This document shows, in pieces, positions 1-64,000 of a DNA stretch of 64,000 nucleotides. The stretch lies in the NCBI GenBank assembly GCA_949290865.1, contig CASETM010000074.1, positions 26,998-90,997 on the forward strand, in the 5' to 3' direction. Made by a program: the position numbers and the translations under genes. The notes under the pieces were generated by a model. It did not search any database. It was given only the letters and a program-made list of their open reading frames with translations, and was not told the DNA's origin. This stretch comes from an uncultured Bacillota bacterium. GTDB lineage: Bacteria > Bacillota_I > Bacilli_A > Erysipelotrichales > Coprobacillaceae. How positions within the stretch are numbered: position 1 is the first letter of the stretch; every line of letters begins with the position of its first letter.

Positions 1-182
1 CCTATTAAAGGAATAGGAATCATTTTTGTATGTTCAAAGATACTTTCATTAATAGGTGCAATCATAGCAATAAACATACATTCATTTGAAAGCTGATAGA
101 GAAAATGGAAAAAGGAGCATAGCAAAAAAAGAATTCCTACGCTGCAAAATAGAAAATATTTTTTATTGTAAATCAATTTCAT
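1..182 (-). CDS. Membrane protein, probably DUF6512-like (5' part only; runs off window start)
   Basis: Not in the ORF track. Manual translation from ATG at 182 (GGAGGA SD at 187-192): MKLIYNKKYFLFCSVGILFLLCSFFHFLYQLSNECMFIAMIAPINESIFEHTKM..., with the HFLY...P.NES..EH.K pattern I associate with DUF6512. Confidence 0.6.
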   Translation of the reverse strand, partial: MKLIYNKKYFLFCSVGILFLLCSFFHFLYQLSNECMFIAMIAPINESIFEHTKMIPIPLI

Positions 183-420
183 ATATTCCTCCATAGTTTA
201 TCATATGTATTATTTTTTCTTTTTTTCGTGCTTTCTTTTATTTTGATAAAATATTTCCAAAAGCTATTAATATTTTTTTTAATCATTTTAATTTACATAA
301 ATCGTCATTATCGGGAAACTATTTGGTATTTGGATGGTTATGTATGTGAAATAAAAATAGTATTAAAAACTGTATAATAGTGTGATATAATGATTAAAAA
401 ATAGAAGAAAAGAACAATAA

Positions 421-864
421 ATGAAACAGTATAAGTATGTGATTCTATTTGTTTTAGTTGCTGTCGTTGTATTTTTTGGAGCATCGTACTATCGAAGCCA
501 TATTGCAGAGCAACTCTCAGATGAAAATGATAATATTGAAACAGAAAACGAAGATGATGAAGTTATAGAAGAAGCAACTATATATTTCAATTTGATTGGT
601 GAAAAATCTTTGTCCGAGCGAGATATCATCACTTTAACAAATCTGGAAACGGAAGGCGAAGCACAAATTTTTGCGATTATAGCAACAGATTTGTATGAAG
701 TAAAGGATGTAAAAAATGTTGATATTAAAGGAGGACAGACGTTAATTACATCCAATTATCTCCCGGCTTTGGAAGTTAATATCGATACAAAATATGACTG
801 GATTTTGACGACCAATTATGAAGAAAATAAATTTGTGTTTGAAAAGAAAATTGGAGGAAAATAA
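421..864 (+). CDS. Hypothetical membrane-anchored protein (N-terminal TM helix, acidic linker)
   Basis: 147-aa ORF; hydrophobic stretch VILFVLVAVVVFFGA; its stop abuts the next ATG at 865. Confidence 0.7.
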   Translation: MKQYKYVILFVLVAVVVFFGASYYRSHIAEQLSDENDNIETENEDDEVIEEATIYFNLIGEKSLSERDIITLTNLETEGEAQIFAIIATDLYEVKDVKNVDIKGGQTLITSNYLPALEVNIDTKYDWILTTNYEENKFVFEKKIGGK

Positions 865-1765
865 ATGAAAACAGTTTTGGTAACAGGAGGTACAGTTTTT
901 TTTAAGTCGTTATATAGCTGAATACTTTATCAAAAAAGGAGATGAAGTTTATGTATTGAACAGAAATACGAAAACACAATCGCCTGGCGTTAAATTGATC
1001 AAAGCAGATCGCCATGATCTTCAAACACAGTTAAAGCAAATAAATTTTGATGTGGTAATTGATGTTACAGCCTATGACGAAAAAGATATTGATGACTTGC
1101 TAGATGGATTAGGATTTTTTCATGAATATATCATGATATCATCCAGTGCTGTTTATCCCGAATATGGAAATCAGCCGTTTCATGAAACTGATTCTTTAGC
1201 TTTGAATCAGTTTTGGGGAAAGTATGGTACAGACAAAATCAAAGCAGAAAGAGCGTTACAGAAAAGATGTCCTCATGCCTATATTATAAGACCAACATAT
1301 CTGTATGGACCATACAATAACGTATATCGTGAATCTTTTGTTTTTGATTGTGCTAAAATGGATCGACCATTTTATTTACCTAAAAAGGGAAAGATGAAAT
1401 TACAGTTTCTTCATGTTAATGATTTATGTCGTCTAATTGATGTGATCATAGAAAAAAAACCTGATGATCATATTTATAATGCGGGAAACACAGAACTGAT
1501 CACAGTAAAAGAATGGGTCATACTGTGTTATCAAATTTTAGGTAAGAAACCAGTTTTTGTTAATGTTGAGGACGACGTACCACAAAGAAAGTATTTTAGT
1601 TTTTACGATTATGAATACTGTTTAGATGTTAAGAGACAAAATCAGCTTCTACCATCATTAACTCCTTTGAAAGAAGGATTGAAGGAATGTTGGCAATGGT
1701 ATCAGCATCATGAAACAGCTGTACAAAAAAAGCCATATTTTGACTTTATCAATACATATTTATAA
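865..1765 (+). pseudogene. NAD-dependent epimerase/dehydratase (atypical SDR) with a +1 frameshift in a T8 tract
   Basis: ATG 865 gives MKTVLVTGGTVF (Rossmann start), then T8 at 896-903 and a premature TGA. Removing one T gives ...VFLSRYIAEYFIKKGDEVYVLNRNT, joining ORF 956-1765 (SSSAVY, YGTDK, RPTYLYGP). Confidence 0.8.
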
Positions 1766-1787
1766 TCTAGAAAGGAGCATAGCAAAT

Positions 1788-2647
1788 ATGAAAATGAATG
1801 ACCATTGTTTGCCTTGCTTGATTAATCAGAAAGTAAAGGTTGCTCATATGACCAAAACTGGTAATAAGGAGGAACTTTATCAAAAGTTTTTCAATATCTC
1901 AGTTCACTGGATTTCCAGATTACAAATCCAGAAATCATTGGCAATGTGTTTCAGATTTTAAAGAAACATACCAGGAATAATGATCCATACAAAGAAGTTA
2001 GAAAATATTATAACCATCTTTTAAATGAACATTCAGATACAATTGAAAAAATGATTGAGGAAGCGGATGATCCATTTTATCAGATGATCATCTCAGCTAT
2101 TCTAGGAAATATTATTGATTTTAGTCCTATGCATCATTGTGTTGATGATATACTGGATGTCTTCAAGAAAGCAAATGAGAAAAAATTAACTATTGATCAT
2201 CATTCTCAGCTTCTACTGGATATCATCACAGCTAAAAAGATTCTTTACATCGGTGATAATTGTGGAGAAATCTGTATCGACAAACTATTTTTAAAACAAA
2301 TAAGACAATTAAATGAGAATGTGGAACTTTATTTTGGAGTTCGTGGAGCACCGGTTATTAATGATTCAGTTGCAGAAGATGCTTATGATCTTGGAATTGA
2401 TCGATATGCTCATATCATCAGCAACGGTGATACCTCATTAGGAACAGTATTATCAAGAACAAATCAAGTATTTCAAAAAATATACCGCGAAGCTGATCTG
2501 ATTATCTGTAAAGGTTCAGCAAATTTTGAAAGCTTGAGTGATACATATGGAAATCGCTACTTTTTGATGATGGTCAAATGTGACGTTATTGCAAAGTATG
2601 TAAATGCACCAGTTCATTCATTAATCTGTCTAAATATTAAATCATAA
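1788..2647 (+). pseudogene. DUF89/ARMT1-like damage-control phosphatase with a 1-nt deletion frameshift
   Basis: ATG 1788 (AGGAG SD) gives MKMNDHCLPCLINQ (CxxC start). Adding one A to the A4 run at 1882-1885 gives YQKVFQYLSSLDFQITNPEIIGNVFQIL, joining ORF 1946-2647 (GNIIDF, GDNCGE, INDS, KGSANFESL). Confidence 0.8.
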
Positions 2648-2739
2648 AAAGACCTTTATTCATAAAAGGAAACTGACTCATAGGAGCGTAGTTTCTGATA
2701 TCGAGGTCTTTTTAGCTTAGTATTTATTTTAGTAATTTA

Positions 2740-2779
2740 ATGATTGATATTCTTTTTATCAAAAAAGAATATCAATCAT
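2740..2779. terminator. Perfect 18-bp inverted repeat, likely bidirectional terminator between convergent genes
   Basis: ATGATTGATATTCTTTTT-ATCA-AAAAAGAATATCAATCAT. Confidence 0.65.
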
Positions 2780-2811
2780 ATAGGTTATATATAGATTCTC
2801 AAATCTGTTTA

Positions 2812-3369
2812 TTAGTCATTTAACATTTCTATAAACTGAAAATTATGATCATCGTAAGTAAAATGTAAAATACAGCAATTAGAAAATTTTTTGCCTTGAA
2901 GCAAATTTTGTGGATCACCGATATCAGAAAGAAAACAACGGCATGCTCCCGCATGGGAAACAGCCAAAACACAATGATGATCGTCTCGCTTCATAATCAT
3001 TGATAAAGTTTCATTCATTCTCTTTACAACGTCATCTCTTGTTTCTCCACCATAGAGCGGGAAAAAACTGTCATATTTTCCTATCGGAGGATTAAGATCT
3101 TCACTTTCTCCTTCAAATACTCCAAAATATCTTTCTTTAAGTCCTTTTAAACGCTGGTAAGGTGAAGAAGTGATAATTTCAAGTGTATCACTGCAACGTT
3201 CTGCAGTACTACAATAATAGTGATCAAAGGAAATGTCCTTTAAAACTTTTCTTGCTTTTTTTGCCTGTTCAATACCTTGCTCAGTCAGCGGAGAGTCACA
3301 CCATCCTTGAATTTTTCTTCGCTGATTAAATAATGTTTCTCCATGTCTCATCAAATAAAGATGTTTCAT
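2812..3369 (-). CDS. Histidine phosphatase (phosphoglycerate mutase-like) family protein
   Basis: LYLMRHGET motif, L.E..FG.FEG, VSHAG; GGAGG SD before ATG 3369. Confidence 0.9.
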   Translation of the reverse strand: MKHLYLMRHGETLFNQRRKIQGWCDSPLTEQGIEQAKKARKVLKDISFDHYYCSTAERCSDTLEIITSSPYQRLKGLKERYFGVFEGESEDLNPPIGKYDSFFPLYGGETRDDVVKRMNETLSMIMKRDDHHCVLAVSHAGACRCFLSDIGDPQNLLQGKKFSNCCILHFTYDDHNFQFIEMLND

Positions 3370-4120
3370 TATTGCCTCCATTTCCCCGCGCTTCTAATGC
3401 GCAGATATAAATATGTTAATCAACCTCATATGATTCTGGTCTCGTTTTGCGTTTGATTATATGATCAAATATATAAGATGAATTATATAACATATGAAAG
3501 TCATTGATCAATTTTATTTGAAATAAAAAGTTTCTATTTGTATAAGTTATCACTACTGCTTCAAGTACCAATAAGCAAGTGATTATGGCTAGATTTGAAT
3601 ATCTATGAAAAATAATTGATTTATCTGTTACAGTATGGATGAACACAAAAATCCATTGTCATAGTAATTACTGTTATTAATAAAAACAATTGTCTTGAAA
3701 AAAACATTTTCAACAAGAATATTCATTTAATTGTCTGAAACGATAACTTATAGATTAATCTGTTTTAAAGTTTATATAGAATCAAATTTTTGATACCAGT
3801 TTATTGTTCGCTATTCTCTATATTGTATAAATTGACATAAATTTGATGCAGCTAAAAACCAATTACTTATCAAATGATTTTAACAGGTGTTAAGGAATCG
3901 AATCTGTTGTTATTTAAGATAACTAAATATGAAATACAAATAAAATTGAAAGAAGCATTAACAGTAGATTTTCTAAAAAATCAGGAATTAGCATTTTCAA
4001 TTATTGAATTAGTATAATCTTTTTTTATCTTGTTCTTTTATAAGATTTCATAGATTTTTTTCTAGCTACATCTTGTATTTATTATAACATATTATATGCA
4101 TATTACATCTTAATTGAGTA

Positions 4121-4149
4121 TTGCTATTAAAAACAAATTATAGTATAAT
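4121..4149 (+). promoter_or_regulatory. Sigma-A promoter of the riboswitch/antiporter transcript
   Basis: TTGCTA(4121-4126)-17 nt-TATAAT(4144-4149). Confidence 0.75.
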
Positions 4150-4155
4150 CCCATC

Positions 4156-4245
4156 GGGAATGAAGTTCTCCCTAAACAAAAGATTAAACTGCGTGATAGC
4201 TGATGACTTCTGTGTTTTCAATATGCACAGAGCATCAGTTTTTTT
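4156..4245 (+). ncRNA. Fluoride riboswitch (crcB motif) with overlapping intrinsic terminator
   Basis: GGGAATGAAGTTCTCCC...TAAACTGC...GCTGATGACTTCTG matches the fluoride aptamer pattern. Pseudoknot GAAGT(4162-4166)/ACTTC(4206-4210). Terminator CTGATG..TTCTGTG/CACAGAGCATCAG plus T7 (4200-4245) overlaps the 3' half of the aptamer. Confidence 0.9.
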
Positions 4246-4266
4246 GTCTTTTAAGGAGGAATATTT

Positions 4267-5478
4267 ATGTTAACATCACTTTCATTTATTTTTCTTTTAG
4301 GATTGGCTATGGCGGCTGTTTGTCAAAAGGTCAGATTGCCACGCATTATTGGCATGCTGGTAACGGGGATTCTTCTGGGTCCTTATGTTTTGGGACTGCT
4401 TGATGATAAGATCCTATCCGTTTCTGCTGATTTGCGTCAGATGGCTTTGATCATTATTCTGCTGAAAGCAGGATTATCACTGGATCTGGCAGATCTAAAA
4501 AAAGTGGGGCGACCTGCTATTTTAATGTCATTTCTTCCGGCGTCAATGGAAATATTGGCTTTCATTTTGTTTTCACCAACTCTGTTTCATTTTAGTTTTG
4601 CTGAAGCTGCATTGATGGGAAGTGTTCTAGCGGCTGTTTCTCCAGCAGTCGTTGTACCTAGAATGGTTCATCTTATTGAACAGAAATATGGAACACAAAA
4701 AAGTATCCCTCAGTTAATCATGGCTGGTGCATCATGTGATGATGTATTTATTATCGTATTATTTTCAACTTTTATGACGATGGTTCAAGGCGGAGAAATG
4801 AAACTGACAAATTTGATTCAGATTCCTGTCTCGATTTTATCAGGAATTGCTTTTGGTATTCTTGTTGGTTATGGATTAGCTATGTTTTTTGAAAAAGCAT
4901 ACCAAAGAAAACATTATGTAAGAAACAGCACGAAAGTCATCGTTATTCTGGGAATTTCTTTCATGCTTGTCAGTCTGGAGACATGGTGTTCTCCCTGGCT
5001 GCCTTTTTCAGGATTACTGGCAGTAACGGCAATGGCTGCGACCCTGAAAATGAAAAGTACTGTTTTTGTGTCAAAAAGACTATCAGAAAAGTTTGGAAAA
5101 TTATGGATTGCAGCTGAAGTCATCCTGTTTGTACTGGTTGGTGCTGCGGTTGATCTTCGCTATACCTTAACTGCTGGTCCAGTTGCACTGGTGATGATTT
5201 TTGTTGCACTGATTTTTCGCGCTGCTGGAGTTTTGCTTTGTTTGATCAAAACGCCCATTCAAGGGAAAGAAAGATGGTTCTGTGTTACTGCTTATATGCC
5301 TAAAGCTACGGTTCAGGCAGCAATTGGCGGAGTTGCTTTGGGAATGGGACTTGCCTGTGGGCAAATGATTCTATCTGTTGCGGTAATTGCCATACTGATC
5401 ACTGCTCCTGTTGGTGCTATCGGTATTGACTGTACATATCAGCACTGGCTTACTCAAGAAAAAAACGATTGTCAGTAA
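4267..5478 (+). CDS. Cation:proton antiporter (CPA superfamily, NHA2/SLC9B-like)
   Basis: 403-aa polytopic membrane protein; LAAVSPAVVVP, GASCDD (acidic pair), PKATVQAAIG; AGGAGG SD. Confidence 0.88.
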   Translation: MLTSLSFIFLLGLAMAAVCQKVRLPRIIGMLVTGILLGPYVLGLLDDKILSVSADLRQMALIIILLKAGLSLDLADLKKVGRPAILMSFLPASMEILAFILFSPTLFHFSFAEAALMGSVLAAVSPAVVVPRMVHLIEQKYGTQKSIPQLIMAGASCDDVFIIVLFSTFMTMVQGGEMKLTNLIQIPVSILSGIAFGILVGYGLAMFFEKAYQRKHYVRNSTKVIVILGISFMLVSLETWCSPWLPFSGLLAVTAMAATLKMKSTVFVSKRLSEKFGKLWIAAEVILFVLVGAAVDLRYTLTAGPVALVMIFVALIFRAAGVLLCLIKTPIQGKERWFCVTAYMPKATVQAAIGGVALGMGLACGQMILSVAVIAILITAPVGAIGIDCTYQHWLTQEKNDCQ

Positions 5479-5543
5479 AAAAATAATCTGCTTAAGTATT
5501 TTATGATATCTTTTTGCATACAATAAAAAAAAGGAGAAATGAG

Positions 5544-5699
5544 ATGTTAGAAAAAGATGACAAAGAATATTGTATCATTTGTGGCAGAAAAACTGGATAC
5601 CGCCGTTTTCAGCCGATTGACAGTCGCCAGTATTATATTTATGGTGCTGGACAACTATGTCAGGAATGTTATCAGCAGATTTATTACAAAAGCAAATAA
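5544..5699 (+). CDS. Small (51 aa) Cys4 zinc-binding protein of unknown function
   Basis: AAGGAG SD at 5531-5536; CIIC...GAGQLCQEC. Confidence 0.65.
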   Translation: MLEKDDKEYCIICGRKTGYRRFQPIDSRQYYIYGAGQLCQECYQQIYYKSK

Positions 5700-5726
5700 A
5701 AAACTGTATCATTTTGATACAGTTTT

Positions 5727-6809
5727 TTACTGTTTTCTTTGCTTTTTGTAGTAATTAGAAATGCGTTTAACCTGTTTTAAACCGGATGCAATTAATGTCA
5801 GTATAACGATCCAAGCAGTGATTGTCAGGATAATCTGAACCAGATAGATGTCACTACCAAAAGTAATAGGCATATCCCATATAGCATGTAATACAATGGC
5901 AATAATCATAAACTGAATCATTGCATTATTTTTGGTTTTGCCAATAACAATTCCTCCACCAACCATGGCCGACCAGACAACATGCCCACCGATTGCGAAA
6001 ATTCCTCTGATCAAAAGGACATCAATCATTTGACCAGTACCATAATACATTAAAAAGTTAAAGGCATAGCCAGCTGTTTCAAAGACAGCAAAACCTGCTC
6101 CAATACATGCACCAATCAATAATCCATTTAAAATATAGCGATATTTATCCTGTTTAAGGAACTGATAGATAATGATACCTTTTCCAACTTCTTCACAGAA
6201 ACCAACAAGTATTGCTCCCATATAGTCCAGTTGCTGAACTTCAATAATGCTATATAGCAGTAAGGTTGAAAGCAAAGATAAAGCACCACCTAAAAAGAAC
6301 AGTTTAACAACTTCAAAAATAGAAATATTTCGTGGCGCATTTGTTTCCCAGAAAAAAACAACCAAAGCAAAAGGAATCGTCATGGCTCCGACAAAAATCG
6401 TTCCTGGAATTCCATTGGTGTTATTGAATGCTGTACTGATAAAAAGCAGACAGACAAAAGTTACAGCCAGCACTGCCAAAACCCTCATATAGAGCCAAGG
6501 TTTTGGCCATTCGTCCATGATTTCATGTTCTTTAGGTGTTGTTTTTTCTGTACCGCAGACGAACAGTTCTTCTTGTTCCTGTTTGGTATGAGGTTTAAAT
6601 ACCTGTGAAAATAATACACCTAAATCAATATCTACGTCACCACCTTCACCAGCGAGATTATTGATTGTTGAAGTTAGGTCATGCATTCCTTTTTTAACGC
6701 TTGTTTTTACCTGTTCATCTGTTGATTTGGCTGTACCAACTTTTGCACCACAGCCAGTACAATAAACCTGTCCTGGCTGAATTTCTTTACCACAGTTATA
6801 ACAATACAT
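5727..6809 (-). CDS. PrsW-family intramembrane glutamic protease with N-terminal zinc ribbon
   Basis: CYNC...CTGCG zinc ribbon; GFCEEVGK, GAGFAVFE, H..W, LHAIWD PrsW motifs. Confidence 0.88.
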   Translation of the reverse strand: MYCYNCGKEIQPGQVYCTGCGAKVGTAKSTDEQVKTSVKKGMHDLTSTINNLAGEGGDVDIDLGVLFSQVFKPHTKQEQEELFVCGTEKTTPKEHEIMDEWPKPWLYMRVLAVLAVTFVCLLFISTAFNNTNGIPGTIFVGAMTIPFALVVFFWETNAPRNISIFEVVKLFFLGGALSLLSTLLLYSIIEVQQLDYMGAILVGFCEEVGKGIIIYQFLKQDKYRYILNGLLIGACIGAGFAVFETAGYAFNFLMYYGTGQMIDVLLIRGIFAIGGHVVWSAMVGGGIVIGKTKNNAMIQFMIIAIVLHAIWDMPITFGSDIYLVQIILTITAWIVILTLIASGLKQVKRISNYYKKQRKQ

Positions 6810-7004
6810 GATATCTTTCCCCTCCCTTTATAATATATACATTTTAATAAATCATATCATTTTCTATTTTTGCTTACAAGTGAATTATTTTGTGAAAATT
6901 TAGATAGATAAACAGTTAGGTTGTTGTTTTTTGTTTTTATTTAATAAAAATAGTGGTATGATATAAAAGTAAAGCCATATCAAAATACCTTTGGAGGTTT
7001 GAAA

Positions 7005-7820
7005 ATGTTAAAAAGTATCAAATATGTTTTACAGGAAAATTTCAATAATTTATATCGTATATACTGTATATCAAAATATGAATTGTTGTCTGATATGCGT
7101 GATTCAAGATTAGGTGTTTTCTGGAACTTTGCGAATCCTGCGATTCAGATTATTACATACTATTTTGTTTTTGGTCTGATTATGAATCGAAAGGCGGTAG
7201 GGAAAATTCCTTTTATTCAATGGATGTTATGTGGAATAGTAGTCTGGTTTTTTGTTAGCCCATGTATTACCAATGGAGCGAATGCCATCTATGCAAAGAG
7301 AAATGTCATTACCAAGATGAAGTTCCCAGTTTCTGTTTTGCCGGCAACAGTTGTCTGCAAGGAACTATTCAACCATTTTTGTCTGATGGTTCTACTGATC
7401 GTTTTTTTACTGACACAGGGAATCATGCCATCTTTATACTGGTTTGAACTGTTCTATTACCTTTTTGCGGCAATATGTTTGACCATATCTTTGGCAATGA
7501 TTACATCAGTTTTGAATATGTTGGCACGTGATACTAGAAAACTGATTCTGGCATGCATGCGATTATTGCTGTATCTAACACCGATTTTATGGCCAATATC
7601 AAGATTGAGCGAGCCATGGATGATGCCAATTCGTTATATTATGAAAGCAAATCCAATCTACTATATCGTTTGTGGATATCGTGATTGTTTTCTGTATCAT
7701 TATGGAATCCTTTATTACTGGAAGCAGATGCTGTTTTTCTGGGTTTTTGTTTTTATAATTTTTGCTGTTGGCAGCACTTTGATGTATAAATTCAAACACA
7801 AATTTATTGATTTGATTTAG
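7005..7820 (+). CDS. tagG: Teichoic acid ABC exporter permease
   Basis: ABC-2 permease (LG.FW...NP, TPILW, NP.YYIV.GYR), next to tagH/tagD/tagF. Confidence 0.88.
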   Translation: MLKSIKYVLQENFNNLYRIYCISKYELLSDMRDSRLGVFWNFANPAIQIITYYFVFGLIMNRKAVGKIPFIQWMLCGIVVWFFVSPCITNGANAIYAKRNVITKMKFPVSVLPATVVCKELFNHFCLMVLLIVFLLTQGIMPSLYWFELFYYLFAAICLTISLAMITSVLNMLARDTRKLILACMRLLLYLTPILWPISRLSEPWMMPIRYIMKANPIYYIVCGYRDCFLYHYGILYYWKQMLFFWVFVFIIFAVGSTLMYKFKHKFIDLI

Positions 7821-7829
7821 GTGGACGTT

Positions 7830-8657
7830 ATGGAAGATTATGCAATTAAATTTGAACATGTTTCAAAAATATATAAACTCAATAAAAAAAATGATGGGAA
7901 ATCAAAAAGTTCAGTAACGCAGAGGTTTTATGCTTTAAAAGATATTTCGTTTGAAATTCCAAAAGGTGAAGTTGTTGGTATTTTAGGAACAAATGGTTCG
8001 GGGAAATCGACATTATCACTTATTCTGGCAGGAATCTCACAAATTGATGAAGGACAGATGGATATTCATGGTGAACAGGCATTGGTTGCCATCAATACAG
8101 GATTAGACATGCAGCTGACCGGTTTGGAGAATATCAATGTCAAAGGTGCTTTGCTGGGACTGACAAAAAAAAGAATTCAGGAAATTACGGATGGAGTCAT
8201 TGAATTTGCTGAACTTGGTGACTTTCTTTATCAGCCGGTCAAAAAATATTCCAGTGGGATGAAATCACGATTGGGATTTTCTATTTCACTTTATCTCAAT
8301 CCGGATATTATCATTGTTGATGAAGCATTGTCAGTTGGGGATAAAGGTTTTGCTCAAAAATGTCTTAATAAAATGAATGAACTGAAAAAAGAAGGAAAGA
8401 CGATCATATTTATTTCTCATTCTCTTCCGCAGGTCAGGGATTTTTGTCAAAAAGCCATGTGGATTGAAGGGGGCGAACTGAAAAGATATGGTGACGTCAA
8501 CGAAGTTTGTGATGAATATGGTGAATATGTTGACTTTTTCAACGGTTTAAAGAAAAAAGAAAAGAAAAAATATAATGATGAGAAATTTGCAAAAAGAATT
8601 CTGCAGAATCCACAGGTTAGTAGATGGGAAAGAATTCTTGACAGATTAAAACGATAG
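7830..8657 (+). CDS. tagH: Teichoic acid ABC exporter ATP-binding subunit
   Basis: ALKDISFEI..GEVVGILGTNGSGKS, YSSGMKSRLGF, DEALSVGD. Confidence 0.92.
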   Translation: MEDYAIKFEHVSKIYKLNKKNDGKSKSSVTQRFYALKDISFEIPKGEVVGILGTNGSGKSTLSLILAGISQIDEGQMDIHGEQALVAINTGLDMQLTGLENINVKGALLGLTKKRIQEITDGVIEFAELGDFLYQPVKKYSSGMKSRLGFSISLYLNPDIIIVDEALSVGDKGFAQKCLNKMNELKKEGKTIIFISHSLPQVRDFCQKAMWIEGGELKRYGDVNEVCDEYGEYVDFFNGLKKKEKKKYNDEKFAKRILQNPQVSRWERILDRLKR

Positions 8658-8664
8658 GAGAACA

Positions 8665-9060
8665 ATGATGAAAAAAGTAATTACTTATGGAACATTTGAC
8701 TTATTTCATGTTGGTCATTTAAATATCCTGAAAAGAGCAAAAGAATTGGGAGATTATCTGATCGTTGCAGTCAGCAGCGATGCATTTAATGCAATTAAAG
8801 GGAAAAAGGCTTATCATAAAGATGTTGATAGAAAAGCAATCTTAGAAGCCATTAGATATGTCGATGAAGTTATTTTTGAAGAATCATGGGATCAGAAGAT
8901 CAAAGATGTCCAGGAACATGATGTTGATGTCTTTGTCATGGGTGATGACTGGAAAGGACAGTTTGATTTTCTGAAAGATTACTGTGAGGTTGTCTATCTT
9001 CCTCGTACAGAAGGTATTTCAACGACAAAAATTAAAGATGATTTAAAAGATAAGATGTAA
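8665..9060 (+). CDS. tagD: Glycerol-3-phosphate cytidylyltransferase
   Basis: KVITYGTFDLFHVGH, GDDW.G.FDFL, PRTEGISTTKIK. Confidence 0.95.
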   Translation: MMKKVITYGTFDLFHVGHLNILKRAKELGDYLIVAVSSDAFNAIKGKKAYHKDVDRKAILEAIRYVDEVIFEESWDQKIKDVQEHDVDVFVMGDDWKGQFDFLKDYCEVVYLPRTEGISTTKIKDDLKDKM

Positions 9061-9078
9061 AAACGGAGGGGATATACT

Positions 9079-11310
9079 ATGAAAATAAGCGTTATTGTGC
9101 CTTTCGATGGATATTATCACTATCTGGCTGACTGTCTGGAAAGTATTAAAGATCAGAATGTAGATGATATTGAAACCCTGCTGATCATTGATCAGTATGA
9201 TGAAAAGATCAATGAGTTTATTAACTGTTATCAAAAATATATCAATTTAAAAGTTGTTTTGGCACCAAGCGATGTCAATGTGGCTGTGAAAAGAAATTTA
9301 GGGTTAGATGAAGCGACAGGCGATTATGTTTATTTCCTCGATAGTGATGATTATCTGATGCCTGGAGTTTTCAGCAGGCTGATGAATAAAGCTAGTGAAG
9401 AAAATCTTGATCTGGTCATGGGGAAAAGATGGATCTCGTGGTTTAAGAAACAGGTTTTTGAAACTATGGGACAGGAAAAAAATGAAGAGCTGGATCGTAA
9501 GGATAAAGATCGCGACCGTAATCAGCGCTTTGTAGAAAAAGAATATGACAATGAGGAAAATGATGCCCAGCAGAAAATTGTCGATCTGCTGATCCGTTCG
9601 CGTAGAGGGTTGAAAAATGTATCAGTGCTTAATATCCTGATCAGAAAAAGCATCATTGATGAGCATCATCTGCGTTTCTGTGAAAATTTTCTTTATTACA
9701 GCGATCTGTCATTTGTTGTTCAGCTGGCTCAGTACAGTCATTCAATCGATCAGGATCTGGATGCTCTGTACGTGAAAAGAAAGCACAATGATCCAATTAA
9801 TACACCTGCTTTAACACAAATCAAAGATGAACACAAGTTTGATGAATTTATCGATGCCTATCTCCATGCTATTTCTTTGGTTGAAAAAGAAAATAAGATC
9901 AGATATTACCTCGATTCAAAACTTGTTAAATATTATACCAATTATTTTGCCAAAAGGATTAGACGATCACAGAATGATTACTGGCGTGAAGAACGTTTTG
10001 CGACCATGTGTTCATTAATGGATGATGTCAGAGATGATTTGCTTAAAAAGATGAGCAGTTATCAAAGAAAGATGGTCAAACTGGCCAAAAATAGAGATCT
10101 GGAAAATACGAAAAGGCTGATTGCCCGTCATTTGGCAAAAAGCAAGCTGAAACGTATTCTTAAAAATAAAAACGAATTTAACAAATATTTATATCGTCAT
10201 AAATATATTAATGAACCAATTGAAAAAAACTGGGTCATGTTTGAAACGTTTATGGGGAAAAGCTATGCTGATTCACCAAAATATATTTATGAATATTTGG
10301 CAAAAAACTATCCAGGTCGTTACCAGTTTATTTGGGTGCTTAATGATAAAAAGGCCAAGATTCCATATGATGGTATCATCGTTAAACGTTTTACAAGAAG
10401 ATATGCCTATTATCTGGCAAAGTCAAAGTATTTTGTCTTCAATATCCGTCAGCCATTATGGTTCAGGAAAAGAGAAGGACAGGTATTTCTGGAAACATGG
10501 CATGGGACACCATTAAAAAGACTGGCCTTTGATCAGGAAGAAGTTACAGCAGCTTCACCAACCTATAAAGCCCAGTTCTATCGTCAGAAACAGGAATGGG
10601 ATTTTCTGATTGCTGCCAATAAATTTTCAAGTGATATTTTTAAAAGCTGTTTCATGTATACTAATGGACAAATGTTGGAAATAGGATATCCTCGAAATGA
10701 TTTGCTTTATGCACCTGATAAGGATGAAATTGCTGCAAAGCTGAAGAAGAAACTGAAAATTCCTGCAGATAAAAAAACAATTCTCTACGCGCCAACATGG
10801 CGTGATGATGAATATTATGGAAAAGGACAGTATAAATTTAAACTAAAGCTTGATCTGGAATTAATGAAAAAAGAATTAGGTCAGGACTATGTTGTTTTAC
10901 TGCGTACTCACCATTATATTGCTGATAAGATTGATGTTTCAGGATTAGAAGATTTTGCTTTTAATGTCAGCAAATATGATGATATTACTGAAATCTATTT
11001 GATTTCTGATATCTGTATTACAGATTATTCGAGTGTTTTCTTTGATTTTGCCAATCTGAAACGTCCAATGCTGTTTTACACATATGATATTGATAAATAC
11101 AGAGATGTATTAAGAGGATTCTACATCGATATGGAAAAAGAACTGCCTGGACCACTGGTATATACAACTCAGGAAGTTGTTGATCAGATCAAAAATATCG
11201 ATGAAATGAATGAAAAATATGCCCAGAGATATGAAGAATTTTATGATAGATTCTGTTCAATTGATGATGGTCATGCATCACAAAGGGCAGTTGAAGCAGT
11301 TTTTAAATAA
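9079..11310 (+). CDS. tagF: Bifunctional GT2 glycosyltransferase / CDP-glycerol:poly(glycerophosphate) glycerophosphotransferase
   Basis: N-terminal GT2 (GDYVYFLDSDD); C-terminal TagF domain (TWHGTPLK, GYPRND, LYAPTWRD, ITDYSSVFFD). Confidence 0.9.
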   Translation: MKISVIVPFDGYYHYLADCLESIKDQNVDDIETLLIIDQYDEKINEFINCYQKYINLKVVLAPSDVNVAVKRNLGLDEATGDYVYFLDSDDYLMPGVFSRLMNKASEENLDLVMGKRWISWFKKQVFETMGQEKNEELDRKDKDRDRNQRFVEKEYDNEENDAQQKIVDLLIRSRRGLKNVSVLNILIRKSIIDEHHLRFCENFLYYSDLSFVVQLAQYSHSIDQDLDALYVKRKHNDPINTPALTQIKDEHKFDEFIDAYLHAISLVEKENKIRYYLDSKLVKYYTNYFAKRIRRSQNDYWREERFATMCSLMDDVRDDLLKKMSSYQRKMVKLAKNRDLENTKRLIARHLAKSKLKRILKNKNEFNKYLYRHKYINEPIEKNWVMFETFMGKSYADSPKYIYEYLAKNYPGRYQFIWVLNDKKAKIPYDGIIVKRFTRRYAYYLAKSKYFVFNIRQPLWFRKREGQVFLETWHGTPLKRLAFDQEEVTAASPTYKAQFYRQKQEWDFLIAANKFSSDIFKSCFMYTNGQMLEIGYPRNDLLYAPDKDEIAAKLKKKLKIPADKKTILYAPTWRDDEYYGKGQYKFKLKLDLELMKKELGQDYVVLLRTHHYIADKIDVSGLEDFAFNVSKYDDITEIYLISDICITDYSSVFFDFANLKRPMLFYTYDIDKYRDVLRGFYIDMEKELPGPLVYTTQEVVDQIKNIDEMNEKYAQRYEEFYDRFCSIDDGHASQRAVEAVFK

Positions 11311-11328
11311 GGGGAATGCCCCTTATTT
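11305..11328 (+). terminator. Intra-operon hairpin between the two tagF-like genes
   Basis: AAATAAGGGG-AATG-CCCCTTATTT followed by only a short T run. Confidence 0.5.
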
Positions 11329-11345
11329 TCATAAGGAGGAATCAA

Positions 11346-12536
11346 ATGATCAGACTAATAAAAAATATCGTTGGAAAAACGATTAGACTTTTATACAAGC
11401 TTACTTATCGTATGATCCCAGTTCAGAAAAAAACTGTGCTTTTCATTGCTTTCCATGGTCGCGGATATACCGATAATCCGCGTTCGATTTATGAGTATAT
11501 GATTCAGCAGGAACGTTTTCAGAATTACCGTTTTGTCTGGGCCATCAAACATCATCGCCAAAAGAATCTGAATATTCCTGGAGCAAAAATCATTGAATAT
11601 TTTTCGTTGTCGTATTTTTATTATCTGGCTCGCAGCAAGTACTGGATCGTCAATTGCAAACTGCCAATGTATGTTTTAAAAAAGAAAAAGCAGATTTATC
11701 TGCAGACATGGCATGGAACGCCTTTAAAGAAACTGGCATTTGATATTGAAGTTCCTGAAGGAACAACGTTTTATCGCAGTGGGATGAATGAAGACATGAT
11801 GCATGAAACATATCGCGTAGATGTAGAAAAATACAATTACATGATTTCACCAAGTTCCTTTACTACTGAGGTATTTCAAAGCGCTTTTCGAATCAATCGT
11901 GAAAGACTGATCGAAACGGGCTATCCGCGAAATGATTTTCTATCAAATTATGATCAGGATGATGTTGGTGCAATCAAAAAACAGTACCATATTCCCGAGG
12001 ATAAAAAAGTCCTGCTGTATGCGCCAACATGGCGTGATAATTCTTATGTGACAAAAGGTTATACTTTTAAACTGGAAGTTCATTTTGAAAAATGGCAGAA
12101 AATACTGAAAGATGAATATGTCGTGATCTTCAAACCTCATTATCTGATCGTCAATGATTTTGACATTGATCAGTTTAAGGGATTTGTCTATTTTGTTCCA
12201 CCAGAAGAAGATATCAGAAACCTCTATATCATTTCTGATGCACTGATTACTGACTATTCCAGTGTATTCTTTGATTATGCCATTTTGAAACGACCAATGT
12301 ATTTTTATATGTATGATCTTGACATGTATCGTGATCATTTGCGTGGATTTTATCTGGATATTTATAAAGACCTGCCAGGAAAGATTATTGAAGAGGAAGA
12401 TGAGCTGCTTAGAGAAATCCAAAGACCTTATGATTATCAGCAGTTAGAATGTTTTAATCAGCGGTTTAATGATCATGAAGATGGTCATGCCAGTCAAAGA
12501 GTTGTAGATATTGTTTTTAAACAGGAGCAGATATGA
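11346..12536 (+). CDS. CDP-glycerol glycerophosphotransferase family protein (TagF/TagB)
   Basis: TWHGTPLK, GYPRND, YAPTWRD, TDYSSVFFD; AGGAGG SD before ATG 11346. Confidence 0.9.
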   Translation: MIRLIKNIVGKTIRLLYKLTYRMIPVQKKTVLFIAFHGRGYTDNPRSIYEYMIQQERFQNYRFVWAIKHHRQKNLNIPGAKIIEYFSLSYFYYLARSKYWIVNCKLPMYVLKKKKQIYLQTWHGTPLKKLAFDIEVPEGTTFYRSGMNEDMMHETYRVDVEKYNYMISPSSFTTEVFQSAFRINRERLIETGYPRNDFLSNYDQDDVGAIKKQYHIPEDKKVLLYAPTWRDNSYVTKGYTFKLEVHFEKWQKILKDEYVVIFKPHYLIVNDFDIDQFKGFVYFVPPEEDIRNLYIISDALITDYSSVFFDYAILKRPMYFYMYDLDMYRDHLRGFYLDIYKDLPGKIIEEEDELLREIQRPYDYQQLECFNQRFNDHEDGHASQRVVDIVFKQEQI

Positions 12537-13633
12537 AGAAAATAGAGAAAACAATTCTAAAAATTATTCTTGGTATCGTGTATGTCTTTGTCAGATTTAT
12601 GAAGATCAATGATCATCAGGTTGCTTTTGTTTCACTTGAATCTAGTCATCTTGAATCAGATCTTTTACTGATTTATGAACAGCTCAAAAAAGATCCTCAG
12701 CTGAAAATAAAGAAAATACTGATTGGGTATGATAAGAATAATCTGATTCAGGATTTTTTCTATATGCTTAACTGTCTGAAGCAGGTCGTTATCATCAATA
12801 CGTCCAAAGTCGTTTTGATTCGTGACAACAACTATGTCATTTCCACATATAAGCGAGAAGGAGTACATGTCATTCAGGTGTGGCATGCCTGTGGAGCTAT
12901 CAAAAAATTTGGTAACGCAATAGAACGAGAATATCCAATTCGAAATTATGATTATATCCTGTCGAACAGCGATTACTGGAAGAAACCATACAGTGAGGCA
13001 TTTTCTGTCGCTGAAGATCAGGTGATTACAACAGGGATGCCAAGAGTGGATCATCTGTGTCAGCAGGATTATCTCAATACAGCTAAAGAACGTCTTTATA
13101 AAAAATATCCACAGCTAAAAAATAAAAAGATCCTTCTGTATGCCCCAACTTTCCGTGGTAATATATATAAAGGATTTCATTCTGTTTTGTTTGATGCCGG
13201 TAAAGTCATGGATTCATTAGGGGAAGAATATTTACTGATTTATAAGTTCCATCCTCTATTGAAAAATACTCTGTTAGCAAAACATGAACGCATTCTGAAC
13301 ATGAATCATGAAGATACCCATGATCTTTTTACAGTCAGTGATGCTTTGATATCCGATTTTTCGTCGATCATTTTTGATTATTCTTTACTGAATCGACCAA
13401 TGTATTTTTTTGTTCCAGATCTTAATGACTATCTGCGTGATCTAGGCTGTTTTGTGGACTATCATACTATGCCAGGAGCAATCTGCTATAGTGAAGATGA
13501 TCTGATCAGGGCAATAAAAGAAAAACATAAATTTGATCTTGAACAGTTTAGAAATCAGTTCTTTACCTATCAGGATGGAAAAAATCTACAAAGGGTCCTG
13601 GAGCTGATTAATCAGATAATAAAAAAGCCATGA
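12533..13633 (+). CDS. CDP-glycerol glycerophosphotransferase family protein, TagB-like primase
   Basis: QVWHACGAIKKFG, TGMPR, YAPTFRG, SDFSSIIFDY (TagB-type variants of the family motifs). Confidence 0.85.
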   Translation: MKKIEKTILKIILGIVYVFVRFMKINDHQVAFVSLESSHLESDLLLIYEQLKKDPQLKIKKILIGYDKNNLIQDFFYMLNCLKQVVIINTSKVVLIRDNNYVISTYKREGVHVIQVWHACGAIKKFGNAIEREYPIRNYDYILSNSDYWKKPYSEAFSVAEDQVITTGMPRVDHLCQQDYLNTAKERLYKKYPQLKNKKILLYAPTFRGNIYKGFHSVLFDAGKVMDSLGEEYLLIYKFHPLLKNTLLAKHERILNMNHEDTHDLFTVSDALISDFSSIIFDYSLLNRPMYFFVPDLNDYLRDLGCFVDYHTMPGAICYSEDDLIRAIKEKHKFDLEQFRNQFFTYQDGKNLQRVLELINQIIKKP

Positions 13634-13646
13634 AAATGGCTTTTTT
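13621..13646. terminator. Bidirectional intrinsic terminator
   Basis: AAAAAAGCCAT-GAAA-ATGGCTTTTTT between convergent genes. Confidence 0.8.
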
Positions 13647-14295
13647 ATAATGTCTGGAAAAAATCTTTGACTTCATCCAAATCTTTGAATATTTTATATG
13701 TTTTTTTCGCAAATTTTTCTTCAGGATATTTCATATCAGGAATACAGATGACCTTGATGTCTGCTGCTGCACTTGCCTGAATGCCTGCTTCTGAATCTTC
13801 GATGACGATAGCTTCATCAGGTTTGACACCTAGTTTTTGACATGATTTAAGAAAAACTTCAGGATTTGGTTTTCCTTTTGTAACTTCATCGCCACAGATA
13901 GAATCATCAAAATATTTTTCAATGTCAGCTGAACGCAGAATGTCGTCAACACGATCTCTATTGCTGGAAGTAGCAACAATGGTTTTATAATCATGATCTT
14001 TAAGATATGTTAACAAAGATAACAGTCCTTTTTTTAAAGGAACACCTTCATTTTTGAATCTTTCTGCCATATACTGATGAACATCTTTAATAACAGATTC
14101 AATTGGAAAATCCTGTCCATAGACATCATAGAAGCGTTGATAAATGCCTTTAACAGGTTTACCTAACAGCGTAATATAGAATTCTTCAGTCATTGTCAGG
14201 TTCATTTTCTTTAATATTTCCTGATACCCTTCAAACGTTACTCTTTCACTATCTATCATTAATCCATCCATATCAAAAATTATCGCTTTTATCAT
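13645..14295 (-). CDS. HAD-superfamily phosphatase (beta-phosphoglucomutase-like)
   Basis: IIFDMDGLMIDSE, ATSS, KPNPE, IEDS..G motifs. Confidence 0.9.
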   Translation of the reverse strand: MIKAIIFDMDGLMIDSERVTFEGYQEILKKMNLTMTEEFYITLLGKPVKGIYQRFYDVYGQDFPIESVIKDVHQYMAERFKNEGVPLKKGLLSLLTYLKDHDYKTIVATSSNRDRVDDILRSADIEKYFDDSICGDEVTKGKPNPEVFLKSCQKLGVKPDEAIVIEDSEAGIQASAAADIKVICIPDMKYPEEKFAKKTYKIFKDLDEVKDFFQTL

Positions 14296-14405
14296 TGTTC
14301 TTTCTCCTTTTATCTTCAATTATCATAACATAAAAAAATAAGAATATAAATGAATTAAGAATAACTTTTCTTTTTTTAACATAGAATAATTTAGGAGGTT
14401 ATATC

Positions 14406-14741
14406 ATGATTAGTAGGGGAGATATCTATTATGCTGATCTTTCACCGGTTGTTGGAAGTGAACAGGGTGGTTTAAGACCAGTTCTTGTTTTACAGAATAA
14501 TAAAGGAAATAAATTTTCAACAACAGTTATTGTTGCGCCCATTTCTTCTAAACTGACAAAAAACCCGATTCCTACTCATGTAGTTATTCAATGTGATTCT
14601 TTAGAAAAAAAATCAGTGATTCTTTTAGAACAGATTCGAACGATCGATAAAATGCGTTTTCAGGAAAAACTGGGATGTTTGAATGATTATTTCATGAAAA
14701 AGGTAAATAATGCAATAAAAACAAGTTTAGATTTGAAATAG
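14406..14741 (+). CDS. mazF: PemK/MazF-family endoribonuclease toxin (EndoA/NdoA-like), no adjacent antitoxin
   Basis: [49 protein letters not shown]; AGGAGG SD. Confidence 0.92.
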
Positions 14742-14824
14742 TTTTCATCAAAGTCATTTTTTGCTATAATGACCATATATTAGAAATAAATGATGAACAG
14801 ATCATTTGATGAAGGGATGTCATT

Positions 14825-15547
14825 ATGGATTTAGAATTTGCTGGAAAACTCAACGGGAAACAAAAGGCAATTGGATTTATACTGCTGATACCGACATATT
14901 TGTTTATCACGCCATTATTTGTTGAGGCGGGACTGTATTTGTATGTCAAGTATGTTCATGTTTTGGACATATATACAATTAATATCATGCTGAATTTCTT
15001 CAGTACATTAATTTCTATGCTTTTTGCGATTATACTGTTAAAAGATTTTTTTAAAGATAATATCAGAAAATTTAAAGAAAATCTGCTGATAAATACGATA
15101 TGGTCACTGACAGCAGGGGTAGGAATCATGTATCTGATATCTTATCTGGCTAATGTGATCATCGTTCTGGTTTTAGGAACATCGGATACTGCGTCTAATC
15201 AGCTTCTGTTTGAAAGCCTGATCGAAAATAATTTTATCTTTATGGCCATTCAGGCAGTGATTTTTGCTCCGATCGTTGAAGAACTGATCTTTCGTGGTCT
15301 GGTCTTTAGAACATTTAGAAAATATAATGTGTTCTGGGGGCATTTTATCTCAGCATTCTTCTTTGGCTTTATTCATATATATCAAGGACTTTTCGCCGGA
15401 GATATGACACAGCTTTTATATTTGCTTTCGTATGGCGGCATGGGATTTGCTTTTTCTCTTGTCTATGAAAAAAGAAAAACAATCGTTGCACCAATGCTGG
15501 TGCATATGGCAAACAATCTTATTGCGACAATACTTATTACATTATGA
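14825..15547 (+). CDS. CPBP/Abi (CAAX protease-like) intramembrane metalloprotease
   Basis: APIVEELIFRG, FFGFIH, HMANN. Confidence 0.9.
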   Translation: MDLEFAGKLNGKQKAIGFILLIPTYLFITPLFVEAGLYLYVKYVHVLDIYTINIMLNFFSTLISMLFAIILLKDFFKDNIRKFKENLLINTIWSLTAGVGIMYLISYLANVIIVLVLGTSDTASNQLLFESLIENNFIFMAIQAVIFAPIVEELIFRGLVFRTFRKYNVFWGHFISAFFFGFIHIYQGLFAGDMTQLLYLLSYGGMGFAFSLVYEKRKTIVAPMLVHMANNLIATILITL

Positions 15548-15548
15548 T

Positions 15549-15573
15549 AAAAGATACCATACAGGTATCTTTT
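15549..15573 (+). terminator. Intrinsic terminator
   Basis: AAAAGATACC..GGTATCTTTT. Confidence 0.7.
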
Positions 15574-15710
15574 CAATTTGTTTTTTATAAAATCGAAATG
15601 ATTATCGTGATTGATATTTTTTAAGAAAGAAATTATTGTAAGTAAATCGGTCTATAAAAAACAGTTAAAATTATCAAGATCGATTTTAAACTTTTCTTGT
15701 AAAGAAACCA

Positions 15711-15731
15711 CTGACTCTTAATCAGAGGATC
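15711..15731 (+). repeat. Inverted partial copy of the tRNA-Lys(CTT) anticodon arm
   Basis: CTGACTCTTAATCAGAGGATC matches the tRNA (minus strand) at 20/21 nt; the first 18 nt match 15890-15907 exactly. Confidence 0.8.
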
Positions 15732-15810
15732 TAACTGCAAAATAAAAATTTAATTTTTTGCTTTATATTTTTAATATCAATTGATCTAAGTGAAAAATGG
15801 TAATATAAAT

Positions 15811-15855
15811 AAAAAAACCTAAAATCTTGAAAATCAAGGCTTTAGGCGTTTTTTT
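15811..15855 (-). terminator. Terminator downstream of tRNA-Lys
   Basis: A7-CCTAAA..CTTGA-AAA-TCAAG..TTTAGG..T7 imperfect hairpin. Confidence 0.6.
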
Positions 15856-15858
15856 CAA

Positions 15859-15934
15859 TGGTCTCCCCGCACGGGATCGAACCGTGGACCCTCTGATTAA
15901 GAGTCAGATGCTCTGCCAGCTGAGCTACGGAGAG
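15859..15934 (-). tRNA. tRNA-Lys (anticodon CTT)
   Basis: 76-nt cloverleaf; TCTGA-CTCTTAA-TCAGA anticodon arm; GGTTCGATCC; encoded CCA. Confidence 0.97.
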
Positions 15935-16021
15935 ATAACACTGATATTCTATAATATTTTTCAAATGAAATCAAGGAATTTTTATATAAATATGTTATAA
16001 TGTTTGCTAGAGGTGAGAGGA

Positions 16022-17554
16022 ATGTTTTATAGTCAGAATGTTGATAATATAAAATTAGTCATTTTAACGTTAGATGGGGGGCTTCTTGATCTTAATCGCT
16101 TACGTTATAATTATTTCAAGAGAACCTGTGAAACCTATCATAAAACAATTACCAAAGATCAGTTTTCTTTTATGCTTGGCAGCATGAAAACAATGTATGA
16201 TAAATCACCTATCCAGGATGTTTTAAGCAATAAGGAATTTAACAGAATTGTTGAAAAAGATCTGTTTGAATATGTCAAACTGAAACCTAATATCAAAAGA
16301 GAGGGTGTTGATGAATTCGTTCAGTACTGTCTGCAGAAGGATATTAAAATAGCTGTTTATACAACTCACAAATCCAAAAGAGCGATTCAATATCTGCAGC
16401 TGACAGATTTATATAATAAAATTGATTTTCTGATTGGTGGTGACAGCAAGCTGCCACCATTACCTCATAAAGATGTTCTGACTGTTATCTGTCAACAGAT
16501 GAATGTTGGTCCTCAGCATACTCTGGTTGTTGCCAATTTTGAATCAATGGTCGAAGCGGCTTTAAATTTGTACGCCAATGTGATCTATATGCCTGATCTT
16601 GTTCCGGCCAATGATACGATCAAGGCCTGTGTATATAAAGTTGTTAAGAATTATCTGGAAATCATGAATGTTTTCCTGTTTTCAAAATATGACAGTATGG
16701 AACTGTTCTCACCGATACTTGGTATGAATGCAGACATGGACAGAGATACATTGTATAAAACCAAGAACAAGCTGCTGAATAAATATAAAAATGATGAACA
16801 GCTCATTGCGCTAGTGAATCGTGCCTACGATTATTTTGTTGATTTATTGAATAAGCAGGAAATTTCTGAAAAATTTTCTCATAAACAAAAGATTTTTTTC
16901 CGTTTTGATGATGAAAATGATATTAATCTGCAAAAAGCAGAAAAAGTCGATATAGATGGAAATACGGCTGATGATAATGAAAATAAGAGAGTTCATCTGT
17001 TTAGAAACGTTAATGAAAATAATGTGTCAAATAGTGATACCTTCATTCTTTCAGGGGCAACATCCTATGATCCAAAACGCATGAATGAGCTGATGGATAT
17101 CATTAATGGCGATGCCAAAGCATCAAACAGTGAAAAAAAGCAAGTAAAAGAACAGATAGAAGAAAAAGAAACAGACAATGATGAAGAAAATAAGATTCTG
17201 ACAGCAACCGTCAATATTTTGTTTAATTTCTTGTTATCAATGATCATTGTTCTGGTCGCAATCATGTTTTATCTGCTGTTTACTGACTATCTTAATGGTT
17301 CATCTGTTCTGGCACAGATTATTAACGGTATTTATGATGTCTATATCAGTATGGTTAATGGTCTCTTTGGCATTGTTTTCAATGGTTTAAGTGCGGTTTT
17401 ATATTTTATTCCTACATATGAGACCTTTGTCTATAAAAACACGCTTTTATCATCAATGGCTGCTCTTTCTCTACTATCGGTATTTTTTAACTTTATCTGT
17501 ATTTCTGTCATAAGGCTACTGGTGAGTCAACGGGAAAAGAAAAAGATAGCATAA
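16022..17554 (+). CDS. Degenerate HAD-like domain fused to an acidic linker and C-terminal TM helices
   Basis: ILTLDGGLLD (motif I without the nucleophile Asp), HAD-like cap and core; hydrophobic C-terminus. Confidence 0.7.
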   Translation: MFYSQNVDNIKLVILTLDGGLLDLNRLRYNYFKRTCETYHKTITKDQFSFMLGSMKTMYDKSPIQDVLSNKEFNRIVEKDLFEYVKLKPNIKREGVDEFVQYCLQKDIKIAVYTTHKSKRAIQYLQLTDLYNKIDFLIGGDSKLPPLPHKDVLTVICQQMNVGPQHTLVVANFESMVEAALNLYANVIYMPDLVPANDTIKACVYKVVKNYLEIMNVFLFSKYDSMELFSPILGMNADMDRDTLYKTKNKLLNKYKNDEQLIALVNRAYDYFVDLLNKQEISEKFSHKQKIFFRFDDENDINLQKAEKVDIDGNTADDNENKRVHLFRNVNENNVSNSDTFILSGATSYDPKRMNELMDIINGDAKASNSEKKQVKEQIEEKETDNDEENKILTATVNILFNFLLSMIIVLVAIMFYLLFTDYLNGSSVLAQIINGIYDVYISMVNGLFGIVFNGLSAVLYFIPTYETFVYKNTLLSSMAALSLLSVFFNFICISVIRLLVSQREKKKIA

Positions 17555-17572
17555 AAATATGCTATTTTTTTG

Positions 17573-17601
17573 TTGCATCCATGAAATATATATGTTATTA
17601 T
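17573..17601 (+). promoter_or_regulatory. Sigma-A promoter of the tRNA-Ser/Asp pair
   Basis: TTGCAT-17-TATTAT, directly after a terminator hairpin at 17546-17571. Confidence 0.65.
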
Positions 17602-17616
17602 ATTTGAGCAACCGAT

Positions 17617-17707
17617 GGAGACATACTCAAGAGGCTGAAGAGGCGCCCCTGCTAAGGGTGTAGGTCGGGAAACTGGCGCGAGGGTTCAAATCCCTCTGTC
17701 TCCGCCA
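17617..17707 (+). tRNA. tRNA-Ser (anticodon GCT)
   Basis: 91 nt with long variable arm; CGCCC-CTGCTAA-GGGTG; GGTTCAAATCC; CCA. Confidence 0.97.
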
Positions 17708-17717
17708 TTAGTTGTAT

Positions 17718-17794
17718 GGTCTGGTAGTTCAGTTGGTTAGAATGCCGCCCTGTCACGGCGGAGGTCGCGGGTTCGAGTCCCGTCCAGACCGCCA
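17718..17794 (+). tRNA. tRNA-Asp (anticodon GTC)
   Basis: 77-nt cloverleaf; CCGCC-CTGTCAC-GGCGG; GGTTCGAGTCC; CCA. Confidence 0.97.
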
Positions 17795-17795
17795 A

Positions 17796-17829
17796 TAAAA
17801 AAATAACTGCGTAAGCAGTTTTTTATTTT
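17796..17829. terminator. Bidirectional terminator after the tRNAs
   Basis: AAAAAAATAACTGC-GTAA-GCAGTTTTTTATTTT. Confidence 0.75.
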
Positions 17830-18356
17830 GCGTGTTTATCGATATAGGCTTTCATGATTGCAATCATTGTTTTTGAATCATTGATTTTTTTATCTATTAC
17901 CATCTGATAAGCCTGATCAACTGGAACATAGAGAACATCAATAAATTCATCATCATCTCCGCTCAGGGGATTTTCTTTTTTATAGAGGCCCTTTGCTTCA
18001 TAGAGATGGATGATTTCATCGCAATAGCCAGGAGTAGGGAAGATATCTGTGATCAGTTCCAGATCTTTACAGCTGTATCCAGTTTCTTCTTCAAGTTCAC
18101 GTTTAGCAGCTTTTTTAATTTCCTCATCAAACTCTAGTTTGCCAGCTGGTATTTCTATTGTATCCTGCTGATAGGCATAACGATACTGCTTGACCAGAAT
18201 GATCTTATCATCAACAGTCGCCAGGATTCCTACACCACCATGATGTCTGACAATTTCTCTATCAGCAAGCATACCGTTTTGACATTCAACCTGATCTTTG
18301 TAGACAGTAATGACATTTCCTGTAAACAGCACTTCACTTGATACTTTTTTTTCCAT
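17823..18356 (-). CDS. nudF: ADP-ribose pyrophosphatase (Nudix)
   Basis: Nudix box PAGKLE..E....AAKRELEEETGY; TPGYCDE; INDSKT. Own promoter TTTACA(18403-18398)-17-TATACT(18380-18375). Confidence 0.88.
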   Translation of the reverse strand: MEKKVSSEVLFTGNVITVYKDQVECQNGMLADREIVRHHGGVGILATVDDKIILVKQYRYAYQQDTIEIPAGKLEFDEEIKKAAKRELEEETGYSCKDLELITDIFPTPGYCDEIIHLYEAKGLYKKENPLSGDDDEFIDVLYVPVDQAYQMVIDKKINDSKTMIAIMKAYIDKHAK

Positions 18357-18404
18357 ATATTTCACCTCAATTCAAGTATAGGTTTTATTTTTTTTGTTGT
18401 AAAC

Positions 18405-18497
18405 AAAAAAGTATGCGGGGGTGCATACTTTTTCAAAATATTATTCACGTAAGGATGATAATAGGGGGTACGTTAAAGTGAATGTGCATCACCTAAC
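18405..18497 (-). ncRNA. Candidate small regulatory RNA (~95 nt)
   Basis: Extended -10 TGcTATAAT (hexamer 18509-18504) with TTTACA 16 nt upstream; C-rich hairpin; terminator GTATGC-ACCCCC-GCATAC-T6 (18428-18405). The downstream nudF has its own promoter. Confidence 0.6.
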
Positions 18498-18595
18498 AAT
18501 TAAATTATAGCACATCCATCCAAAATGTAAAGGGTTTCATAAAAAAATAAAATGAAGTTTTATGACAATATGTTATAATGATGGAGGTGAAAAAA

Positions 18596-19576
18596 ATGAA
18601 AAGAATAGAAATTAGAAAAAATGATGCCAATCAGCGAATCGATAAATATCTCAAAAAACTATTATGCAATGCACCAGTAAATTTGATATATAAAATGCTG
18701 CGTAATAAAGATATCAAAATCAATGGCAAAAAAGTCAATGAAAGATATATTCTTCAGGAACATGATATATTAGAGATGTTTCTCTATGAGGATAAATTCC
18801 AGCTGTATACTCAAGAAAAGGATATTTATTCATTGAAGAAGGAATTTAAGGTTTTATATGAAGATGAACAGATTCTTGTTGTCGATAAGCCTGCCGGTTT
18901 ACTGGTCCATGGTGATGCCAATGAAAATATCAATACGCTTGATCACCAGGTTCTCAGTTATCTTAAAGAAAAAGGCGAACTTGATCTTAGTCGTGAAAAT
19001 ACATTTATGCCTGGACCTGTACATCGTCTTGACCGCAATACCAGCGGAATTGTTATTTTTGGCAAGACCCTCAATGCTCTCCAGGATCTTAATGAGATGA
19101 TGAAGAAAAGACATCATATTGAAAAAACATATATTACGATATGTTCAGGATGTCTAAGAGAAAGAAAAGAACTCGTTGGCTATGTCAAGAAAATAGATAA
19201 TGAAGATCGTGTTCAGTTTGTCAGAAAAGATGATCCTGACGCTCTTTATATGAAAACAATTGTTGAACCGTTGAAATGGAATGCTCAGTTTTCACTAGTC
19301 ATGGTTCAGATCGTTACTGGCAGAATGCATCAGATCAGGATCCATCTTTCTAGTATCGGACATCCAGTCATTGGTGATAGGAAGTATGGTGATTTTCAGC
19401 TGAACAGACAGCTGAAACAGAAATTTGGTTTGAATTATCAGCTGCTGCATGCCAGCAGGATCTGTTTCTGTGATCCTTTTGGATCGCTACGCTATCTTAA
19501 AGGAAAAGAAATTGTCTGCGATATTCCTGATCAGTTCAGACAAATCGAAAAAAGTTTAATTGAAAGCGTTTTCTAA
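18596..19576 (+). CDS. RluA-family 23S rRNA pseudouridine synthase (RluC/D-like, with S4 domain)
   Basis: NDANQRIDKYL, VDKPAGLLVH, VHRLDRNTSG, TGRMHQIR, HPVIGD.KYG. Confidence 0.92.
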   Translation: MKRIEIRKNDANQRIDKYLKKLLCNAPVNLIYKMLRNKDIKINGKKVNERYILQEHDILEMFLYEDKFQLYTQEKDIYSLKKEFKVLYEDEQILVVDKPAGLLVHGDANENINTLDHQVLSYLKEKGELDLSRENTFMPGPVHRLDRNTSGIVIFGKTLNALQDLNEMMKKRHHIEKTYITICSGCLRERKELVGYVKKIDNEDRVQFVRKDDPDALYMKTIVEPLKWNAQFSLVMVQIVTGRMHQIRIHLSSIGHPVIGDRKYGDFQLNRQLKQKFGLNYQLLHASRICFCDPFGSLRYLKGKEIVCDIPDQFRQIEKSLIESVF

Positions 19577-19619
19577 AAAATGCATTTATAGTATAATAGA
19601 GCATATAGGAGGAATTAAG

Positions 19620-20543
19620 ATGAAATATTATATTGGTATTGATTTAGGTGGAACAAATGTAAGAACCTTATTGGTCGATGAAAATGGAAAAACATACAGT
19701 GAAGTCAAAGATGCAACTGAAAGAGAAAACGGCCCTGATTATGTCTGTGCAAAAATCATCAGACAGATCTCAAGCCTTGATACAACTGTCTGTGGAGGGT
19801 TATCAGGTGTAGAAGGAATTGGTATTGGTGTTCCTGGACCAGTTGATGTTGTCAACGGTACAATGATCATGGCAACAAATCTGCCTGGATTTGAAAATTA
19901 TCCAATTTGTGAAAAATTAGCAGATAAATTCAATCTGCCTGTATTTATTGATAATGATGCCAATGTTGCGGGACTAGCAGAAGCTATTTTAGGAGCTGGG
20001 AAAGAATATCCAACATGCTATTATGTAACAATTTCTACAGGAATTGGTGGTGCTTTCATTGTCGATGGTAAGCTGGTATCAGGTGGACGTGGTCATGCTG
20101 GTGAAATCGGAAATATCATCGTTAAGAATAATGGTTATAAATTTGGTGGGTTAAATCCTGGAGCAGCTGAAGGTGAAACCAGTGGAACAGCGATCACCCG
20201 TAAAGGAAAAGCTATTTTAGGCGATGATAAAGTAGCTCATGCTGGTGATGTATTCAGACTGGCAAGTGAAGGTGACTTAAAAGCACAAAGTATTGTTGAT
20301 GAATGCATTTCAGAATTGGCAACTATGTTTGCAAATATTGCGCACACAGTTGATCCACACTGCTTTGTTTTAGGTGGTGGTGTTATGAAATCTAAAGATT
20401 ATTTCCTGGATCAGCTGATCGAACAGTTCAATTCCAAGATTCATGTGGGAATGAGAGGACACATTCCACTGCTGCAGGCAAAACTTGAAGATTGTGGTGC
20501 TATTGGAGCAGCAATGTTACCTATGTCAAGACTTGGAAAATAG
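19620..20543 (+). CDS. ROK-family sugar kinase (glucokinase-like)
   Basis: IGIDLGGT, GIGVPGPV, IDNDANVAGLAE, ISTGIGG. Confidence 0.88.
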   Translation: MKYYIGIDLGGTNVRTLLVDENGKTYSEVKDATERENGPDYVCAKIIRQISSLDTTVCGGLSGVEGIGIGVPGPVDVVNGTMIMATNLPGFENYPICEKLADKFNLPVFIDNDANVAGLAEAILGAGKEYPTCYYVTISTGIGGAFIVDGKLVSGGRGHAGEIGNIIVKNNGYKFGGLNPGAAEGETSGTAITRKGKAILGDDKVAHAGDVFRLASEGDLKAQSIVDECISELATMFANIAHTVDPHCFVLGGGVMKSKDYFLDQLIEQFNSKIHVGMRGHIPLLQAKLEDCGAIGAAMLPMSRLGK

Positions 20544-20545
20544 AT

Positions 20546-20570
20546 AATAACCCCGTTCAGGGGTTTTATT
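20546..20570 (+). terminator. Intrinsic terminator
   Basis: AACCCC-GTTCA-GGGGTTTTATT. Confidence 0.6.
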
Positions 20571-20627
20571 TAGGCCTAGTTTTTTTATTCTGTCATGTTA
20601 TAATAGGGTGACCAAAGGAGGACGACT

Positions 20628-21761
20628 ATGAAAAAAAGAGTTGTTTTAGGTTTAAGCGGTGGCGTGGATTCTGCTGTTGCAGCTTACCTTTTGAAAAATC
20701 AGGGATATGAAGTCATCGGTGTTTTTATGCGCAACTGGGACAGCCAGCTGAATAATGATATTTTAGGAAATCCAACGACTGATGACGACATCTGTCCTCA
20801 AGAAAAAGACTACAATGATGCCAAAGCGGTTGCACAGCATTTAGGAATAGAAATTAAAAGAGTTGATTTTATCAAGGAGTACTGGGATAAGGTCTTCACT
20901 TATTTTATTGAAGAATATGCCAAAGGCAGAACGCCTAATCCTGATATTCTATGTAATAAACATATTAAGTTTAAGGCTTTTTTAGATTATGCGAAAACAT
21001 TGAATGCTGATTATATTGCTACAGGACATTATGCCCAGGTTGAACATCATCCAGGTGAGGATTCTGTCATGTTAAAAGGGCGTGATCATAATAAGGATCA
21101 GACATATTTTTTATGTCAGCTTAATCAGCAACAGCTGCAGGCTTCTTTGTTTCCTTTAGGTAAAATAACCAAGCATGAAGTCAGAAAGATTGCTCAAGAT
21201 CTGCAGCTGCCAGTAGCCAACAAAAAAGACAGTACAGGTATCTGTTTTATTGGTGAACGCGCCTTTAAGGAATTTTTACAGAACTATATCCCAGCAAAAC
21301 CAGGAAAGATGGTTGATATTCAGACTAAAAAGGTCATAGGTGATCATATTGGTATCATGTACTATACGATAGGTCAAAGGAAAGGATTGGGTATTGGTGG
21401 CCCAGGTGATGCCTGGTTTGTTGTGGGAAAAGATTATGATCAGAATATTTTATATATCTGTCAAGGGAATCAGAATGACTGGCTGCTGTCAGATGGGGCA
21501 CTGATCAGTGATGTCAACTGGATCTCATCATATAAGCCTGAACAGCCACTTCATTGCCATGCCAAATTCCGATATAGACAGAAAGATAATCCGATCGTTT
21601 TGACTTTTATTGATGAAAATACTGTCAGACTGACATTTGATCAGCCTGTTAAAGCAGTGACCCCTGGTCAGGCAGCGGTCTTTTATAATGGTGATATCTG
21701 TCTAGGTGGTGGAACGATTGAAAAGGTCTATAAAAATGGGAAAGAGCTGGATTATCTATAA
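20628..21761 (+). CDS. mnmA: tRNA-specific 2-thiouridylase
   Basis: SGGVDS, TPNPDILCN..IKF, ATGHYA, KDQTYFL, KDSTGICFIG, TPGQAAVFY. Confidence 0.97.
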   Translation: MKKRVVLGLSGGVDSAVAAYLLKNQGYEVIGVFMRNWDSQLNNDILGNPTTDDDICPQEKDYNDAKAVAQHLGIEIKRVDFIKEYWDKVFTYFIEEYAKGRTPNPDILCNKHIKFKAFLDYAKTLNADYIATGHYAQVEHHPGEDSVMLKGRDHNKDQTYFLCQLNQQQLQASLFPLGKITKHEVRKIAQDLQLPVANKKDSTGICFIGERAFKEFLQNYIPAKPGKMVDIQTKKVIGDHIGIMYYTIGQRKGLGIGGPGDAWFVVGKDYDQNILYICQGNQNDWLLSDGALISDVNWISSYKPEQPLHCHAKFRYRQKDNPIVLTFIDENTVRLTFDQPVKAVTPGQAAVFYNGDICLGGGTIEKVYKNGKELDYL

Positions 21762-23983
21762 TGCTTCAATATACGGGTTTTATTAAAAAGGTTCGCTATT
21801 ATAGCGAATCTTCTCATTATATCGTGGCAGTCATCGAAGTGGAGGAAGAAAACGAGGACATTGTGCTAAGTGGGTACATGTCTCAGTTCAATGATTATGA
21901 TAAATACATTTTTTATGGTGACTATGTGATTCATCCCAAATATGGCAACCAGTTCAGACTGGATCATTATGAAATAGTTTTAAGCAGTGACCGTGATGAA
22001 ATGGTCAAATATCTAAGCAGTCCTCTGTTTAAAGGGGTGGGCAAAAAACTGGCTGAACATATTATTGATGATTTGGGAGAAGATGCTTTTTCTCTAATCA
22101 AGAATGATAAACACAGTCTTGATCTTGTTAAAGGAATGACAGAGAAAAAAAGAGATATGATCTATGAGGTACTGGCAGCGCAGGATTTTGATCAGGAAGT
22201 GATGCAGTTTTTCATGGGACATGGTATCTCGATGCGGCATTTAGGACTGATTCAGGCAACGTATAAGGAAAAAACGCTGCAGATTCTCCAGAACAACCCT
22301 TATCAGATCATCGAAGATATTGATGGTATCGGTTTTAAGACTGCTGATGAACTGGCAATGAAAATCGGTTTTCAAATTGATGATCCTGAACGACTCAAGG
22401 CGGGAATCATTTACAGTATCAAACAAAGCTGTTTTAGCAGTGGCAGTACTTTTGTTTATCTTGAGGAACTGAAAAAAGCGTTTTTCAGGATCATTTTCAA
22501 TACAGATGATCAGACTTTTTTAACTTATCTTTCGTTACTGATTGAAGAAAAGAAAATCGTCCTGGAAGATGACCGCTATTATGAATATGATCTCTATGAG
22601 GCTGAAAAAAATATAGCCCAATATATTTTGAATATAAATAGACGTCCACAGGAAACCTATGATCAGGAGGCAGTCAGTGAGCTGTTAAATGAATTTCAAA
22701 AAAGTGAGGGTATTGAATATGCCAGCAAACAAAGAGAGGTCATCGATCATTTTTTAAGATACCCAATTTCTGTTCTAACAGGGGGACCTGGAACCGGTAA
22801 AACGACCATTGTCAAAGCCATGATCAGGATCTATCAGGAACTTTATCCTGAAGAAAAGATTGCACTTCTGGCGCCTACAGGAAGGGCTGCAAAAAGACTC
22901 AGTGAATTGACCGGACTGGAAGCCTGTACCATTCATCGTGAATTGAAATGGGATCTGCATTCTAATGTATTTGCGATGAATGAGAATAATCCGCTTGATA
23001 ATGATGTTCTGGTCATTGATGAATTTTCAATGGTAGACTGTATTCTGTTAAGTCAGTTGTTTAAAGCCAGCAGAAAATGTCATCGGATCCTGCTGATTGG
23101 CGATTATCATCAATTGCCATCTGTAGCGCCAGGAAGAATATTGAAAGATATCATTGATTCTCATGCTATCGATGTGATTGAACTGGATGAAATTTATCGA
23201 CAGACCCAGGATTCAGGGATCATTTGCCTGGCTCATGAAATTATTCATGAACATATGAACATGTCACTTTTTGAACAGTATAAGGATATTCATTTTTATA
23301 GCTGTTCCAATGCTGAAATGATCAAAAATGTCATTATGATCGTTCGTCGTGCCTTAGAAGAAGGATATACGATGAATGATATCCAGGTTCTGGCACCGAT
23401 GTATCAGGGAATAGCGGGAATCGATCATTTTAATGAAGCACTGCAGGAAGTTTTTAATCCATCGTATGGACAACAAGAATATCGTGCTGGAAAAAGAATT
23501 TTCCGTGTCAATGATAAGATCCTGCAGCTTAAAAACCGCCCAGAAGATGATGTCTATAATGGAGATATCGGTATTCTTGTCGATATTTGTCCTAAGGATG
23601 GCTTTGAGTATCTAGAAGATACACTGATCGTTGATTTTGATGGCCGTTTTGTTGAATATACAGCAGCAGACCTGTATACGATCACGCATGCTTACTGCAT
23701 GTCTATTCACAAGTCACAGGGAAATGAGTTTAAGATCGTTATTATGTCTGTACTGAATGATTATTATGTGATGTTAAAGCGAAATCTGATTTATACAGGA
23801 TTAACTCGAGCAAAACGTTCACTGTTTGTTCTAGGCAGTCCCAAAGCATTTGCTTATGGAATCGCTAATTATAAAGATGAAAGAAGAAAAACAACACTGG
23901 TTCAAAGACTGACCAGTCACGATGAAATTAGTGTGTATGATTTTCTTGATGACGGGGACAATGAAATAGAGGTGATAAAATGA
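21761..23983 (+). CDS. recD2: RecD2-like SF1B DNA helicase
   Basis: TGGPGTGKTT, APTGRAAKR, DEFSM, GDYHQL, HAYCMSIHKSQG; follows mnmA as in Bacillus. Confidence 0.92.
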   Translation: MLQYTGFIKKVRYYSESSHYIVAVIEVEEENEDIVLSGYMSQFNDYDKYIFYGDYVIHPKYGNQFRLDHYEIVLSSDRDEMVKYLSSPLFKGVGKKLAEHIIDDLGEDAFSLIKNDKHSLDLVKGMTEKKRDMIYEVLAAQDFDQEVMQFFMGHGISMRHLGLIQATYKEKTLQILQNNPYQIIEDIDGIGFKTADELAMKIGFQIDDPERLKAGIIYSIKQSCFSSGSTFVYLEELKKAFFRIIFNTDDQTFLTYLSLLIEEKKIVLEDDRYYEYDLYEAEKNIAQYILNINRRPQETYDQEAVSELLNEFQKSEGIEYASKQREVIDHFLRYPISVLTGGPGTGKTTIVKAMIRIYQELYPEEKIALLAPTGRAAKRLSELTGLEACTIHRELKWDLHSNVFAMNENNPLDNDVLVIDEFSMVDCILLSQLFKASRKCHRILLIGDYHQLPSVAPGRILKDIIDSHAIDVIELDEIYRQTQDSGIICLAHEIIHEHMNMSLFEQYKDIHFYSCSNAEMIKNVIMIVRRALEEGYTMNDIQVLAPMYQGIAGIDHFNEALQEVFNPSYGQQEYRAGKRIFRVNDKILQLKNRPEDDVYNGDIGILVDICPKDGFEYLEDTLIVDFDGRFVEYTAADLYTITHAYCMSIHKSQGNEFKIVIMSVLNDYYVMLKRNLIYTGLTRAKRSLFVLGSPKAFAYGIANYKDERRKTTLVQRLTSHDEISVYDFLDDGDNEIEVIK

Positions 23984-24090
23984 GAAGAAATAATGTTGTT
24001 ATGGCATTGACTCTGGCATCATTAGCCCTGTTATTCAGTGAAACAGAATATGGATGTCGCGTTGTTGAAACAATTAAAGATAAGATGTAA
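23980..24090 (+). CDS. Small 36-aa hydrophobic ORF, translationally coupled to recD2
   Basis: GAGGTG SD at 23969-23974; ATGA overlap with the recD2 stop; MRRNNVVMALTLASLALLFSETEYGCRVVETIKDKM. Confidence 0.5.
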   Translation: MRRNNVVMALTLASLALLFSETEYGCRVVETIKDKM

Positions 24091-24118
24091 CTTTTCTATC
24101 TTCAGATTGATTTAATGA

Positions 24119-24147
24119 TTGAAAACCCATATCTTTTCATGTATAAT
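24119..24147 (+). promoter_or_regulatory. Sigma-A promoter of the alaS leader
   Basis: TTGAAA-17-TATAAT. Confidence 0.75.
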
Positions 24148-24154
24148 GCAGTTA

Positions 24155-24358
24155 AATCGTTGATGAAGATGAGTACCTTAAGGAATATCATAGAGAGAAC
24201 ATGGCTGGTGGAAATGTTTATAGGACTTATGGGAAAGCTACTTCGGAGAGTAACTCATCATTACCGTGAAACTGCGTTAAGGTCAATTAAGGGCATGTCT
24301 TTGACATGAACTAGGATGGTACCGCGCTTAAGTCGTTCCTAGAAAAGGACGACTTTTT
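24155..24358 (+). promoter_or_regulatory. T-box riboswitch, Ala specifier (GCT)
   Basis: Stem I with AGTA/GAA, AGAGA and GCTGGTGGAA boxes; specifier GAA-a-GCT-A-CTTC (24237-24239); T-box AACTAGGATGGTACCGCG (24309-24326); terminator 24330-24358. Confidence 0.9.
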
Positions 24359-24379
24359 ATATTTTTAAGGAGAATAGCT

Positions 24380-26986
24380 ATGAAAGAATTAACTGGAAAT
24401 CAAATCAGACAGATGTTTTTGGATTTTTTTGAAAGCAAGGATCATAAAATTGAACCAAGTCATTCATTGATCCCAAATGATGATCCAACATTACTTTGGA
24501 TTAATGCTGGTGTTGCAGCGTTAAAAAAGTATTTTGATGGTTCTCAGAAACCAGAAAATCCAAGAATTACCAATGCACAAAAATCAATTCGTACAAACGA
24601 TATCGAAAATGTCGGGAAAACAGCCAGACATCATACTTTTTTTGAGATGCTGGGAAACTTCTCGATTGGTGATTATTTCAAAAAAGAAGCCATTGATTTT
24701 GCCTGGGAATTTTTGACAGATGAAAAATGGATTGGCTTTGATAAAGACAAGCTGTATATTACAGTTCATGATCATGATGATGAAGCCTATCACTACTGGG
24801 TCAATGAAAAAGGTGTTGATCCATCACATATGTTAAAAACACCTGGAAATTTTTGGGAAATTGGAGAAGGACCATGTGGTCCAGATTCAGAAATTTTCTA
24901 TGACCGTGGGGAAAAATATGATCCTGATGGTCTGGGAGTCAAGCTCTTTTATGATGAACTGGAAAATGACCGTTATATTGAAATATGGAATCTTGTTTTC
25001 TCGCAATATAATTCACAGGAAGGAAAATCAAGAGATGAATATGAAGAACTTCCTCAAAAAAATATTGATACCGGAATGGGGCTGGAACGTATAACGAGCA
25101 TCATTCAAGGTGGAGATACCAATTTTGATACAGATTTCTTCCTGCCAATTATCCGTGAAACCGAAAAAATTGCCACTGTTAAATATGAAGAAAATCGTAT
25201 GGCATACCGTGTCATAGCCGATCATATCAGAACCGTAACTTTTGCCTTGGCTGATGGAGCAATGTTTGACAATGCAGGAAGAGGCTATGTTTTAAGAAGA
25301 ATTTTAAGACGAGCTGTACGCTATGGTAAACAGATTGGCATAGAAAAAGCATTCATGTACAATCTGGTCGGTATTGTCAGTGATATCATGAAAGAATTTT
25401 ATGATTATCTACCCGAAAAAGTTTCATTTATTTCGGAAATGGTAAAAAAAGAAGAAGATTCTTTCCATAAGACTCTTGCTAATGGAGAAAAACTGTTAAA
25501 ATCACTTATTGAAAAAAATAAAGATGGTGTCATTTCAGGAAAAGATGCCTTCAAATTGTATGATACATATGGTTTCCCATTTGAACTGACTGTTGAAATC
25601 GCCGAAGAATCGCATATTAAAGTCGATGATCAAGGGTTTAAAGAAGAACTGAAGATCCAGCAGGAACGTTCTCGATGTGCCAGAGGGGATCTGGAATCAA
25701 TGAACTGTCAAAAACCTGATCTGATGGAATTTAAGGATAATTCTGTTTTTACTTATGATCCAAAGATCATCACTGCTACAGTGATAGGGGTATTTAAAAA
25801 TGGCTGCAAAGTTGATGAACTGTCTGATTGTGGAGAAATCATCGTTGATACAACACCTTTCTATGCGGAAATGGGTGGTCAGTGTGCTGATACGGGAACT
25901 GTCTACAATGATCACATCAAAGCCAATGTAGTCAATGTTTTGAAAGCACCAAATGGTCAGCATATGCATTTTGTTGACATTGAAACTGGAACAATCAAGG
26001 TTGGCGATCAGCTGCAGCTGGCAATCGATATGGAACGTAGAAAGAAGATCATGGCTAACCATAGTGCAACACATCTACTGCAGAAAGTACTGCAAGATGT
26101 TTTAGGTGACCATATCAGCCAGGCTGGATCATATGTAGATGATCAGCTGTTAAGATTCGATTTTACACATTTCGAAAAAATTTCTGCTGATCTGCTAAAA
26201 ACGATCGATCAGAAGGTAAATGAAGCTATTTTTAAAGGATATGATGTAGATATCCAAAACATGAAAAAAGAAGATGCTTTAGATTCTGGAGCCATGGCCT
26301 TGTTTGATGAAAAATATGGTGATGTTGTTCGTGTTGTTAATATTGGTGATTATTCTGTAGAATTATGTGGTGGCTGTCATGTTCACAATTCAAGTGAAAT
26401 TGGATTGTTCAAGATTGAAAGTGAAGAATCCGTAGGTAGTGGAATCAGACGTATCGTGGCCAGAACCGGAGCCATGGCTTATCAGGCACTGATCAGTGAA
26501 AAGGAAACGGTTGACAGAGTTGCGCAGATTCTGAATATCAGAAACCGTAAAGATGTAATCAGTAAAACAGAGGCCACAGTTAATGAACTGAAAGAAGCAA
26601 AAAAAGAAATTGCTGATCTGTCATCACAGCTGAATGCTTTAAATGCTGCTAAAAAGGCAAATGATGTTGAAACGATCAATGGTGTGAGAGTTCTTTATGT
26701 TGAAGAAAATATGGAAAACGCCAAAGCTAAGCAGCTGGCTTTTGATTTCAGAGATAAGCTGGGCAGTGGCATTGTTGTTTTGGTTTCTCGTCATGAAGAT
26801 AAATGTTCATATTTTGTTTCTGTCAGCAAAGATCTTTTAGGAACATATAAAGCTGGAAATATTGTCAAAGCTATTAATGAAATTGTTAATGGACGTGGTG
26901 GCGGAAAACCGGATTTTGCTCAAGGTGGCTGTGCAATCAATGATAGTATTGCAAATATCAAGACGTCACTTAAAAACATTTTGTAA
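24380..26986 (+). CDS. alaS: Alanine--tRNA ligase
   Basis: DPTLLWINAG, RHHTFFEMLGNFSIGDYFK, DTGMGLER, ELCGGCHV, GGGKPDFAQGG. Confidence 0.98.
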   Translation: MKELTGNQIRQMFLDFFESKDHKIEPSHSLIPNDDPTLLWINAGVAALKKYFDGSQKPENPRITNAQKSIRTNDIENVGKTARHHTFFEMLGNFSIGDYFKKEAIDFAWEFLTDEKWIGFDKDKLYITVHDHDDEAYHYWVNEKGVDPSHMLKTPGNFWEIGEGPCGPDSEIFYDRGEKYDPDGLGVKLFYDELENDRYIEIWNLVFSQYNSQEGKSRDEYEELPQKNIDTGMGLERITSIIQGGDTNFDTDFFLPIIRETEKIATVKYEENRMAYRVIADHIRTVTFALADGAMFDNAGRGYVLRRILRRAVRYGKQIGIEKAFMYNLVGIVSDIMKEFYDYLPEKVSFISEMVKKEEDSFHKTLANGEKLLKSLIEKNKDGVISGKDAFKLYDTYGFPFELTVEIAEESHIKVDDQGFKEELKIQQERSRCARGDLESMNCQKPDLMEFKDNSVFTYDPKIITATVIGVFKNGCKVDELSDCGEIIVDTTPFYAEMGGQCADTGTVYNDHIKANVVNVLKAPNGQHMHFVDIETGTIKVGDQLQLAIDMERRKKIMANHSATHLLQKVLQDVLGDHISQAGSYVDDQLLRFDFTHFEKISADLLKTIDQKVNEAIFKGYDVDIQNMKKEDALDSGAMALFDEKYGDVVRVVNIGDYSVELCGGCHVHNSSEIGLFKIESEESVGSGIRRIVARTGAMAYQALISEKETVDRVAQILNIRNRKDVISKTEATVNELKEAKKEIADLSSQLNALNAAKKANDVETINGVRVLYVEENMENAKAKQLAFDFRDKLGSGIVVLVSRHEDKCSYFVSVSKDLLGTYKAGNIVKAINEIVNGRGGGKPDFAQGGCAINDSIANIKTSLKNIL

Positions 26987-27040
26987 TTTGTACACAATTA
27001 AGGTATAATAAATTTGTATTTAGAAAAGTGGGTGATTTAG

Positions 27041-27295
27041 ATGGAAGATATGACAAAAACAAGAATTTTCAGTTCTGAAGAAATGAAGAGAGAAATGATC
27101 AAAAGCAATTTAAAAACTGTGATCAATGCTTTGAATGAAAGAGGCTATAATGCTGTTCATCAGATAGCGGGATATTTGATATCTAATGATCCTGCATATA
27201 TTTCTTCTCATAAAAATGCTCGAAATATCATCCAGCAGGTAGATCGAGATGAAATTATAGAAGAACTGGTTAAATCTTATATGGAGAAAGATTAA
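27041..27295 (+). CDS. ireB: IreB/YrzL (UPF0297) regulatory phosphoprotein
   Basis: ALNERGYNAVHQIAGYLISNDPAYISSHKNAR; alaS-ireB-ruvX synteny. Confidence 0.92.
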   Translation: MEDMTKTRIFSSEEMKREMIKSNLKTVINALNERGYNAVHQIAGYLISNDPAYISSHKNARNIIQQVDRDEIIEELVKSYMEKD

Positions 27296-27714
27296 TGAAC
27301 AAAATTCTCGGTTTAGATCTGGGTTCACGTACCTGTGGGATTGCGATGTCTGACATTCTGGGAATGCTTGCTCATGGCGTTGAAACATTTCGTTTTAAAG
27401 ATAATGATTATCTGACCTGCGCCAGACATATCAAGAATATTGTTGAACAGAATGATATTCATACGATTATCCTGGGATTGCCAAAACATATGAATGGTGA
27501 TATTGGTGAACGTGGTGAAATTTCAATTGCCTTTAAAAAGCAGCTGGAAGAGATGATCTATGATATTGAAGTTGTACTCATTGATGAAAGACTGACAACG
27601 AAAGTTGCAGAAAGTCGGCTGATCTTTGCGGATGTTTCCCGCAAAAAGAGAAAGAAAGTTATTGATAAAATGGCTGCTGTAGAAATTCTGCAGGGGTATT
27701 TAGATAGAAGATAG
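27295..27714 (+). CDS. ruvX: Putative pre-16S rRNA nuclease / Holliday junction resolvase YqgF/YrrK
   Basis: LGLDLGSRTCGIAMSD, GLPKHMNG, DERLTT, IDKMAA..ILQGYLD. Confidence 0.95.
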   Translation: MNKILGLDLGSRTCGIAMSDILGMLAHGVETFRFKDNDYLTCARHIKNIVEQNDIHTIILGLPKHMNGDIGERGEISIAFKKQLEEMIYDIEVVLIDERLTTKVAESRLIFADVSRKKRKKVIDKMAAVEILQGYLDRR

Positions 27715-27724
27715 AAGGAACGTT

Positions 27725-28009
27725 ATGGAAGAAAATATTATTGTAATTACAGATGAAAATGGACAAGAAAAAGAATACGAAATTTTATTTACATTTGATA
27801 ATGAAGAAAATGGACATTCTTATGTTGTCTATTTTGATCCTGACGATGACGAACCACAGGCTCAGGCTTCAATTTATACTGATGATGGGCAGCTTCTTTC
27901 CGTTGAAGATCCTGAAGAATGGGAACTGATTGAAGAAGTATTCCAGTCATTTGTTGCAAATGATGAAGAAAATGAAGAAACTGAATACTGTGAAGAAGAT
28001 TGTCATTAA
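27725..28009 (+). CDS. DUF1292 (YrzB-like) acidic protein
   Basis: DENGQEKEYEILFTFD...EEWELIEEVF; position after ruvX. Confidence 0.88.
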   Translation: MEENIIVITDENGQEKEYEILFTFDNEENGHSYVVYFDPDDDEPQAQASIYTDDGQLLSVEDPEEWELIEEVFQSFVANDEENEETEYCEEDCH

Positions 28010-28010
28010 C

Positions 28011-28036
28011 AAAAGCTAATGAAAATTAGCTTTTTA
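28011..28036 (+). terminator. Intrinsic terminator
   Basis: AAAAGCTAAT-GAAA-ATTAGCTTTTTT. Confidence 0.8.
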
Positions 28037-28091
28037 TTTATATTGAATTCATATATGACCATTATAATAAAGAAAAAAGGTAGGTAATGTT

Positions 28092-29195
28092 ATGGCATTT
28101 TTATTTTTTGGTGGCAAAAGAAGAATTACGAAAGGTTTTTTTGTCAACTCTTTTGGAAATAATCAGACAAGAGGAATCTATACTTTTCAGATTGATGTAG
28201 AAAATGGAGAACTACTGTTTAAAAGACATTTTTCGACTCCTAGTGATCCTTTATATGCGTTTAACTTTGGAAGATTTTCATGTATTACATATCGAAACAG
28301 AACAGGTTCTGCTGATGACGGTGGGATCTGTGAATATGCAGCAACAGCAGAAACACTTGCTTTGGTTTCCAGAGTAAGTGATAAAGGGAAAACATATATC
28401 CATGCCTGTACAAATGGCGATCTGGAAACAGCTGATAAACTGTTTGCAGTTGATTATTACAATGGAGAAGTTGTTACTTTTGCTATACACAAGAAAAAAC
28501 TGCTGAAAAAAACAGGAACCTATAAATTCAGTGGCAAAGGTGTCGATGAAGTGAAGCAGGCTGCTCCTTATCCTGTCTATGTGGATTTTTTACCTGATCA
28601 AAATAAACTCTATGTTGTTTGTCTTGGTTTGGATAAGATCTGTTTATTTGATGTTGAAGATAATGGGAATCTGGTTTACGATAATGTTAATTCATTATCG
28701 CTTAAACCAGGCAGTGGCCCAAGAAAAATGATTTTTAATCAGGCAGGAAATCGTGCTTATATCATGAATGAGCTCAATAGCACAATAGAAGTCTATAAAT
28801 ATGAAAAATTGAAATTTGAATTATTGCAGACGATTGATACATATCCAAAAGATGATGATGAAGACTATGATAATGTGCCAACAGATATAAAAATGAATTT
28901 TGACGAAGATCATCTGTATATCACAAATAAAGGTCATGATTCTTTAGCACTATTTTTGATTAATGAAGATGGAACATTGGCATATACTGATTTTGAAGAT
29001 ACCTCTCCTGATCCAGTCAATATGCTGATCTATACTGAAGAAGGAAATGAATGGATCGTTGTTGCCTGTCAAAAAGGGGGTATCATTGAATCATATCGTT
29101 ATTCTCGTGACAAAGGCGGAATGGTCATTGAAACAGAGTATAGCTGTATGGTCAATGAACCAGTATGTATGACACCATTTATCAATAATTTTTAA
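28092..29195 (+). CDS. pgl: 6-phosphogluconolactonase-like 7-bladed beta-propeller lactonase
   Basis: LGLDKI, GSGPRK..F, NELNSTI, TNKGHDSLA. Confidence 0.75.
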   Translation: MAFLFFGGKRRITKGFFVNSFGNNQTRGIYTFQIDVENGELLFKRHFSTPSDPLYAFNFGRFSCITYRNRTGSADDGGICEYAATAETLALVSRVSDKGKTYIHACTNGDLETADKLFAVDYYNGEVVTFAIHKKKLLKKTGTYKFSGKGVDEVKQAAPYPVYVDFLPDQNKLYVVCLGLDKICLFDVEDNGNLVYDNVNSLSLKPGSGPRKMIFNQAGNRAYIMNELNSTIEVYKYEKLKFELLQTIDTYPKDDDEDYDNVPTDIKMNFDEDHLYITNKGHDSLALFLINEDGTLAYTDFEDTSPDPVNMLIYTEEGNEWIVVACQKGGIIESYRYSRDKGGMVIETEYSCMVNEPVCMTPFINNF

Positions 29196-29273
29196 GGTAA
29201 CAGTTGTTACCTTTTTTCTTTGGTTGAATATCCTGACAAAATAACTTATAATATTACAGAATGGAGAGATCAT

Positions 29274-30350
29274 ATGGAAAATATAAAAAAGATCGACAAA
29301 AAAAAGAAGATAATTGCTGCCGTCATGATCATACTGATCTGTTTTGCAGGCAGCATGCTTATTTACTATTTTAACGGTATCAAGGCGGTATCAGCCAAAG
29401 ACAAGGAAGTTGTTGTTGAAATTCCTAAAGGCAGCAATGGTACGGAAATTATTGCTATTCTTGATGAAAAAGGTTTGATCAAAAGTCAGCTTTGTGCCCA
29501 AATATTCCTGAAATTTCATTCTTATGATTTTAAAAGTAATGGCTATATACTGAATAAGAATATGGATCTTGCAGAAATATTTCAAGTGTTGGAAGGAAAT
29601 GATAAAGAGTATATTTCCAATATAAAAATTACTGTTATTGATGGTCAAACGATTCCTGAATTTGCGAAAAGTATCGCAGAGGTAACCGGAATCAATAATG
29701 ATGATATTATTGCAAAATGGAATGATCGAACATATCTGCAGACACTCATCGATAAATACTGGTTCTTGAATGATGATATTCTCACTGAAGGTATTTACTA
29801 TCCTTTAGAAGGTTATCTGGCACCAGAAACATATTTTTTAACGTCAGAAACATGTAATATTGAAGATATTACCATAATGATGTTAGATCAAAGTGAAAAG
29901 CATTTGGAAAAATACAAAGACCAAATAGAAAATTTCGAAATAAATGGACAAAAACAGACGGTTCATCAGTTTATGACATTGGCTTCCATGGTGCAAAAAG
30001 AGTCACCTGCCAATGATGAGGATCGTCAGATCATTGCCGGAATCTTTATTAATCGATTAAATAAACCGATGCGACTGCAAAGTGATGTTACAGTTAATTA
30101 TGGCAATCAGGTTACAAAAGTTGATGTCAATTACAACGATCTGAGCAGTGATTCAAAATACAATACCTATCGTTATGATGGTCTGCCTGTGGGACCAATT
30201 AGTGCAGTTTCTACTGATGTGATCAAAGATACCTTGAATTATAAGACAACGGATTATTATTTCTTTTTTGCAACCAAAAAGCAAGAAGTTCTCTACGCCA
30301 AGACGTTAGAAGAACATCAAAAAAATGTAAGTGAGAATAAGTGGTACTGA
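29274..30350 (+). CDS. mltG: Endolytic peptidoglycan transglycosylase
   Basis: N-terminal TM helix; LEGYLAPETY, LASMVQKE, LQSDVT, YNTY..GLPVGPI, YYFF. Confidence 0.92.
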   Translation: MENIKKIDKKKKIIAAVMIILICFAGSMLIYYFNGIKAVSAKDKEVVVEIPKGSNGTEIIAILDEKGLIKSQLCAQIFLKFHSYDFKSNGYILNKNMDLAEIFQVLEGNDKEYISNIKITVIDGQTIPEFAKSIAEVTGINNDDIIAKWNDRTYLQTLIDKYWFLNDDILTEGIYYPLEGYLAPETYFLTSETCNIEDITIMMLDQSEKHLEKYKDQIENFEINGQKQTVHQFMTLASMVQKESPANDEDRQIIAGIFINRLNKPMRLQSDVTVNYGNQVTKVDVNYNDLSSDSKYNTYRYDGLPVGPISAVSTDVIKDTLNYKTTDYYFFFATKKQEVLYAKTLEEHQKNVSENKWY

Positions 30351-30351
30351 T

Positions 30352-30945
30352 ATGAAATATTATGATGATATTGAAAAAAATGCTTTAAGCAGAAGAATAC
30401 CGGTCATGCAAAAAGAAGGATTGGAATTTCTGATCGAAACTTTTCAGAAAAACAGCTGTCATTACTGTTTAGAAATCGGCAGTGCGATTGGCTATTCAGC
30501 GATGATGATGGTCAGTAATATTGAAGATTTTCATGTAGAAACAATCGAACTTGATGAAACAAGATATAGAGAAGCAGTTGAAAATATCACTACTCATGGA
30601 TTTAATGACAGTATCAAAATACATCTGGCTGATGCTTTAACTTTTGATATCAGCCATTTCAGATATCAGCAGTTTGACTGTCTGTTTATCGATGCGGCAA
30701 AGGCACAGTATCAGAAATTTTTTGAAAAATATATGCCTTTGGTCAAAGAGCATGGAATATGTATTGTTGATAATCTGGATTTCCATGGAATGGTCTTTGA
30801 TATCGACAACATCAAAAACAGAAACACAAGACAGCTGGTCAAGAAAATCAAAAGATTCAAAGACTGGATCTTTAATCATGATGAATATGATGTAGAATAT
30901 CATGCCGTTGGTGATGGAATCTGCATCATTAAAAGAAAGGGATAG
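30352..30945 (+). CDS. trmR: O-methyltransferase, YrrM/TrmR-like (tRNA ho5U methyltransferase)
   Basis: LEIGSAIGYSA, FIDAAKAQY, DN..FHG; synteny mltG-yrrM-yrrN-yrrO-udk. Confidence 0.8.
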   Translation: MKYYDDIEKNALSRRIPVMQKEGLEFLIETFQKNSCHYCLEIGSAIGYSAMMMVSNIEDFHVETIELDETRYREAVENITTHGFNDSIKIHLADALTFDISHFRYQQFDCLFIDAAKAQYQKFFEKYMPLVKEHGICIVDNLDFHGMVFDIDNIKNRNTRQLVKKIKRFKDWIFNHDEYDVEYHAVGDGICIIKRKG

Positions 30946-30947
30946 AA

Positions 30948-31889
30948 ATGGCTTTAATTGTAAATTTAAACAGTTTAGATCATATATATGATTATTTAAG
31001 TCTGGGAGTAAATCATTTTATCGTTGGTTCAACGCGCTTTTCCTGTCGTCAGGCCATGACTTTGACATATCAGGAAATTGAACAGCTTAAGCAGTGTGAT
31101 GATCAGATTCGTGTATTTGTTCTGGTTAATGCCCTGATTGAACAACATCTGCTACCACAGCTGGAAGAACATCTTCATCATTTGGAAGAGCACCATGTTG
31201 ATGGTATTATCTTTCAGGATTTTGGTGTTTTACAGATCTGCAAAGAACACCATTACACATTTGAAAAGATATACATGCCTGATACTTTAAATACAAATGA
31301 TATGACTTTATCAGTTTTACATGATCAGGGTGTAGAAGGAGCCTTTCTGGCAAGAGAAATACCGCTATCAGAAAAACAGATCATCAATGAACGGGTAAAA
31401 ATGAAAACCATGGTACAGATTCATGGTGTTGAATATATGGCTTATTCAAAAAGAAAACTTTTAACAAGCTATAAGGAAGTAACACAGTTGGATTTTCCTG
31501 TCGATAAAGGTGAAGATATTCAGATTCAGGCCAATGGTGTTGATTCACGCTGTCATATTTATGAAGATGATTATGGTACTCATATTCTTTCGTGCAGACA
31601 AATCTGTACATTGGATGTTTTAAATCAGTTCCTTGATTTTGACTATTTAATGATTGATGGTCAGTATTGTCCGGGCACTGTTCTTTTAGAAATCGTTAAT
31701 CTATACGTTGAGGCTTTGGAATTTATCAATGAAGGTAAATATGCAAAAGAATCAATTGAACTGATGCATTTATTATATCGATTAACACCAGGAATCGAAT
31801 ATTATCATAGTTTTTTATTTGATTCGACTGTTTATAAGATTGCTGATGTAAGGAAGAGGGAAAATGAAGAAAATAAGTCAAATAATTAA
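30948..31889 (+). CDS. trhP1: Peptidase U32 family protein, YrrN/TrhP1-like
   Basis: LAREI.L.E, HG...MAYSKRKLL; directly upstream of the second U32 gene. Confidence 0.75.
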   Translation: MALIVNLNSLDHIYDYLSLGVNHFIVGSTRFSCRQAMTLTYQEIEQLKQCDDQIRVFVLVNALIEQHLLPQLEEHLHHLEEHHVDGIIFQDFGVLQICKEHHYTFEKIYMPDTLNTNDMTLSVLHDQGVEGAFLAREIPLSEKQIINERVKMKTMVQIHGVEYMAYSKRKLLTSYKEVTQLDFPVDKGEDIQIQANGVDSRCHIYEDDYGTHILSCRQICTLDVLNQFLDFDYLMIDGQYCPGTVLLEIVNLYVEALEFINEGKYAKESIELMHLLYRLTPGIEYYHSFLFDSTVYKIADVRKRENEENKSNN

Positions 31890-33120
31890 TGGGGAAAGGG
31901 TTATTACAAAAAAACCGGAATTATTGGCACCAGCAGGAAATCTAGAAAAACTGAAAGTAGCTGTTCTGTATGGTGCAGATGCTGTTTTTATTGGGGGCAA
32001 AGAATTTTCACTGCGTTCCAGTGCTTCGAATTTTTCTTTGGATGACATTAAAGAAGCTGTTGAATTTGCACATACACATCATGCCAAGATCCATGTGACT
32101 TGCAATATTATTTTACATGTTGATAATCTTAAGGGATTAAAAGAATATCTGAAAACGTTGGATGATATTGGTGTTGATGCAATTATTGTTGCTGATCCTT
32201 ATATTATTCATCTAGCCAAAGAAATGATGCTTAAGCTGGAAGTTCATGTTTCTACACAGCTTTCAACAATGAATACCAGCGCAATTGCTTTTTATCAGGG
32301 ATTGGGTGTTGATCGTGTTGTTTTAGCGAGAGAAGTAAATGGTGACGATCTTAAAAAAATCAGAGAAAAGGTAGATATCGATCTTGAATATTTTATCCAT
32401 GGAGCAATGTGTATCCATTATTCAGGAAGATGTATGTTGTCAAATTATTTTTCAAGAAGAGATGCCAACAGAGGCGGATGTTCTCAGTCCTGTCGCTGGT
32501 ACTATGATATTTTTGATCAGGATCAGCAGTTAAACAACGAGCAAACTGTTCCTTTCAGTATGTCCAGCAAGGATATGGCACTGATCGATCATATTCCTGA
32601 ACTGATCGAAATGGGTATTGATTCTTTCAAGATTGAAGGAAGAATGAAATCGCTGCATTATATTGCCACTGTTGTTTCGACCTACCGTAAACTGATTGAC
32701 GATTACTGTAAAGATCCAGATCATTTTGTGTATACGGATAAATATCGAAAAGAGATTCAAAAGGCAGCCAATCGTGCTTTATGCAATGGCTTTTTTAAAG
32801 AATTTCCCACAAGTGAATATCAGCTGTATAATCAAAGAGATGAACATCCTACTCAGGATTTCTGTGTGAGAGTTCTGCATTATGACGAATGTCATCATCA
32901 GGTCATGATCGAACAACGTAATTATTTTAAGGTAGGAGATTTTGTTGAGTTTTTTTCACCTCATCATGATAATGTTATCATTGAAGTAAAAAAAATTTAT
33001 AACGAAGACCATGAAGAAATAGAAGTTGCCAACCATCCAATGCAAATTCTTTATCTGGATGTCGACGAAAAATTATTTGAAAATGATATGGGAAGGAAGG
33101 TCTTCACTGATGCAAAATAG
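31864..33120 (+). CDS. trhP2: Peptidase U32 family protein, YrrO/TrhP2-like (tRNA hydroxylation)
   Basis: [55 protein letters not shown]. Confidence 0.85.
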
Positions 33121-33739
33121 TATTATCATAGGTATTGCTGGTGGCAGTGCTTCTGGCAAGACATCCATCTCAAGACAGATTTATGAATATTTTAAGGGCA
33201 GTCATACGACATGTATTATCAAACAGGATGATTATTATAAAGATCAAAGTCACCTTTCTTTTGATGAAAGAGTTAAAACCAACTACGATCATCCATTTGC
33301 TTTTGACAATGATCTGCTCGTTGAACAGTTGACACTATTAAAAGCAGGACAAACAATTCAAAAACCTACATATGATTTTACAAAGCATACACGCAGTCAG
33401 GTACTTGAAACAATTGAACCGCGAGATGTTTATATTCTGGAAGGATTATTTATATTATATGATGTGAAAATACGTGAAATGTGTGATATACTTATTTATG
33501 TTGACACTGATGCAGATATTCGTTTTATTAGACGATTAAAACGAGATATCGAAGAAAGAGGGCGATCTTTAGATTCAATCTGTCAGCAGTATTTAGATAC
33601 GGTCCGTCCGATGCATGAGCAGTTTGTCGAACCATCAAAAAGATATGCTCATTTGATTATTCCTGAAGGGGGTACTAATACGGTAGCCATAGATCTACTG
33701 ATTACTAAAATTTCCAGTGTCATCGAAAAAAGAAAATAG
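33110..33739 (+). CDS. udk: Uridine kinase
   Basis: [42 protein letters not shown]. Confidence 0.96.
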
Positions 33740-33750
33740 GAGGGGATATT

Positions 33751-34320
33751 TTGGCATTTTGTATTAAATGTGGACAATCATTAAATGATAGCGATGTTTT
33801 CTGTCCAAATTGCGGATGGAGAATTGAACAAAAAAGTAATTCAATATCTCAAAATAACGGAAATAATAGTGTGAATTTTGATAATACTTTTCACAATAAT
33901 AACTTTAATAAAGCAGACATTTTGTCTCAAAACAAAGGAATTAATATCATTGGTTTATTTGCTTCTATTGTTATTGCTGTAGGAAGTTTTATGCCAGTAT
34001 ATTATGATCGCTCGGGATTTCAGTTTCGAAGTGACAATTTTTATAGCTATGCTGAATTTAAATGGATTATTTTAATTCTAGCTGTCGTTACTGCACTAGC
34101 AATTATTATGAACAATGATGTCTTGGCATTAATTTCAGGGATTTTTTCAAGTGGCCTTTGTTTTTTAGAAGTTATAAATTATCATTCATATTTAAGTAAA
34201 TTACAGCAACTGTCACCTAAAGCAAATGAATATTTGAATAAACAAATGGGATATTATATTCTATTAATTGGTGTGATAGTGCTTATAGTTTCTTTAATAT
34301 TCAGAAAAATAAAAACTTAG
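33751..34320 (+). CDS. Zinc-ribbon membrane protein (paralog 1)
   Basis: TTG start after AGGAGG; CIKCG...FCPNCG; 3-4 C-terminal TM helices. Confidence 0.8.
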   Translation: MAFCIKCGQSLNDSDVFCPNCGWRIEQKSNSISQNNGNNSVNFDNTFHNNNFNKADILSQNKGINIIGLFASIVIAVGSFMPVYYDRSGFQFRSDNFYSYAEFKWIILILAVVTALAIIMNNDVLALISGIFSSGLCFLEVINYHSYLSKLQQLSPKANEYLNKQMGYYILLIGVIVLIVSLIFRKIKT

Positions 34321-34351
34321 TTTAATATTAGAAAAACAGGGAGGAAAGAAT

Positions 34352-34957
34352 ATGGCATTCTGTATTAAATGTGGACAACAATTGAAAGACAATGATGTTT
34401 TTTGTCCAAATTGTGGAACACCAGTAGAAAAAAACAAGAAAATGGAATCATCTGATCAAAGAATAGTGGGTTACCAAGATCAGATATTCGATACATTTAG
34501 TGAAATGAAAAATACAACAGTTGATTACTTTCAAAACGATCGTTCAGGATTTATTGATAAATTTATTGGTCAGAATAATGTTGTTGGATTATTAGCGTGT
34601 GCACTTATCCTGATTGCTAATTTCTTACCATTTGCATCAGTTTCCTTATATAGTTATTCACAAAGTGTTTCGCTGATGGATAGTGGAAAAGATGGCATCA
34701 TATTCTTGGTTGCTGCAATCGTTACTATTGTTTTTATCATTTTGAAAAATGATATGCTTGCTCTTATTGCTGGTGTGATTACTGGTGGATTAGGCATTTA
34801 TGAAATACTGTATACTACTTCGCATTTACCGGATACTAATTTGCAATTAGGTTCTTATGGGGCCTATGTTGATAAAGGTGCTGGATATTATCTGCTGTTA
34901 ATTGGAGCAGTATTACTGTTGGCTTCAGTAATTGTTAAAAAATTTGTCATAAAATAG
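34352..34957 (+). CDS. Zinc-ribbon membrane protein (paralog 2)
   Basis: CIKCG...FCPNCG; TM region aligns with paralog 1 (G..LL.IG..LL). Confidence 0.82.
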   Translation: MAFCIKCGQQLKDNDVFCPNCGTPVEKNKKMESSDQRIVGYQDQIFDTFSEMKNTTVDYFQNDRSGFIDKFIGQNNVVGLLACALILIANFLPFASVSLYSYSQSVSLMDSGKDGIIFLVAAIVTIVFIILKNDMLALIAGVITGGLGIYEILYTTSHLPDTNLQLGSYGAYVDKGAGYYLLLIGAVLLLASVIVKKFVIK

Positions 34958-34965
34958 AAGATGGG

Positions 34966-34995
34966 GATACTTCTTATAACGAAGTATCTTTTTTT
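34966..34995 (+). terminator. Intrinsic terminator
   Basis: GATACTTC-TTATAAC-GAAGTATC-T7. Confidence 0.8.
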
Positions 34996-35080
34996 AAAGA
35001 ATATATTACATATAACGTCTTTTATTTTGACTGGATATTTATTCTATATTATGTTATATTATTTTATGCGAGGTGAAATC

Positions 35081-35578
35081 ATGGATAAAGATAAAGTATT
35101 GCTTACCAAAAGCGGTGTTGAAAAACTTGAAAAAGAAAGAGATAATTTAATAAATGTTGAAAGACCGCGAGTCATCGAAGAATTACAGCTGGCTCGTTCA
35201 CAAGGTGACTTATCTGAAAACGCTGATTATGATGCAGCTAGAGATAAACAGGCGCAAATTGAACAAAGAATCAAAGAAATTGATTATATGCTTCAAAATG
35301 CAGAAGTTATTTCAGAAGAAGAAATGGATCTTAATATTGTTAAGCCTGGAACAACAGTAACGATTCTGGATTTATCAGAAGAAGATCCTGAAGAAGAAAA
35401 ATACAAGATCGTTGGGGCATTTGAAACAGATCCATTGAATGGAAAAATTTCAAATGAATCTCCTCTGGCAAAAGCACTTCTTGGTCATGGAATCAATGAA
35501 ATCGTAACCGTGGCAGTTGCTGAAGCCTATGATGTAAAAATAACAAATATTGAATTTTTAGCTGAAGACAACGACTAA
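35081..35578 (+). CDS. greA: Transcription elongation factor GreA
   Basis: ARSQGDLSENADYDAA, ISNESPLAKALLG; GAGGTG SD before ATG 35081. Confidence 0.96.
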   Translation: MDKDKVLLTKSGVEKLEKERDNLINVERPRVIEELQLARSQGDLSENADYDAARDKQAQIEQRIKEIDYMLQNAEVISEEEMDLNIVKPGTTVTILDLSEEDPEEEKYKIVGAFETDPLNGKISNESPLAKALLGHGINEIVTVAVAEAYDVKITNIEFLAEDND

Positions 35579-35925
35579 CCGTCGTTGTTTTTCTTTAGGT
35601 AATTCAAAATGAAAAAAACAGCAACGATCAGCAACGGTTTAATCAGTATCCATAGATCAAATGAAAGAGTCACTGCAAATGATATGATCAGATAACTAAG
35701 CGCATATCCAATAGCATACAAAACTGGTTTCTGTTTTACAAGTTTAAAAAGATATAGACATGATACCAGCAGGATCATATAGCTGAAAATATGGATGATC
35801 AGCTCATACAGGAGTGATGACAGATGAATAAAAGTACAGAAAACGGCCATAACAAAACTGATTAGAAAATAAGAAATCATTAAAAATAAATATGTCTTTA
35901 AAAAAGGAATTAACTGTTTTTTCAT
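35575..35925 (-). CDS. Small four-TM hypothetical membrane protein
   Basis: 116-aa hydrophobic ORF with GGAGG SD; divergent from the DUF421 gene. Confidence 0.7.
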   Translation of the reverse strand: MKKQLIPFLKTYLFLMISYFLISFVMAVFCTFIHLSSLLYELIIHIFSYMILLVSCLYLFKLVKQKPVLYAIGYALSYLIISFAVTLSFDLWILIKPLLIVAVFFILNYLKKNNDG

Positions 35926-35978
35926 AAATGCCTCCTAATTCAACATATTAAAAAAAACAGTTAATAGAACGGAGAGTT

Positions 35979-36605
35979 ATGATAAAAATATTTATTTTAT
36001 CAGTTTTTATTTATATTTATTTAACAATTCTGTTAAGACTGATTGGAAAAAAAGAATTCAGTCAGCTGAATGTCTTTGATTTTGTCGTTTTTCTGATTAT
36101 TTCTGAAATCATGACAATGTCACTAGAAACGCATGAACTGACTGTCATTGACAGTGTGATTGCCACCATCACACTTATTGTACTGGACAGATTAGAATCA
36201 ATCTTAACGATCCACTCAAAAAAAATCAGAGATTTGCTTGAAGGAACACCATGCTATATTATTTTTCATGGAAAAATACAATACGATCATATGAAAAAGT
36301 TAAGATACAGTATTGATGATCTGTGTCATCATTTAAGGGTCAATAATATTGACAGTGTGTCAAAAGTTGAGTATGCCGTTTTAGAAACAAACGGATCATT
36401 ATCTGTTATTGAAAAGGATCAAAGCATCACCAACATTCCTGACGCCTTGGTTTGTGATGGTAGTATTAATGAGGTTGCTTTAAAAATGCTCAATAAAGAC
36501 CGCCAATGGCTGATCGATGAATTAAAAAAGAAAGGTATTCATTCGTATCATGAAGTCCTTTACTGTATTATGGAAAAACAAGGACTTTATGTTATCAAAA
36601 AATAG
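35979..36605 (+). CDS. DUF421/YetF-domain membrane protein
   Basis: GKKEFSQLNVFDFV, LEG.P..II..G.I, AVLETNGSLSV. Confidence 0.9.
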   Translation: MIKIFILSVFIYIYLTILLRLIGKKEFSQLNVFDFVVFLIISEIMTMSLETHELTVIDSVIATITLIVLDRLESILTIHSKKIRDLLEGTPCYIIFHGKIQYDHMKKLRYSIDDLCHHLRVNNIDSVSKVEYAVLETNGSLSVIEKDQSITNIPDALVCDGSINEVALKMLNKDRQWLIDELKKKGIHSYHEVLYCIMEKQGLYVIKK

Positions 36606-36616
36606 CTACTCAGTAG

Positions 36617-37402
36617 CTATCCAAAAATAATATCTAAAAACATCATGATAATAAAGCCGATCATAAAACTTATTGTCCCAGTATCGATTTCTTTGGTTGC
36701 ATTGGCTTCTGGAATCAGCTCTTCAATACAGACAAACATCATTGCTCCAGCAGCAAAACTCAAGGCAAAAGGCAGGATATTGTGAAAAAAGCTGGCAAAC
36801 AGAAATCCAATCATTGCACTTGGAATTTCAACCATTGCTGAAAACTGACCATACATCATGGAACGAAAACGACTGATTCCCGATTGATGCATTGGTAAAG
36901 AAATCGCAGTTCCTTCGGGGAAATTCTGAATACCAATCCCAACTGACAGAATTAAAGCTGGCAAAAAATTATGCTGAGCACCGGCAAAAGCAATTCCGAC
37001 GGCCAATCCTTCAGGAATATTATGAAGGGTCATGGCCAGCATCAGCAGTTTGTTTTTTGAAATCGCGGCTTTTGGTCCTTCTATTTCGTGCGACAGCAGA
37101 TGTTCATGAGGCAGGTATTTGTCACAAAGCCTTAAAAAAAGACCACCGGTCAAAAAACCGAGAGGAATGATCAGCAAAGCAGGTTTACTGCCTTCCAGCT
37201 GATCAATCGCAGGAAGCAGCAAAGAAAAAAATGAAGCAGCAATCATAATACCTGCCGCAATTCCCAAAGCAACACTAATTAGTTTATGACTTTCTTTTTT
37301 GACCAGATAAACAAGTGATGAACCAAAGAAAGTCATCAGCCAGTTAAAAACAGACATCATAAAAACCAGTAAATACATATTCATTTCAGATAGATTAATC
37401 AT
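36617..37402 (-). CDS. ZIP-family (ZupT/GufA) metal transporter
   Basis: AAGIMIAASFFSLL, LHNIPEGLAVG, IQNFPEG, AAGAM.FV..EELIPE. Confidence 0.92.
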   Translation of the reverse strand: MINLSEMNMYLLVFMMSVFNWLMTFFGSSLVYLVKKESHKLISVALGIAAGIMIAASFFSLLLPAIDQLEGSKPALLIIPLGFLTGGLFLRLCDKYLPHEHLLSHEIEGPKAAISKNKLLMLAMTLHNIPEGLAVGIAFAGAQHNFLPALILSVGIGIQNFPEGTAISLPMHQSGISRFRSMMYGQFSAMVEIPSAMIGFLFASFFHNILPFALSFAAGAMMFVCIEELIPEANATKEIDTGTISFMIGFIIMMFLDIIFG

Positions 37403-37463
37403 AGGACCTCCTGATTTAATCTATGAATATTTTTACTGGTTTTCTGGGCTTCTGTAAAAATGA

Positions 37464-38717
37464 TTATCTGTTTACATAATCGTAATCGCTGTTATCGATC
37501 GTAATCAGAATTGCTTTTTCAGTCACACGCTGTTTTTTTGTATCGTAAGTTGGCAATACCGTGTATTGAACACGAATATTTCTTTCAACATCTTCATCAT
37601 AGACAAAATCACTTTGTCTAAAGAAAATAGGATCATGATCGTAAACTGAAATATTTCCAAATTCACTGACTTCGTTGTAGTAAACAATCTTTCCAGTTTT
37701 ACGTTCAACATACTGATCAAGATGAGACATGATCAGATCATACATGTCATCATATAGCTGACTGGAATTTTTATCCTGATATTTTTCAGCAACCATTAAC
37801 TGACAAGGTTTATTATGTTCATCACATAATTTTTTGATAAAGGAATCGACAATTGTCATTAGTAGCTGATTTTCTGTCTGATCAGTGGCTTTTTTCACCA
37901 TTTTATAAAGATTCAATAAAGATATATCGTATCCTCTTTCAAAGAAGTCGTAAAGCAGATAGGCATTGGCTTCTTTGATCCTGTTGATCTGGGCGTTAGT
38001 ACGATAAAGTACTTCGTAGAAGTTAACACCTTTGATTCTATTATGTAAAGAAACAAATTCGCGGTTGGCTTCATCATATTCCTTCAATTCTACCAATGAG
38101 CATCCACGATAATATTTGATCCACTGTAAAGCATTATAGTGCCATTTCAGGTTGACTGCTACTGCGTTATTGGCGCATTCAACGCATCCGCGATAATCTT
38201 TTGTTTCATATAAAGCGCGTACCTTTAAACGGAAATATCTTTCCTTGAATGATTCAAATTCTCTGCCATCTTTAGTAATAAAAGGCTTATCAGATAAAAG
38301 TCTGAAATCTAGTTTGTCCAGCATTTTAATAATCAGTTCATAGTTGATTGGTTTTTGATTAAGTGCATACTTGACTGCACGATTGATCGTTGGTTCTGCA
38401 GGAGAGTATTTTTCCTGTTTGCACAGTTCGAGAATTTCATTGAGAATATCAAAAAAGAGATTTTCTTTTTCCTTGATTTTTTCATCATCGATGTTGATAT
38501 ATTTATTGTATAATGCATAGCCATACTGATTGATATAGTTTTTCAGTTCTGGAACCATTGTCAGAAATGTTTTGCCAACTTCGATGGCTTCATCATTTTT
38601 ATCGTTGTTTTTTAATAGTTTAATGAAATCATTTGCTTCAAATTCATTGAACAGACTGGGATCGTCATTAAATTTTTTATAATATCTTTCTATACTTTTT
38701 AATTCATTTTCATTCAT
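37464..38717 (-). CDS. Hypothetical alpha-helical (TPR-like) protein with C-terminal cold-shock-like OB domain
   Basis: Helical repeats; C-terminal TGKIVYYNEVSEFGNI...IFFRQSDF resembles CSD RNP1/RNP2; GAGGTG SD before ATG 38717. Confidence 0.6.
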   Translation of the reverse strand: MNENELKSIERYYKKFNDDPSLFNEFEANDFIKLLKNNDKNDEAIEVGKTFLTMVPELKNYINQYGYALYNKYINIDDEKIKEKENLFFDILNEILELCKQEKYSPAEPTINRAVKYALNQKPINYELIIKMLDKLDFRLLSDKPFITKDGREFESFKERYFRLKVRALYETKDYRGCVECANNAVAVNLKWHYNALQWIKYYRGCSLVELKEYDEANREFVSLHNRIKGVNFYEVLYRTNAQINRIKEANAYLLYDFFERGYDISLLNLYKMVKKATDQTENQLLMTIVDSFIKKLCDEHNKPCQLMVAEKYQDKNSSQLYDDMYDLIMSHLDQYVERKTGKIVYYNEVSEFGNISVYDHDPIFFRQSDFVYDEDVERNIRVQYTVLPTYDTKKQRVTEKAILITIDNSDYDYVNR

Positions 38718-38833
38718 AAAATTCACCTCGATAATTATTATAGCATTTATTTATTATGAATAACATAATAAATTGTTTTTAAAACAAAACTTTTATGATA
38801 TAATAGAGCGGAAAAATTAAGAGGTGAAGAAAG

Positions 38834-40984
38834 ATGAGTAAACAAGTGTTTAGTACAGATTTTTACGGGAAAAATCTGACAGTAGAAGTGGGTGAATTAG
38901 CGAAACAGGCTAATGGAAGTGTGTTAGTAAGATATGATGACACTGTCATATTATCAACAGCTGTTGCTGGAAAAGAACCAAAAATGGTTGATTTCTTTCC
39001 TTTAACAGTTACATATGAAGAAAAGTTATATTCGGTAGGAAAGATTCCAGGTGGATTTTTAAAACGCGAAGGGCGTCCAAGTGAACATGGAACCTTAACT
39101 GCCAGAATGATAGATAGACCAATCCGTCCATTGTTTGCAGATGGATTCAGAAATGAAGTTCAAGTTGTCAATACAGTTTTATCTGTTGATCAGCAGGCTT
39201 CTCCTGAAATGGCAGCAATGTTGGGTGCATCATTAGCTCTTTGTATATCAGATATTCCATTCAATGGACCAATTGCAGGTGTCAATGTTGGTTTGATTGA
39301 TGGTGAATTTACGATTAATGCTGGTCCTGAAGCTATGGAAAGAAGTCTGATCAATCTGGAAGTTGCAGGAACAAAAGATGCAATCAATATGGTTGAAGCT
39401 GATGCCAAAGAAGTTGACGAAGAAACGATGCTGAATGCTTTGCTGTTTGGTCATGAAGCCATTAAAGAATTGATTGCCTTCGAAGAACAGGTTGTTGAAG
39501 CATGTGGAAAAGAAAAAATTGAAATACCTTTATTTGAATTAGATGAAGCGCTGGTTGCGGAAGTGACAGCAAACTGTAATGATGAAATGGTTGCAGCAGT
39601 TTCAATTCCTGGGAAGCTGGAAAGATATGCAGCAATTGATGAAATCATGGCACGTGTTACTGCTGAATACGAAGAAAAAGAATATGAAGATGATGAAACA
39701 AAAGAATCAGTATTAAAGCAGGTTGGTATTATTCTGCATGATCTTGAAAAAAATGAAGTCAGAAGACTGATTACTGAAGAAAAAATCAGACCAGATGGTC
39801 GTAAGATCGATGAAGTCCGTCCATTAAATGCACAGGTTGATTTATTGCCAAGGGTTCACGGTTCAGCTTTATTTACAAGAGGTGAAACTCAGGTTCTTTC
39901 TGTGTGTACATTAGGTGCAATGGGTGAAGTTCAAAAAATTGATGGTTTAGGACTGGAAGACCAGAAACGTTTCATGCATCATTATAATTTCCCACCATAT
40001 TCAGTTGGTGAAACAGGAAGAATGGGTGCTCCTGGACGTCGTGAAATCGGACATGGGGCATTGGGAGAACGTGCTTTGGCACAGGTTATTCCAAGTGAAA
40101 AAGATTTCCCATACACAATTCGTGTTGTTTCTGAAGTTCTTGAATCGAATGGATCAAGTTCTCAGGCTTCGATCTGTGCTTCATCAATGGCCTTGATGGC
40201 TGCCGGTGTTCCTATTTCTAATCCAGTTGCTGGAGTTGCCATGGGACTTGTTAAAAAAGGTGATGACTATACGATTCTGACAGATATCCAGGGGATGGAA
40301 GATCATCTTGGTGATATGGACTTTAAAGTTGCCGGAACAAAAAACGGAATCTGTGCATTACAGATGGATATCAAAATTGATGGTATTACCAAAGAAATCT
40401 TACAGGAAGCTTTGGCTCAGGCCAAAGTTGGACGTCAGCAGATCATGGACTGCATGTTAGGAGCAATCGAAGAACCAAGACCAGAATTGTCAAAATATGC
40501 ACCAAAAGTCTATACGATGCATATCGATCCTGATCAGATCAGAGAAGTTATTGGTCGTGGTGGTGAAACAATCAATGATATTATTGAACAGGCTCATGAT
40601 GTTAAGATCGATATTGAACAGGATGGGACTGTTGTTATCTATCACAGCGATCAGGAAGCCATTGATATTGCAGTGTCACTAATCGAAAAAATCGTGAAAA
40701 AAGCACAGGTTGGTGAAATTTATGATGGTACTGTAGCGAGAGTTGCTGATAATTATGCCTTTGTTACACTGTTTGAAGGAACTGATGGTTTCCTGCATGT
40801 TTCTGACTGGGCTTATGAAAGAACAGCAAAACTGTCAGATGTATGTAAAGTAGGGGATCGTGTCAAAGTTAAAGTCACAAAGGTTGATGATAAAGGAAAA
40901 GTCAACGTTTCAAGAAAAGCTTTACAGCCAAAACCAATCAAAAAAGATCACAGTAAAGACGAAAACAGACATGAAGACAAATAA
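38834..40984 (+). CDS. pnp: Polyribonucleotide nucleotidyltransferase (PNPase)
   Basis: [46 protein letters not shown]; KH and S1 domains. Confidence 0.98.
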
Positions 40985-41540
40985 GATCATTCTGGCAAGC
41001 AGTTCACCAAGAAGAAAGGAACTGTTTGAAAAATATCAGCTTGACTATCTTATCGATTATGTAGATACTGATGAAAAACTGGATAGTCAGCTGAATCTTT
41101 GTCAGCAGATAGAACAGATTGCCTTAAATAAAGCCAGACCGCTTAAAGAAAAATATCCTGATCAAACGATCATTGCTGCGGATACAATGGTTACGATTGA
41201 TCAGCAGATGCTGGGAAAACCTAAAGACCGCGATGATGCCAGAAACATGCTGAAAAAACTTTCAGGGAAAAGACAACTTGTTATTTCGGCAGTCTGTATC
41301 ATTCATCATGGTCAGGAAATCACTTTTAATGATGGTACCATAGTCGTTTTCAAAGAGCTCAGCGATCAGGAAATTGAAGAATATCTTGATACAAATGAGT
41401 GGATCAATAAGGCTGGAGCCTATGCTATTCAAGGAAAAGGGAAAGCATTTGTTGAAAAAATTTATGGTGATAAAGAGACTGTTATTGGCATGCCAATGCG
41501 GCTGATTATGAACTATATAAAAAAAGGAAAAATTGATTAA
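40971..41540 (+). CDS. maf: Maf-family nucleotide pyrophosphatase
   Basis: [34 protein letters not shown]. Confidence 0.92.
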
Positions 41541-41556
41541 AATTAAAATAAAAAAA

Positions 41557-41572
41557 TGTGATAATTTTCACA
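41557..41572. promoter_or_regulatory. TGTGA-N6-TCACA palindrome (Crp/Fnr-family or Rex-like operator) upstream of the pfk promoter
   Basis: AAA-TGTGA-TAATTT-TCACA-TTT; promoter TTGTTT(41579)-17-TATAAT(41602). Confidence 0.6.
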
Positions 41573-41633
41573 TTTAGGTTGTTTTTTTACAATGAAATCT
41601 CTATAATATTAACGGATAGATGGAGGGAAAGAT

Positions 41634-42752
41634 ATGACAAATAAAATAAAAAGAATAGCGTTATTATCTGGTGGTGGAGACTGTCCAGGTTTGAATGCTG
41701 TTATCAGAACAATTACGAAGACTGCTATTAATAAATACGGTTATGAAGTTATTGGTTTTGTTTATGGATATCGTGGATTATACAATAATGACTATATTGA
41801 ATTAACTGAAGAAAAAGTTGAATCAATCTATAAAGAAGGAGGAACCATCTTATTCAGTTCGAATAAAGATAATCTTTTTGATTATCTTGTTGATGATGGA
41901 AAAGGTGGTAAAGTGAAAAAAGATGTTTCAGATGTTGCTGTAGAAAATCTGAAAAAAGACGGTGTTGATGTTCTGGTTATCTTAGGTGGTGACGGAACTT
42001 TGACAAGTGCTCGTGATTTTTCTAGAAAAGGTGTTAACGTTATTGGTGTTCCTAAAACAATGGACAACGATTTGGCTAGTACTGATGTTACATATGGATT
42101 TATTTCAGCAATGACTGTTGGTACTGAATTTATCGACAGATTACAGACTACAGCAAAATCTCATCACAGAGTTATCTGCTGTGAACTGATGGGAAGAGAT
42201 GCTGGATGGATCACTCTTTATGCTGGATTAGCAGGCAATGCAGGTGTATGTCTGATTCCTGAAATTCCTTTTACAATTGAAAATATTGCGAAAGCTGTTA
42301 AAAAACGTGATGAAGCTGGATTACCTTACACGGTTATTGCGGTTGCTGAAGGAGCAAAATATGCTGATGGAACTAAAGTCATTGGTAAGATCGTAGAAGA
42401 TTCACCTGATCCAATCCGTTTAGGTGGAATTGCTGCGAAAGTTGCTGATGATCTGGAAAAAGTTATTCCTAACCATGAAGTTCGTTCAGTAAATCCTGGA
42501 CATATCATTCGTGGTGGTGATATTTCAGCATATGATAGAATCTTATCAATTCGTTACGGTGTAGCAGCTGTTGATCTGATCCATGAAGGTAAATTTGGAA
42601 ATGTTGTAACTATCAATGGTGATCAAATGGGTTATACTTCATTAGAAGAAGTTATCGGAGCTGCAAAAGTCGGTCAACAAAAACATGTTGATCCAAACGG
42701 TGAACTGGTCAAAGCTGCAAAAGCAATCGGTGTAAGTTTCGGTGATGAATAA
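41634..42752 (+). CDS. pfkA: 6-phosphofructokinase (PfkA family)
   Basis: GGGDCPGLNAVIR, GGDGT, VPKTMDND, ELMGRDAG. Confidence 0.92.
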   Translation: MTNKIKRIALLSGGGDCPGLNAVIRTITKTAINKYGYEVIGFVYGYRGLYNNDYIELTEEKVESIYKEGGTILFSSNKDNLFDYLVDDGKGGKVKKDVSDVAVENLKKDGVDVLVILGGDGTLTSARDFSRKGVNVIGVPKTMDNDLASTDVTYGFISAMTVGTEFIDRLQTTAKSHHRVICCELMGRDAGWITLYAGLAGNAGVCLIPEIPFTIENIAKAVKKRDEAGLPYTVIAVAEGAKYADGTKVIGKIVEDSPDPIRLGGIAAKVADDLEKVIPNHEVRSVNPGHIIRGGDISAYDRILSIRYGVAAVDLIHEGKFGNVVTINGDQMGYTSLEEVIGAAKVGQQKHVDPNGELVKAAKAIGVSFGDE

Positions 42753-42756
42753 TATC

Positions 42757-42786
42757 AAAAGCGATGTCTAAGACATCGTTTTTTTA
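42757..42786 (+). terminator. Intrinsic terminator
   Basis: AAAAGCGATGTC-TAA-GACATCGTTTTTTTT. Confidence 0.8.
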
Positions 42787-42863
42787 TTAAGACCTTTTTT
42801 TTCCATAAAGTTTCCATATTATGTTTAATAAATTTGTTTATATTATCATTGGAGGTAATAGTT

Positions 42864-44270
42864 ATGGTAAAAAATGCGTTTTTAAGTATTAAGAAAAATT
42901 TAGGAAAAACAATATTGCTGTTTGTCATTATGTTTGTTATTGCAAATCTTGTCATTGCTGGCTTTGCAATAAAAAATGCATCAGCAAAATCAGTAAACGC
43001 TATCAAAAGTACCCTGAGTAATGAAGTAACGCTATCAGTTGATTTCAAAAATATGATGAAAAATCGAAATAAAGAAGAAACTGATACAATAGATGCGACA
43101 CTGACAACAGCAATTGCTGATCAGTTAAAAGATCTGCAATATGTGGAAAACTACAATTATATGATTTCTGCTTATGTCGACAGCAGTTTGACCGCTGTTG
43201 AAACTGACACGACATCAGATGATGAAAATGATCTTGGTAGAAAACAGATGGAAAGCCGTTCTGATTTTACTTTACAGGCAAATACAACAATGAAATATCT
43301 GTCTGATTTTACTGATGAAAATTACACTTTGATCGAGGGTAGACTGCTTAGTGAGGAAGACAGCGGTACCAGCAATTGTGTTATTGAAACCAATCTTGCT
43401 GATGAAAATAATCTCAATGTTGGTGATACCTTGACAATAACATCAGCTGATGATAGCTCTATTTCAGTTGAATTAACCATTGTCGGTATATTTGAAATTG
43501 AAAATACAGCGACAGATATGAAAATGATGAATACAAATCCAGTCAATACCATTTATACTGACCTTTCTATTGGTATGTTAATGAATAATGATGACACAAC
43601 GCTTTCATCAGCGACCTATTATCTGGATGATCCAGAAAATGTTGAAGTATTTGAAAAACTTGTTGAAGAAGAAACTGATGTTGATCTTGATACCTTCAGT
43701 CTTAGCAGTAATAACCAGCTGTTTCAGAATAATTCCTCATCAATTGATAATATTTCTTCTTTTGCAACACTCTTTCTGATTGTTGTTGTAGTTGCGGGGT
43801 GTGCGATTCTTTGTCTCATTCTGGCATTGACCATTAGAAGCCGTTACTATGAAATTGGAGTGTTTTTATCACTAGGACAAAGCAAAATCAAGATTATTGG
43901 TCAGCAGCTCATTGAAATTGGACTAATTGCTGCTATTGCTTTTACCTTGTCTCTAGCAACAGGTAAAATGACAGCAAATATCATCAGTGGCATGTTGACA
44001 ACAAACGATCACGAAATGGTGATGAAAATTGATGAAACAGAAGGCAGCAGTGATACTATGGAAAGCCAGTCAAGAGGGGGAAGAGGATTTGACTTTAATA
44101 ATGCGTTCCAGCAGCCAGAAAATGAAGAATTAGATGTTTCTTTGACTGGTGAAACGATTATCAAACTTCTGGGAACAACAGCACTTATCTGTGTTGTTTC
44201 AACAATAGTTCCTACGATCTATATTTTGCGATTATCACCTCGTGAAATTTTAACAAGAAAGAAAGGTTAA
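42864..44270 (+). CDS. FtsX/MacB-like ABC transporter permease
   Basis: N-terminal TM helix, large acidic extracellular domain, R..EIGV..SLG..K..I, three C-terminal TM helices. Confidence 0.85.
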   Translation: MVKNAFLSIKKNLGKTILLFVIMFVIANLVIAGFAIKNASAKSVNAIKSTLSNEVTLSVDFKNMMKNRNKEETDTIDATLTTAIADQLKDLQYVENYNYMISAYVDSSLTAVETDTTSDDENDLGRKQMESRSDFTLQANTTMKYLSDFTDENYTLIEGRLLSEEDSGTSNCVIETNLADENNLNVGDTLTITSADDSSISVELTIVGIFEIENTATDMKMMNTNPVNTIYTDLSIGMLMNNDDTTLSSATYYLDDPENVEVFEKLVEEETDVDLDTFSLSSNNQLFQNNSSSIDNISSFATLFLIVVVVAGCAILCLILALTIRSRYYEIGVFLSLGQSKIKIIGQQLIEIGLIAAIAFTLSLATGKMTANIISGMLTTNDHEMVMKIDETEGSSDTMESQSRGGRGFDFNNAFQQPENEELDVSLTGETIIKLLGTTALICVVSTIVPTIYILRLSPREILTRKKG

Positions 44271-44944
44271 TGATGAATAATATATTAGAATTTCAAAATG
44301 TAACCTATCATTATCAGGATGGAAAAAGCCAAAATATCATTCTTGAACATGCATCATATTCATTTGAGAAAGGGAAAATATACGCAATTGAAGGTCCCAG
44401 CGGCAGTGGAAAAACGACAACCATTATTCTTGCTGGCGGCCTTGACAAGCCTAAAAACGGACTTGTTCTTTTTAAAGGAGAGGATTTGCAGAAAATAGGG
44501 TTAAGTAAATACAGACAGAAAAATGTTTCAATCGTTTTTCAGTCATATAATCTTATTTACTATATGAATGCTTTGGACAATGTTCTAAATGCTTTGAATA
44601 TTGCCAAAATAAAGAGACCGGACAAAAAAAATCACTGTTTGGAAATACTCAAGAAACTTGGCTTAAGTGAAGAAGAATGTCTTCGTGACATCAGAAAGCT
44701 TTCGGGAGGACAGCAACAAAGAGTGGCCATTGCCAGAGCAATCGCCAAGGATGTTGATTTGATCCTGGCAGATGAACCAACAGGAAATCTTGATGAAAAG
44801 AAATCATTAGAAATCATGCGATATTTTATTGAACTAGCGCATCAGCAGGATAAATGTGTGATCCTGGTTACACATTCCAAAGAGCTGGCGCAATTATGTG
44901 ATGTTACACTACAGATCAAAGAGGGCAGGCTGATTAATGCTTAG
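44270..44944 (+). CDS. ABC transporter ATP-binding protein (LolD/MacB-type)
   Basis: [34 protein letters not shown]. Confidence 0.93.
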
Positions 44945-45825
44945 CCCTCTTCTTCGTTAATTGGACTTTTAATTGGATGACGGTGATCATGACTTTTATC
45001 ATAATGAAGCTTGATATTCATATAATCATCATATTTTTTTTGAAATATCATTGAAAAAATGAGATCTAACAGAAAAGTAATAGATGTTTTCGAAGAGAAA
45101 GGAGCGATCTTATTAAAGATTTTTTCTCTTGAACCGGTGTTTACGACAAATGTACAGAATTTCGACAGTTGATTCTCACCCAGGCTGGTGATTCCTAGAA
45201 TCGGAATTTTTTTATTCTTTAAGATCTGTGCCAGATCAATGAGATCCGCTGTTTCACCAGAGTACGAAATTATCAAAGCAATATCATTTTCTTTGCAGTT
45301 ATAGGCCAAAAAAATCTGTTCACCTATAATTTCTCTGATTTCAACAAGTTTGCCAATCCGCAACATTTTATGCTGAAATTCCATGGCTGCCAGCATTGAA
45401 TTTCCAGCCCCAAAAATAAAGACCCGCTGTGCCTCATCTATCTGATTAATAATGCCTTCAAGCTTTTCAAAATCAATCAGACTTAAAGTATCCTCAATGG
45501 ATTCCTGATGCAGTGATGCCAGTTTGTATGCAATCTGGTGACTGTCATCAGTTTTTGAAAAAGGATAGTTGACATCAATTCTATTTTTAATTTTATGCTC
45601 TGCCTGCAGTTCAGCAGAATACTTGATCTTAAAATCACCATATCCCTGCAGTCCTAGCTTATGGCATAATCTGACGATCGTTGCAGGTGAGGTATATGTT
45701 TTTTTTGCCAGTTCTTTGATAGGCATTTCCAGGACGTCTTCCTGTTGGTCCAAGATGTAACGGGCAATATTTTTTTCTGAATCACTGAAATCCAGTTCAA
45801 ATTCTAATTGTGTCATTATACTCAT
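44941..45825 (-). CDS. MurR/RpiR-family transcriptional regulator (HTH + SIS)
   Basis: SPATIVRLCHKLG..GY..FK, IFGAGNS, ISYSGET. Confidence 0.92.
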   Translation of the reverse strand: MSIMTQLEFELDFSDSEKNIARYILDQQEDVLEMPIKELAKKTYTSPATIVRLCHKLGLQGYGDFKIKYSAELQAEHKIKNRIDVNYPFSKTDDSHQIAYKLASLHQESIEDTLSLIDFEKLEGIINQIDEAQRVFIFGAGNSMLAAMEFQHKMLRIGKLVEIREIIGEQIFLAYNCKENDIALIISYSGETADLIDLAQILKNKKIPILGITSLGENQLSKFCTFVVNTGSREKIFNKIAPFSSKTSITFLLDLIFSMIFQKKYDDYMNIKLHYDKSHDHRHPIKSPINEEEG

Positions 45826-45862
45826 GAATTTTTCTCCTTCCCCCTGGTGATAACAGTATAAC

Positions 45863-45913
45863 ATGAAACTTTATTTCATAAAACTTGTAAATTTAATATG
45901 AATTATGAAACTT
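45863..45913. promoter_or_regulatory. Putative RpiR operator in the divergent rpiR/GH1 promoter
   Basis: ATGAAA-CTTTA-TTTCAT palindrome (45863-45879) plus a repeated ATGAAACTT half-site (45905-45913). Confidence 0.5.
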
Positions 45914-45993
45914 AATAAAAACACTTTGTCGTGCTGTTTACATCCGGTTTTCAAGCAGTTAAAATGAAATCAGGTAAACAAAGGAGAACGAAT

Positions 45994-47406
45994 ATGGAAA
46001 AAAAATTAGCTGAAGATTTTTATTGGGGTGGATCAGTTTCATCATTTCAAACCGAAGGACATCGTCATGAAGGTGGAAAAGGATTGTGTGTCTATGATGT
46101 AAGACCAATGAATCCTGAATTTTCTGACTGGAATGATGCTATTGATGAGTATACCCGTTATGATGAGGATATTGAATTAATGAAACAGATGGGATTTAAT
46201 TTTTATCGTTTCAGTATTTGCTGGGCACGTATCATTCCTAATGGAACAATTGATGAACCAGTGAATGAAGAAGGTATTCAATTTTACAGTGATCTGATTG
46301 ATAAGCTTATTGCTGCTGGTATCGAACCAATGATCACTCTGGTTCATTTTGATATGCCTTATCATCTTGTTGAAAAATATAATGGGTTTGCTTCAAGATA
46401 TGTTGTTGACTGTTTTGAAAGATATGCTCAGGTTTGTATTGAAAGATTTGGTGACCGTGTCAAACACTGGATGAGCTTTAATGAACAGAATTTACATAGC
46501 ATGATGTTACGTGTATCAAATGCTGAAGAAATTCCAGAAGGTGTATCAATGCCAAAACATTTGTATCAGGTCGCTCACAATGTCATGATGGCACACTGTA
46601 AAGCTGTTCGTGCATTAAGACAGATGCAGCCAGATGCTAAATTCTGCGGAATGGGTGCGATTACTAATGTTTATCCTTATGAAAACAGTCCAGAAAACTA
46701 TTTATTCGCAACTCAGGCATATCAGTTGTTAAACACTTATCTGATTGATACATTTGCAAAAGGTGAATATCCTGCATACTGGAATGCTTATCTAGAAAAC
46801 AGAGGATGGACACCAGAATTTGAAGATGGTGATGAAGAGCTGTTAAAATATACTGTTGATTATATTGCTTTCTCATATTATCGTTCTAATACGGTAAAAA
46901 CAGGACATTTTGACTATGAAAGACCAGCATGTGAATGTGTCAATGAACAACAGATTCAGAATCCTCATTGCTGGGCAAATGAATGGGGATGGGAAGTTGA
47001 TCCAATTGGTTTTAGATGGACATTGAATGATCTATGTCATAGAACTGGATTGCCAGTATTTGTTCTGGAAAACGGTATTGGATGGCGTGAAGATATGACT
47101 CAGGCTGAAATTGATCAGATGCTGGCAGAAGGCAGAACAATTGAAGATGATTACCGTATCAATTATCATCGTGATCATATTAAAGAAATGAAAAATGCAA
47201 TTTTTGAAGATGGTGTTAACTGCCTGGGATATATTACCTGGGGACCAATTGATATTCTTGCTTCAATGTGCAACATGGATAAGCGTTATGGTTTCGTTTA
47301 TGTCAATCGTACCAACAAGGATTTAAGAGATATGAAACGTATTCCTAAAAAATCTTTCTATTGGGTCAAAAAAGCATTTTCTTCAAATGGAGAAGATTTA
47401 GATTAA
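45994..47406 (+). CDS. Glycoside hydrolase family 1 (6-phospho-beta-glucosidase-like)
   Basis: F.WGG....FQTEG, YRFSICWARI, SFNEQ (acid/base), LENG (nucleophile), KRYGFVYV. Confidence 0.92.
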   Translation: MEKKLAEDFYWGGSVSSFQTEGHRHEGGKGLCVYDVRPMNPEFSDWNDAIDEYTRYDEDIELMKQMGFNFYRFSICWARIIPNGTIDEPVNEEGIQFYSDLIDKLIAAGIEPMITLVHFDMPYHLVEKYNGFASRYVVDCFERYAQVCIERFGDRVKHWMSFNEQNLHSMMLRVSNAEEIPEGVSMPKHLYQVAHNVMMAHCKAVRALRQMQPDAKFCGMGAITNVYPYENSPENYLFATQAYQLLNTYLIDTFAKGEYPAYWNAYLENRGWTPEFEDGDEELLKYTVDYIAFSYYRSNTVKTGHFDYERPACECVNEQQIQNPHCWANEWGWEVDPIGFRWTLNDLCHRTGLPVFVLENGIGWREDMTQAEIDQMLAEGRTIEDDYRINYHRDHIKEMKNAIFEDGVNCLGYITWGPIDILASMCNMDKRYGFVYVNRTNKDLRDMKRIPKKSFYWVKKAFSSNGEDLD

Positions 47407-47429
47407 CAAGAGAAATTTCTCTTGTTTTT
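47405..47429 (+). terminator. Intrinsic terminator
   Basis: AACAAGAGA-AATT-TCTCTTGTTTTT. Confidence 0.75.
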
Positions 47430-47480
47430 CTTTTGATAAATAAAATGATACTGTTAAAGCAGAAAAAAGCTTTCCTGTTT

Positions 47481-47554
47481 TTAGCACTTTATTATTGACA
47501 CTGCTAAAATAAAGTAATATACTATCTTTAGCAGTTTTAAAGAAAGAGTGCTAA
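47481..47554 (+). promoter_or_regulatory. Two tandem CIRCE elements (HrcA operators) around a sigma-A promoter
   Basis: TTAGCACTT-N9-CACTGCTAA (47481-47507) and TTAGCAGTT-N9-GAGTGCTAA (47528-47554); TTGACA(47495)-17-TATACT(47518). Confidence 0.85.
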
Positions 47555-47568
47555 AAGGAGATGTAATC

Positions 47569-49461
47569 ATGGCAAAACAAGAATTTAAAGCAGAATCAAA
47601 AAGATTATTGGATCTAATGATCAATTCTATTTATACACATAAAGAAATATTTTTGAGAGAATTAATCTCGAATGCCAGTGACGCTACAGATAAGCTTTAT
47701 TATAAAGCGCTGACTGAAAATATTTCTGGTATCAATAGAAGTGAACTGTCTATCGATATTTCACTGGACAAGGATCAAAGGACACTGACGATCAAAGATC
47801 ATGGTATCGGAATGACTAGAGAAGAACTTGAAGAAAATCTAGGAACGATTGCCAACAGTGGTTCATTTAAGTTTAAAGCAGAAAACGAAAGCAAAGACGA
47901 TGATATTGATATCATCGGTCAGTTTGGTGTTGGTTTCTATTCAGCCTTTATGGTGGCTAAAAAAGTAGAAGTTATGTCTAAAGCCTATGGCAGTGACCAG
48001 GGATATACATGGGTTTCTGAAGCCAGTGATGGTTATGAAATCTTTGAAACAGATGGATTAGAAAGCGGAACAACGATTAAACTTTATTTAAAAGATAACA
48101 CTGAAGAAGAAAGTTATGATGAATATCTGGAACAGTATACTATTGAAAGACTTGTCAGAAAATATTCTGATTATATTCATTATCCAATCAAAATGGATGT
48201 CACTGTTTCTAAGAAGAAAGAAGACAGTGGTGAATATGAAGACGTTGTTGAAAATAAAACATTGAATTCAATGGTTCCATTATGGAAGAGAAAGAAAAGC
48301 GAAATCACTGAAGAAGAATACAATGAATTTTATAAAGATAAATTCAATGATTTCAGTGATCCACTGAAAGTCATTCATACCAGTGTAGAAGGAAATGTTT
48401 CTTATGATGCTTTACTGTTTATTCCAAGTCAGGCACCAATGAATTATTATTCGAATGACTATGAAAAAGGTTTACAGCTGTACAGCCGTGGTGTCTTTAT
48501 CATGGATAAAGCTAGTGATTTGATTCCAGAACATTTCCGTTTCGTGAAAGGTCTGGTTGATTCACAAGACCTGTCATTAAATATTTCAAGAGAAATGCTG
48601 CAGCATGACAGACAATTAAAGATTATTGCTGACCGTATTGAAAAGAAAATTCAAAGTGAACTAACAAATATGTTAAACAAAGACAGAGAAACTTATGAAA
48701 AATTCTTCGATACATTTGGTTTACAGCTGAAATTTGGTATCTATCAAAGCTATGGTATGCTAAAAGACAAACTTCAGGATCTGTTGCTGTTCTATTCAGG
48801 TAATCAGGAAAAAATGATTACGTTGAAAGAATATGTTGAAAACATGAAAGAAGGGCAGACAGAAATCTACTTTGGCAGTGGTGAAACAAAAGAAAAAATA
48901 TCTGCCTTGCCTCAGGTAGAAGCTGTAAAAGACAGAGGATTTGATGTTCTGTACATGATGGATAATGTTGATGAATTTATGATCCAGATGATGAGAGATT
49001 ATGATTCAAAAGCATTTAAAAATGTGGCTCAGGGAGATCTTAATCTGGAAAGTGAAGAAGAAAAGAAAGAACTTGAAAAAGTGAATGAAGAAAACAAATC
49101 ATTGCTTGATTCTCTAAAAGAGGCTTTAAAAGATAAAGTTGTTGATGTTAAAATTTCTTCTCGTTTAAAAACTCATCCAGTATGCCTTATTTCAGATCAA
49201 GGTGTTTCCTTTGAAATGGAAAAGGTTTTAAATGCGATGCCAGATGGTCAAAATGTTAAAGCAGGAAGAATTCTGGAAATCAATCCACATCATGATATTT
49301 TTAAAGCAATGCAGAATGTTCAGGAAAAACATCCAGAAAAAATCAATGACTATGCATCAATTTTATTTGATCAGGCATTACTGATTGAAGGTTTCTCAAT
49401 TGAAAATCCTGTTGAATTCTCAAATAAAATCTGTGATTTAATGATTGAATTAAACAAATAA
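47569..49461 (+). CDS. htpG: Molecular chaperone HtpG (Hsp90)
   Basis: SIYTHKEIFLRELISNASDA, GTIANSG, IGQFGVGFYS, DL.LNISREMLQ. Confidence 0.98.
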   Translation: MAKQEFKAESKRLLDLMINSIYTHKEIFLRELISNASDATDKLYYKALTENISGINRSELSIDISLDKDQRTLTIKDHGIGMTREELEENLGTIANSGSFKFKAENESKDDDIDIIGQFGVGFYSAFMVAKKVEVMSKAYGSDQGYTWVSEASDGYEIFETDGLESGTTIKLYLKDNTEEESYDEYLEQYTIERLVRKYSDYIHYPIKMDVTVSKKKEDSGEYEDVVENKTLNSMVPLWKRKKSEITEEEYNEFYKDKFNDFSDPLKVIHTSVEGNVSYDALLFIPSQAPMNYYSNDYEKGLQLYSRGVFIMDKASDLIPEHFRFVKGLVDSQDLSLNISREMLQHDRQLKIIADRIEKKIQSELTNMLNKDRETYEKFFDTFGLQLKFGIYQSYGMLKDKLQDLLLFYSGNQEKMITLKEYVENMKEGQTEIYFGSGETKEKISALPQVEAVKDRGFDVLYMMDNVDEFMIQMMRDYDSKAFKNVAQGDLNLESEEEKKELEKVNEENKSLLDSLKEALKDKVVDVKISSRLKTHPVCLISDQGVSFEMEKVLNAMPDGQNVKAGRILEINPHHDIFKAMQNVQEKHPEKINDYASILFDQALLIEGFSIENPVEFSNKICDLMIELNK

Positions 49462-49464
49462 TAC

Positions 49465-49491
49465 AAACCCATCAGTATGATGGGTTTTTTT
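49465..49491 (+). terminator. Intrinsic terminator
   Basis: AAACCCATCA-GTA-TGATGGGTTTTTTT. Confidence 0.82.
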
Positions 49492-49535
49492 GCATAAAAA
49501 AATAGTGTAAAATATAAAAAAAGGTGGTGAAATAC

Positions 49536-49859
49536 ATGTCAAGATCGGTTTTTCATGCAAAAACAATCAAAACCAGAGAAGAAGTATACCAGATTGCAAC
49601 AGCAATATTGGACAGCGATGGTTATAAACAGATTGACAGAAATGGAGAAACTGTATGGAAAAAAGGAACAGGAGCCATGACTGCTATGCATTTTATCAAA
49701 CTTGAATTTCAAGATGGTGATCTGATTATTTCTGGATGGGTCCAGATTGGTCTAGGCTCTGCTGGCTTGAACGATATGGATCTTACTGGATTTATTGGTG
49801 CTGTACCAAAAAAGACAACTTTTAAAACGATTCAGAAAATCCGAAAAGCGGTAATGTAA
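49536..49859 (+). CDS. Hypothetical protein
   Basis: 107-aa ORF with AAGGTGGTG SD; apparently co-transcribed with the nitroreductase gene. Confidence 0.7.
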   Translation: MSRSVFHAKTIKTREEVYQIATAILDSDGYKQIDRNGETVWKKGTGAMTAMHFIKLEFQDGDLIISGWVQIGLGSAGLNDMDLTGFIGAVPKKTTFKTIQKIRKAVM

Positions 49860-49870
49860 GGAGGGAAAAT

Positions 49871-50407
49871 ATGGAATTTAATGAAACGGTTCACTCAAGA
49901 AGAAGTATCAGGAAATATCTGGATAAAGACGTTCCTAAACAGTATATAGATGAGATGTTAGATGCTGCCAGATATGGTGAAACCTGGAAAAACAGTCAAA
50001 CACCACGGTATCATATTATCATGAACAAAGAAATCCTCGAGCAGTTTAAAATGACCTGTCTGCCAGAATTTAACCGTCGTAACTGTCAAAATGCTCCGGT
50101 GATCATTGTTACGACATTTGTTAAAAACCGTTCTGGTTATCAAAAAAACGGCAGTCCTGATAACGAACTGAATAATGGCTGGGGAGTATATGATACGGGA
50201 CTTTGTAATCAGAATCTCATATTAAAGGCAACTGATTTGGGATTAGGAACTCTGGTGATGGGAATTAGAGATGAAAAAGCAATTCGTACTTTACTTGATA
50301 TTCCTGCTGAAGAAGTCATTGTTTCGGTTATTTCAGTTGGATTCCCTGATATTGATCCAGAAATGCCAAAAAGAAAAGCAACTGATGAAATTGTTCATTT
50401 TTATTAA
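49871..50407 (+). CDS. Nitroreductase family protein
   Basis: SRRSIRKY, W.NSQ, A..LGLGT..MG, PKRK. Confidence 0.9.
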   Translation: MEFNETVHSRRSIRKYLDKDVPKQYIDEMLDAARYGETWKNSQTPRYHIIMNKEILEQFKMTCLPEFNRRNCQNAPVIIVTTFVKNRSGYQKNGSPDNELNNGWGVYDTGLCNQNLILKATDLGLGTLVMGIRDEKAIRTLLDIPAEEVIVSVISVGFPDIDPEMPKRKATDEIVHFY

Positions 50408-50408
50408 A

Positions 50409-50437
50409 AAACCTTCTAGTTTTTTCTAGAAGGTTTA
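50409..50437. terminator. Bidirectional terminator
   Basis: AAACCTTCTAG-N7-CTAGAAGGTTT between convergent genes. Confidence 0.7.
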
Positions 50438-52111
50438 CTGTTTTTCTATAGAATAAATTTCTTCATAATCAGGTTTGAATATATCGTTTTCCAGCAGATA
50501 GGCTTCAGCGATATTCGTACAATGGTCACTGATACGTTCTAAATTGGATAAAATATCTACGTAAGTTGATTTAACCAGATCCGAATTTTCTAAACGTTTT
50601 GATACACGTTTGATATGGCGCTCTTTGGCTTTCTTATTGAAATAATCAATCTGGCTTTCGTGATCATCGACATAAACAACATCATCGATATCATGCTTGT
50701 CAAATGCCACCAGAGCATGCTGCAGTGTATCGATATCCATATCCATCATAGTTATGAGATCCTGCTTGGCTTCTGGTGAGAAGTCTTCTTTCTGATCGTA
50801 TATGGCTTCAAAAAATTCTGAAAGATTAACACAGATATCACCGATACGTTCAATATCTTTGATAGATTTCATATTTGCGAAATAATCTTTGGAATCATGA
50901 TCATTTAACTGTTCGTGAGAAATCAGCAGTAAATAATCAGTGATCTTCTGATCAAGCAGATTAATGGCGTTTTCGATTTCTTCAATGCCTTCTTTTGTAG
51001 TATTGTTTTTCTCTTCAAAGTAGACTTTAACAATTTGGATCATCGTCACTGCCAGTTCACCCATTTCCAGTATTTTATTTTTAGCAATTGCCAAAGCGTG
51101 GCTAGGAAACAGCTGCACGACATGTGGGTCTAGTTCGGAAAGATCCATCTCCAGTTCTTTGTGATGATTTGGTATAATCTTTTGAATAATAACAACAATT
51201 TTTTTTATAAATGGGAAAAATACAATAGTTGTGACTATATTGAAAATTCCATGGGCAATTGCCAGCTGCAGTTCTGGCGTAATCGAATTCAATGAATTGA
51301 TATAATTAATTAAAGAAGTAAAAGGACTAATGATGATCATAAACAGAATAGATCCTACAACATTGAATAGAACATGGAAAAATGCTGCTCGTTTGGCAGG
51401 AATGGAACCTCCAATAGAAGCGAGAATAGCTGTAATTGTCGTTCCAATATTTGATCCAAACAGAAATGGCAAAGCAATGTTCAAACCAATAGCCCCAGCA
51501 CCATACATCTGCTGAATAATTGCAATGGTTGCTGCTGAAGACTGAATCATACAGGTCAATACAGCTCCACCCAATAATCCTAGCCATGGACTGCGAGTCA
51601 GAAAATGTGTAATCAAAGTAAATTCAGGAACATCTGCAATCACTGCGAGATTGTTGCCCATCAGATCCAGACCATAAAAGAGACATCCAAAGCCAAAAAT
51701 AATCTGTGATAAATATTTGCTCTTTTTATTTTTTGAAAACATTGCTAGGAATGCACCGATAATTATAAAATAAACAGCATATTTAGAAATTTTTAGACCA
51801 ACAAGGACAGATGTAATAACGGTACCGATGTTGGCCCCCATGATTATACCAATAGCCTGACTCAGATTCATCAGTCCCGAACGAATCAGACCAATGGTCA
51901 AAGCAGTCGTTCCTGAACTTGACTGAATCAGACAGGTGACAAAAGCACCTATTAAAATACCTTTCAAAGGATGAGATGTATATTTGTCGATGACATTTTT
52001 GAGCTTGTCACCAGCATAGCTTTTCAATCCTTCGCCCATATATTCTATTCCAAACAAAAACAAACCTAAACCAGCCAGGATCATTGGCCAGTTGATATCC
52101 GATAATGTCAT
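50435..52111 (-). CDS. Na+/Pi cotransporter (NptA/PNaS family) with C-terminal PhoU domain
   Basis: GL.LFLFG..YM..GLK, QSSS.TT, GANIGT, QSSAA, GSNIGTT; C-terminal ERIGD / ERISDH PhoU repeats. Confidence 0.92.
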   Translation of the reverse strand: MTLSDINWPMILAGLGLFLFGIEYMGEGLKSYAGDKLKNVIDKYTSHPLKGILIGAFVTCLIQSSSGTTALTIGLIRSGLMNLSQAIGIIMGANIGTVITSVLVGLKISKYAVYFIIIGAFLAMFSKNKKSKYLSQIIFGFGCLFYGLDLMGNNLAVIADVPEFTLITHFLTRSPWLGLLGGAVLTCMIQSSAATIAIIQQMYGAGAIGLNIALPFLFGSNIGTTITAILASIGGSIPAKRAAFFHVLFNVVGSILFMIIISPFTSLINYINSLNSITPELQLAIAHGIFNIVTTIVFFPFIKKIVVIIQKIIPNHHKELEMDLSELDPHVVQLFPSHALAIAKNKILEMGELAVTMIQIVKVYFEEKNNTTKEGIEEIENAINLLDQKITDYLLLISHEQLNDHDSKDYFANMKSIKDIERIGDICVNLSEFFEAIYDQKEDFSPEAKQDLITMMDMDIDTLQHALVAFDKHDIDDVVYVDDHESQIDYFNKKAKERHIKRVSKRLENSDLVKSTYVDILSNLERISDHCTNIAEAYLLENDIFKPDYEEIYSIEKQ

Positions 52112-52146
52112 AAAATCACACTCCTACACATGTAAATATATAGAAA

Positions 52147-52173
52147 TGTTAAGAAAATGTAAATATATGTTAG
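52147..52173 (-). promoter_or_regulatory. Pho-box-like TT(A/T)ACA direct repeats upstream of the long Na/Pi cotransporter
   Basis: Minus strand CTAACA-N4-TTTACA-N5-TTAACA (10-11 bp period). Confidence 0.55.
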
Positions 52174-52205
52174 GAAAAATTAACATGGATTTTGTAGATA
52201 TTGGC

Positions 52206-53150
52206 TTAATGGACTTTGTCAGGAAACATTTTTTCAACAAGCAAGGCAACCCGTCTAATAAATGGATAAAGCATCAATGTCGTCATGATGTTGAAGAAAC
52301 CATGAATGACAGCCAGTAGCATTGCCGGATATAAAGATTTCAATAACGATAATGATACAAGTAAATGATAGAAGGGATCAAGCAGGATCATAAAAACAAT
52401 GGTTCCACATACATTAAATATGACATGAAAAAATGCTGCCTGTTTAACATGATGATTTCCTCCCACTGCAGCTAATACTGCGGTGATCGTTGTACCAATA
52501 TTGGAGCCTAATAAAAAGGGAATCGCAACGAACAGGCTGATTGCATGCATTTCATATAATTTCTGAACGATAGCGATAAAAGCACTGGAAGACTGAATAG
52601 CACATGTGACCAGCAGACCAGTAATCAAAGCAGCAAAAGGATTTATTGTCTGCTTCATCAGTTCACTGATTTCGGGAATCTTAGCAATGATCTGAAGCTG
52701 AGATGACATCAGCTCTAAGCCATAGAATAAACATCCGATACCAAAAACAATCTGTGCCAGCAGTTTCTTTTTGATAATAAATGACATGATCACACCTATA
52801 ATAATAAAGTAGACAGCGTAGGCGGAAATATCCAGTCCCACGATAAAAGCTGTGACTGTCGTTCCAATATTGGCACCCATAATAATACCGATGGCCTGCT
52901 GAAAAGTCATCAGTTCAGCACGTATCAAACTGATCGTAATTGCTGTAGTAGCGGAGCTGGACTGAATCAGCGCTGTGATTCCGGCACCTGTTACGATTCC
53001 TTTTAAAGGATGTGACGTTGACGTTTTGATCAGCTGAGTCAGTCTGCTTTCTGACAGACTTTTTAAGCCTTCGCCCATATAATCAATTCCGAAAAGAAAT
53101 AAAGACAGTCCGACAAGAATGGATGTCCAGTTAACATCGCTTATACTCAT
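52206..53150 (-). CDS. Na+/Pi cotransporter paralog lacking the PhoU domain
   Basis: Same QSSS/GANIGTT repeats; stops at the end of the membrane domain (MFPDKVH). Confidence 0.88.
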   Translation of the reverse strand: MSISDVNWTSILVGLSLFLFGIDYMGEGLKSLSESRLTQLIKTSTSHPLKGIVTGAGITALIQSSSATTAITISLIRAELMTFQQAIGIIMGANIGTTVTAFIVGLDISAYAVYFIIIGVIMSFIIKKKLLAQIVFGIGCLFYGLELMSSQLQIIAKIPEISELMKQTINPFAALITGLLVTCAIQSSSAFIAIVQKLYEMHAISLFVAIPFLLGSNIGTTITAVLAAVGGNHHVKQAAFFHVIFNVCGTIVFMILLDPFYHLLVSLSLLKSLYPAMLLAVIHGFFNIMTTLMLYPFIRRVALLVEKMFPDKVH

Positions 53151-53245
53151 TTTTTTCACGCTCCTGTGATGAACAGTTTCTAATTATGAAAATTCGTGAC
53201 AAATAAAGAAATCTTTGTAAAATATATTTGAGGAGAGTGAATAAT

Positions 53246-54997
53246 ATGAAAGGAAGATGGAAAAAATTTTTTTCTTACTATAAACCTTATAAGAGCTTGT
53301 TTTTAAAGGACATGTTTTGTGCAACGGTTGCTTCAGCAATCACGCTTGTCTTTCCCATTCTGACAAGATATATTACAGGAACGATACTGGCAGCAGCAGA
53401 TCCTCAAATCAATCTTATTTATTTGATTGGTGTATTTATGCTGGTTCTGGTTGGCGTTGAATATGTCTGTAACTATTTTATTGGCTATATGGGACATGTC
53501 ATGGGAGTCTATATGGAAAGGGATCTGCGAAATGAACTGTTTTTGCATTATCAGAAACTCTCTTTTCGCTTTTACGATGATCATAATACGGGGCAGCTGA
53601 TGTCACGATTGACCAATGATCTTTTTTCTCTAACAGAACTTTATCATCATGGTCCTGAAGATATCGTTATTTCTGCCATAAAATTTCTAGGGGCTTTTAT
53701 TCTTTTATCATTTATCAATATAAAACTGACTTTTATTCTTTTTGCAATCTTGCCATTTATGTTTACATTTGCCTGGAAATATAATGTCAAAATGAAAAAA
53801 GCATACAAAAAAAACCGTGAGAGAATAGGAGATATCAATGAACGGATCGAAGATAATCTTTCTGGTATCAGAGTGGTTAAAAGTTTTGCCAATGAAGATG
53901 AAGAGCTGATCCGTTTTGACAGGGAAAATGCCAATTATGTAGCCAGCAAAAAGAACAGTTATTACTATATGGGTGGTTATCATGCCGGATTGACAATGTT
54001 TACCAGTCTGATTACGGTTTCTGTGATTTTCTTTGGAACCCTGTTTATTTCATTTCACAGTATCGATGTTCCCGATCTGATTGCTTTTTTGCTGTATATT
54101 ACCAATCTGATTGATCCTGTGAAAAAACTGCTAAATTTTACTGAACAGTTTCAGGAAGGTATTACCGGTTTTGAACGATTTATGGAAGTGCTGGAAATTG
54201 AACCAGATATCCAGGATGACCATGATGCCATTGAACTGAATGGTATCTTTAATCAGATACGATTTGAAAATGTCAGTTTCCGTTATGACGAGACTTTGCC
54301 TTATGTGTTAAAAAACATTAATCTTGACGTTCATGCTGGCGATTATATTGCTTTTGTAGGTTCCTCTGGTGTGGGAAAAACAACGATCTGTTCCCTGATT
54401 CCTCGTTTTTATGATGTGTCTCAGGGAAAGATTACTATTGATGGCGTCGATATCAGAAAATTCAAGCAGGATTCATTAAGGAAGCATATTGGTATCGTTC
54501 AACAGGATGTCTATCTTTTTACGGGAACAATCATGGAAAATATTCGTTACGGAAATCTTAATGCAACTGATGAAGAAGTTATCGAAGCTGCCAAGCAGGC
54601 AAATGCCCATGATTTTATCATGGAACTGGAAGACGGTTACTATACCGACTGTGGTCAAAGAGGTGTAAAACTGTCTGGTGGACAGAAACAGCGAATTTCA
54701 ATTGCCAGGGTCTTTCTGAAAAATCCGCCGATCCTGATCTTTGATGAAGCAACCAGTGCATTAGATAATGAAAGCGAAGAAATCGTTCAGCGTTCTTTAG
54801 AAAAACTGGCTCAGAAAAGAACAACATTTGTTATTGCCCATCGTTTATCAACAATCAAGAATGCAAAACATATCTGCGTCCTGACTGATCAGGGAATCGT
54901 AGAGCAGGGAACTCATGATGAACTTATGAAACGCGATGGACAGTATGCTTATTTCTATAATATGCAGTTCCAAAAAAAAGAAGGATCTGCAGAATAA
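53246..54997 (+). CDS. Type IV ABC exporter (fused permease/ATPase)
   Basis: Six TM helices; [38 protein letters not shown]. Confidence 0.93.
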   Translation: MKGRWKKFFSYYKPYKSLFLKDMFCATVASAITLVFPILTRYITGTILAAADPQINLIYLIGVFMLVLVGVEYVCNYFIGYMGHVMGVYMERDLRNELFLHYQKLSFRFYDDHNTGQLMSRLTNDLFSLTELYHHGPEDIVISAIKFLGAFILLSFINIKLTFILFAILPFMFTFAWKYNVKMKKAYKKNRERIGDINERIEDNLSGIRVVKSFANEDEELIRFDRENANYVASKKNSYYYMGGYHAGLTMFTSLITVSVIFFGTLFISFHSIDVPDLIAFLLYITNLIDPVKKLLNFTEQFQEGITGFERFMEVLEIEPDIQDDHDAIELNGIFNQIRFENVSFRYDETLPYVLKNINLDVHAGDYIAFVGSSGVGKTTICSLIPRFYDVSQGKITIDGVDIRKFKQDSLRKHIGIVQQDVYLFTGTIMENIRYGNLNATDEEVIEAAKQANAHDFIMELEDGYYTDCGQRGVKLSGGQKQRISIARVFLKNPPILIFDEATSALDNESEEIVQRSLEKLAQKRTTFVIAHRLSTIKNAKHICVLTDQGIVEQGTHDELMKRDGQYAYFYNMQFQKKEGSAE

Positions 54998-55011
54998 TGA
55001 GAGGTCATAAA

Positions 55012-55773
55012 ATGAAAAAAAAATATATATTTTTTGATATCGATGGAACTTTGACGGACAGCAATCCAGGTGGTAAAATATTAGAAAGTACATATCGCAC
55101 ATTAGACAGATTAAGAAAAAATGGTCATTTCGTTGCCACTGCAACAGGCAGAGCACAGTGGATGGCTAAAGAATTTGCTGAATTGTCTGGTATCGATAAT
55201 CTTGTCACCGATGGCGGCAATGGTCTTACAATCAATGGTAAAGTACAATATATCAAACCTTTAAATTTTGATGATGCTATTCAGGTTATTGATGACTGCA
55301 TCAAATATCATTTTCCTTATGCGGTTTCCATTGGCAATGAAAATGTACTGTATTCCAATCAGCACGAAATAGAAAATTATCCATTACATGTTCAACCAGT
55401 TGTTGATGAACATCTTGATTTTCATCAGGTTGAAGCAATTTATAAAATATTTATTTATCTTTCTCAAGAGGAAGAAAAGAAGCTGAATCTGGATAAACTT
55501 GATTATATGAGATATGTTGCTGATCAGATCATTATTGAACCGACAGAAAAATATCGTGGTATTTTGGAAATGGTCCATCTGATGGGTGGAAAAGAAGAGG
55601 ATATCGTTGTTTTTGGTGATGGTCATAACGATTACAGCATGATCAGACAGGCATCAATTGGTATTGCTATGGGCAATGCCAGTCAGGAATTGAAGGATAT
55701 TGCGACATTTGTTACAAAAAGAAATGATGATGACGGTATCGAATATGCATGCCAGTATTTTGGCTGGATATAA
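55012..55773 (+). CDS. Cof-type HAD-IIB hydrolase
   Basis: FFDIDGTL, ATGR, FGDGHND.SM, AMGNA, NDDDG. Confidence 0.92.
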   Translation: MKKKYIFFDIDGTLTDSNPGGKILESTYRTLDRLRKNGHFVATATGRAQWMAKEFAELSGIDNLVTDGGNGLTINGKVQYIKPLNFDDAIQVIDDCIKYHFPYAVSIGNENVLYSNQHEIENYPLHVQPVVDEHLDFHQVEAIYKIFIYLSQEEEKKLNLDKLDYMRYVADQIIIEPTEKYRGILEMVHLMGGKEEDIVVFGDGHNDYSMIRQASIGIAMGNASQELKDIATFVTKRNDDDGIEYACQYFGWI

Positions 55774-55785
55774 AGGAGAAAACTT

Positions 55786-56031
55786 ATGGAAATTATCAAA
55801 TATATTCTAATTATTGCTGGAATTTTACTATTTTTATCACTAGGTGTTTTCTTTATTATTAAAAGTGATGAAGTAAAAAAAGAAAAACTGAAAAAAATCA
55901 AAGAAAACCAGCGAATCCTTGAAGAAACTAATGAACAGCTTGACGAAGCACTGACAATGATGGAAGAACTCAATGAACCACTGGAAGAAGTAGCAGGTTT
56001 TTTTGATAAGCTGAATAATAAAATATTTTAA
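55786..56031 (+). CDS. Small membrane-anchored coiled-coil protein
   Basis: 81 aa; N-terminal TM helix then a charged heptad-like helix; AAGGAG SD. Confidence 0.7.
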   Translation: MEIIKYILIIAGILLFLSLGVFFIIKSDEVKKEKLKKIKENQRILEETNEQLDEALTMMEELNEPLEEVAGFFDKLNNKIF

Positions 56032-56089
56032 AATATTATTGACAACATGTCAGGAATATTTATAATAATTTTTGTATATCATAATTAAA

Positions 56090-56311
56090 CTCAATGAAAA
56101 AGAGAGTAGTTAAATCATTTCATAGCAGCGAGTCAATGTTGGTGGAAGATTGACATGAAAGTTTTAATGAACCGCACTTTGGAGAGGATGGTCTGAAAAA
56201 AGTAGGGTCATCAGTACGCTGTCTTTACCAGCAAGAGGGAATATGTTTAACATATTAAAAAGAGTGGTACCGCGGATAAATTCGTCTCTTAGCTTAGCTA
56301 AGAGATTTTTT
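56090..56311 (+). promoter_or_regulatory. T-box riboswitch, predicted Arg specifier (CGC)
   Basis: AAAG-AGAGTA ... GAA-c-CGC-A-CTTT (CGC at 56173-56175) aligns exactly with the alaS leader GAA-a-GCT-A-CTTC; T-box AAGAGTGGTACCGCG (56260-56274); terminator TCTCTTAGC-TTA-GCTAAGAGA-T6 (56285-56311). Confidence 0.88.
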
Positions 56312-56336
56312 ATTGAGTAGAAAGTGGGGAGAAAAA

Positions 56337-57077
56337 ATGAAAAAAATATTTAAAGTGATGTTGGCTTCAATGATGGCTTTGACAATTGCCGGATGTTCAG
56401 GAGAAAGTAGTGACAAACAGACAATTCTGATAGGAATTTCACCTGATTATGCACCATACGAATATTTGGATGGTGATAAAATGGTGGGATTTGATGTGGA
56501 TATGACAAAAGAACTGTTTAAAATCATGGAAGACAATGGCTGCAACTATGATTATGAATTCAAACAGATGTCTTTTAATACTATTTCAACAAGCATCAAT
56601 TCTGATCAGATCGATCTGGGAATTTCTGGATTTACATATCATGATGAATGGGAAAATATTATCTGGTCACAAAAATACAATGATTCTAAACAGGTTGCTT
56701 TGGTAGCCAGTGACAGTTCAATTCAAAGTGTTGACGATCTAAAAGGAAAAAATATTGGTGCTCAGCTCGCTTCAACAGGAGAATCATGTGCCAATGATAT
56801 TGAAAATGCGAATGTAAAAGCTGTAAGTGATGTTAAGGTATTAATTGAAACATTAAACTCTGGAGGAATTGATGCTGTTATCCTTGATGAAGCGGTAGCA
56901 AAAAACTATGCAAAAAATTCAAAATACAGAATGATCGATCAATCATTGCTGGAAGAAGAAAATATGATTATTGCCAAAAAAGGAAACGAAGACTTAATGG
57001 ATGATATCAATAAAGCACTTGAAGAATTTGTTAAATCAGATAAATATACTGAATTAAAAGAAAAATGGGGAGCTTAA
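56337..57077 (+). CDS. Polar amino-acid ABC transporter substrate-binding lipoprotein (family 3)
   Basis: Lipobox TIAGC; SPDYAPYEY, GFDVD, L..G.IDAVILD. Confidence 0.9.
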   Translation: MKKIFKVMLASMMALTIAGCSGESSDKQTILIGISPDYAPYEYLDGDKMVGFDVDMTKELFKIMEDNGCNYDYEFKQMSFNTISTSINSDQIDLGISGFTYHDEWENIIWSQKYNDSKQVALVASDSSIQSVDDLKGKNIGAQLASTGESCANDIENANVKAVSDVKVLIETLNSGGIDAVILDEAVAKNYAKNSKYRMIDQSLLEEENMIIAKKGNEDLMDDINKALEEFVKSDKYTELKEKWGA

Positions 57078-57078
57078 A

Positions 57079-57750
57079 GTGATTGAATTCTTAACTTATG
57101 AAAATATCATATTTCTTTTACAGGGGGCTGGTAAATCTTTACTGCTGGCCACCTGTGCTTTATTTTTCGGTCTGATTCTTGGTGTTTTAGGAGCAGCTGC
57201 AAAAATTTCAAAGAACAGATTTTTAAGAATACTGGGAAACCTTTATGTAGAAATTATTCGAGGAACACCGATGTTGCTGCAGATTCTGTTTTTATACATT
57301 GCTTTTCCAGTTATGATGAAATCATTGACAGGATCAAGATTTATTCCAGATCCATATATTGTTGGTGCAGTTGCCATGTCAATCAACAGTGGCGCCTATT
57401 CTACTGAGCTAATTAGAAGTGGAATCATGGGTGTTGACAAAGGGCAATGGGAAGCGTGCAAGGTTTTAGGACTGAATTACAGTCAAACCATGAAACTGAT
57501 CATTTTACCTCAGGCATTTAAAAGAATCGTGCCACCTATTGTCAGTGAATTTATTACTCTGATCAAAGATTCTTCACTGATTTCCGTTTTAGGAGCGACA
57601 GAACTACTTTATTCTGCACAGATTTTGGGATCAAAAACTTTTAATTTGATTCCACCATTAATGATATCCGCTGTTTTTTATCTGATCATGACACTTTGTA
57701 CATCATATCTTGCCAGAAAGGTAGAAAGGAAGTTATCTGAAAGTGATTAA
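57079..57750 (+). CDS. Polar amino-acid ABC transporter permease
   Basis: [33 protein letters not shown]. Confidence 0.92.
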
Positions 57751-58471
57751 AGTTGAACATATTGTAAAAAAATTTGATAAATTAACAGCAGTTGATGATG
57801 TTTCACTAGAAATAAAAAAAGGTGAGATCGTAGCTTTGATTGGTCCTTCGGGATCAGGAAAAAGCACGGTTCTAAGATGTATCAGTGGTCTGGAAATACC
57901 GGAAGAGGGGAAAATCTATATTGATGGAATCCAATTTACAGAAACAGATAAAAGCAACTATCAGCAATTACGCGGAAAAATGGGATTTGTCTTTCAGCAT
58001 TTTAATCTGTTTCCACATATGACAGTTCTTGATAATCTGACACTGGCACAGATTCAGGTTTTAAAAAGAAATGAAGAGTTTGCAAAAAAAGTCGCATTGA
58101 CATATTTGGAACGTGTAGGACTTCTTGATAAACAGAATGATTATCCAAATAAACTTTCTGGTGGTCAAAAACAAAGGGTTGCCATTGCCCGAGCATTATG
58201 CATGGAACCAGAAGTTATGCTCTTTGATGAACCAACCAGTGCTTTGGATCCAGAAATGGTTATTGAAGTTTTGGAAGTTATGCAGCAGCTGGCTAAAGAG
58301 GGAATGACAATGATTGTCGTGACTCATGAAATGGGATTTGCTAGAACTGTGGCTGATCGTGTTATTTTTCTTGAATCAGGCAAGATCATTGAACAGAATG
58401 AAGCGAAATCTTTCTTCATGCATCCACAAACAGAAAGAGCTCAAGATTTTCTGAAAAAGGTCATGCACTGA
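57743..58471 (+). CDS. Polar amino-acid ABC transporter ATP-binding protein
   Basis: [44 protein letters not shown]. Confidence 0.95.
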
Positions 58472-59577
58472 TGATATTGCCAAATTTTGAAACTGAATCA
58501 TGGATGACGCTCCATGAAAATAACTGTACATACAATCTTGCTGATTCTTGTGCTAAACCGCTAACAATCCAGGAGCTTTATGACCTTGCTGATGATAAGG
58601 AACAATTAAAAACAGATCTATTCAGTATGACTTTAGATTATGGTCCTATTGAAGGCAGTGAACGTTTGAAACAAGGTATTTTAAAACTGTATCAAAGGCA
58701 GAATACAAATGAACTGGCTATCTGTCATGGAGGCATCAATGCTAATGAACTGGTTTTGATGACTGTTTTAGACAGAGGCGATCATATTATTTCTTTGACG
58801 CCAACTTATCAGCAGCTTTACAGTCTGCCTGCTTCTTTTGGGGTTGAAGTTGATCTGATCGAACTTCGTGAAGAAAAACAGTGGCTGCCTTCACTAGAGG
58901 ATTTTGTTTCACTGATCAAAGACAACACAAAGATGATTTGTCTGAATCTACCTAATAATCCTACGGGAACCACGTTATCTGATGATATGCTGATGGCATT
59001 GGTCGATCTTTGTCGCAAACATGATCTGTATCTGTTTGTCGATGAAGCCTACCGTGGACTGTACAATGAGCTATCTATCAGTGACATCTATGAAAAGGGA
59101 ATTTCAACCAGTGGCTTGTCCAAGATCCTTTCGACAGCCGGTTTACGTATCGGCTGGATCAAAACACAGGATCTTTCACTGATCAGACTGATCAATGAAA
59201 GAAGAGACTATCATATTATCAGCAGTGGACCGTTAAATGATTATCTGGCTTGTATCGTATTGGAAAATCAGAAAAAGATTTTAGAAAGAAACCGTGCTAT
59301 TCTAGAAGAAAACAAAAGATATCTTCAGCAATGGCTTGATGATAATGAATTTGTCAGCTGTGTGATCCCAGAATTTGGAACCGTCTGTTTTCTTCATTAT
59401 CACTTGTCGATGCCATCCTGTCAGTTGTCTGAACAGCTGCAGAAAGAAACAGGGGTATTTTTTGTCCCTGGCGCATGTTTTGATAAAGAATATCATTTGC
59501 GTTTTGGACTGGCAAATGATCCTGAAACTGTGAAACAGGGTTTATCACTGTTTAAAAAATGGCTGCAGAAACAATAG
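58471..59577 (+). CDS. PLP-dependent aminotransferase class I/II
   Basis: NLPNNPTG, DEAY, SGLSKILS.AGLRIGW; TGATG overlap with the ATPase stop. Confidence 0.9.
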   Translation: MILPNFETESWMTLHENNCTYNLADSCAKPLTIQELYDLADDKEQLKTDLFSMTLDYGPIEGSERLKQGILKLYQRQNTNELAICHGGINANELVLMTVLDRGDHIISLTPTYQQLYSLPASFGVEVDLIELREEKQWLPSLEDFVSLIKDNTKMICLNLPNNPTGTTLSDDMLMALVDLCRKHDLYLFVDEAYRGLYNELSISDIYEKGISTSGLSKILSTAGLRIGWIKTQDLSLIRLINERRDYHIISSGPLNDYLACIVLENQKKILERNRAILEENKRYLQQWLDDNEFVSCVIPEFGTVCFLHYHLSMPSCQLSEQLQKETGVFFVPGACFDKEYHLRFGLANDPETVKQGLSLFKKWLQKQ

Positions 59578-59604
59578 ACACTTCAGTTGCAGGTGTCTTT
59601 TTTT
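59576..59604. terminator. Terminator between convergent genes
   Basis: AGACAC...GTGTCT-T7. Confidence 0.6.
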
Positions 59605-60881
59605 ATGATCACAAATGACATGACAGCACTGATCATCAAAGTAACCAGAATGCCAATAAACAGGCTGACAAGAATGCTTTGAACGTAGAAAACGTGACAC
59701 AGGACATAGGTGAGGATCATTTCCAATGTACATTCAAATGTTGAAACAAAAAACATTTCTTTATTTTTGTTTTTCGCCTGTAAAATAACAGAAAGCGGTG
59801 TCTGCAGATAAAAAAGCAGAAAAGGCAGAGACATGTACTTTAGTTCCTGATATCCTGCAGTTGTATCGTAAAGCAGTTTAAGGGCCTGTTTAGGGAAACA
59901 GAAGAAAATTACAGTGAAAAAAAGACCAATCAGAAAACATGACAGCAAGGCAAGATTCAGATGATAAAAGGTTTCTTTTTTGTGATAGTAAAGATCTTCT
60001 GTCGCAATTGGCAGATAGATACGGTAGATAATATTGCAGAAAAAAGTTGGTGTTACCAGTAAAGAAACAACATATCCAGAAATAATTGCATACTGCTGCT
60101 GAACATAACTCTGTGACAGTCCGACGTTGGTCAAAACATAGATCAGCGTGACTGGTTCCAGAAATGAAATAAAACAGTGGTAAAGTCGTGATCCGGTTAA
60201 TGGCAGAGAAATATGCAGAATATCTTTGATCAGCAGATTTTTTTTGCTGATCTTGACATCAGGTAACTGATAACTGCTGTTAATCTTAAAAAGCATATAG
60301 ATAATTGAACATAATTCGCCAATGCTCATGGAAAGATAAGCAATGGTGACAAGAAACTGAAGATCATCAAACATTGGTTTTCGTAGAATCACATATAAAA
60401 AAAGCAAACGTGCTACTTCTTCAACAATCTGGGTTTTGGCAACAGTAAACATATGATTTTTGGCTAGAAGAAAATTTTTGATGATACCACTGATGGCAAC
60501 CAGCGGAATAAACAGAACAAATGATAAAATCGGGTAAAGTGTTAAACTGTTTTTGAGCAGGCGGTTAGAAATAACTGGGGCGCACATAAGCAGGATCAGG
60601 CACATGACAATAACTGAAAACAATGATAAGATAACAGCGCTGATAACCGTTTTAAAATTATTATAACGAGGATGAGAAACCAGACGAAAGACAGCAGAGG
60701 GTATTCCCAGCTGGCCAATCGTGATACATAAAGACAAAGTTGGCATGATCAGCAGATAAAGTGTCATCGCTTCACTGGGCAGCAGGCGTGCTAATAGCAT
60801 TCTGTTAAAAATACTGAACAGCTTGGAAATGGCACTGCTGGCGGAAAGGATCAAAAATGAATTGATGATTTTTCTTTTCAT
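59583..60881 (-). CDS. spoVB: SpoVB-like MOP-family flippase
   Basis: 12-TM MOP exporter (LPLTGSRL, YAIISGYV..L); spoVB-comN-recJ-apt-rel synteny as in Bacillus. Confidence 0.75.
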   Translation of the reverse strand: MKRKIINSFLILSASSAISKLFSIFNRMLLARLLPSEAMTLYLLIMPTLSLCITIGQLGIPSAVFRLVSHPRYNNFKTVISAVILSLFSVIVMCLILLMCAPVISNRLLKNSLTLYPILSFVLFIPLVAISGIIKNFLLAKNHMFTVAKTQIVEEVARLLFLYVILRKPMFDDLQFLVTIAYLSMSIGELCSIIYMLFKINSSYQLPDVKISKKNLLIKDILHISLPLTGSRLYHCFISFLEPVTLIYVLTNVGLSQSYVQQQYAIISGYVVSLLVTPTFFCNIIYRIYLPIATEDLYYHKKETFYHLNLALLSCFLIGLFFTVIFFCFPKQALKLLYDTTAGYQELKYMSLPFLLFYLQTPLSVILQAKNKNKEMFFVSTFECTLEMILTYVLCHVFYVQSILVSLFIGILVTLMISAVMSFVIIKKDTCN

Positions 60882-60941
60882 AAAATACTTCCTTTATGTC
60901 GAATTTTCATCTATAATATCTAGGGTAGGGGTTGATTTTCA

Positions 60942-61232
60942 ATGAAAGAAAAACAAGATATAAAATTCTGCAAGTACGATCTGAATTTTCTGATTCGTTT
61001 AAAAATACATGAATTTCGCAAACAGGATATAGAAAACATTGATGCAAAACAGATCAAGTCATTTCTATTTAACTATAAATGGAAAAAGAAAAAATCATTA
61101 CCCATGTGTGAAATCATAGATGATGTAATGAACTTAGAGTTTTCAGAATTATTTGACTATTTAAGCGTGGAAGCAGTCAAAGAAGCCAATACTCTAGATC
61201 TTAATAATTTTAAAGAATTCATAGCTAAATAG
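60942..61232 (+). CDS. comN: ComN/YrzD-like post-transcriptional regulator
   Basis: K..EF......ID...I..FL...KWKK......EII.D...L.......YL; divergent from spoVB. Confidence 0.7.
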   Translation: MKEKQDIKFCKYDLNFLIRLKIHEFRKQDIENIDAKQIKSFLFNYKWKKKKSLPMCEIIDDVMNLEFSELFDYLSVEAVKEANTLDLNNFKEFIAK

Positions 61233-61252
61233 TTGTTTGACAACTATTTTTT
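61227..61252 (+). terminator. Intrinsic terminator
   Basis: AAATAGTTG-TTTGA-CAACTATTTTTT. Confidence 0.7.
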
Positions 61253-61270
61253 ATTTCAAAGGAGAAGACG

Positions 61271-62893
61271 ATGAACTGGCAAATCAAACAAAGCTATAAC
61301 TATAAAGAATATATGCAGAATTATTCAATTCATTCATTGCTGGCTAAAGTTCTTGACAGTAAAAATCTTGATGCCGAAGACGTAGAAAAACTGCTGAATC
61401 CTAAACTGAGATATCATGATTTTTCTTTGTTTCTGGATGCAGATATTGCTCTTGACAGAATTTACGAAGCTTTGGACAACGATGAAAAAATCTGCATATA
61501 TGGTGATTATGACTGTGATGGCATCTTATCTACAGCTATTCTCGTTCAGGCATTTTTGTCATTAGGTAAAAAAGTTGGTTATCATATACCTCACCGTATG
61601 GAAGATGGATACGGATTGAATCCTGAAAGAGTCAGACAGATGCATGAAAAAGGATATTCGCTGATCATTACTGTCGATAATGGTATCAAAGCATACGAAG
61701 CTATCGAACTGGCTGATAGTCTGGGGATTGATGTGATCGTGATCGATCATCATGAATATGCAGAATTGCCCAATGCCTGTGCCATCATTCATACTAAACT
61801 TTCTCCTGACTATCCATTCAAGGAAATCTGTGGGGGATTTTTGGCTTATAAACTTGCTAGTGCACTGCTAAAAAAACATGACAAATATCTTTTCTCGTTG
61901 GCAGCGATTACTACCGTGTCAGATATGATGCCACTGGTTGATGAAAACAGATCGCTGGTACAAAGAGCCTTGAAATTCATGGCTGAGGAAAAATTTATGC
62001 AGATTGATTTGCTGCTGGGTGAAAACCAGGCATACAATGTCAATAATATTGGCTTTATTATTGCGCCAAAGATCAACTCATTTGGTCGACTTCCAGAAAT
62101 GATTAATCCTAATCATCTGGTCAGATATTTTCTCAAAGACGTCGATCAGGCTTTTGCTTTAAAAATAGCCAATGCTGCAAAAACGATCAATACCAAAAGA
62201 CAGGAACTGACAACCAGACAATATAATCAGATTCTGAAAAAACAGACTGACGATGATTTTCTGTTTGTTTACGATGAAGATGTTCATGAAGGCATCGTTG
62301 GTCTGATTGCCGGTAAATATACACGTCAGTTTCAGCGACCAAGTTTCGTAATGACCTATGATCAACGAAATGACTGTTACAAAGGTAGTGCTAGAAGTAC
62401 AGAAACAATACCTTTGAACAAAATCTTTGAATCCTTGAAAGAAGATATGCTTCAATATGGTGGTCATGCTTTGGCTGGTGGTTTTACAGTGGCAAAAGAT
62501 CAGGTAGAAAAAATGAAGGCAGATATAAAAGAGTATCTTGCCCATGTAGAACTGGAAGAACCTGCAATTGATACGCTTTTACTGAGCGAAGATGATATTT
62601 CTTTGTACAATATCAAAGAACTGGAAAAACTGGAACCATTTGGTCAGGGGAATGAAGAAATGCTTTTTTTGCTTAAGGATCTCCATGTTCAACAGTCAAA
62701 AGTATTAAGCGGTGGCAAACATATTCGCTATGATGTTTCTTTGCCTTACGGGCAACTGCAGGCTTTGCTGTTTAACTGTCAGAATGCTTTAGAGTTGAAA
62801 AACAGAAAAAACATTTCTGTTGTTGGTAAACTGAAAATCAATAAATATTTGAATAATGAATCAATAAATATGATTATCGAAGATATGAAATAG
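61271..62893 (+). CDS. recJ: Single-stranded DNA exonuclease RecJ
   Basis: GDYDCDG, R.EDGYG, TVDNGI, IDHH, D.MPL..ENR, KGSARS, GGHALAGG, LEPFGQGN. Confidence 0.95.
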   Translation: MNWQIKQSYNYKEYMQNYSIHSLLAKVLDSKNLDAEDVEKLLNPKLRYHDFSLFLDADIALDRIYEALDNDEKICIYGDYDCDGILSTAILVQAFLSLGKKVGYHIPHRMEDGYGLNPERVRQMHEKGYSLIITVDNGIKAYEAIELADSLGIDVIVIDHHEYAELPNACAIIHTKLSPDYPFKEICGGFLAYKLASALLKKHDKYLFSLAAITTVSDMMPLVDENRSLVQRALKFMAEEKFMQIDLLLGENQAYNVNNIGFIIAPKINSFGRLPEMINPNHLVRYFLKDVDQAFALKIANAAKTINTKRQELTTRQYNQILKKQTDDDFLFVYDEDVHEGIVGLIAGKYTRQFQRPSFVMTYDQRNDCYKGSARSTETIPLNKIFESLKEDMLQYGGHALAGGFTVAKDQVEKMKADIKEYLAHVELEEPAIDTLLLSEDDISLYNIKELEKLEPFGQGNEEMLFLLKDLHVQQSKVLSGGKHIRYDVSLPYGQLQALLFNCQNALELKNRKNISVVGKLKINKYLNNESINMIIEDMK

Positions 62894-62945
62894 TTTCAAT
62901 AAGAATAATTATTTGTTATAATTGTTTCATAGGGAGGATGTTAAA

Positions 62946-63464
62946 ATGGATTTAAAAGAATATATTGCAGATATTCCTAATTTTCCTGAAGAAGGAATTA
63001 TTTTTCGTGATGTAACACCACTGTTAAAAGATAGAGCTGCTTTTCAGCAGACAATACAGAAATTTTCAGACTGGGTAGACAGTCTTGATGTAAATGTTGA
63101 TGTCGTTGCTGGACCAGAAGCCAGAGGATTCATTTTTGGCTGTCCACTGGCATATAAAATTAATGCTGGATTTGTACCAGTCAGAAAACCTGGTAAACTG
63201 CCAAGAGAAACTGTCAGTGAAGAATATGCCTTGGAATATGGCAGCAATGAAGTACAGATTCATGCCGACAGTATCAAACCAGGTGAAAATGTCATCATTG
63301 TTGATGATCTGCTGGCAACTGGTGGAACAGTTGAAGCAACTGTTAAACTTATCGAAAAACTGGGTGGACATGTTGCAGGAATAGCCTTTGTGATTGAACT
63401 GGAAGATCTAAAAGGGCGAGAAAAACTTAAGGGATATGAAGTATATTCATTAATTACTTATTAA
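62946..63464 (+). CDS. apt: Adenine phosphoribosyltransferase
   Basis: [38 protein letters not shown]. Confidence 0.97.
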
Positions 63465-63465
63465 C

Positions 63466-63487
63466 AAAGAGAGAGTATCTCTCTTTT
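63466..63487 (+). terminator. Hairpin/terminator between apt and rel
   Basis: AAAGAGAGA-GTA-TCTCTCTTTT. Confidence 0.65.
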
Positions 63488-63508
63488 ATCATATGAGGAG
63501 GTGTGAGC

Positions 63509-64000
63509 ATGAAAGAGTATAAAACCGCAAAAGATACCGTGACAATTGATGATGTCAGAGAAGTTGCATCCACTTATATTACTAAAAAAGAAGATTTTGA
63601 TATGATCAACAAGGCCTATCAGTATATTATGGTCAAGCATAAAGATCAAAAACGAAAAAGTGGAGAACCTTACACGAATCATCTTATCTGGGTAGCTTAT
63701 ATTCTGGCAACCTTGCAGACTGGTCCTTTGACTATCACTGCCGGTCTTTTACATGATGTCATGGAAGACTGTGATGTTTCTCGAGAAGAAATGGTGGAAA
63801 ACTTTGGTGAAGAAATCACAACGCTTGTTGAAGGGGTAACAAAGATCAGTCAGATGCCTTTTAAAGACGAATCAGATTTTTATGCTGAAAATCATCGCAA
63901 GATATATATCGCGATGGCAAAAGACATTCGTGTCATTTTGATCAAATTTGCTGACCGACTGCACAACATGCGAACTTTACAGTTTATGCCTCCTGAAAAA
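63509..64000 (+). CDS. relA: Bifunctional (p)ppGpp synthetase/hydrolase Rel (5' part; runs off window end)
   Basis: Not in the ORF track. ATG 63509 after GAGGAGG; HKDQKRKSGEPY, GLLHDVMED, EGVTK, LIKFADRLHNMRTL. Confidence 0.95.
   Translation, partial: MKEYKTAKDTVTIDDVREVASTYITKKEDFDMINKAYQYIMVKHKDQKRKSGEPYTNHLIWVAYILATLQTGPLTITAGLLHDVMEDCDVSREEMVENFGEEITTLVEGVTKISQMPFKDESDFYAENHRKIYIAMAKDIRVILIKFADRLHNMRTLQFMPPEK

Follow-up and report, generated by a model that had tools for sequence, protein, structure and literature searches.

What does a cation/proton antiporter do when it alone is placed behind the single fluoride riboswitch of a genome that has neither of the known fluoride exporters? 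The locus that raises this question lies in a 64,000-nucleotide stretch of DNA from an uncultured Bacillota bacterium, which we analysed as a whole and call the window. [quoted passage not shown] 2012, to the extent that this work is summarised in the same review. The association is less unusual than an earlier note on this DNA had supposed. The note was right that a role for these antiporters has yet to be demonstrated: the literature searched holds no experimental paper on the point, and no transport, induction or phenotype data for any member. The pairing of riboswitch and antiporter is already published. What is new here is the exporter-free genome, the linkage among orthologues and the near-exclusion of CrcB.

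The leader upstream of the gene carries the parts expected of a genetic switch (Table 1). The earlier note had proposed an Infernal search with the Rfam fluoride model; this returned RF01734 at 38.7 bits, above the gathering score of 34, with E-values of 3.6e-7 (window) and 3.1e-9 (genome), and model positions 1-64 were all matched. Pairs read from the sequence give two helices and a pseudoknot that joins the P1 loop to the 3' tail. G4156-A4159 pairs with U4169-C4172 to form the four pairs of P1, and GAAGU (4162-4166) pairs with ACUUC (4206-4210) to form the five pairs of the pseudoknot. The second helix is weak. It is reduced to G4191-C4200 and C4192-G4199, two of the four model pairs being deleted in the alignment, and this loss explains the modest score. 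The aptamer had been described as complete with its pseudoknot; the pseudoknot stands, and the completeness does not extend to the second helix.

The terminator hairpin (-20.7 kcal/mol) bears out the claim that it overlaps the 3' half of the aptamer. Its 5' arm, at 4199-4215, takes in the 3' strand of the aptamer, including pseudoknot bases 4206-4210. This gives ON-switch geometry, with an expression platform that competes with the aptamer, and the same terminator geometry is found in 53 of 61 orthologous leaders. The sigma-type promoter seen earlier is also present, agreeing with the consensus at 10 of 12 bases. This is a consensus match only; promoter-like sites are no more frequent across the region than in shuffles, so the candidate counts only by its context. 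Its position directly 5' of helix P1 makes it credible, and the predicted transcript start, at about G4156, is the first base of P1. From its sequence, the leader is predicted to bind fluoride selectively and to activate the gene in a fluoride-dependent manner.

Table 1. Features of the antiporter locus, in positions of the window.
Feature	Position	Strand	Details
Predicted sigma-70-type promoter	4121..4149	+	-35 TTGCTA 4121-4126, 17-nt spacer, -10 TATAAT 4144-4149
Fluoride riboswitch aptamer (crcB motif, RF01734)	4147..4219	+	Rfam covariance model; pairs from sequence
Intrinsic terminator (expression platform)	4199..4245	+	15-pair hairpin 4199-4239, U-tract of seven T 4239-4245
RBS AAGGAGG	4253..4259	+	7 nt 5' of ATG; read from sequence
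NHA2-like CPA antiporter gene, 403 aa	4267..5478	+	ORF, ATG at 4267; Pfam PF00999
Possible co-transcribed small ORF, 51 aa, CxxC...CxxC	5544..5699	+	Own RBS; no terminator between ORF and antiporter
Bidirectional terminator hairpin ending the unit	5695..5731	.	15-17 pairs on both strands

Whether the Cys-rich 51-aa ORF belongs to the same unit is uncertain, and it may not. As part of a conserved module it was rejected, for it has no Pfam family and is not conserved next to any orthologue. The bidirectional terminator is common to the unit and a convergent PrsW-like gene (5727-6809). The neighbours of the antiporter in the window are a histidine phosphatase, the PrsW-like protease and an ABC-2 transporter. 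A conserved operon partner was likewise sought and rejected: around 80 orthologues, the genes found within 3 kb vary and are unrelated.

What kind of protein does the switch control? The product matches PF00999 (Na_H_Exchanger) with E = 2.9e-43, and its best sequence match among solved structures is mammalian NHA2 (E = 2e-33). SCDD and PKATVQAAIG, the motifs from which an NHA2/SLC9B likeness had first been recognised, are residues 156-159 and 345-354. The predicted structure (pLDDT 77, pTM 0.75; 13 predicted TM helices) supports that recognition. Two helices are broken in the manner of the NhaA fold, near residues 122-125 and 343-348; the model matches NHA2 with TM scores of 0.83-0.85, and all of the top fold matches are Na+/H+ exchangers.

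The likeness reaches the predicted ion site. It comprises E95, D158, D159, R318, K346 and T348, each conserved in 98-100% of 95 orthologues. D158/D159, R318 and E95 align with Asp277/278, Arg431 and Glu214 of bison NHA2, and K346 and T348 align with Lys459 and Thr461. The protein thus has the DD motif, the TM11 arginine (in place of lysine) and the TM4 glutamate of NHA2, and at the TM12 break it has lysine and threonine rather than arginine and an acidic residue. The fourteenth helix of NHA2, the N-terminal TM-1 of the dimer interface, is absent: the two sequences align only from residue 141 of NHA2 and residue 22 of our protein onwards. The antiporter is therefore NHA2-like, without the full architecture of animal SLC9B. 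In NHA2, the arginine that replaces the lysine of NhaA and NapA accompanies measured electroneutral exchange (PMC8850199). Electroneutral exchange of Na+ or Li+ for H+ is accordingly what the site residues of our protein would predict, and it is most likely an electroneutral monovalent cation/H+ exchanger, not a fluoride carrier.

Does the host possess any other defence that could account for its riboswitch? The genome is 99% complete and has one fluoride riboswitch. A six-frame search of it for PF02537 (CrcB/Fluc) gave no matches, where the same search was positive in 11 of 14 known genomes, and a CLC-F query had no matches at E <= 1e-5. We considered whether the single CLC of the genome (contig 8, 521 aa) might be a hidden CLC-F, and rejected it. 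The CLC-F signatures are GNNLI/GMGLI, GREGT/V and GEVTP (PMC11139923); this protein has GSGIP, GREGP and a TrkA-C-like tail. Among solved structures it comes closest to the CLC Cl-/H+ exchangers of Salmonella and E. coli, at E of about 1e-50 to 1e-52, against 1e-7 for the CLC-F 6d0j. The lack of Fluc and CLC-F genes that had been reported for the window thus extends to the whole genome. The host has a single gene behind a single riboswitch and neither Fluc nor CLC-F, and this is about the cleanest natural case in which to ask what such an antiporter does.

The pairing recurs in other genomes, which excludes a chance match. Of 38 orthologous loci that could be evaluated elsewhere, 30 have RF01734 immediately 5' of the gene, and 29 of the 34 fluoride riboswitch matches among 101 related genomes precede an orthologue. 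The antiporter is a dedicated gene of the fluoride regulon, carried as a stand-alone cassette. We conclude that the locus is very probably a fluoride-switched cation/proton antiporter that belongs to the fluoride response.

How is this cassette distributed relative to the exporters? We compared two lineages only, represented by the 101 related genomes and by 151 Lachnospiraceae genomes. In the first sample, CrcB occurs in 0 of 44 genomes with the antiporter and in 15 of 57 without it (p = 1e-4, uncorrected for phylogeny). Within the host's own family the figures are 0/20 and 15/41 (p = 0.001), and in Lachnospiraceae 1/45 and 34/106 (p = 1.5e-5), again uncorrected for phylogeny; the distribution of CrcB is clustered by genus. 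True CLC-F is found at the background rate (3/45 with the antiporter, 7/106 without). One genome, G243, carries CLC-F and the antiporter in a shared operon, and another, G285, has the two behind separate riboswitches. A known exporter is missing in 131 of the 139 carrier genomes examined (~94%). Carriers include the cultured Merdibacter massiliensis, Copranaerobaculum intestinale and Lachnospira hominis. The CLC-F-like proteins of carrier genomes were rejected as exporters: they have GTNx[IV], GREGA and GE[IV]VP and fall outside both CLC-F subclades, and these GTN-type proteins are distributed independently of CrcB. Genomes with neither exporter nor antiporter are common (38/101 and 65/151), so a missing exporter alone is no sign of replacement. 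There is a simpler reading of the CrcB exclusion: a constitutive Fluc may hold internal fluoride below the level at which the riboswitch fires, in which case riboswitch-controlled accessory genes would decay. The co-occurrence with CLC-F, for its part, suits a helper no less well than it suits a substitute.

How might a cation/proton exchanger protect a cell from fluoride? We propose, with a little less than even confidence, that it shrinks the pH gradient that traps the ion. When fluoride is absent, hairpin 4199-4239 and its U-tract would stop transcription 5' of the gene. When fluoride binds, the pseudoknot (4162-4166 with 4206-4210) would hold the 5' arm of the terminator, allowing read-through and synthesis of the antiporter, which would swap Na+ (or K+/Li+) for H+ and carry no fluoride. 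Fluoride would enter as HF and, because the cell has no exit path for the anion, would accumulate with the pH gradient such that [F-]in/[F-]out = [H+]out/[H+]in. The dependence of weak-acid trapping on the pH gradient has been measured (PMC4144673). With acid outside, an electroneutral exchanger would run protons in and cations out; the inward protons would shrink the pH gradient, membrane energy would be kept as voltage, and fluoride would leave as HF. The proposed logic is shared with Kef-type protective acidification and with the lowering of internal pH by fermenters against acid-anion trapping. In yeast, intracellular acidification is reported as a route to fluoride tolerance (work cited in PMC11139923). 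We infer both the direction of exchange and the identity of the cation that lie behind this mechanism, and acidifying the cytoplasm, which counts against it, is costly in itself. A system of this kind would be an exporter-independent alternative to Fluc, and any protection the antiporter gives is probably achieved without moving fluoride.

The textbook reading runs the exchanger the other way. Here the antiporter would expel protons in return for incoming Na+, countering the acidification and PMF loss caused by HF and serving as an exporter's helper or an aid under acid stress. Such a role in pH homeostasis is the one assumed in the 2024 review (PMC11139923). It fits the cases in which CLC-F and the antiporter occur together, in one operon in G243 and in Clostridioides difficile and behind twin riboswitches in G285, as CLC-F imports one proton for each fluoride it expels. 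Proton extrusion by an electroneutral exchanger, which Arg318 at the position of NHA2 Arg431 suggests this protein to be, needs an inward Na+ gradient larger than the pH gradient; yet fluoride accumulates exactly when the pH gradient is large (PMC4144673). The earlier note had suggested that the protein might counter the acidification and PMF loss; to do so by pushing protons out goes against the direction expected of an electroneutral exchanger in acid surroundings. In a cell without an exporter, a higher internal pH would trap more fluoride, and help for an exporter sits poorly with the 131 of 139 carrier genomes that have none of the known kinds. We consider this reading improbable.

A second possibility is that the antiporter does cation housekeeping. 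Fluoride blocks glycolysis (at enolase) and ATP-driven ion pumps, and an exchanger driven by a gradient could keep Na+ (or Li+) out while they fail. The site residues are of the Na+/Li+ exchanger type, the genome encodes no other close CPA homologue, and fluoride riboswitches do raise the expression of fluoride-inhibited enzymes (PMC9646797; PMC11139923). But housekeeping would explain the near-exclusion of Fluc only indirectly, if at all; it has no linked Na+ pump gene in its favour, and it predicts that the fluoride content of the cell is unaffected. We judge it distinctly improbable.

Could the antiporter export fluoride itself, either as the anion or along with a cation, and so found a third exporter family? 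The earlier note had allowed for export. The gene is alone behind the only fluoride riboswitch of a genome without Fluc or CLC-F, and it is near-exclusive with CrcB. A similar genomic argument once linked CLC-F and CrcB to fluoride, and the wider NhaA-type fold includes movers of anions, the bile-acid and auxin carriers. Against this, every charged residue of the cation/proton site of NHA2 is invariant across the 95 orthologues, and nothing anion-specific stands out that would point to fluoride carriage. Co-occurrence with CLC-F at the background rate, and even in a shared operon, would be odd if the two were redundant. Fluoride export by this protein is very unlikely.

The history of the cassette bears on whether it still works in this host. 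Its protein has a long branch within a clade made up mainly of Clostridia, apart from the orthologues of its own family, and the gene has a G+C content of 38-41% against 31-35% in its flanks. The protein deviates at 11 of the 184 columns that are highly conserved, where the median is 2, and the deviations are conservative. Synteny with a cassette-bearing congener was rejected: only the leader and gene match, and the genomic context differs. Decay of fluoride genes is seen in this genus, with a premature stop in the antiporter of that congener and with pseudogenes of CLC-F; selection may be weak. A search for plasmid carriage found no close full-length copy, its best matches being one of 54% identity on a 2.6-Mb replicon and a truncated fragment beside rmtB. 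The cassette seems to move between lineages. Most of this would suit a horizontally acquired cassette that is intact and now does little here under weak selection, but with the reading frame, site residues, promoter, aptamer and terminator all preserved and only conservative deviations, we give that reading scarcely any credence.

The comparative pattern of riboswitch linkage, stand-alone cassette, near-exclusion of Fluc and tolerance of CLC-F yields a concrete hypothesis. Riboswitch-linked NHA2-like antiporters might be a third stand-alone determinant of fluoride resistance in anaerobic Firmicutes, replacing Fluc and acting by collapse of the pH gradient or, less likely, by carrying fluoride. 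We regard this generalisation as doubtful but serious. If true, it would explain the many free-living gut bacteria with neither known exporter and show what physiological purpose the second largest class of fluoride-regulon genes serves. Should the antiporter alone lower the fluoride load, the rule that bacterial fluoride resistance requires an exporter would have to be revised, and engineered strains that defluorinate or fluorinate would gain a new handle for fluoride tolerance. Otherwise the locus is one more ordinary case within a regulon already known.

How does the locus compare with systems already described? It has the aptamer class, the terminator-type ON platform and the downstream gene class of the published fluoride-regulon antiporters, a class that the accessible part of the published account does not resolve to the NHA2-like subfamily. 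In C. difficile CD0656-7, a riboswitch-CLC-antiporter operon (PMC11477304), the antiporter follows a CLC gene, whereas here it is the sole gene behind the sole riboswitch. With NHA2/SLC9B2 (PDB 7b4l, 7p1i) it has in common the DD motif, the Glu-Arg salt-bridge pair and the lysine and threonine of the TM12 break, which is preceded by an aromatic residue in both (Y343 here, Trp456 in NHA2). Identity is only ~28%, however, with 13 predicted helices against 14, and our protein is without both the long cytoplasmic N-terminus of NHA2 and the domain-swapped TM-1 of its dimer interface. Fluc (CrcB) and CLC-F work in the same physiological setting under the same regulator; the antiporter is near-exclusive with Fluc, yet its fold is unrelated to theirs, it shows no sign of an anion site and it co-occurs with CLC-F. 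We offer a last comparison as an idea, by analogy only. KefB and KefC (CPA2) follow the logic proposed here, that of a toxin-switched exchanger of the CPA superfamily that lowers internal pH protectively. The gating of Kef acts on the protein itself, with glutathione adducts working through its KTN domain. The antiporter has no KTN domain and, unlike Kef, would be controlled through its RNA leader.

The leader of the antiporter gene has the layout expected of a fluoride-responsive switch. The aptamer, the only one in the window and, by Rfam covariance models, in the genome, clears its gathering score; the modest margin arises because its second helix retains just two of the four model pairs. 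The 5' arm of the predicted terminator includes the pseudoknot strand, so a ligand-stabilized aptamer and the terminator would be mutually exclusive, as in an ON-switch. Promoter-like sites are no more frequent in the region than in shuffled sequence, so the one upstream carries weight in context only. The earlier note had described a fluoride aptamer ahead of the antiporter and an overlapping ON-switch terminator; both are borne out, and its observation as a whole is confirmed. This part of the mechanism is standard and well supported.

Features of the riboswitch-antiporter locus and other elements of the window
Feature	Position	Strand	Basis or remark
Promoter-like site TTGCTA-17-TATAAT	4121-4149	+	RNA start predicted near first base of P1
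Fluoride aptamer	4147-4219	+	Rfam covariance model, 38.7 bits (gathering score 34), E = 3.6e-7 (whole window)
Helix P1	G4156-A4159 with U4169-C4172	+	Sequence reading
Pseudoknot	GAAGU 4162-4166 with ACUUC 4206-4210	+	Sequence reading
Predicted terminator	4199-4239 (15-pair hairpin), then seven U	+	Hairpin prediction
RBS AAGGAGG	4253-4259	+	Ahead of ATG of 403-aa ORF
Antiporter ORF, 403 aa	4267-5478	+	ORF call
51-aa ORF	5544-5699	+	Two CxxC pairs, own RBS
Strong bidirectional terminator	5695-5731		At end of 51-aa ORF
tRNA gene	15862-15934	-	
tRNA gene	17617-17704	+	
tRNA gene	17718-17791	+	
T-box leader	24151-24343	+	122 bits
T-box leader	56085-56292	+	134 bits

The small ORF downstream, with no terminator between it and the antiporter gene, matches no Pfam family and has no counterpart beside the orthologues.

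Pfam assigns the antiporter a Na_H_Exchanger domain (E = 2.9e-43); no NCBIfam equivalog cut-off is reached. Its likeness to NHA2/SLC9B, recognized in the earlier note, holds by sequence and by fold. Human and bison NHA2 (SLC9B2) are the nearest solved structures by sequence (E = 2e-33, residues 22-388), with NapA and NhaP far below. NHA2 also gives the top fold matches (TM 0.83-0.85) to an AlphaFold model (pLDDT 77, pTM 0.75) of 13 helices; like the NhaA fold, the model has two broken helices, near residues 122-125 and 343-348. E95, D158, D159, R318, K346 and T348, conserved at 98-100% across 95 aligned orthologues, align with bison NHA2 Glu214, Asp277/278, Arg431, Lys459 and Thr461. In NHA2, an arginine occupies the site of the proton-carrying lysine of NhaA and NapA, and exchange was measured as electroneutral (PMC8850199). 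The antiporter lacks TM-1, the N-terminal helix specific to animal NHA2, and is therefore NHA2-like in its core and ion site, not in full architecture. The conserved NHA2 site argues for an electroneutral cation/proton exchanger rather than a fluoride carrier.

The antiporter belongs to a very large, well-conserved family of at least 8000 proteins, many of them 65-70% identical and most encoded by gut Clostridia and Erysipelotrichales. RF01734, the Rfam fluoride riboswitch, lies directly upstream above its gathering score in 30 of the 38 orthologous loci with sufficient upstream sequence, and just below it in one more. Among the 61 leaders having the 3' aptamer motif, 53 have a hairpin involving the CUGAUGA segment, with a U-tract after it. 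Flanking genes are variable and unrelated, so riboswitch and antiporter constitute a stand-alone cassette. Within Erysipelotrichales, 34 of 101 genomes have a riboswitch match, one apiece: 29 precede an antiporter orthologue, four precede a true CLC-F, and the remaining match is doubtful.

Does the cell have a known exit for fluoride? A known exporter is present in >85% of representative bacteria, and those without one tend to be reduced symbionts (2024 review, PMC11139923). The assembly here (2.33 Mb, 107 contigs, 99% complete) yielded no CrcB/Fluc in a six-frame search, which found one CLC (contig 8, L002:162-1727, 521 aa). This protein carries the canonical GSGIP and GREGP and shows a match to a TrkA domain structure (3jxo) in its C-terminal tail. 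Among solved structures it is closest to the canonical Cl-/H+ CLCs of Salmonella and E. coli (E ~1e-50 to 1e-52). With those motifs and merely 1e-7 to the CLC-F structure 6d0j, it is ruled out as a CLC-F. A congener's CLC-F used as query matched nothing in the genome. The absence of Fluc and CLC-F, first noted for the window, thus extends genome-wide.

We compared the distribution of orthologues (at least ~190 bits), CrcB (Pfam cut-off) and CLC-F (signatures GNNLI/GMGLI, GREGT/V and GEVTP, near-variants counted too; PMC11139923; PMC4113899). By Fisher tests, which ignore phylogeny, with CrcB clustered by genus and many sampled genomes being metagenome bins, CrcB occurs in 0/44 antiporter genomes versus 15/57 others in Erysipelotrichales (n = 101, p = 1e-4), in 0/20 versus 15/41 within Coprobacillaceae (p = 0.001), and in 1/45 versus 34/106 in Lachnospiraceae (n = 151, p = 1.5e-5); for any known exporter in the order, the counts are 2/44 and 19/57 (p = 4e-4). 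Strict CLC-F shows no association in Lachnospiraceae (3/45 versus 7/106). The 50 genomes with the closest orthologues include two with CrcB and, among the CLC matches checked, no strict CLC-F. Neither exporter nor antiporter is present in 38 of the 101 and 65 of the 151 genomes. Among Lachnospiraceae that combine CLC-F and antiporter, one (G243, L172) has the CLC-F gene 49 nt upstream of the antiporter on the same strand; in another (G285, L173 and L176) an N-T type CLC-F and the antiporter have separate fluoride riboswitches (37.9 and 43.2 bits). The exclusion with Fluc could simply reflect a constitutive channel that keeps fluoride below the level at which the riboswitch fires.

A CLC subfamily of ~420-450 aa is also common in gut Firmicutes (L115-L122, L126-L142, L152-L171; for example L115:1432-2706). 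It is nearer to CLC-F (30-39% identity, ~170-230 bits) than to canonical CLCs, and falls outside both published CLC-F subclades (N-T and M-V) because its signature sites read GTNx[IV], GREGA and GE[IV]VP. No riboswitch motif was seen upstream of its genes, and it is independent of CrcB (15/60 versus 20/91) and of the antiporter.

Species of the genus differ: riboswitch and antiporter are both intact here; riboswitch with CLC-F occurs in two species, CrcB in one. One congener's riboswitch (L107) precedes a CLC-F split by stops into 212- and 183-aa pieces, and two congeners have CLC-F remnants or fragments alone. In another (G056; L095, 1452-250, minus strand), the antiporter (66% identity) has a premature in-frame stop at codon 99, after residue 98, with the riboswitch still present ahead of it. 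Fluoride-defence genes in this genus seem often to decay and be replaced.

The cassette was likely acquired horizontally. A quick maximum-likelihood tree gives the antiporter a long branch within a well-supported clade made up chiefly of Lachnospiraceae and Oscillospiraceae sequences; most orthologues from its own family fall outside this clade. Its gene has 38-41% G+C versus 31-35% in the flanks, and a congener's cassette lies in a different genomic context. Antiporters in three bins labelled Bacteroidaceae, Prevotella and Bacteroides (L018, L021, L075) are nearly identical to Clostridia-bin copies (branch lengths 0.03-0.05), representing either mis-binned contigs or very recent cross-phylum transfer. 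About 340 of 350 matching plasmid records, mostly enterobacterial and conjugative, cover <80% of the antiporter; the four such matches among those listed fall on the same C-terminal half. The sole record inspected, Klebsiella pneumoniae IncC plasmid CP027695.1 (L177), carries this half at 4016-4564 (~50% identity to residues 212-402), a truncated passenger flanked on one side by the rmtB 16S rRNA methyltransferase gene and on the other by a groEL fragment and an IS91-family transposase.

How might an antiporter relieve fluoride stress? How far fluoride accumulates depends on the pH gradient (PMC4144673). Accumulation occurs when the outside is acid, and an electroneutral exchanger would then run protons inward; its induction by fluoride would shrink the gradient and leave less fluoride trapped. 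A cell that has no exit for the anion could use this strategy; Fluc would make it redundant. Because fluoride builds up in just the condition in which electroneutral exchange should move protons in, we tentatively favor this model, with the direction of exchange that we infer, at somewhat under even odds. The 2024 review's reading, that the antiporter extrudes protons, is distinctly less probable, and a housekeeping role in Na+ handling less so again. Direct fluoride export is improbable: the conserved NHA2 site speaks against fluoride carriage, and the residues conserved among the 95 orthologues give no hint of an anion site. The earlier note's interpretation, a candidate fluoride defence of the non-Fluc, non-CLC-F kind, is partly supported, its option of export faring worst.

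Our literature search found no study testing any riboswitch-linked Na+/H+ antiporter. The locus is a minimal natural system; together with the co-occurrence pattern, it makes a question left hanging for 14 years amenable to a simple experiment. Such antiporters are the next commonest riboswitch-associated class behind the exporters, assigned to pH homeostasis (PMC11139923), and C. difficile has an operon of riboswitch, CLC and antiporter (PMC11477304). The pairing is already published, and this locus is a further case of a known class.

What the first reader, a model, noticed from the sequence alone, without database searches (positions are those of the whole stretch)
18405..18531. Unannotated stand-alone small RNA with a C-rich loop between nudF and the RluA gene
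The minus strand has TTTACA-16-TGcTATAAT, then about 95 nt, then a clean terminator (GTATGC/GCATAC + T6). nudF has a separate promoter downstream, so this is not a leader. The body folds into a 9-bp stem (6-nt bulge) with a 17-nt loop CCCCCUAUUAUCAUCCU. Exposed C-rich loops are the hallmark of anti-Shine-Dalgarno sRNAs in Firmicutes (RoxS/RsaE, FsrA). A 14-codon ORF (MHIHFNVPPIIILT) lies inside, but its SD directly abuts the ATG.
Basis: partly seen in the sequence, partly recalled or inferred. Interest (0 to 1): 0.6.

Follow-up and report, generated by a model that had tools for sequence, protein, structure and literature searches.

The report
Conserved C-rich small RNA gene of Coprobacillaceae
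A roughly 93-base stand-alone small RNA gene with a 21-base invariant core is kept across a whole family of gut bacteria (Coprobacillaceae), matches no catalogued RNA family, and most likely silences genes by pairing with G-rich ribosome-binding sites.

Summary
The promoter, terminator and C-rich body are real, and the gene is conserved.

- **Distribution:** it is single-copy. My covariance model finds it in 53 of 74 sampled Coprobacillaceae genomes (Faecalibacillus, Thomasclavelia, Coprobacillus, Massilimicrobiota, Stoquefichus, Longibaculum, Beduini and others). It gives 1 weak hit in 75 genomes of the sister family.
- **Conserved parts:** the -35 box, the extended -10 box, an upstream half-palindrome, a 21-nt core (CCCCUAUUAUCAYCCUWAYGU) and a C5 terminator loop are near-invariant. 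The promoter spacer and the hairpin stems vary.
- **Structure:** hairpin 1 and the terminator covary. The supported fold has three hairpins, with C-runs in a linker, a loop and the terminator loop.
- **Not a nudF leader:** other genes, some convergent, lie downstream in several genera. Genera without the RNA have the rluA-type gene and nudF 73-92 bp apart.
- **Not coding:** the 14-codon ORF exists only here and in the closest relative.
- **Not a known family:** no Rfam family fits (RsaE 14 bits against a cut-off of 79). It shares only the block ACAUACCCC(U) with the RsaE consensus.
- **Mechanism:** anti-Shine-Dalgarno action is inferred. Citrate synthase is the only partly conserved target candidate; three others failed the conservation test.
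- **Classification:** a new sRNA family of a known kind.

The parts
18526..18539 (-). Promoter box TGAAA-CCCT-TTACA: an imperfect palindrome (TGWAA-N4-TTACA) whose right half is the -35 hexamer TTTACA (18531-18526)
   Evidence: Across 43 distinct homologous promoters TTTACA is invariant (43/43). The upstream TGWAASCC is kept in 41-43 of 43, while the spacer columns vary freely. In the own genome the 14-mer occurs at only one other place.
18504..18512 (-). Extended -10 element TGcTATAAT
   Evidence: Promoter scan scores 11 of 12 with TG. T is kept in 43/43, G in 41/43 and TATAAT in 42-43/43 homologues.
18405..18497 (-). Predicted small RNA, about 93 nt (start inferred at G18497, 7 nt after the -10 box; end at the last T of the T-run)
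   Evidence: Fold z-score -5.7. Single copy in the own genome. The covariance model scores 99.4 bits here and 60-104 bits in 47 other Coprobacillaceae genomes. DNA matches in relatives stop at the end of the T-run. The 5' and 3' ends are inferred, not mapped.
18472..18497 (-). Hairpin 1 (GUUAGGUGA / UCAC-U-UUAAC, 9 bp with one bulge)
   Evidence: Predicted in every homologue folded alone. 3 of the 5 core pairs show changes on both sides and 96.6% of cells pair.
18464..18471 (-). Unpaired linker GUACCCCC carrying the first C-run (C5 here, 4-7 C in relatives)
   Evidence: Unpaired probability at least 0.9. The C-run is present in all 42 homologues.
18447..18467 (-). Invariant 21-nt core CCCCUAUUAUCAYCCUWAYGU
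   Evidence: Invariant or two-state columns across 42 sequences from more than 20 genera. An exact-pattern scan of 185,579 species genomes returned 42 loci. 40 lie in Coprobacillaceae-type genomes; the others are one mislabelled contig and one chance hit.
18439..18463 (-). Hairpin 2 (UAUUAUCAU / GUG-A-AUAAUA) with apical loop CCUUAC
   Evidence: Predicted in 40 of 42 homologues. The 3' arm AUAAUA is kept at a variable distance (bulge of 1-7 nt) from GUG. The 5' arm never varies, so there is no covariation evidence; the top three pairs are 96.7% paired.
18405..18433 (-). Intrinsic terminator, 11-12 bp stem plus U6, with loop ACCCCC (18422-18417)
   Evidence: All 10 modelled pairs show compensatory double changes. 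The loop stays (A/U/C)C5 even where the stem sequence is replaced, as in L011, L060, L061 and L063.
18375..18403 (-). Separate promoter-like site of nudF (TTTACA-17-TATACT), directly after the terminator
   Evidence: Scores 10 of 12. In most other genera a TGnTATAAT follows the T-run at once.
17823..18356 (-). NUDIX hydrolase gene (nudF-like), downstream neighbour. Listed as context, not part of the RNA.
   Evidence: Pfam NUDIX, E = 9e-20. It is downstream of the RNA in most but not all genera.
18596..19576 (+). RluA-family pseudouridine synthase gene with S4 domain, the divergent neighbour and the constant partner of the RNA gene
   Evidence: Pfam PseudoU_synth_2, E = 3e-32, plus S4. It is divergent and 111-187 nt from the core in all but one locus whose sequence reached it; L034 has an inserted gene between.
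18445..18489 (-). 14-codon ORF MHIHFNVPPIIILT (rejected as a gene)
   Evidence: Present only in L002 (this genome) and L003 (closest relative). Other genera have no ATG there or read a different frame.

Best explanation
This is an independently transcribed, trans-acting regulatory small RNA of about 93 nt.

- **Transcription:** it has its own sigma-A promoter. A conserved half-palindrome overlapping the -35 box is probably an operator for an unknown regulator. It has its own intrinsic terminator.
- **Fold:** three hairpins that leave three C-rich stretches single-stranded: a C4-7 run in the linker after hairpin 1, CCU in the loop of hairpin 2, and C5 in the terminator loop.
- **Proposed action:** these stretches, together with the invariant UAUUAUCAY next to the first run, pair with G-rich Shine-Dalgarno regions (GGGG/GGGGG, AAGGRUGAU) of several mRNAs. 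This blocks 30S binding and probably lowers mRNA stability, without Hfq.
- **Best target candidate:** citrate synthase.

Shown here: the gene, its conservation, its independence from nudF, the structure of hairpin 1 and the terminator, and the predicted exposure of the C-runs.

Inferred: transcription itself, pairing with ribosome-binding sites, the identity of targets, and the regulator.
For: Gene and promoter:
- Promoter 11 of 12 with TG.
- The -35 box, -10 box and upstream box are invariant while the spacer drifts.
- Fold z-score -5.7.
- One copy per genome in 53 of 74 Coprobacillaceae genomes, against 1 weak hit in 75 genomes of the sister family.
- 21-nt invariant core.

Structure:
- The three-hairpin model has 96.2% of cells paired and 13 of 18 pairs with double changes; 0 of 500 shuffles reach this.
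- The terminator loop stays C5 although its stem is replaced in several genera.
- The C-runs are predicted unpaired.

Independence from nudF:
- Downstream genes are convergent in L009, L010 and L048, and unrelated in L041, L056, L060 and L061.
- Genera without the RNA have the rluA-type gene and nudF 73-92 bp apart.

Mechanism:
- No Hfq gene was found in the 99%-complete genome.
- The citrate synthase ribosome-binding site is UAGGGGGUGU here. It gives 10 bp with the linker, and ranks 8th of 2870 start regions for the linker and 3rd for the terminator loop.
- That site is a G4-5 run in 10 of 16 genera with the RNA, but in 1 of 4 without.
Against: - No expression data are available, so the transcript is predicted only.
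- The best in-silico target (a YbaK-like gene, -23.6 kcal/mol), a GltD-like gene and the two pyruvate kinases lose their site in close relatives, or keep a G-run in genera without the RNA too.
- The citrate synthase correlation is weak and its data points are not phylogenetically independent.
- The RNA is present in genomes where citrate synthase was not found: G016 (87% complete) and G081 (95% complete).
- No site with 14 or more of 16 complementary bases recurs anywhere in 61 family genomes.
- A 21-nt invariant stretch is longer than a typical seed and could instead be a protein-binding site.
- Hairpin 2 would have to open for its 5' arm to pair.
Confidence: 0.6

Rival explanations
1. The RNA acts through a protein rather than through mRNA pairing. 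The invariant 21-nt core and C-rich loops would be a binding or sequestration site for an RNA-binding protein. One candidate is the neighbouring RluA-family pseudouridine synthase, which is always next to it.
For: - The core is invariant over 21 nt, longer than usual seeds.
- No conserved strongly complementary target was found.
- Three of four target candidates failed the conservation test.
- Linkage to the rluA-type gene is kept in nearly all loci.
Against: - Linkage may be simple inheritance. Genera without the RNA keep the same rluA-type gene.
- C-runs in unpaired positions are the signature of pairing sRNAs in Firmicutes (PMC4409812).
- RsaE is also highly conserved in sequence between Bacillus and Staphylococcus.
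Confidence: 0.15
2. It is a very diverged orthologue of RsaE/RoxS. Under this reading it is the same gene family by descent, remodelled in structure, rather than a separate family.
For: - It shares the block ACAUACCCC(U) with the RsaE consensus, in the same order relative to GUGAA...UCAC and ACGUGAA blocks.
- My model's weak hits on 37 Bacillales loci fall on the RsaE gene in 4 of 10 cases (L280 at 21.3 bits; L309, L264, L274).
- No canonical RsaE was found in 101 Erysipelotrichales genomes, so there is no second claimant.
Against: - RsaE model score is 14.1 bits against a cut-off of 79, E = 2-8.
- Other genera give no hit at E < 1.
- The duplicated CCCCUUUGUU motif is absent.
- The RsaE-type long hairpin (UCAC with downstream GUGA) is not supported.
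- The synteny is different.
- The reciprocal hits are not independent, because I fetched the RsaE loci with a pattern that contains CATACCCCT.
Confidence: 0.1
3. It is a promoter-terminator module whose function lies in the act of transcription. It would insulate or interfere with the overlapping nudF and rluA-type promoters, and the RNA product itself would not matter.
For: - The terminator T-run is followed immediately by the -10 box of the next gene in most genera.
- The promoter lies about 65 bp from the start of the rluA-type gene.
Against: - The most conserved part is the RNA body (the 21-nt core and the C5 loop), not only the signals.
- Genera without the module run the same two genes back to back.
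Confidence: 0.07
4. It is a cis-acting leader or attenuator that controls nudF by conditional termination.
For: - It lies upstream of nudF on the same strand in most genera.
- A weak match to Thr_leader, 14.7 bits against a cut-off of 55.
Against: - nudF is not downstream in L009, L010, L041, L048, L056, L060 and L061, and in three of these the next gene is convergent.
- nudF has its own promoter-like site.
- I saw no conserved anti-terminator alternative.
- There is no conserved leader peptide.
Confidence: 0.05
5. It encodes the 14-residue peptide MHIHFNVPPIIILT.
For: The ORF exists at 18489-18445, with AGGUG directly before the ATG.
Against: - It is found only in this genome and its closest relative.
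- Four homologues have no ATG-started ORF at all.
- The C-run length (4-7) shifts the frame between genera.
- The Shine-Dalgarno sequence abuts the ATG.
Confidence: 0.02

Closest known systems
RsaE / RoxS (Rfam RF01820), the C-rich sRNA of Bacillales and Staphylococcaceae that represses TCA-cycle and redox genes
   Same: - Size of about 90-115 nt, with its own promoter and terminator.
- Several C-runs in unpaired positions that can pair with G-rich Shine-Dalgarno sequences (PMC4409812).
- A shared block ACAUACCCC(U).
- A possible citrate synthase target; citZ is affected by RsaE/RoxS in both model species.
- Works in organisms where Hfq is not needed or, as here, not found.
   Different: - Scores 14 bits against a cut-off of 79.
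- No duplicated CCCCUUUGUU.
- The fold differs: the C-run is in a linker, not in the loop of a long hairpin.
- The neighbours differ (the rluA-type gene and nudF).
- The promoter carries a TGWAA-N4-TTACA box. No ResD-type site could be assessed.
- The taxon range does not overlap in my samples: 0 of 101 Erysipelotrichales genomes have RsaE.
FsrA (Rfam RF02273), the Fur-regulated C-rich sRNA of Bacillus subtilis
   Same: - C-rich single-stranded regions.
- A terminator whose loop is ACCCCC-like. The only local match of the FsrA model is to this terminator (16.1 bits, model positions 49-83).
   Different: - 16 bits against a cut-off of 80, over the terminator only.
- No Fur-box-like site (up to 3 mismatches) anywhere in 18400-18600.
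- The body is unrelated.
Other C-rich pairing sRNAs: the S. aureus Rsa family with UCCC motifs and B. subtilis CsfG (named in PMC4409812), and actinobacterial 6C RNA (PMC6486639)
   Same: The functional principle is the same: C-rich loops pair with G-rich mRNA sites, and for 6C this is reported as independent of RNA chaperones (title and abstract seen).
   Different: None of their Rfam models reached E of 10 or better on this locus. Sequences and taxa are unrelated.

Membership tests
RsaE/RoxS (RF01820) | Covariance-model score at or above the Rfam gathering score (79 bits) | tested here: not met
   14.1 bits, E = 2.2-7.6 on the window. No hit at E < 1 in six homologous loci from other genera. 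No RsaE elsewhere in the own genome.
RsaE/RoxS (RF01820) | Two copies of the 10-nt motif CCCCUUUGUU (CRR1 and CRR3; PMC4409812) | tested here: not met
   The sequence has one CCCCCUAUUAU plus a C5 terminator loop and no CCCCUUUGUU. Only ACAUACCCC(U) is shared with the consensus.
RsaE/RoxS (RF01820) | Long 5' hairpin in which UCAC pairs with a downstream GUGA and encloses the C-rich loop (Rfam consensus structure) | tested here: not met
UCAC instead pairs with the upstream GUGA in hairpin 1.
RsaE/RoxS (RF01820) | Multiple C-rich regions in single-stranded positions | tested here: met
   The linker C5, the loop CCUUAC and the terminator loop ACCCCC all have unpaired probability of at least 0.9. 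They are conserved in 42 homologues.
RsaE/RoxS (RF01820) | ResD/SrrA-dependent promoter with a conserved site near -65 | not testable with these tools
   No model of the ResD site was available. Only about 65 bp separate the -35 box from the start of the divergent rluA-type gene.
FsrA (RF02273) | Model score at or above 80 bits, and a Fur box at the promoter | tested here: not met
   16.1 bits, terminator only. No Fur-box match with up to 3 mismatches in 18400-18600.
C-rich anti-Shine-Dalgarno sRNAs of Firmicutes (functional class) | Independent transcription unit not tied to one downstream gene | tested here: met
   Conserved promoter and terminator. The downstream gene varies and is sometimes convergent. 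The unit is cleanly absent in some genera. Transcription itself has not been observed.
C-rich anti-Shine-Dalgarno sRNAs of Firmicutes (functional class) | Conserved complementarity to the ribosome-binding site of conserved target mRNAs | tested here: inconclusive
   Citrate synthase has a G-run ribosome-binding site in 10 of 16 genera with the RNA and 1 of 4 without. The GltD-like, YbaK-like and pyruvate kinase sites are not conserved or not specific.
C-rich anti-Shine-Dalgarno sRNAs of Firmicutes (functional class) | Repression of translation initiation shown by toeprint or reporter with compensatory mutations | not testable with these tools
   This needs experiments.

The most novel reading that the evidence does not exclude
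This RNA is the counterpart of RsaE/RoxS in Erysipelotrichales, either a remote homologue or a convergent analogue. It would be an Hfq-independent C-rich riboregulator, switched by an unknown repressor at the TGWAA-N4-TTACA box. It would gate citrate synthase, and so the entry into the oxidative branch that feeds 2-oxoglutarate and glutamate, in strictly anaerobic gut Firmicutes.
Probability: 0.2. Interest if true: 0.65.

Novelty: new member of a known kind. Interest (0 to 1): 0.5.

Why it matters
- **First handle on riboregulation in this family.** My searches of the held paper library found no described regulatory RNA for Coprobacillaceae, which include Thomasclavelia ramosa, T. spiroformis, Faecalibacillus and Coprobacillus. 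A single-copy, family-wide sRNA with an invariant core is a clean starting point.
- **Ready for curation.** The alignment A1 and model R1 could seed a new RNA family entry.
- **A test case for sRNA evolution.** If it controls central carbon metabolism as RsaE/RoxS does, that would be either deep conservation or convergent evolution of C-rich control of the TCA entry point across Bacilli.
- **Ordinary in kind.** C-rich pairing sRNAs are well known, so a specialist would be interested rather than surprised.

Tried and rejected
1. **Known RNA families.** Rfam at gathering thresholds, and at E up to 10, on the locus and on six homologous loci gave only noise.
The 9-bp stem with a 17-nt loop is rejected by pair counts.
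3. **nudF leader.** Rejected by synteny.
4. **Small ORF.** Rejected.
5. **Long antisense target.** There is no exact complement of 11 nt or more with a meaningful context in the own genome. No recurrent site of 14 or more of 16 bases appears in 61 family genomes.
6. **Genome-wide duplex ranking of 2870 start regions**. The top hits were a YbaK-like gene, a GltD-like gene and an rpiR-like gene. The YbaK-like site is unique to this genome. The GltD-like G-run also occurs in genera without the RNA. The G5 sites of both pyruvate kinases are unique to this genome. The rpiR-like gene was not tested for conservation.
7. **pgk,** a shared RsaE/RoxS-affected gene, has an ordinary GGAGG site here.
9. 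**cre/CcpA reading of the promoter box.** It fits 13 of 14 consensus positions by eye but lacks the central CG. The exact box occurs at only one other place in the genome. This was left open.
10. **Fur box.** None at the locus.
11. **Fremin & Bhatt 2021 catalogue.** The core motif was not found in the held supplements, but only 200 of 408 files are held, so this is not an exclusion.
12. **Fetching RsaE from the window's class.** No RsaE was found in 150 genomes, so I took RsaE loci from a pattern scan instead.

Full report
**What is in the sequence.** The region lies between a NUDIX hydrolase gene (17823-18356, minus strand) and a divergent RluA-family pseudouridine synthase gene with an S4 domain (18596-19576, plus strand). 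On the minus strand it holds:
- TTTACA (18531-18526), a 16-nt spacer, then TGcTATAAT (18512-18504). This is the best promoter-like site in the surrounding 2 kb, at 11 of 12 with TG.
- About 93 nt of RNA body.
- A hairpin AAAAAGUAUGC / ACCCCC / GCAUACUUUUUU ending at 18405.
- A second promoter-like site (TTTACA-17-TATACT, 18403-18375) directly after it, then the nudF ribosome-binding site.

The RNA folds much better than shuffled versions (z = -5.7).

**Conservation.**
- The locus is single-copy in its genome.
- DNA search of 40 relatives found it in every same-genus genome and in many other genera of the family. Several matches stop at the last T of the terminator.
- An exact-pattern scan of one genome per species (185,579 species) with the core CCCCTATTATCAYCCTWAYRT returned 42 loci. 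Forty are from genomes named Thomasclavelia, Faecalibacillus, Coprobacillus, Massilimicrobiota, Stoquefichus, Longibaculum, Beduini, Fimiplasma, or unnamed Erysipelotrichaceae or Coprobacillaceae. One is a contig filed under Bacteroidaceae that is identical to a Faecalibacillus locus. One (Neobacillus) has no promoter or terminator around it and is a chance hit.
- A covariance model built from 42 distinct sequences found one copy each in 53 of 74 further genomes of the window's family. In the sister family it found a single weak hit (34.9 bits) in 75 genomes.
- The window's genome belongs to the GTDB genus that holds Faecalibacillus faecis and F. intestinalis. Loci L004 and L006, from same-genus genomes, are identical to the named loci L050 and L043.

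**Pattern of constraint.**
- Across 43 distinct promoters, TTTACA is kept in 43/43, the TG of the extended -10 box in 41-43/43, and TATAAT in 42-43/43.
- An upstream TGWAASCC is kept in 41-43/43. With the -35 box it forms TGWAA-N4-TTACA.
- The 16-17 nt spacer varies freely.
- In the RNA, 21 consecutive positions (window 18467-18447) are invariant or two-state.
- The terminator stem is replaced outright in several genera, yet its loop remains a run of C.

This is the pattern expected of a functional promoter, a functional RNA and sequence-specific single-stranded elements.

**Structure.**
- Folding each homologue alone gives the same architecture: hairpin 1, an unpaired linker ending in C4-7, hairpin 2 (UAUUAUCAY with GUG...AUAAUA, loop CCUWAC), an A-rich spacer, and the terminator with a C-rich loop.
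- On alignment A1 this model has 96.2% of cells paired and 13 of 18 pairs with changes on both sides. None of 500 shuffles and none of six slid registers come near it.
- The support comes from hairpin 1 and the terminator. The 5' arm of hairpin 2 never varies, so it can show no covariation. Its 3' arm AUAAUA is kept at a variable distance, which fits a stem with a bulge of variable size.
It is a local possibility in this genome only.
- In the supported fold the three C-rich stretches have unpaired probabilities of at least 0.9.

**Stand-alone gene, not a leader or a peptide gene.**
- The RNA gene is divergent from the rluA-type gene, at a nearly fixed distance, in all but one locus whose sequence reached it; L034 has an inserted gene between.
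- nudF is the next gene in most loci but not all. In L009, L010 and L048 the next gene is convergent. In L041, L056, L060 and L061 it is a different gene. In L017 and L032 nudF is 700 nt away.
- In three genera without the RNA, the rluA-type gene and nudF sit back to back, 73-92 bp apart, so the RNA gene comes and goes as a unit of about 150 bp.
- One genus (G020) keeps the promoter box and a C5-loop terminator but has a different body.
- The 14-codon ORF exists only in this genome and its closest relative. Other genera have no ATG or another frame, and the C-run length varies.

**Mechanism.**
- Exposed C-runs next to an invariant A/U-rich stretch, in a Firmicute with no Hfq gene found, point to direct pairing with G-rich ribosome-binding sites. 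This is the mechanism shown for RoxS/RsaE (PMC4409812). It is an inference here.
- I ranked 2870 crude start regions of the own genome against each exposed module and tested four candidates for conservation.
- Citrate synthase has UAGGGGGUGU here, giving 10 bp with the linker. It ranks 8th for the linker and 3rd for the terminator loop. It keeps a G4-5 run in 10 of 16 genera with the RNA, but has an ordinary GGAGG in 3 of 4 genera without. This is suggestive. The genera are not independent, and two genomes carry the RNA while no citrate synthase was found in them (G016, 87% complete; G081, 95% complete).
- The top-ranked YbaK-like gene, a GltD-like gene and both pyruvate kinases failed.
- No long complementary site recurs in the family.
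- So the class of mechanism is plausible, but the regulon is unknown.

**Comparison with known families.**
- No Rfam 15 family reaches its threshold. The best relevant scores are RsaE at 14.1 bits (cut-off 79) and FsrA at 16.1 bits (cut-off 80), the latter on the terminator only.
- The RsaE hallmark, a duplicated CCCCUUUGUU, is absent, and the RsaE-type long hairpin is not supported.
- The RsaE consensus and this family do share ACAUACCCC(U). My model's weak hits on 37 Bacillales loci coincide with the RsaE gene four times out of ten. This test is biased, because I fetched those loci with a pattern containing that block.
- RsaE itself was not found in 101 Erysipelotrichales genomes.
- I therefore file this RNA as working like RsaE/RoxS but not as a member. 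Remote common descent is neither shown nor excluded.
- Searches of the paper library found no description of an sRNA in this family. The held part of the Fremin & Bhatt catalogue does not contain the core motif, but most of its files are not held.

**Earlier notes of this scan.** A first-stage note on the same window (e1-5245924) proposed mazF as a target. In my ranking its start region is 33rd-42nd of 2870, which is not distinctive. I saw no note of this RNA on other DNA.

**Verdict.** This is a real, conserved, independently organised small RNA gene. It is a new family restricted to Coprobacillaceae, of the known kind of C-rich pairing sRNAs. Its mechanism and targets are still to be shown.

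Noticed in passing
L118-L167 (citrate synthase loci of the family); own genome G000:C100, upstream of 60446: A conserved palindrome TTGTATACAATTATACAA (or its core GTATACAAT) sits just upstream of the -10 box of citrate synthase. It is present in nearly all genera, with or without the sRNA. It is probably an operator for an unknown regulator.
   Followed up: no
window 18571-18598 (+), 18375-18356 (-), and relatives: The rluA-type gene, nudF, citrate synthase and the YbaK-like gene all carry TGnTATAAT only about 18-30 nt before the start codon. Their mRNAs would therefore start at or just before the ribosome-binding site, giving very short leaders.
   Followed up: no
L035 (CAVESC010000028.1) and L071 (JACJKV010000001.1): A contig filed as 'Bacteroidaceae bacterium' is identical over the sRNA locus to a Faecalibacillus genome, which suggests bin contamination. 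'Thomasclavelia spiroformis An567' is identical to a same-genus relative of the window, and that genus also holds Faecalibacillus faecis and F. intestinalis, so the name and the GTDB genus disagree.
   Followed up: partly
L251:1270-1510 (G020, genus g13): At the syntenic site this genome keeps the promoter box ATGAAAGCCTTTACA and a terminator with an AUCCCCC loop. The RNA body is different and the -10 box is weakened (TGTTATCAT). It is either a diverged sRNA with a new seed or a decaying gene.
   Followed up: partly
own genome, 48 start regions listed: 48 of 2874 crude start regions have GGGGG in the ribosome-binding region. They include citrate synthase, both pyruvate kinases, feoA, a GltD-like oxidoreductase, thymidine kinase and an ornithine/DAP decarboxylase. 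The G5 sites of the pyruvate kinases are not shared even with same-genus relatives.
   Followed up: partly
window 17617-17791 (+), 15862-15934 (-), 24151-24343 (+), 56085-56292 (+), 4147-4219 (+): Rfam at gathering thresholds finds three tRNAs, two T-box leaders and a fluoride riboswitch elsewhere in the window. None is connected with this locus.
   Followed up: no
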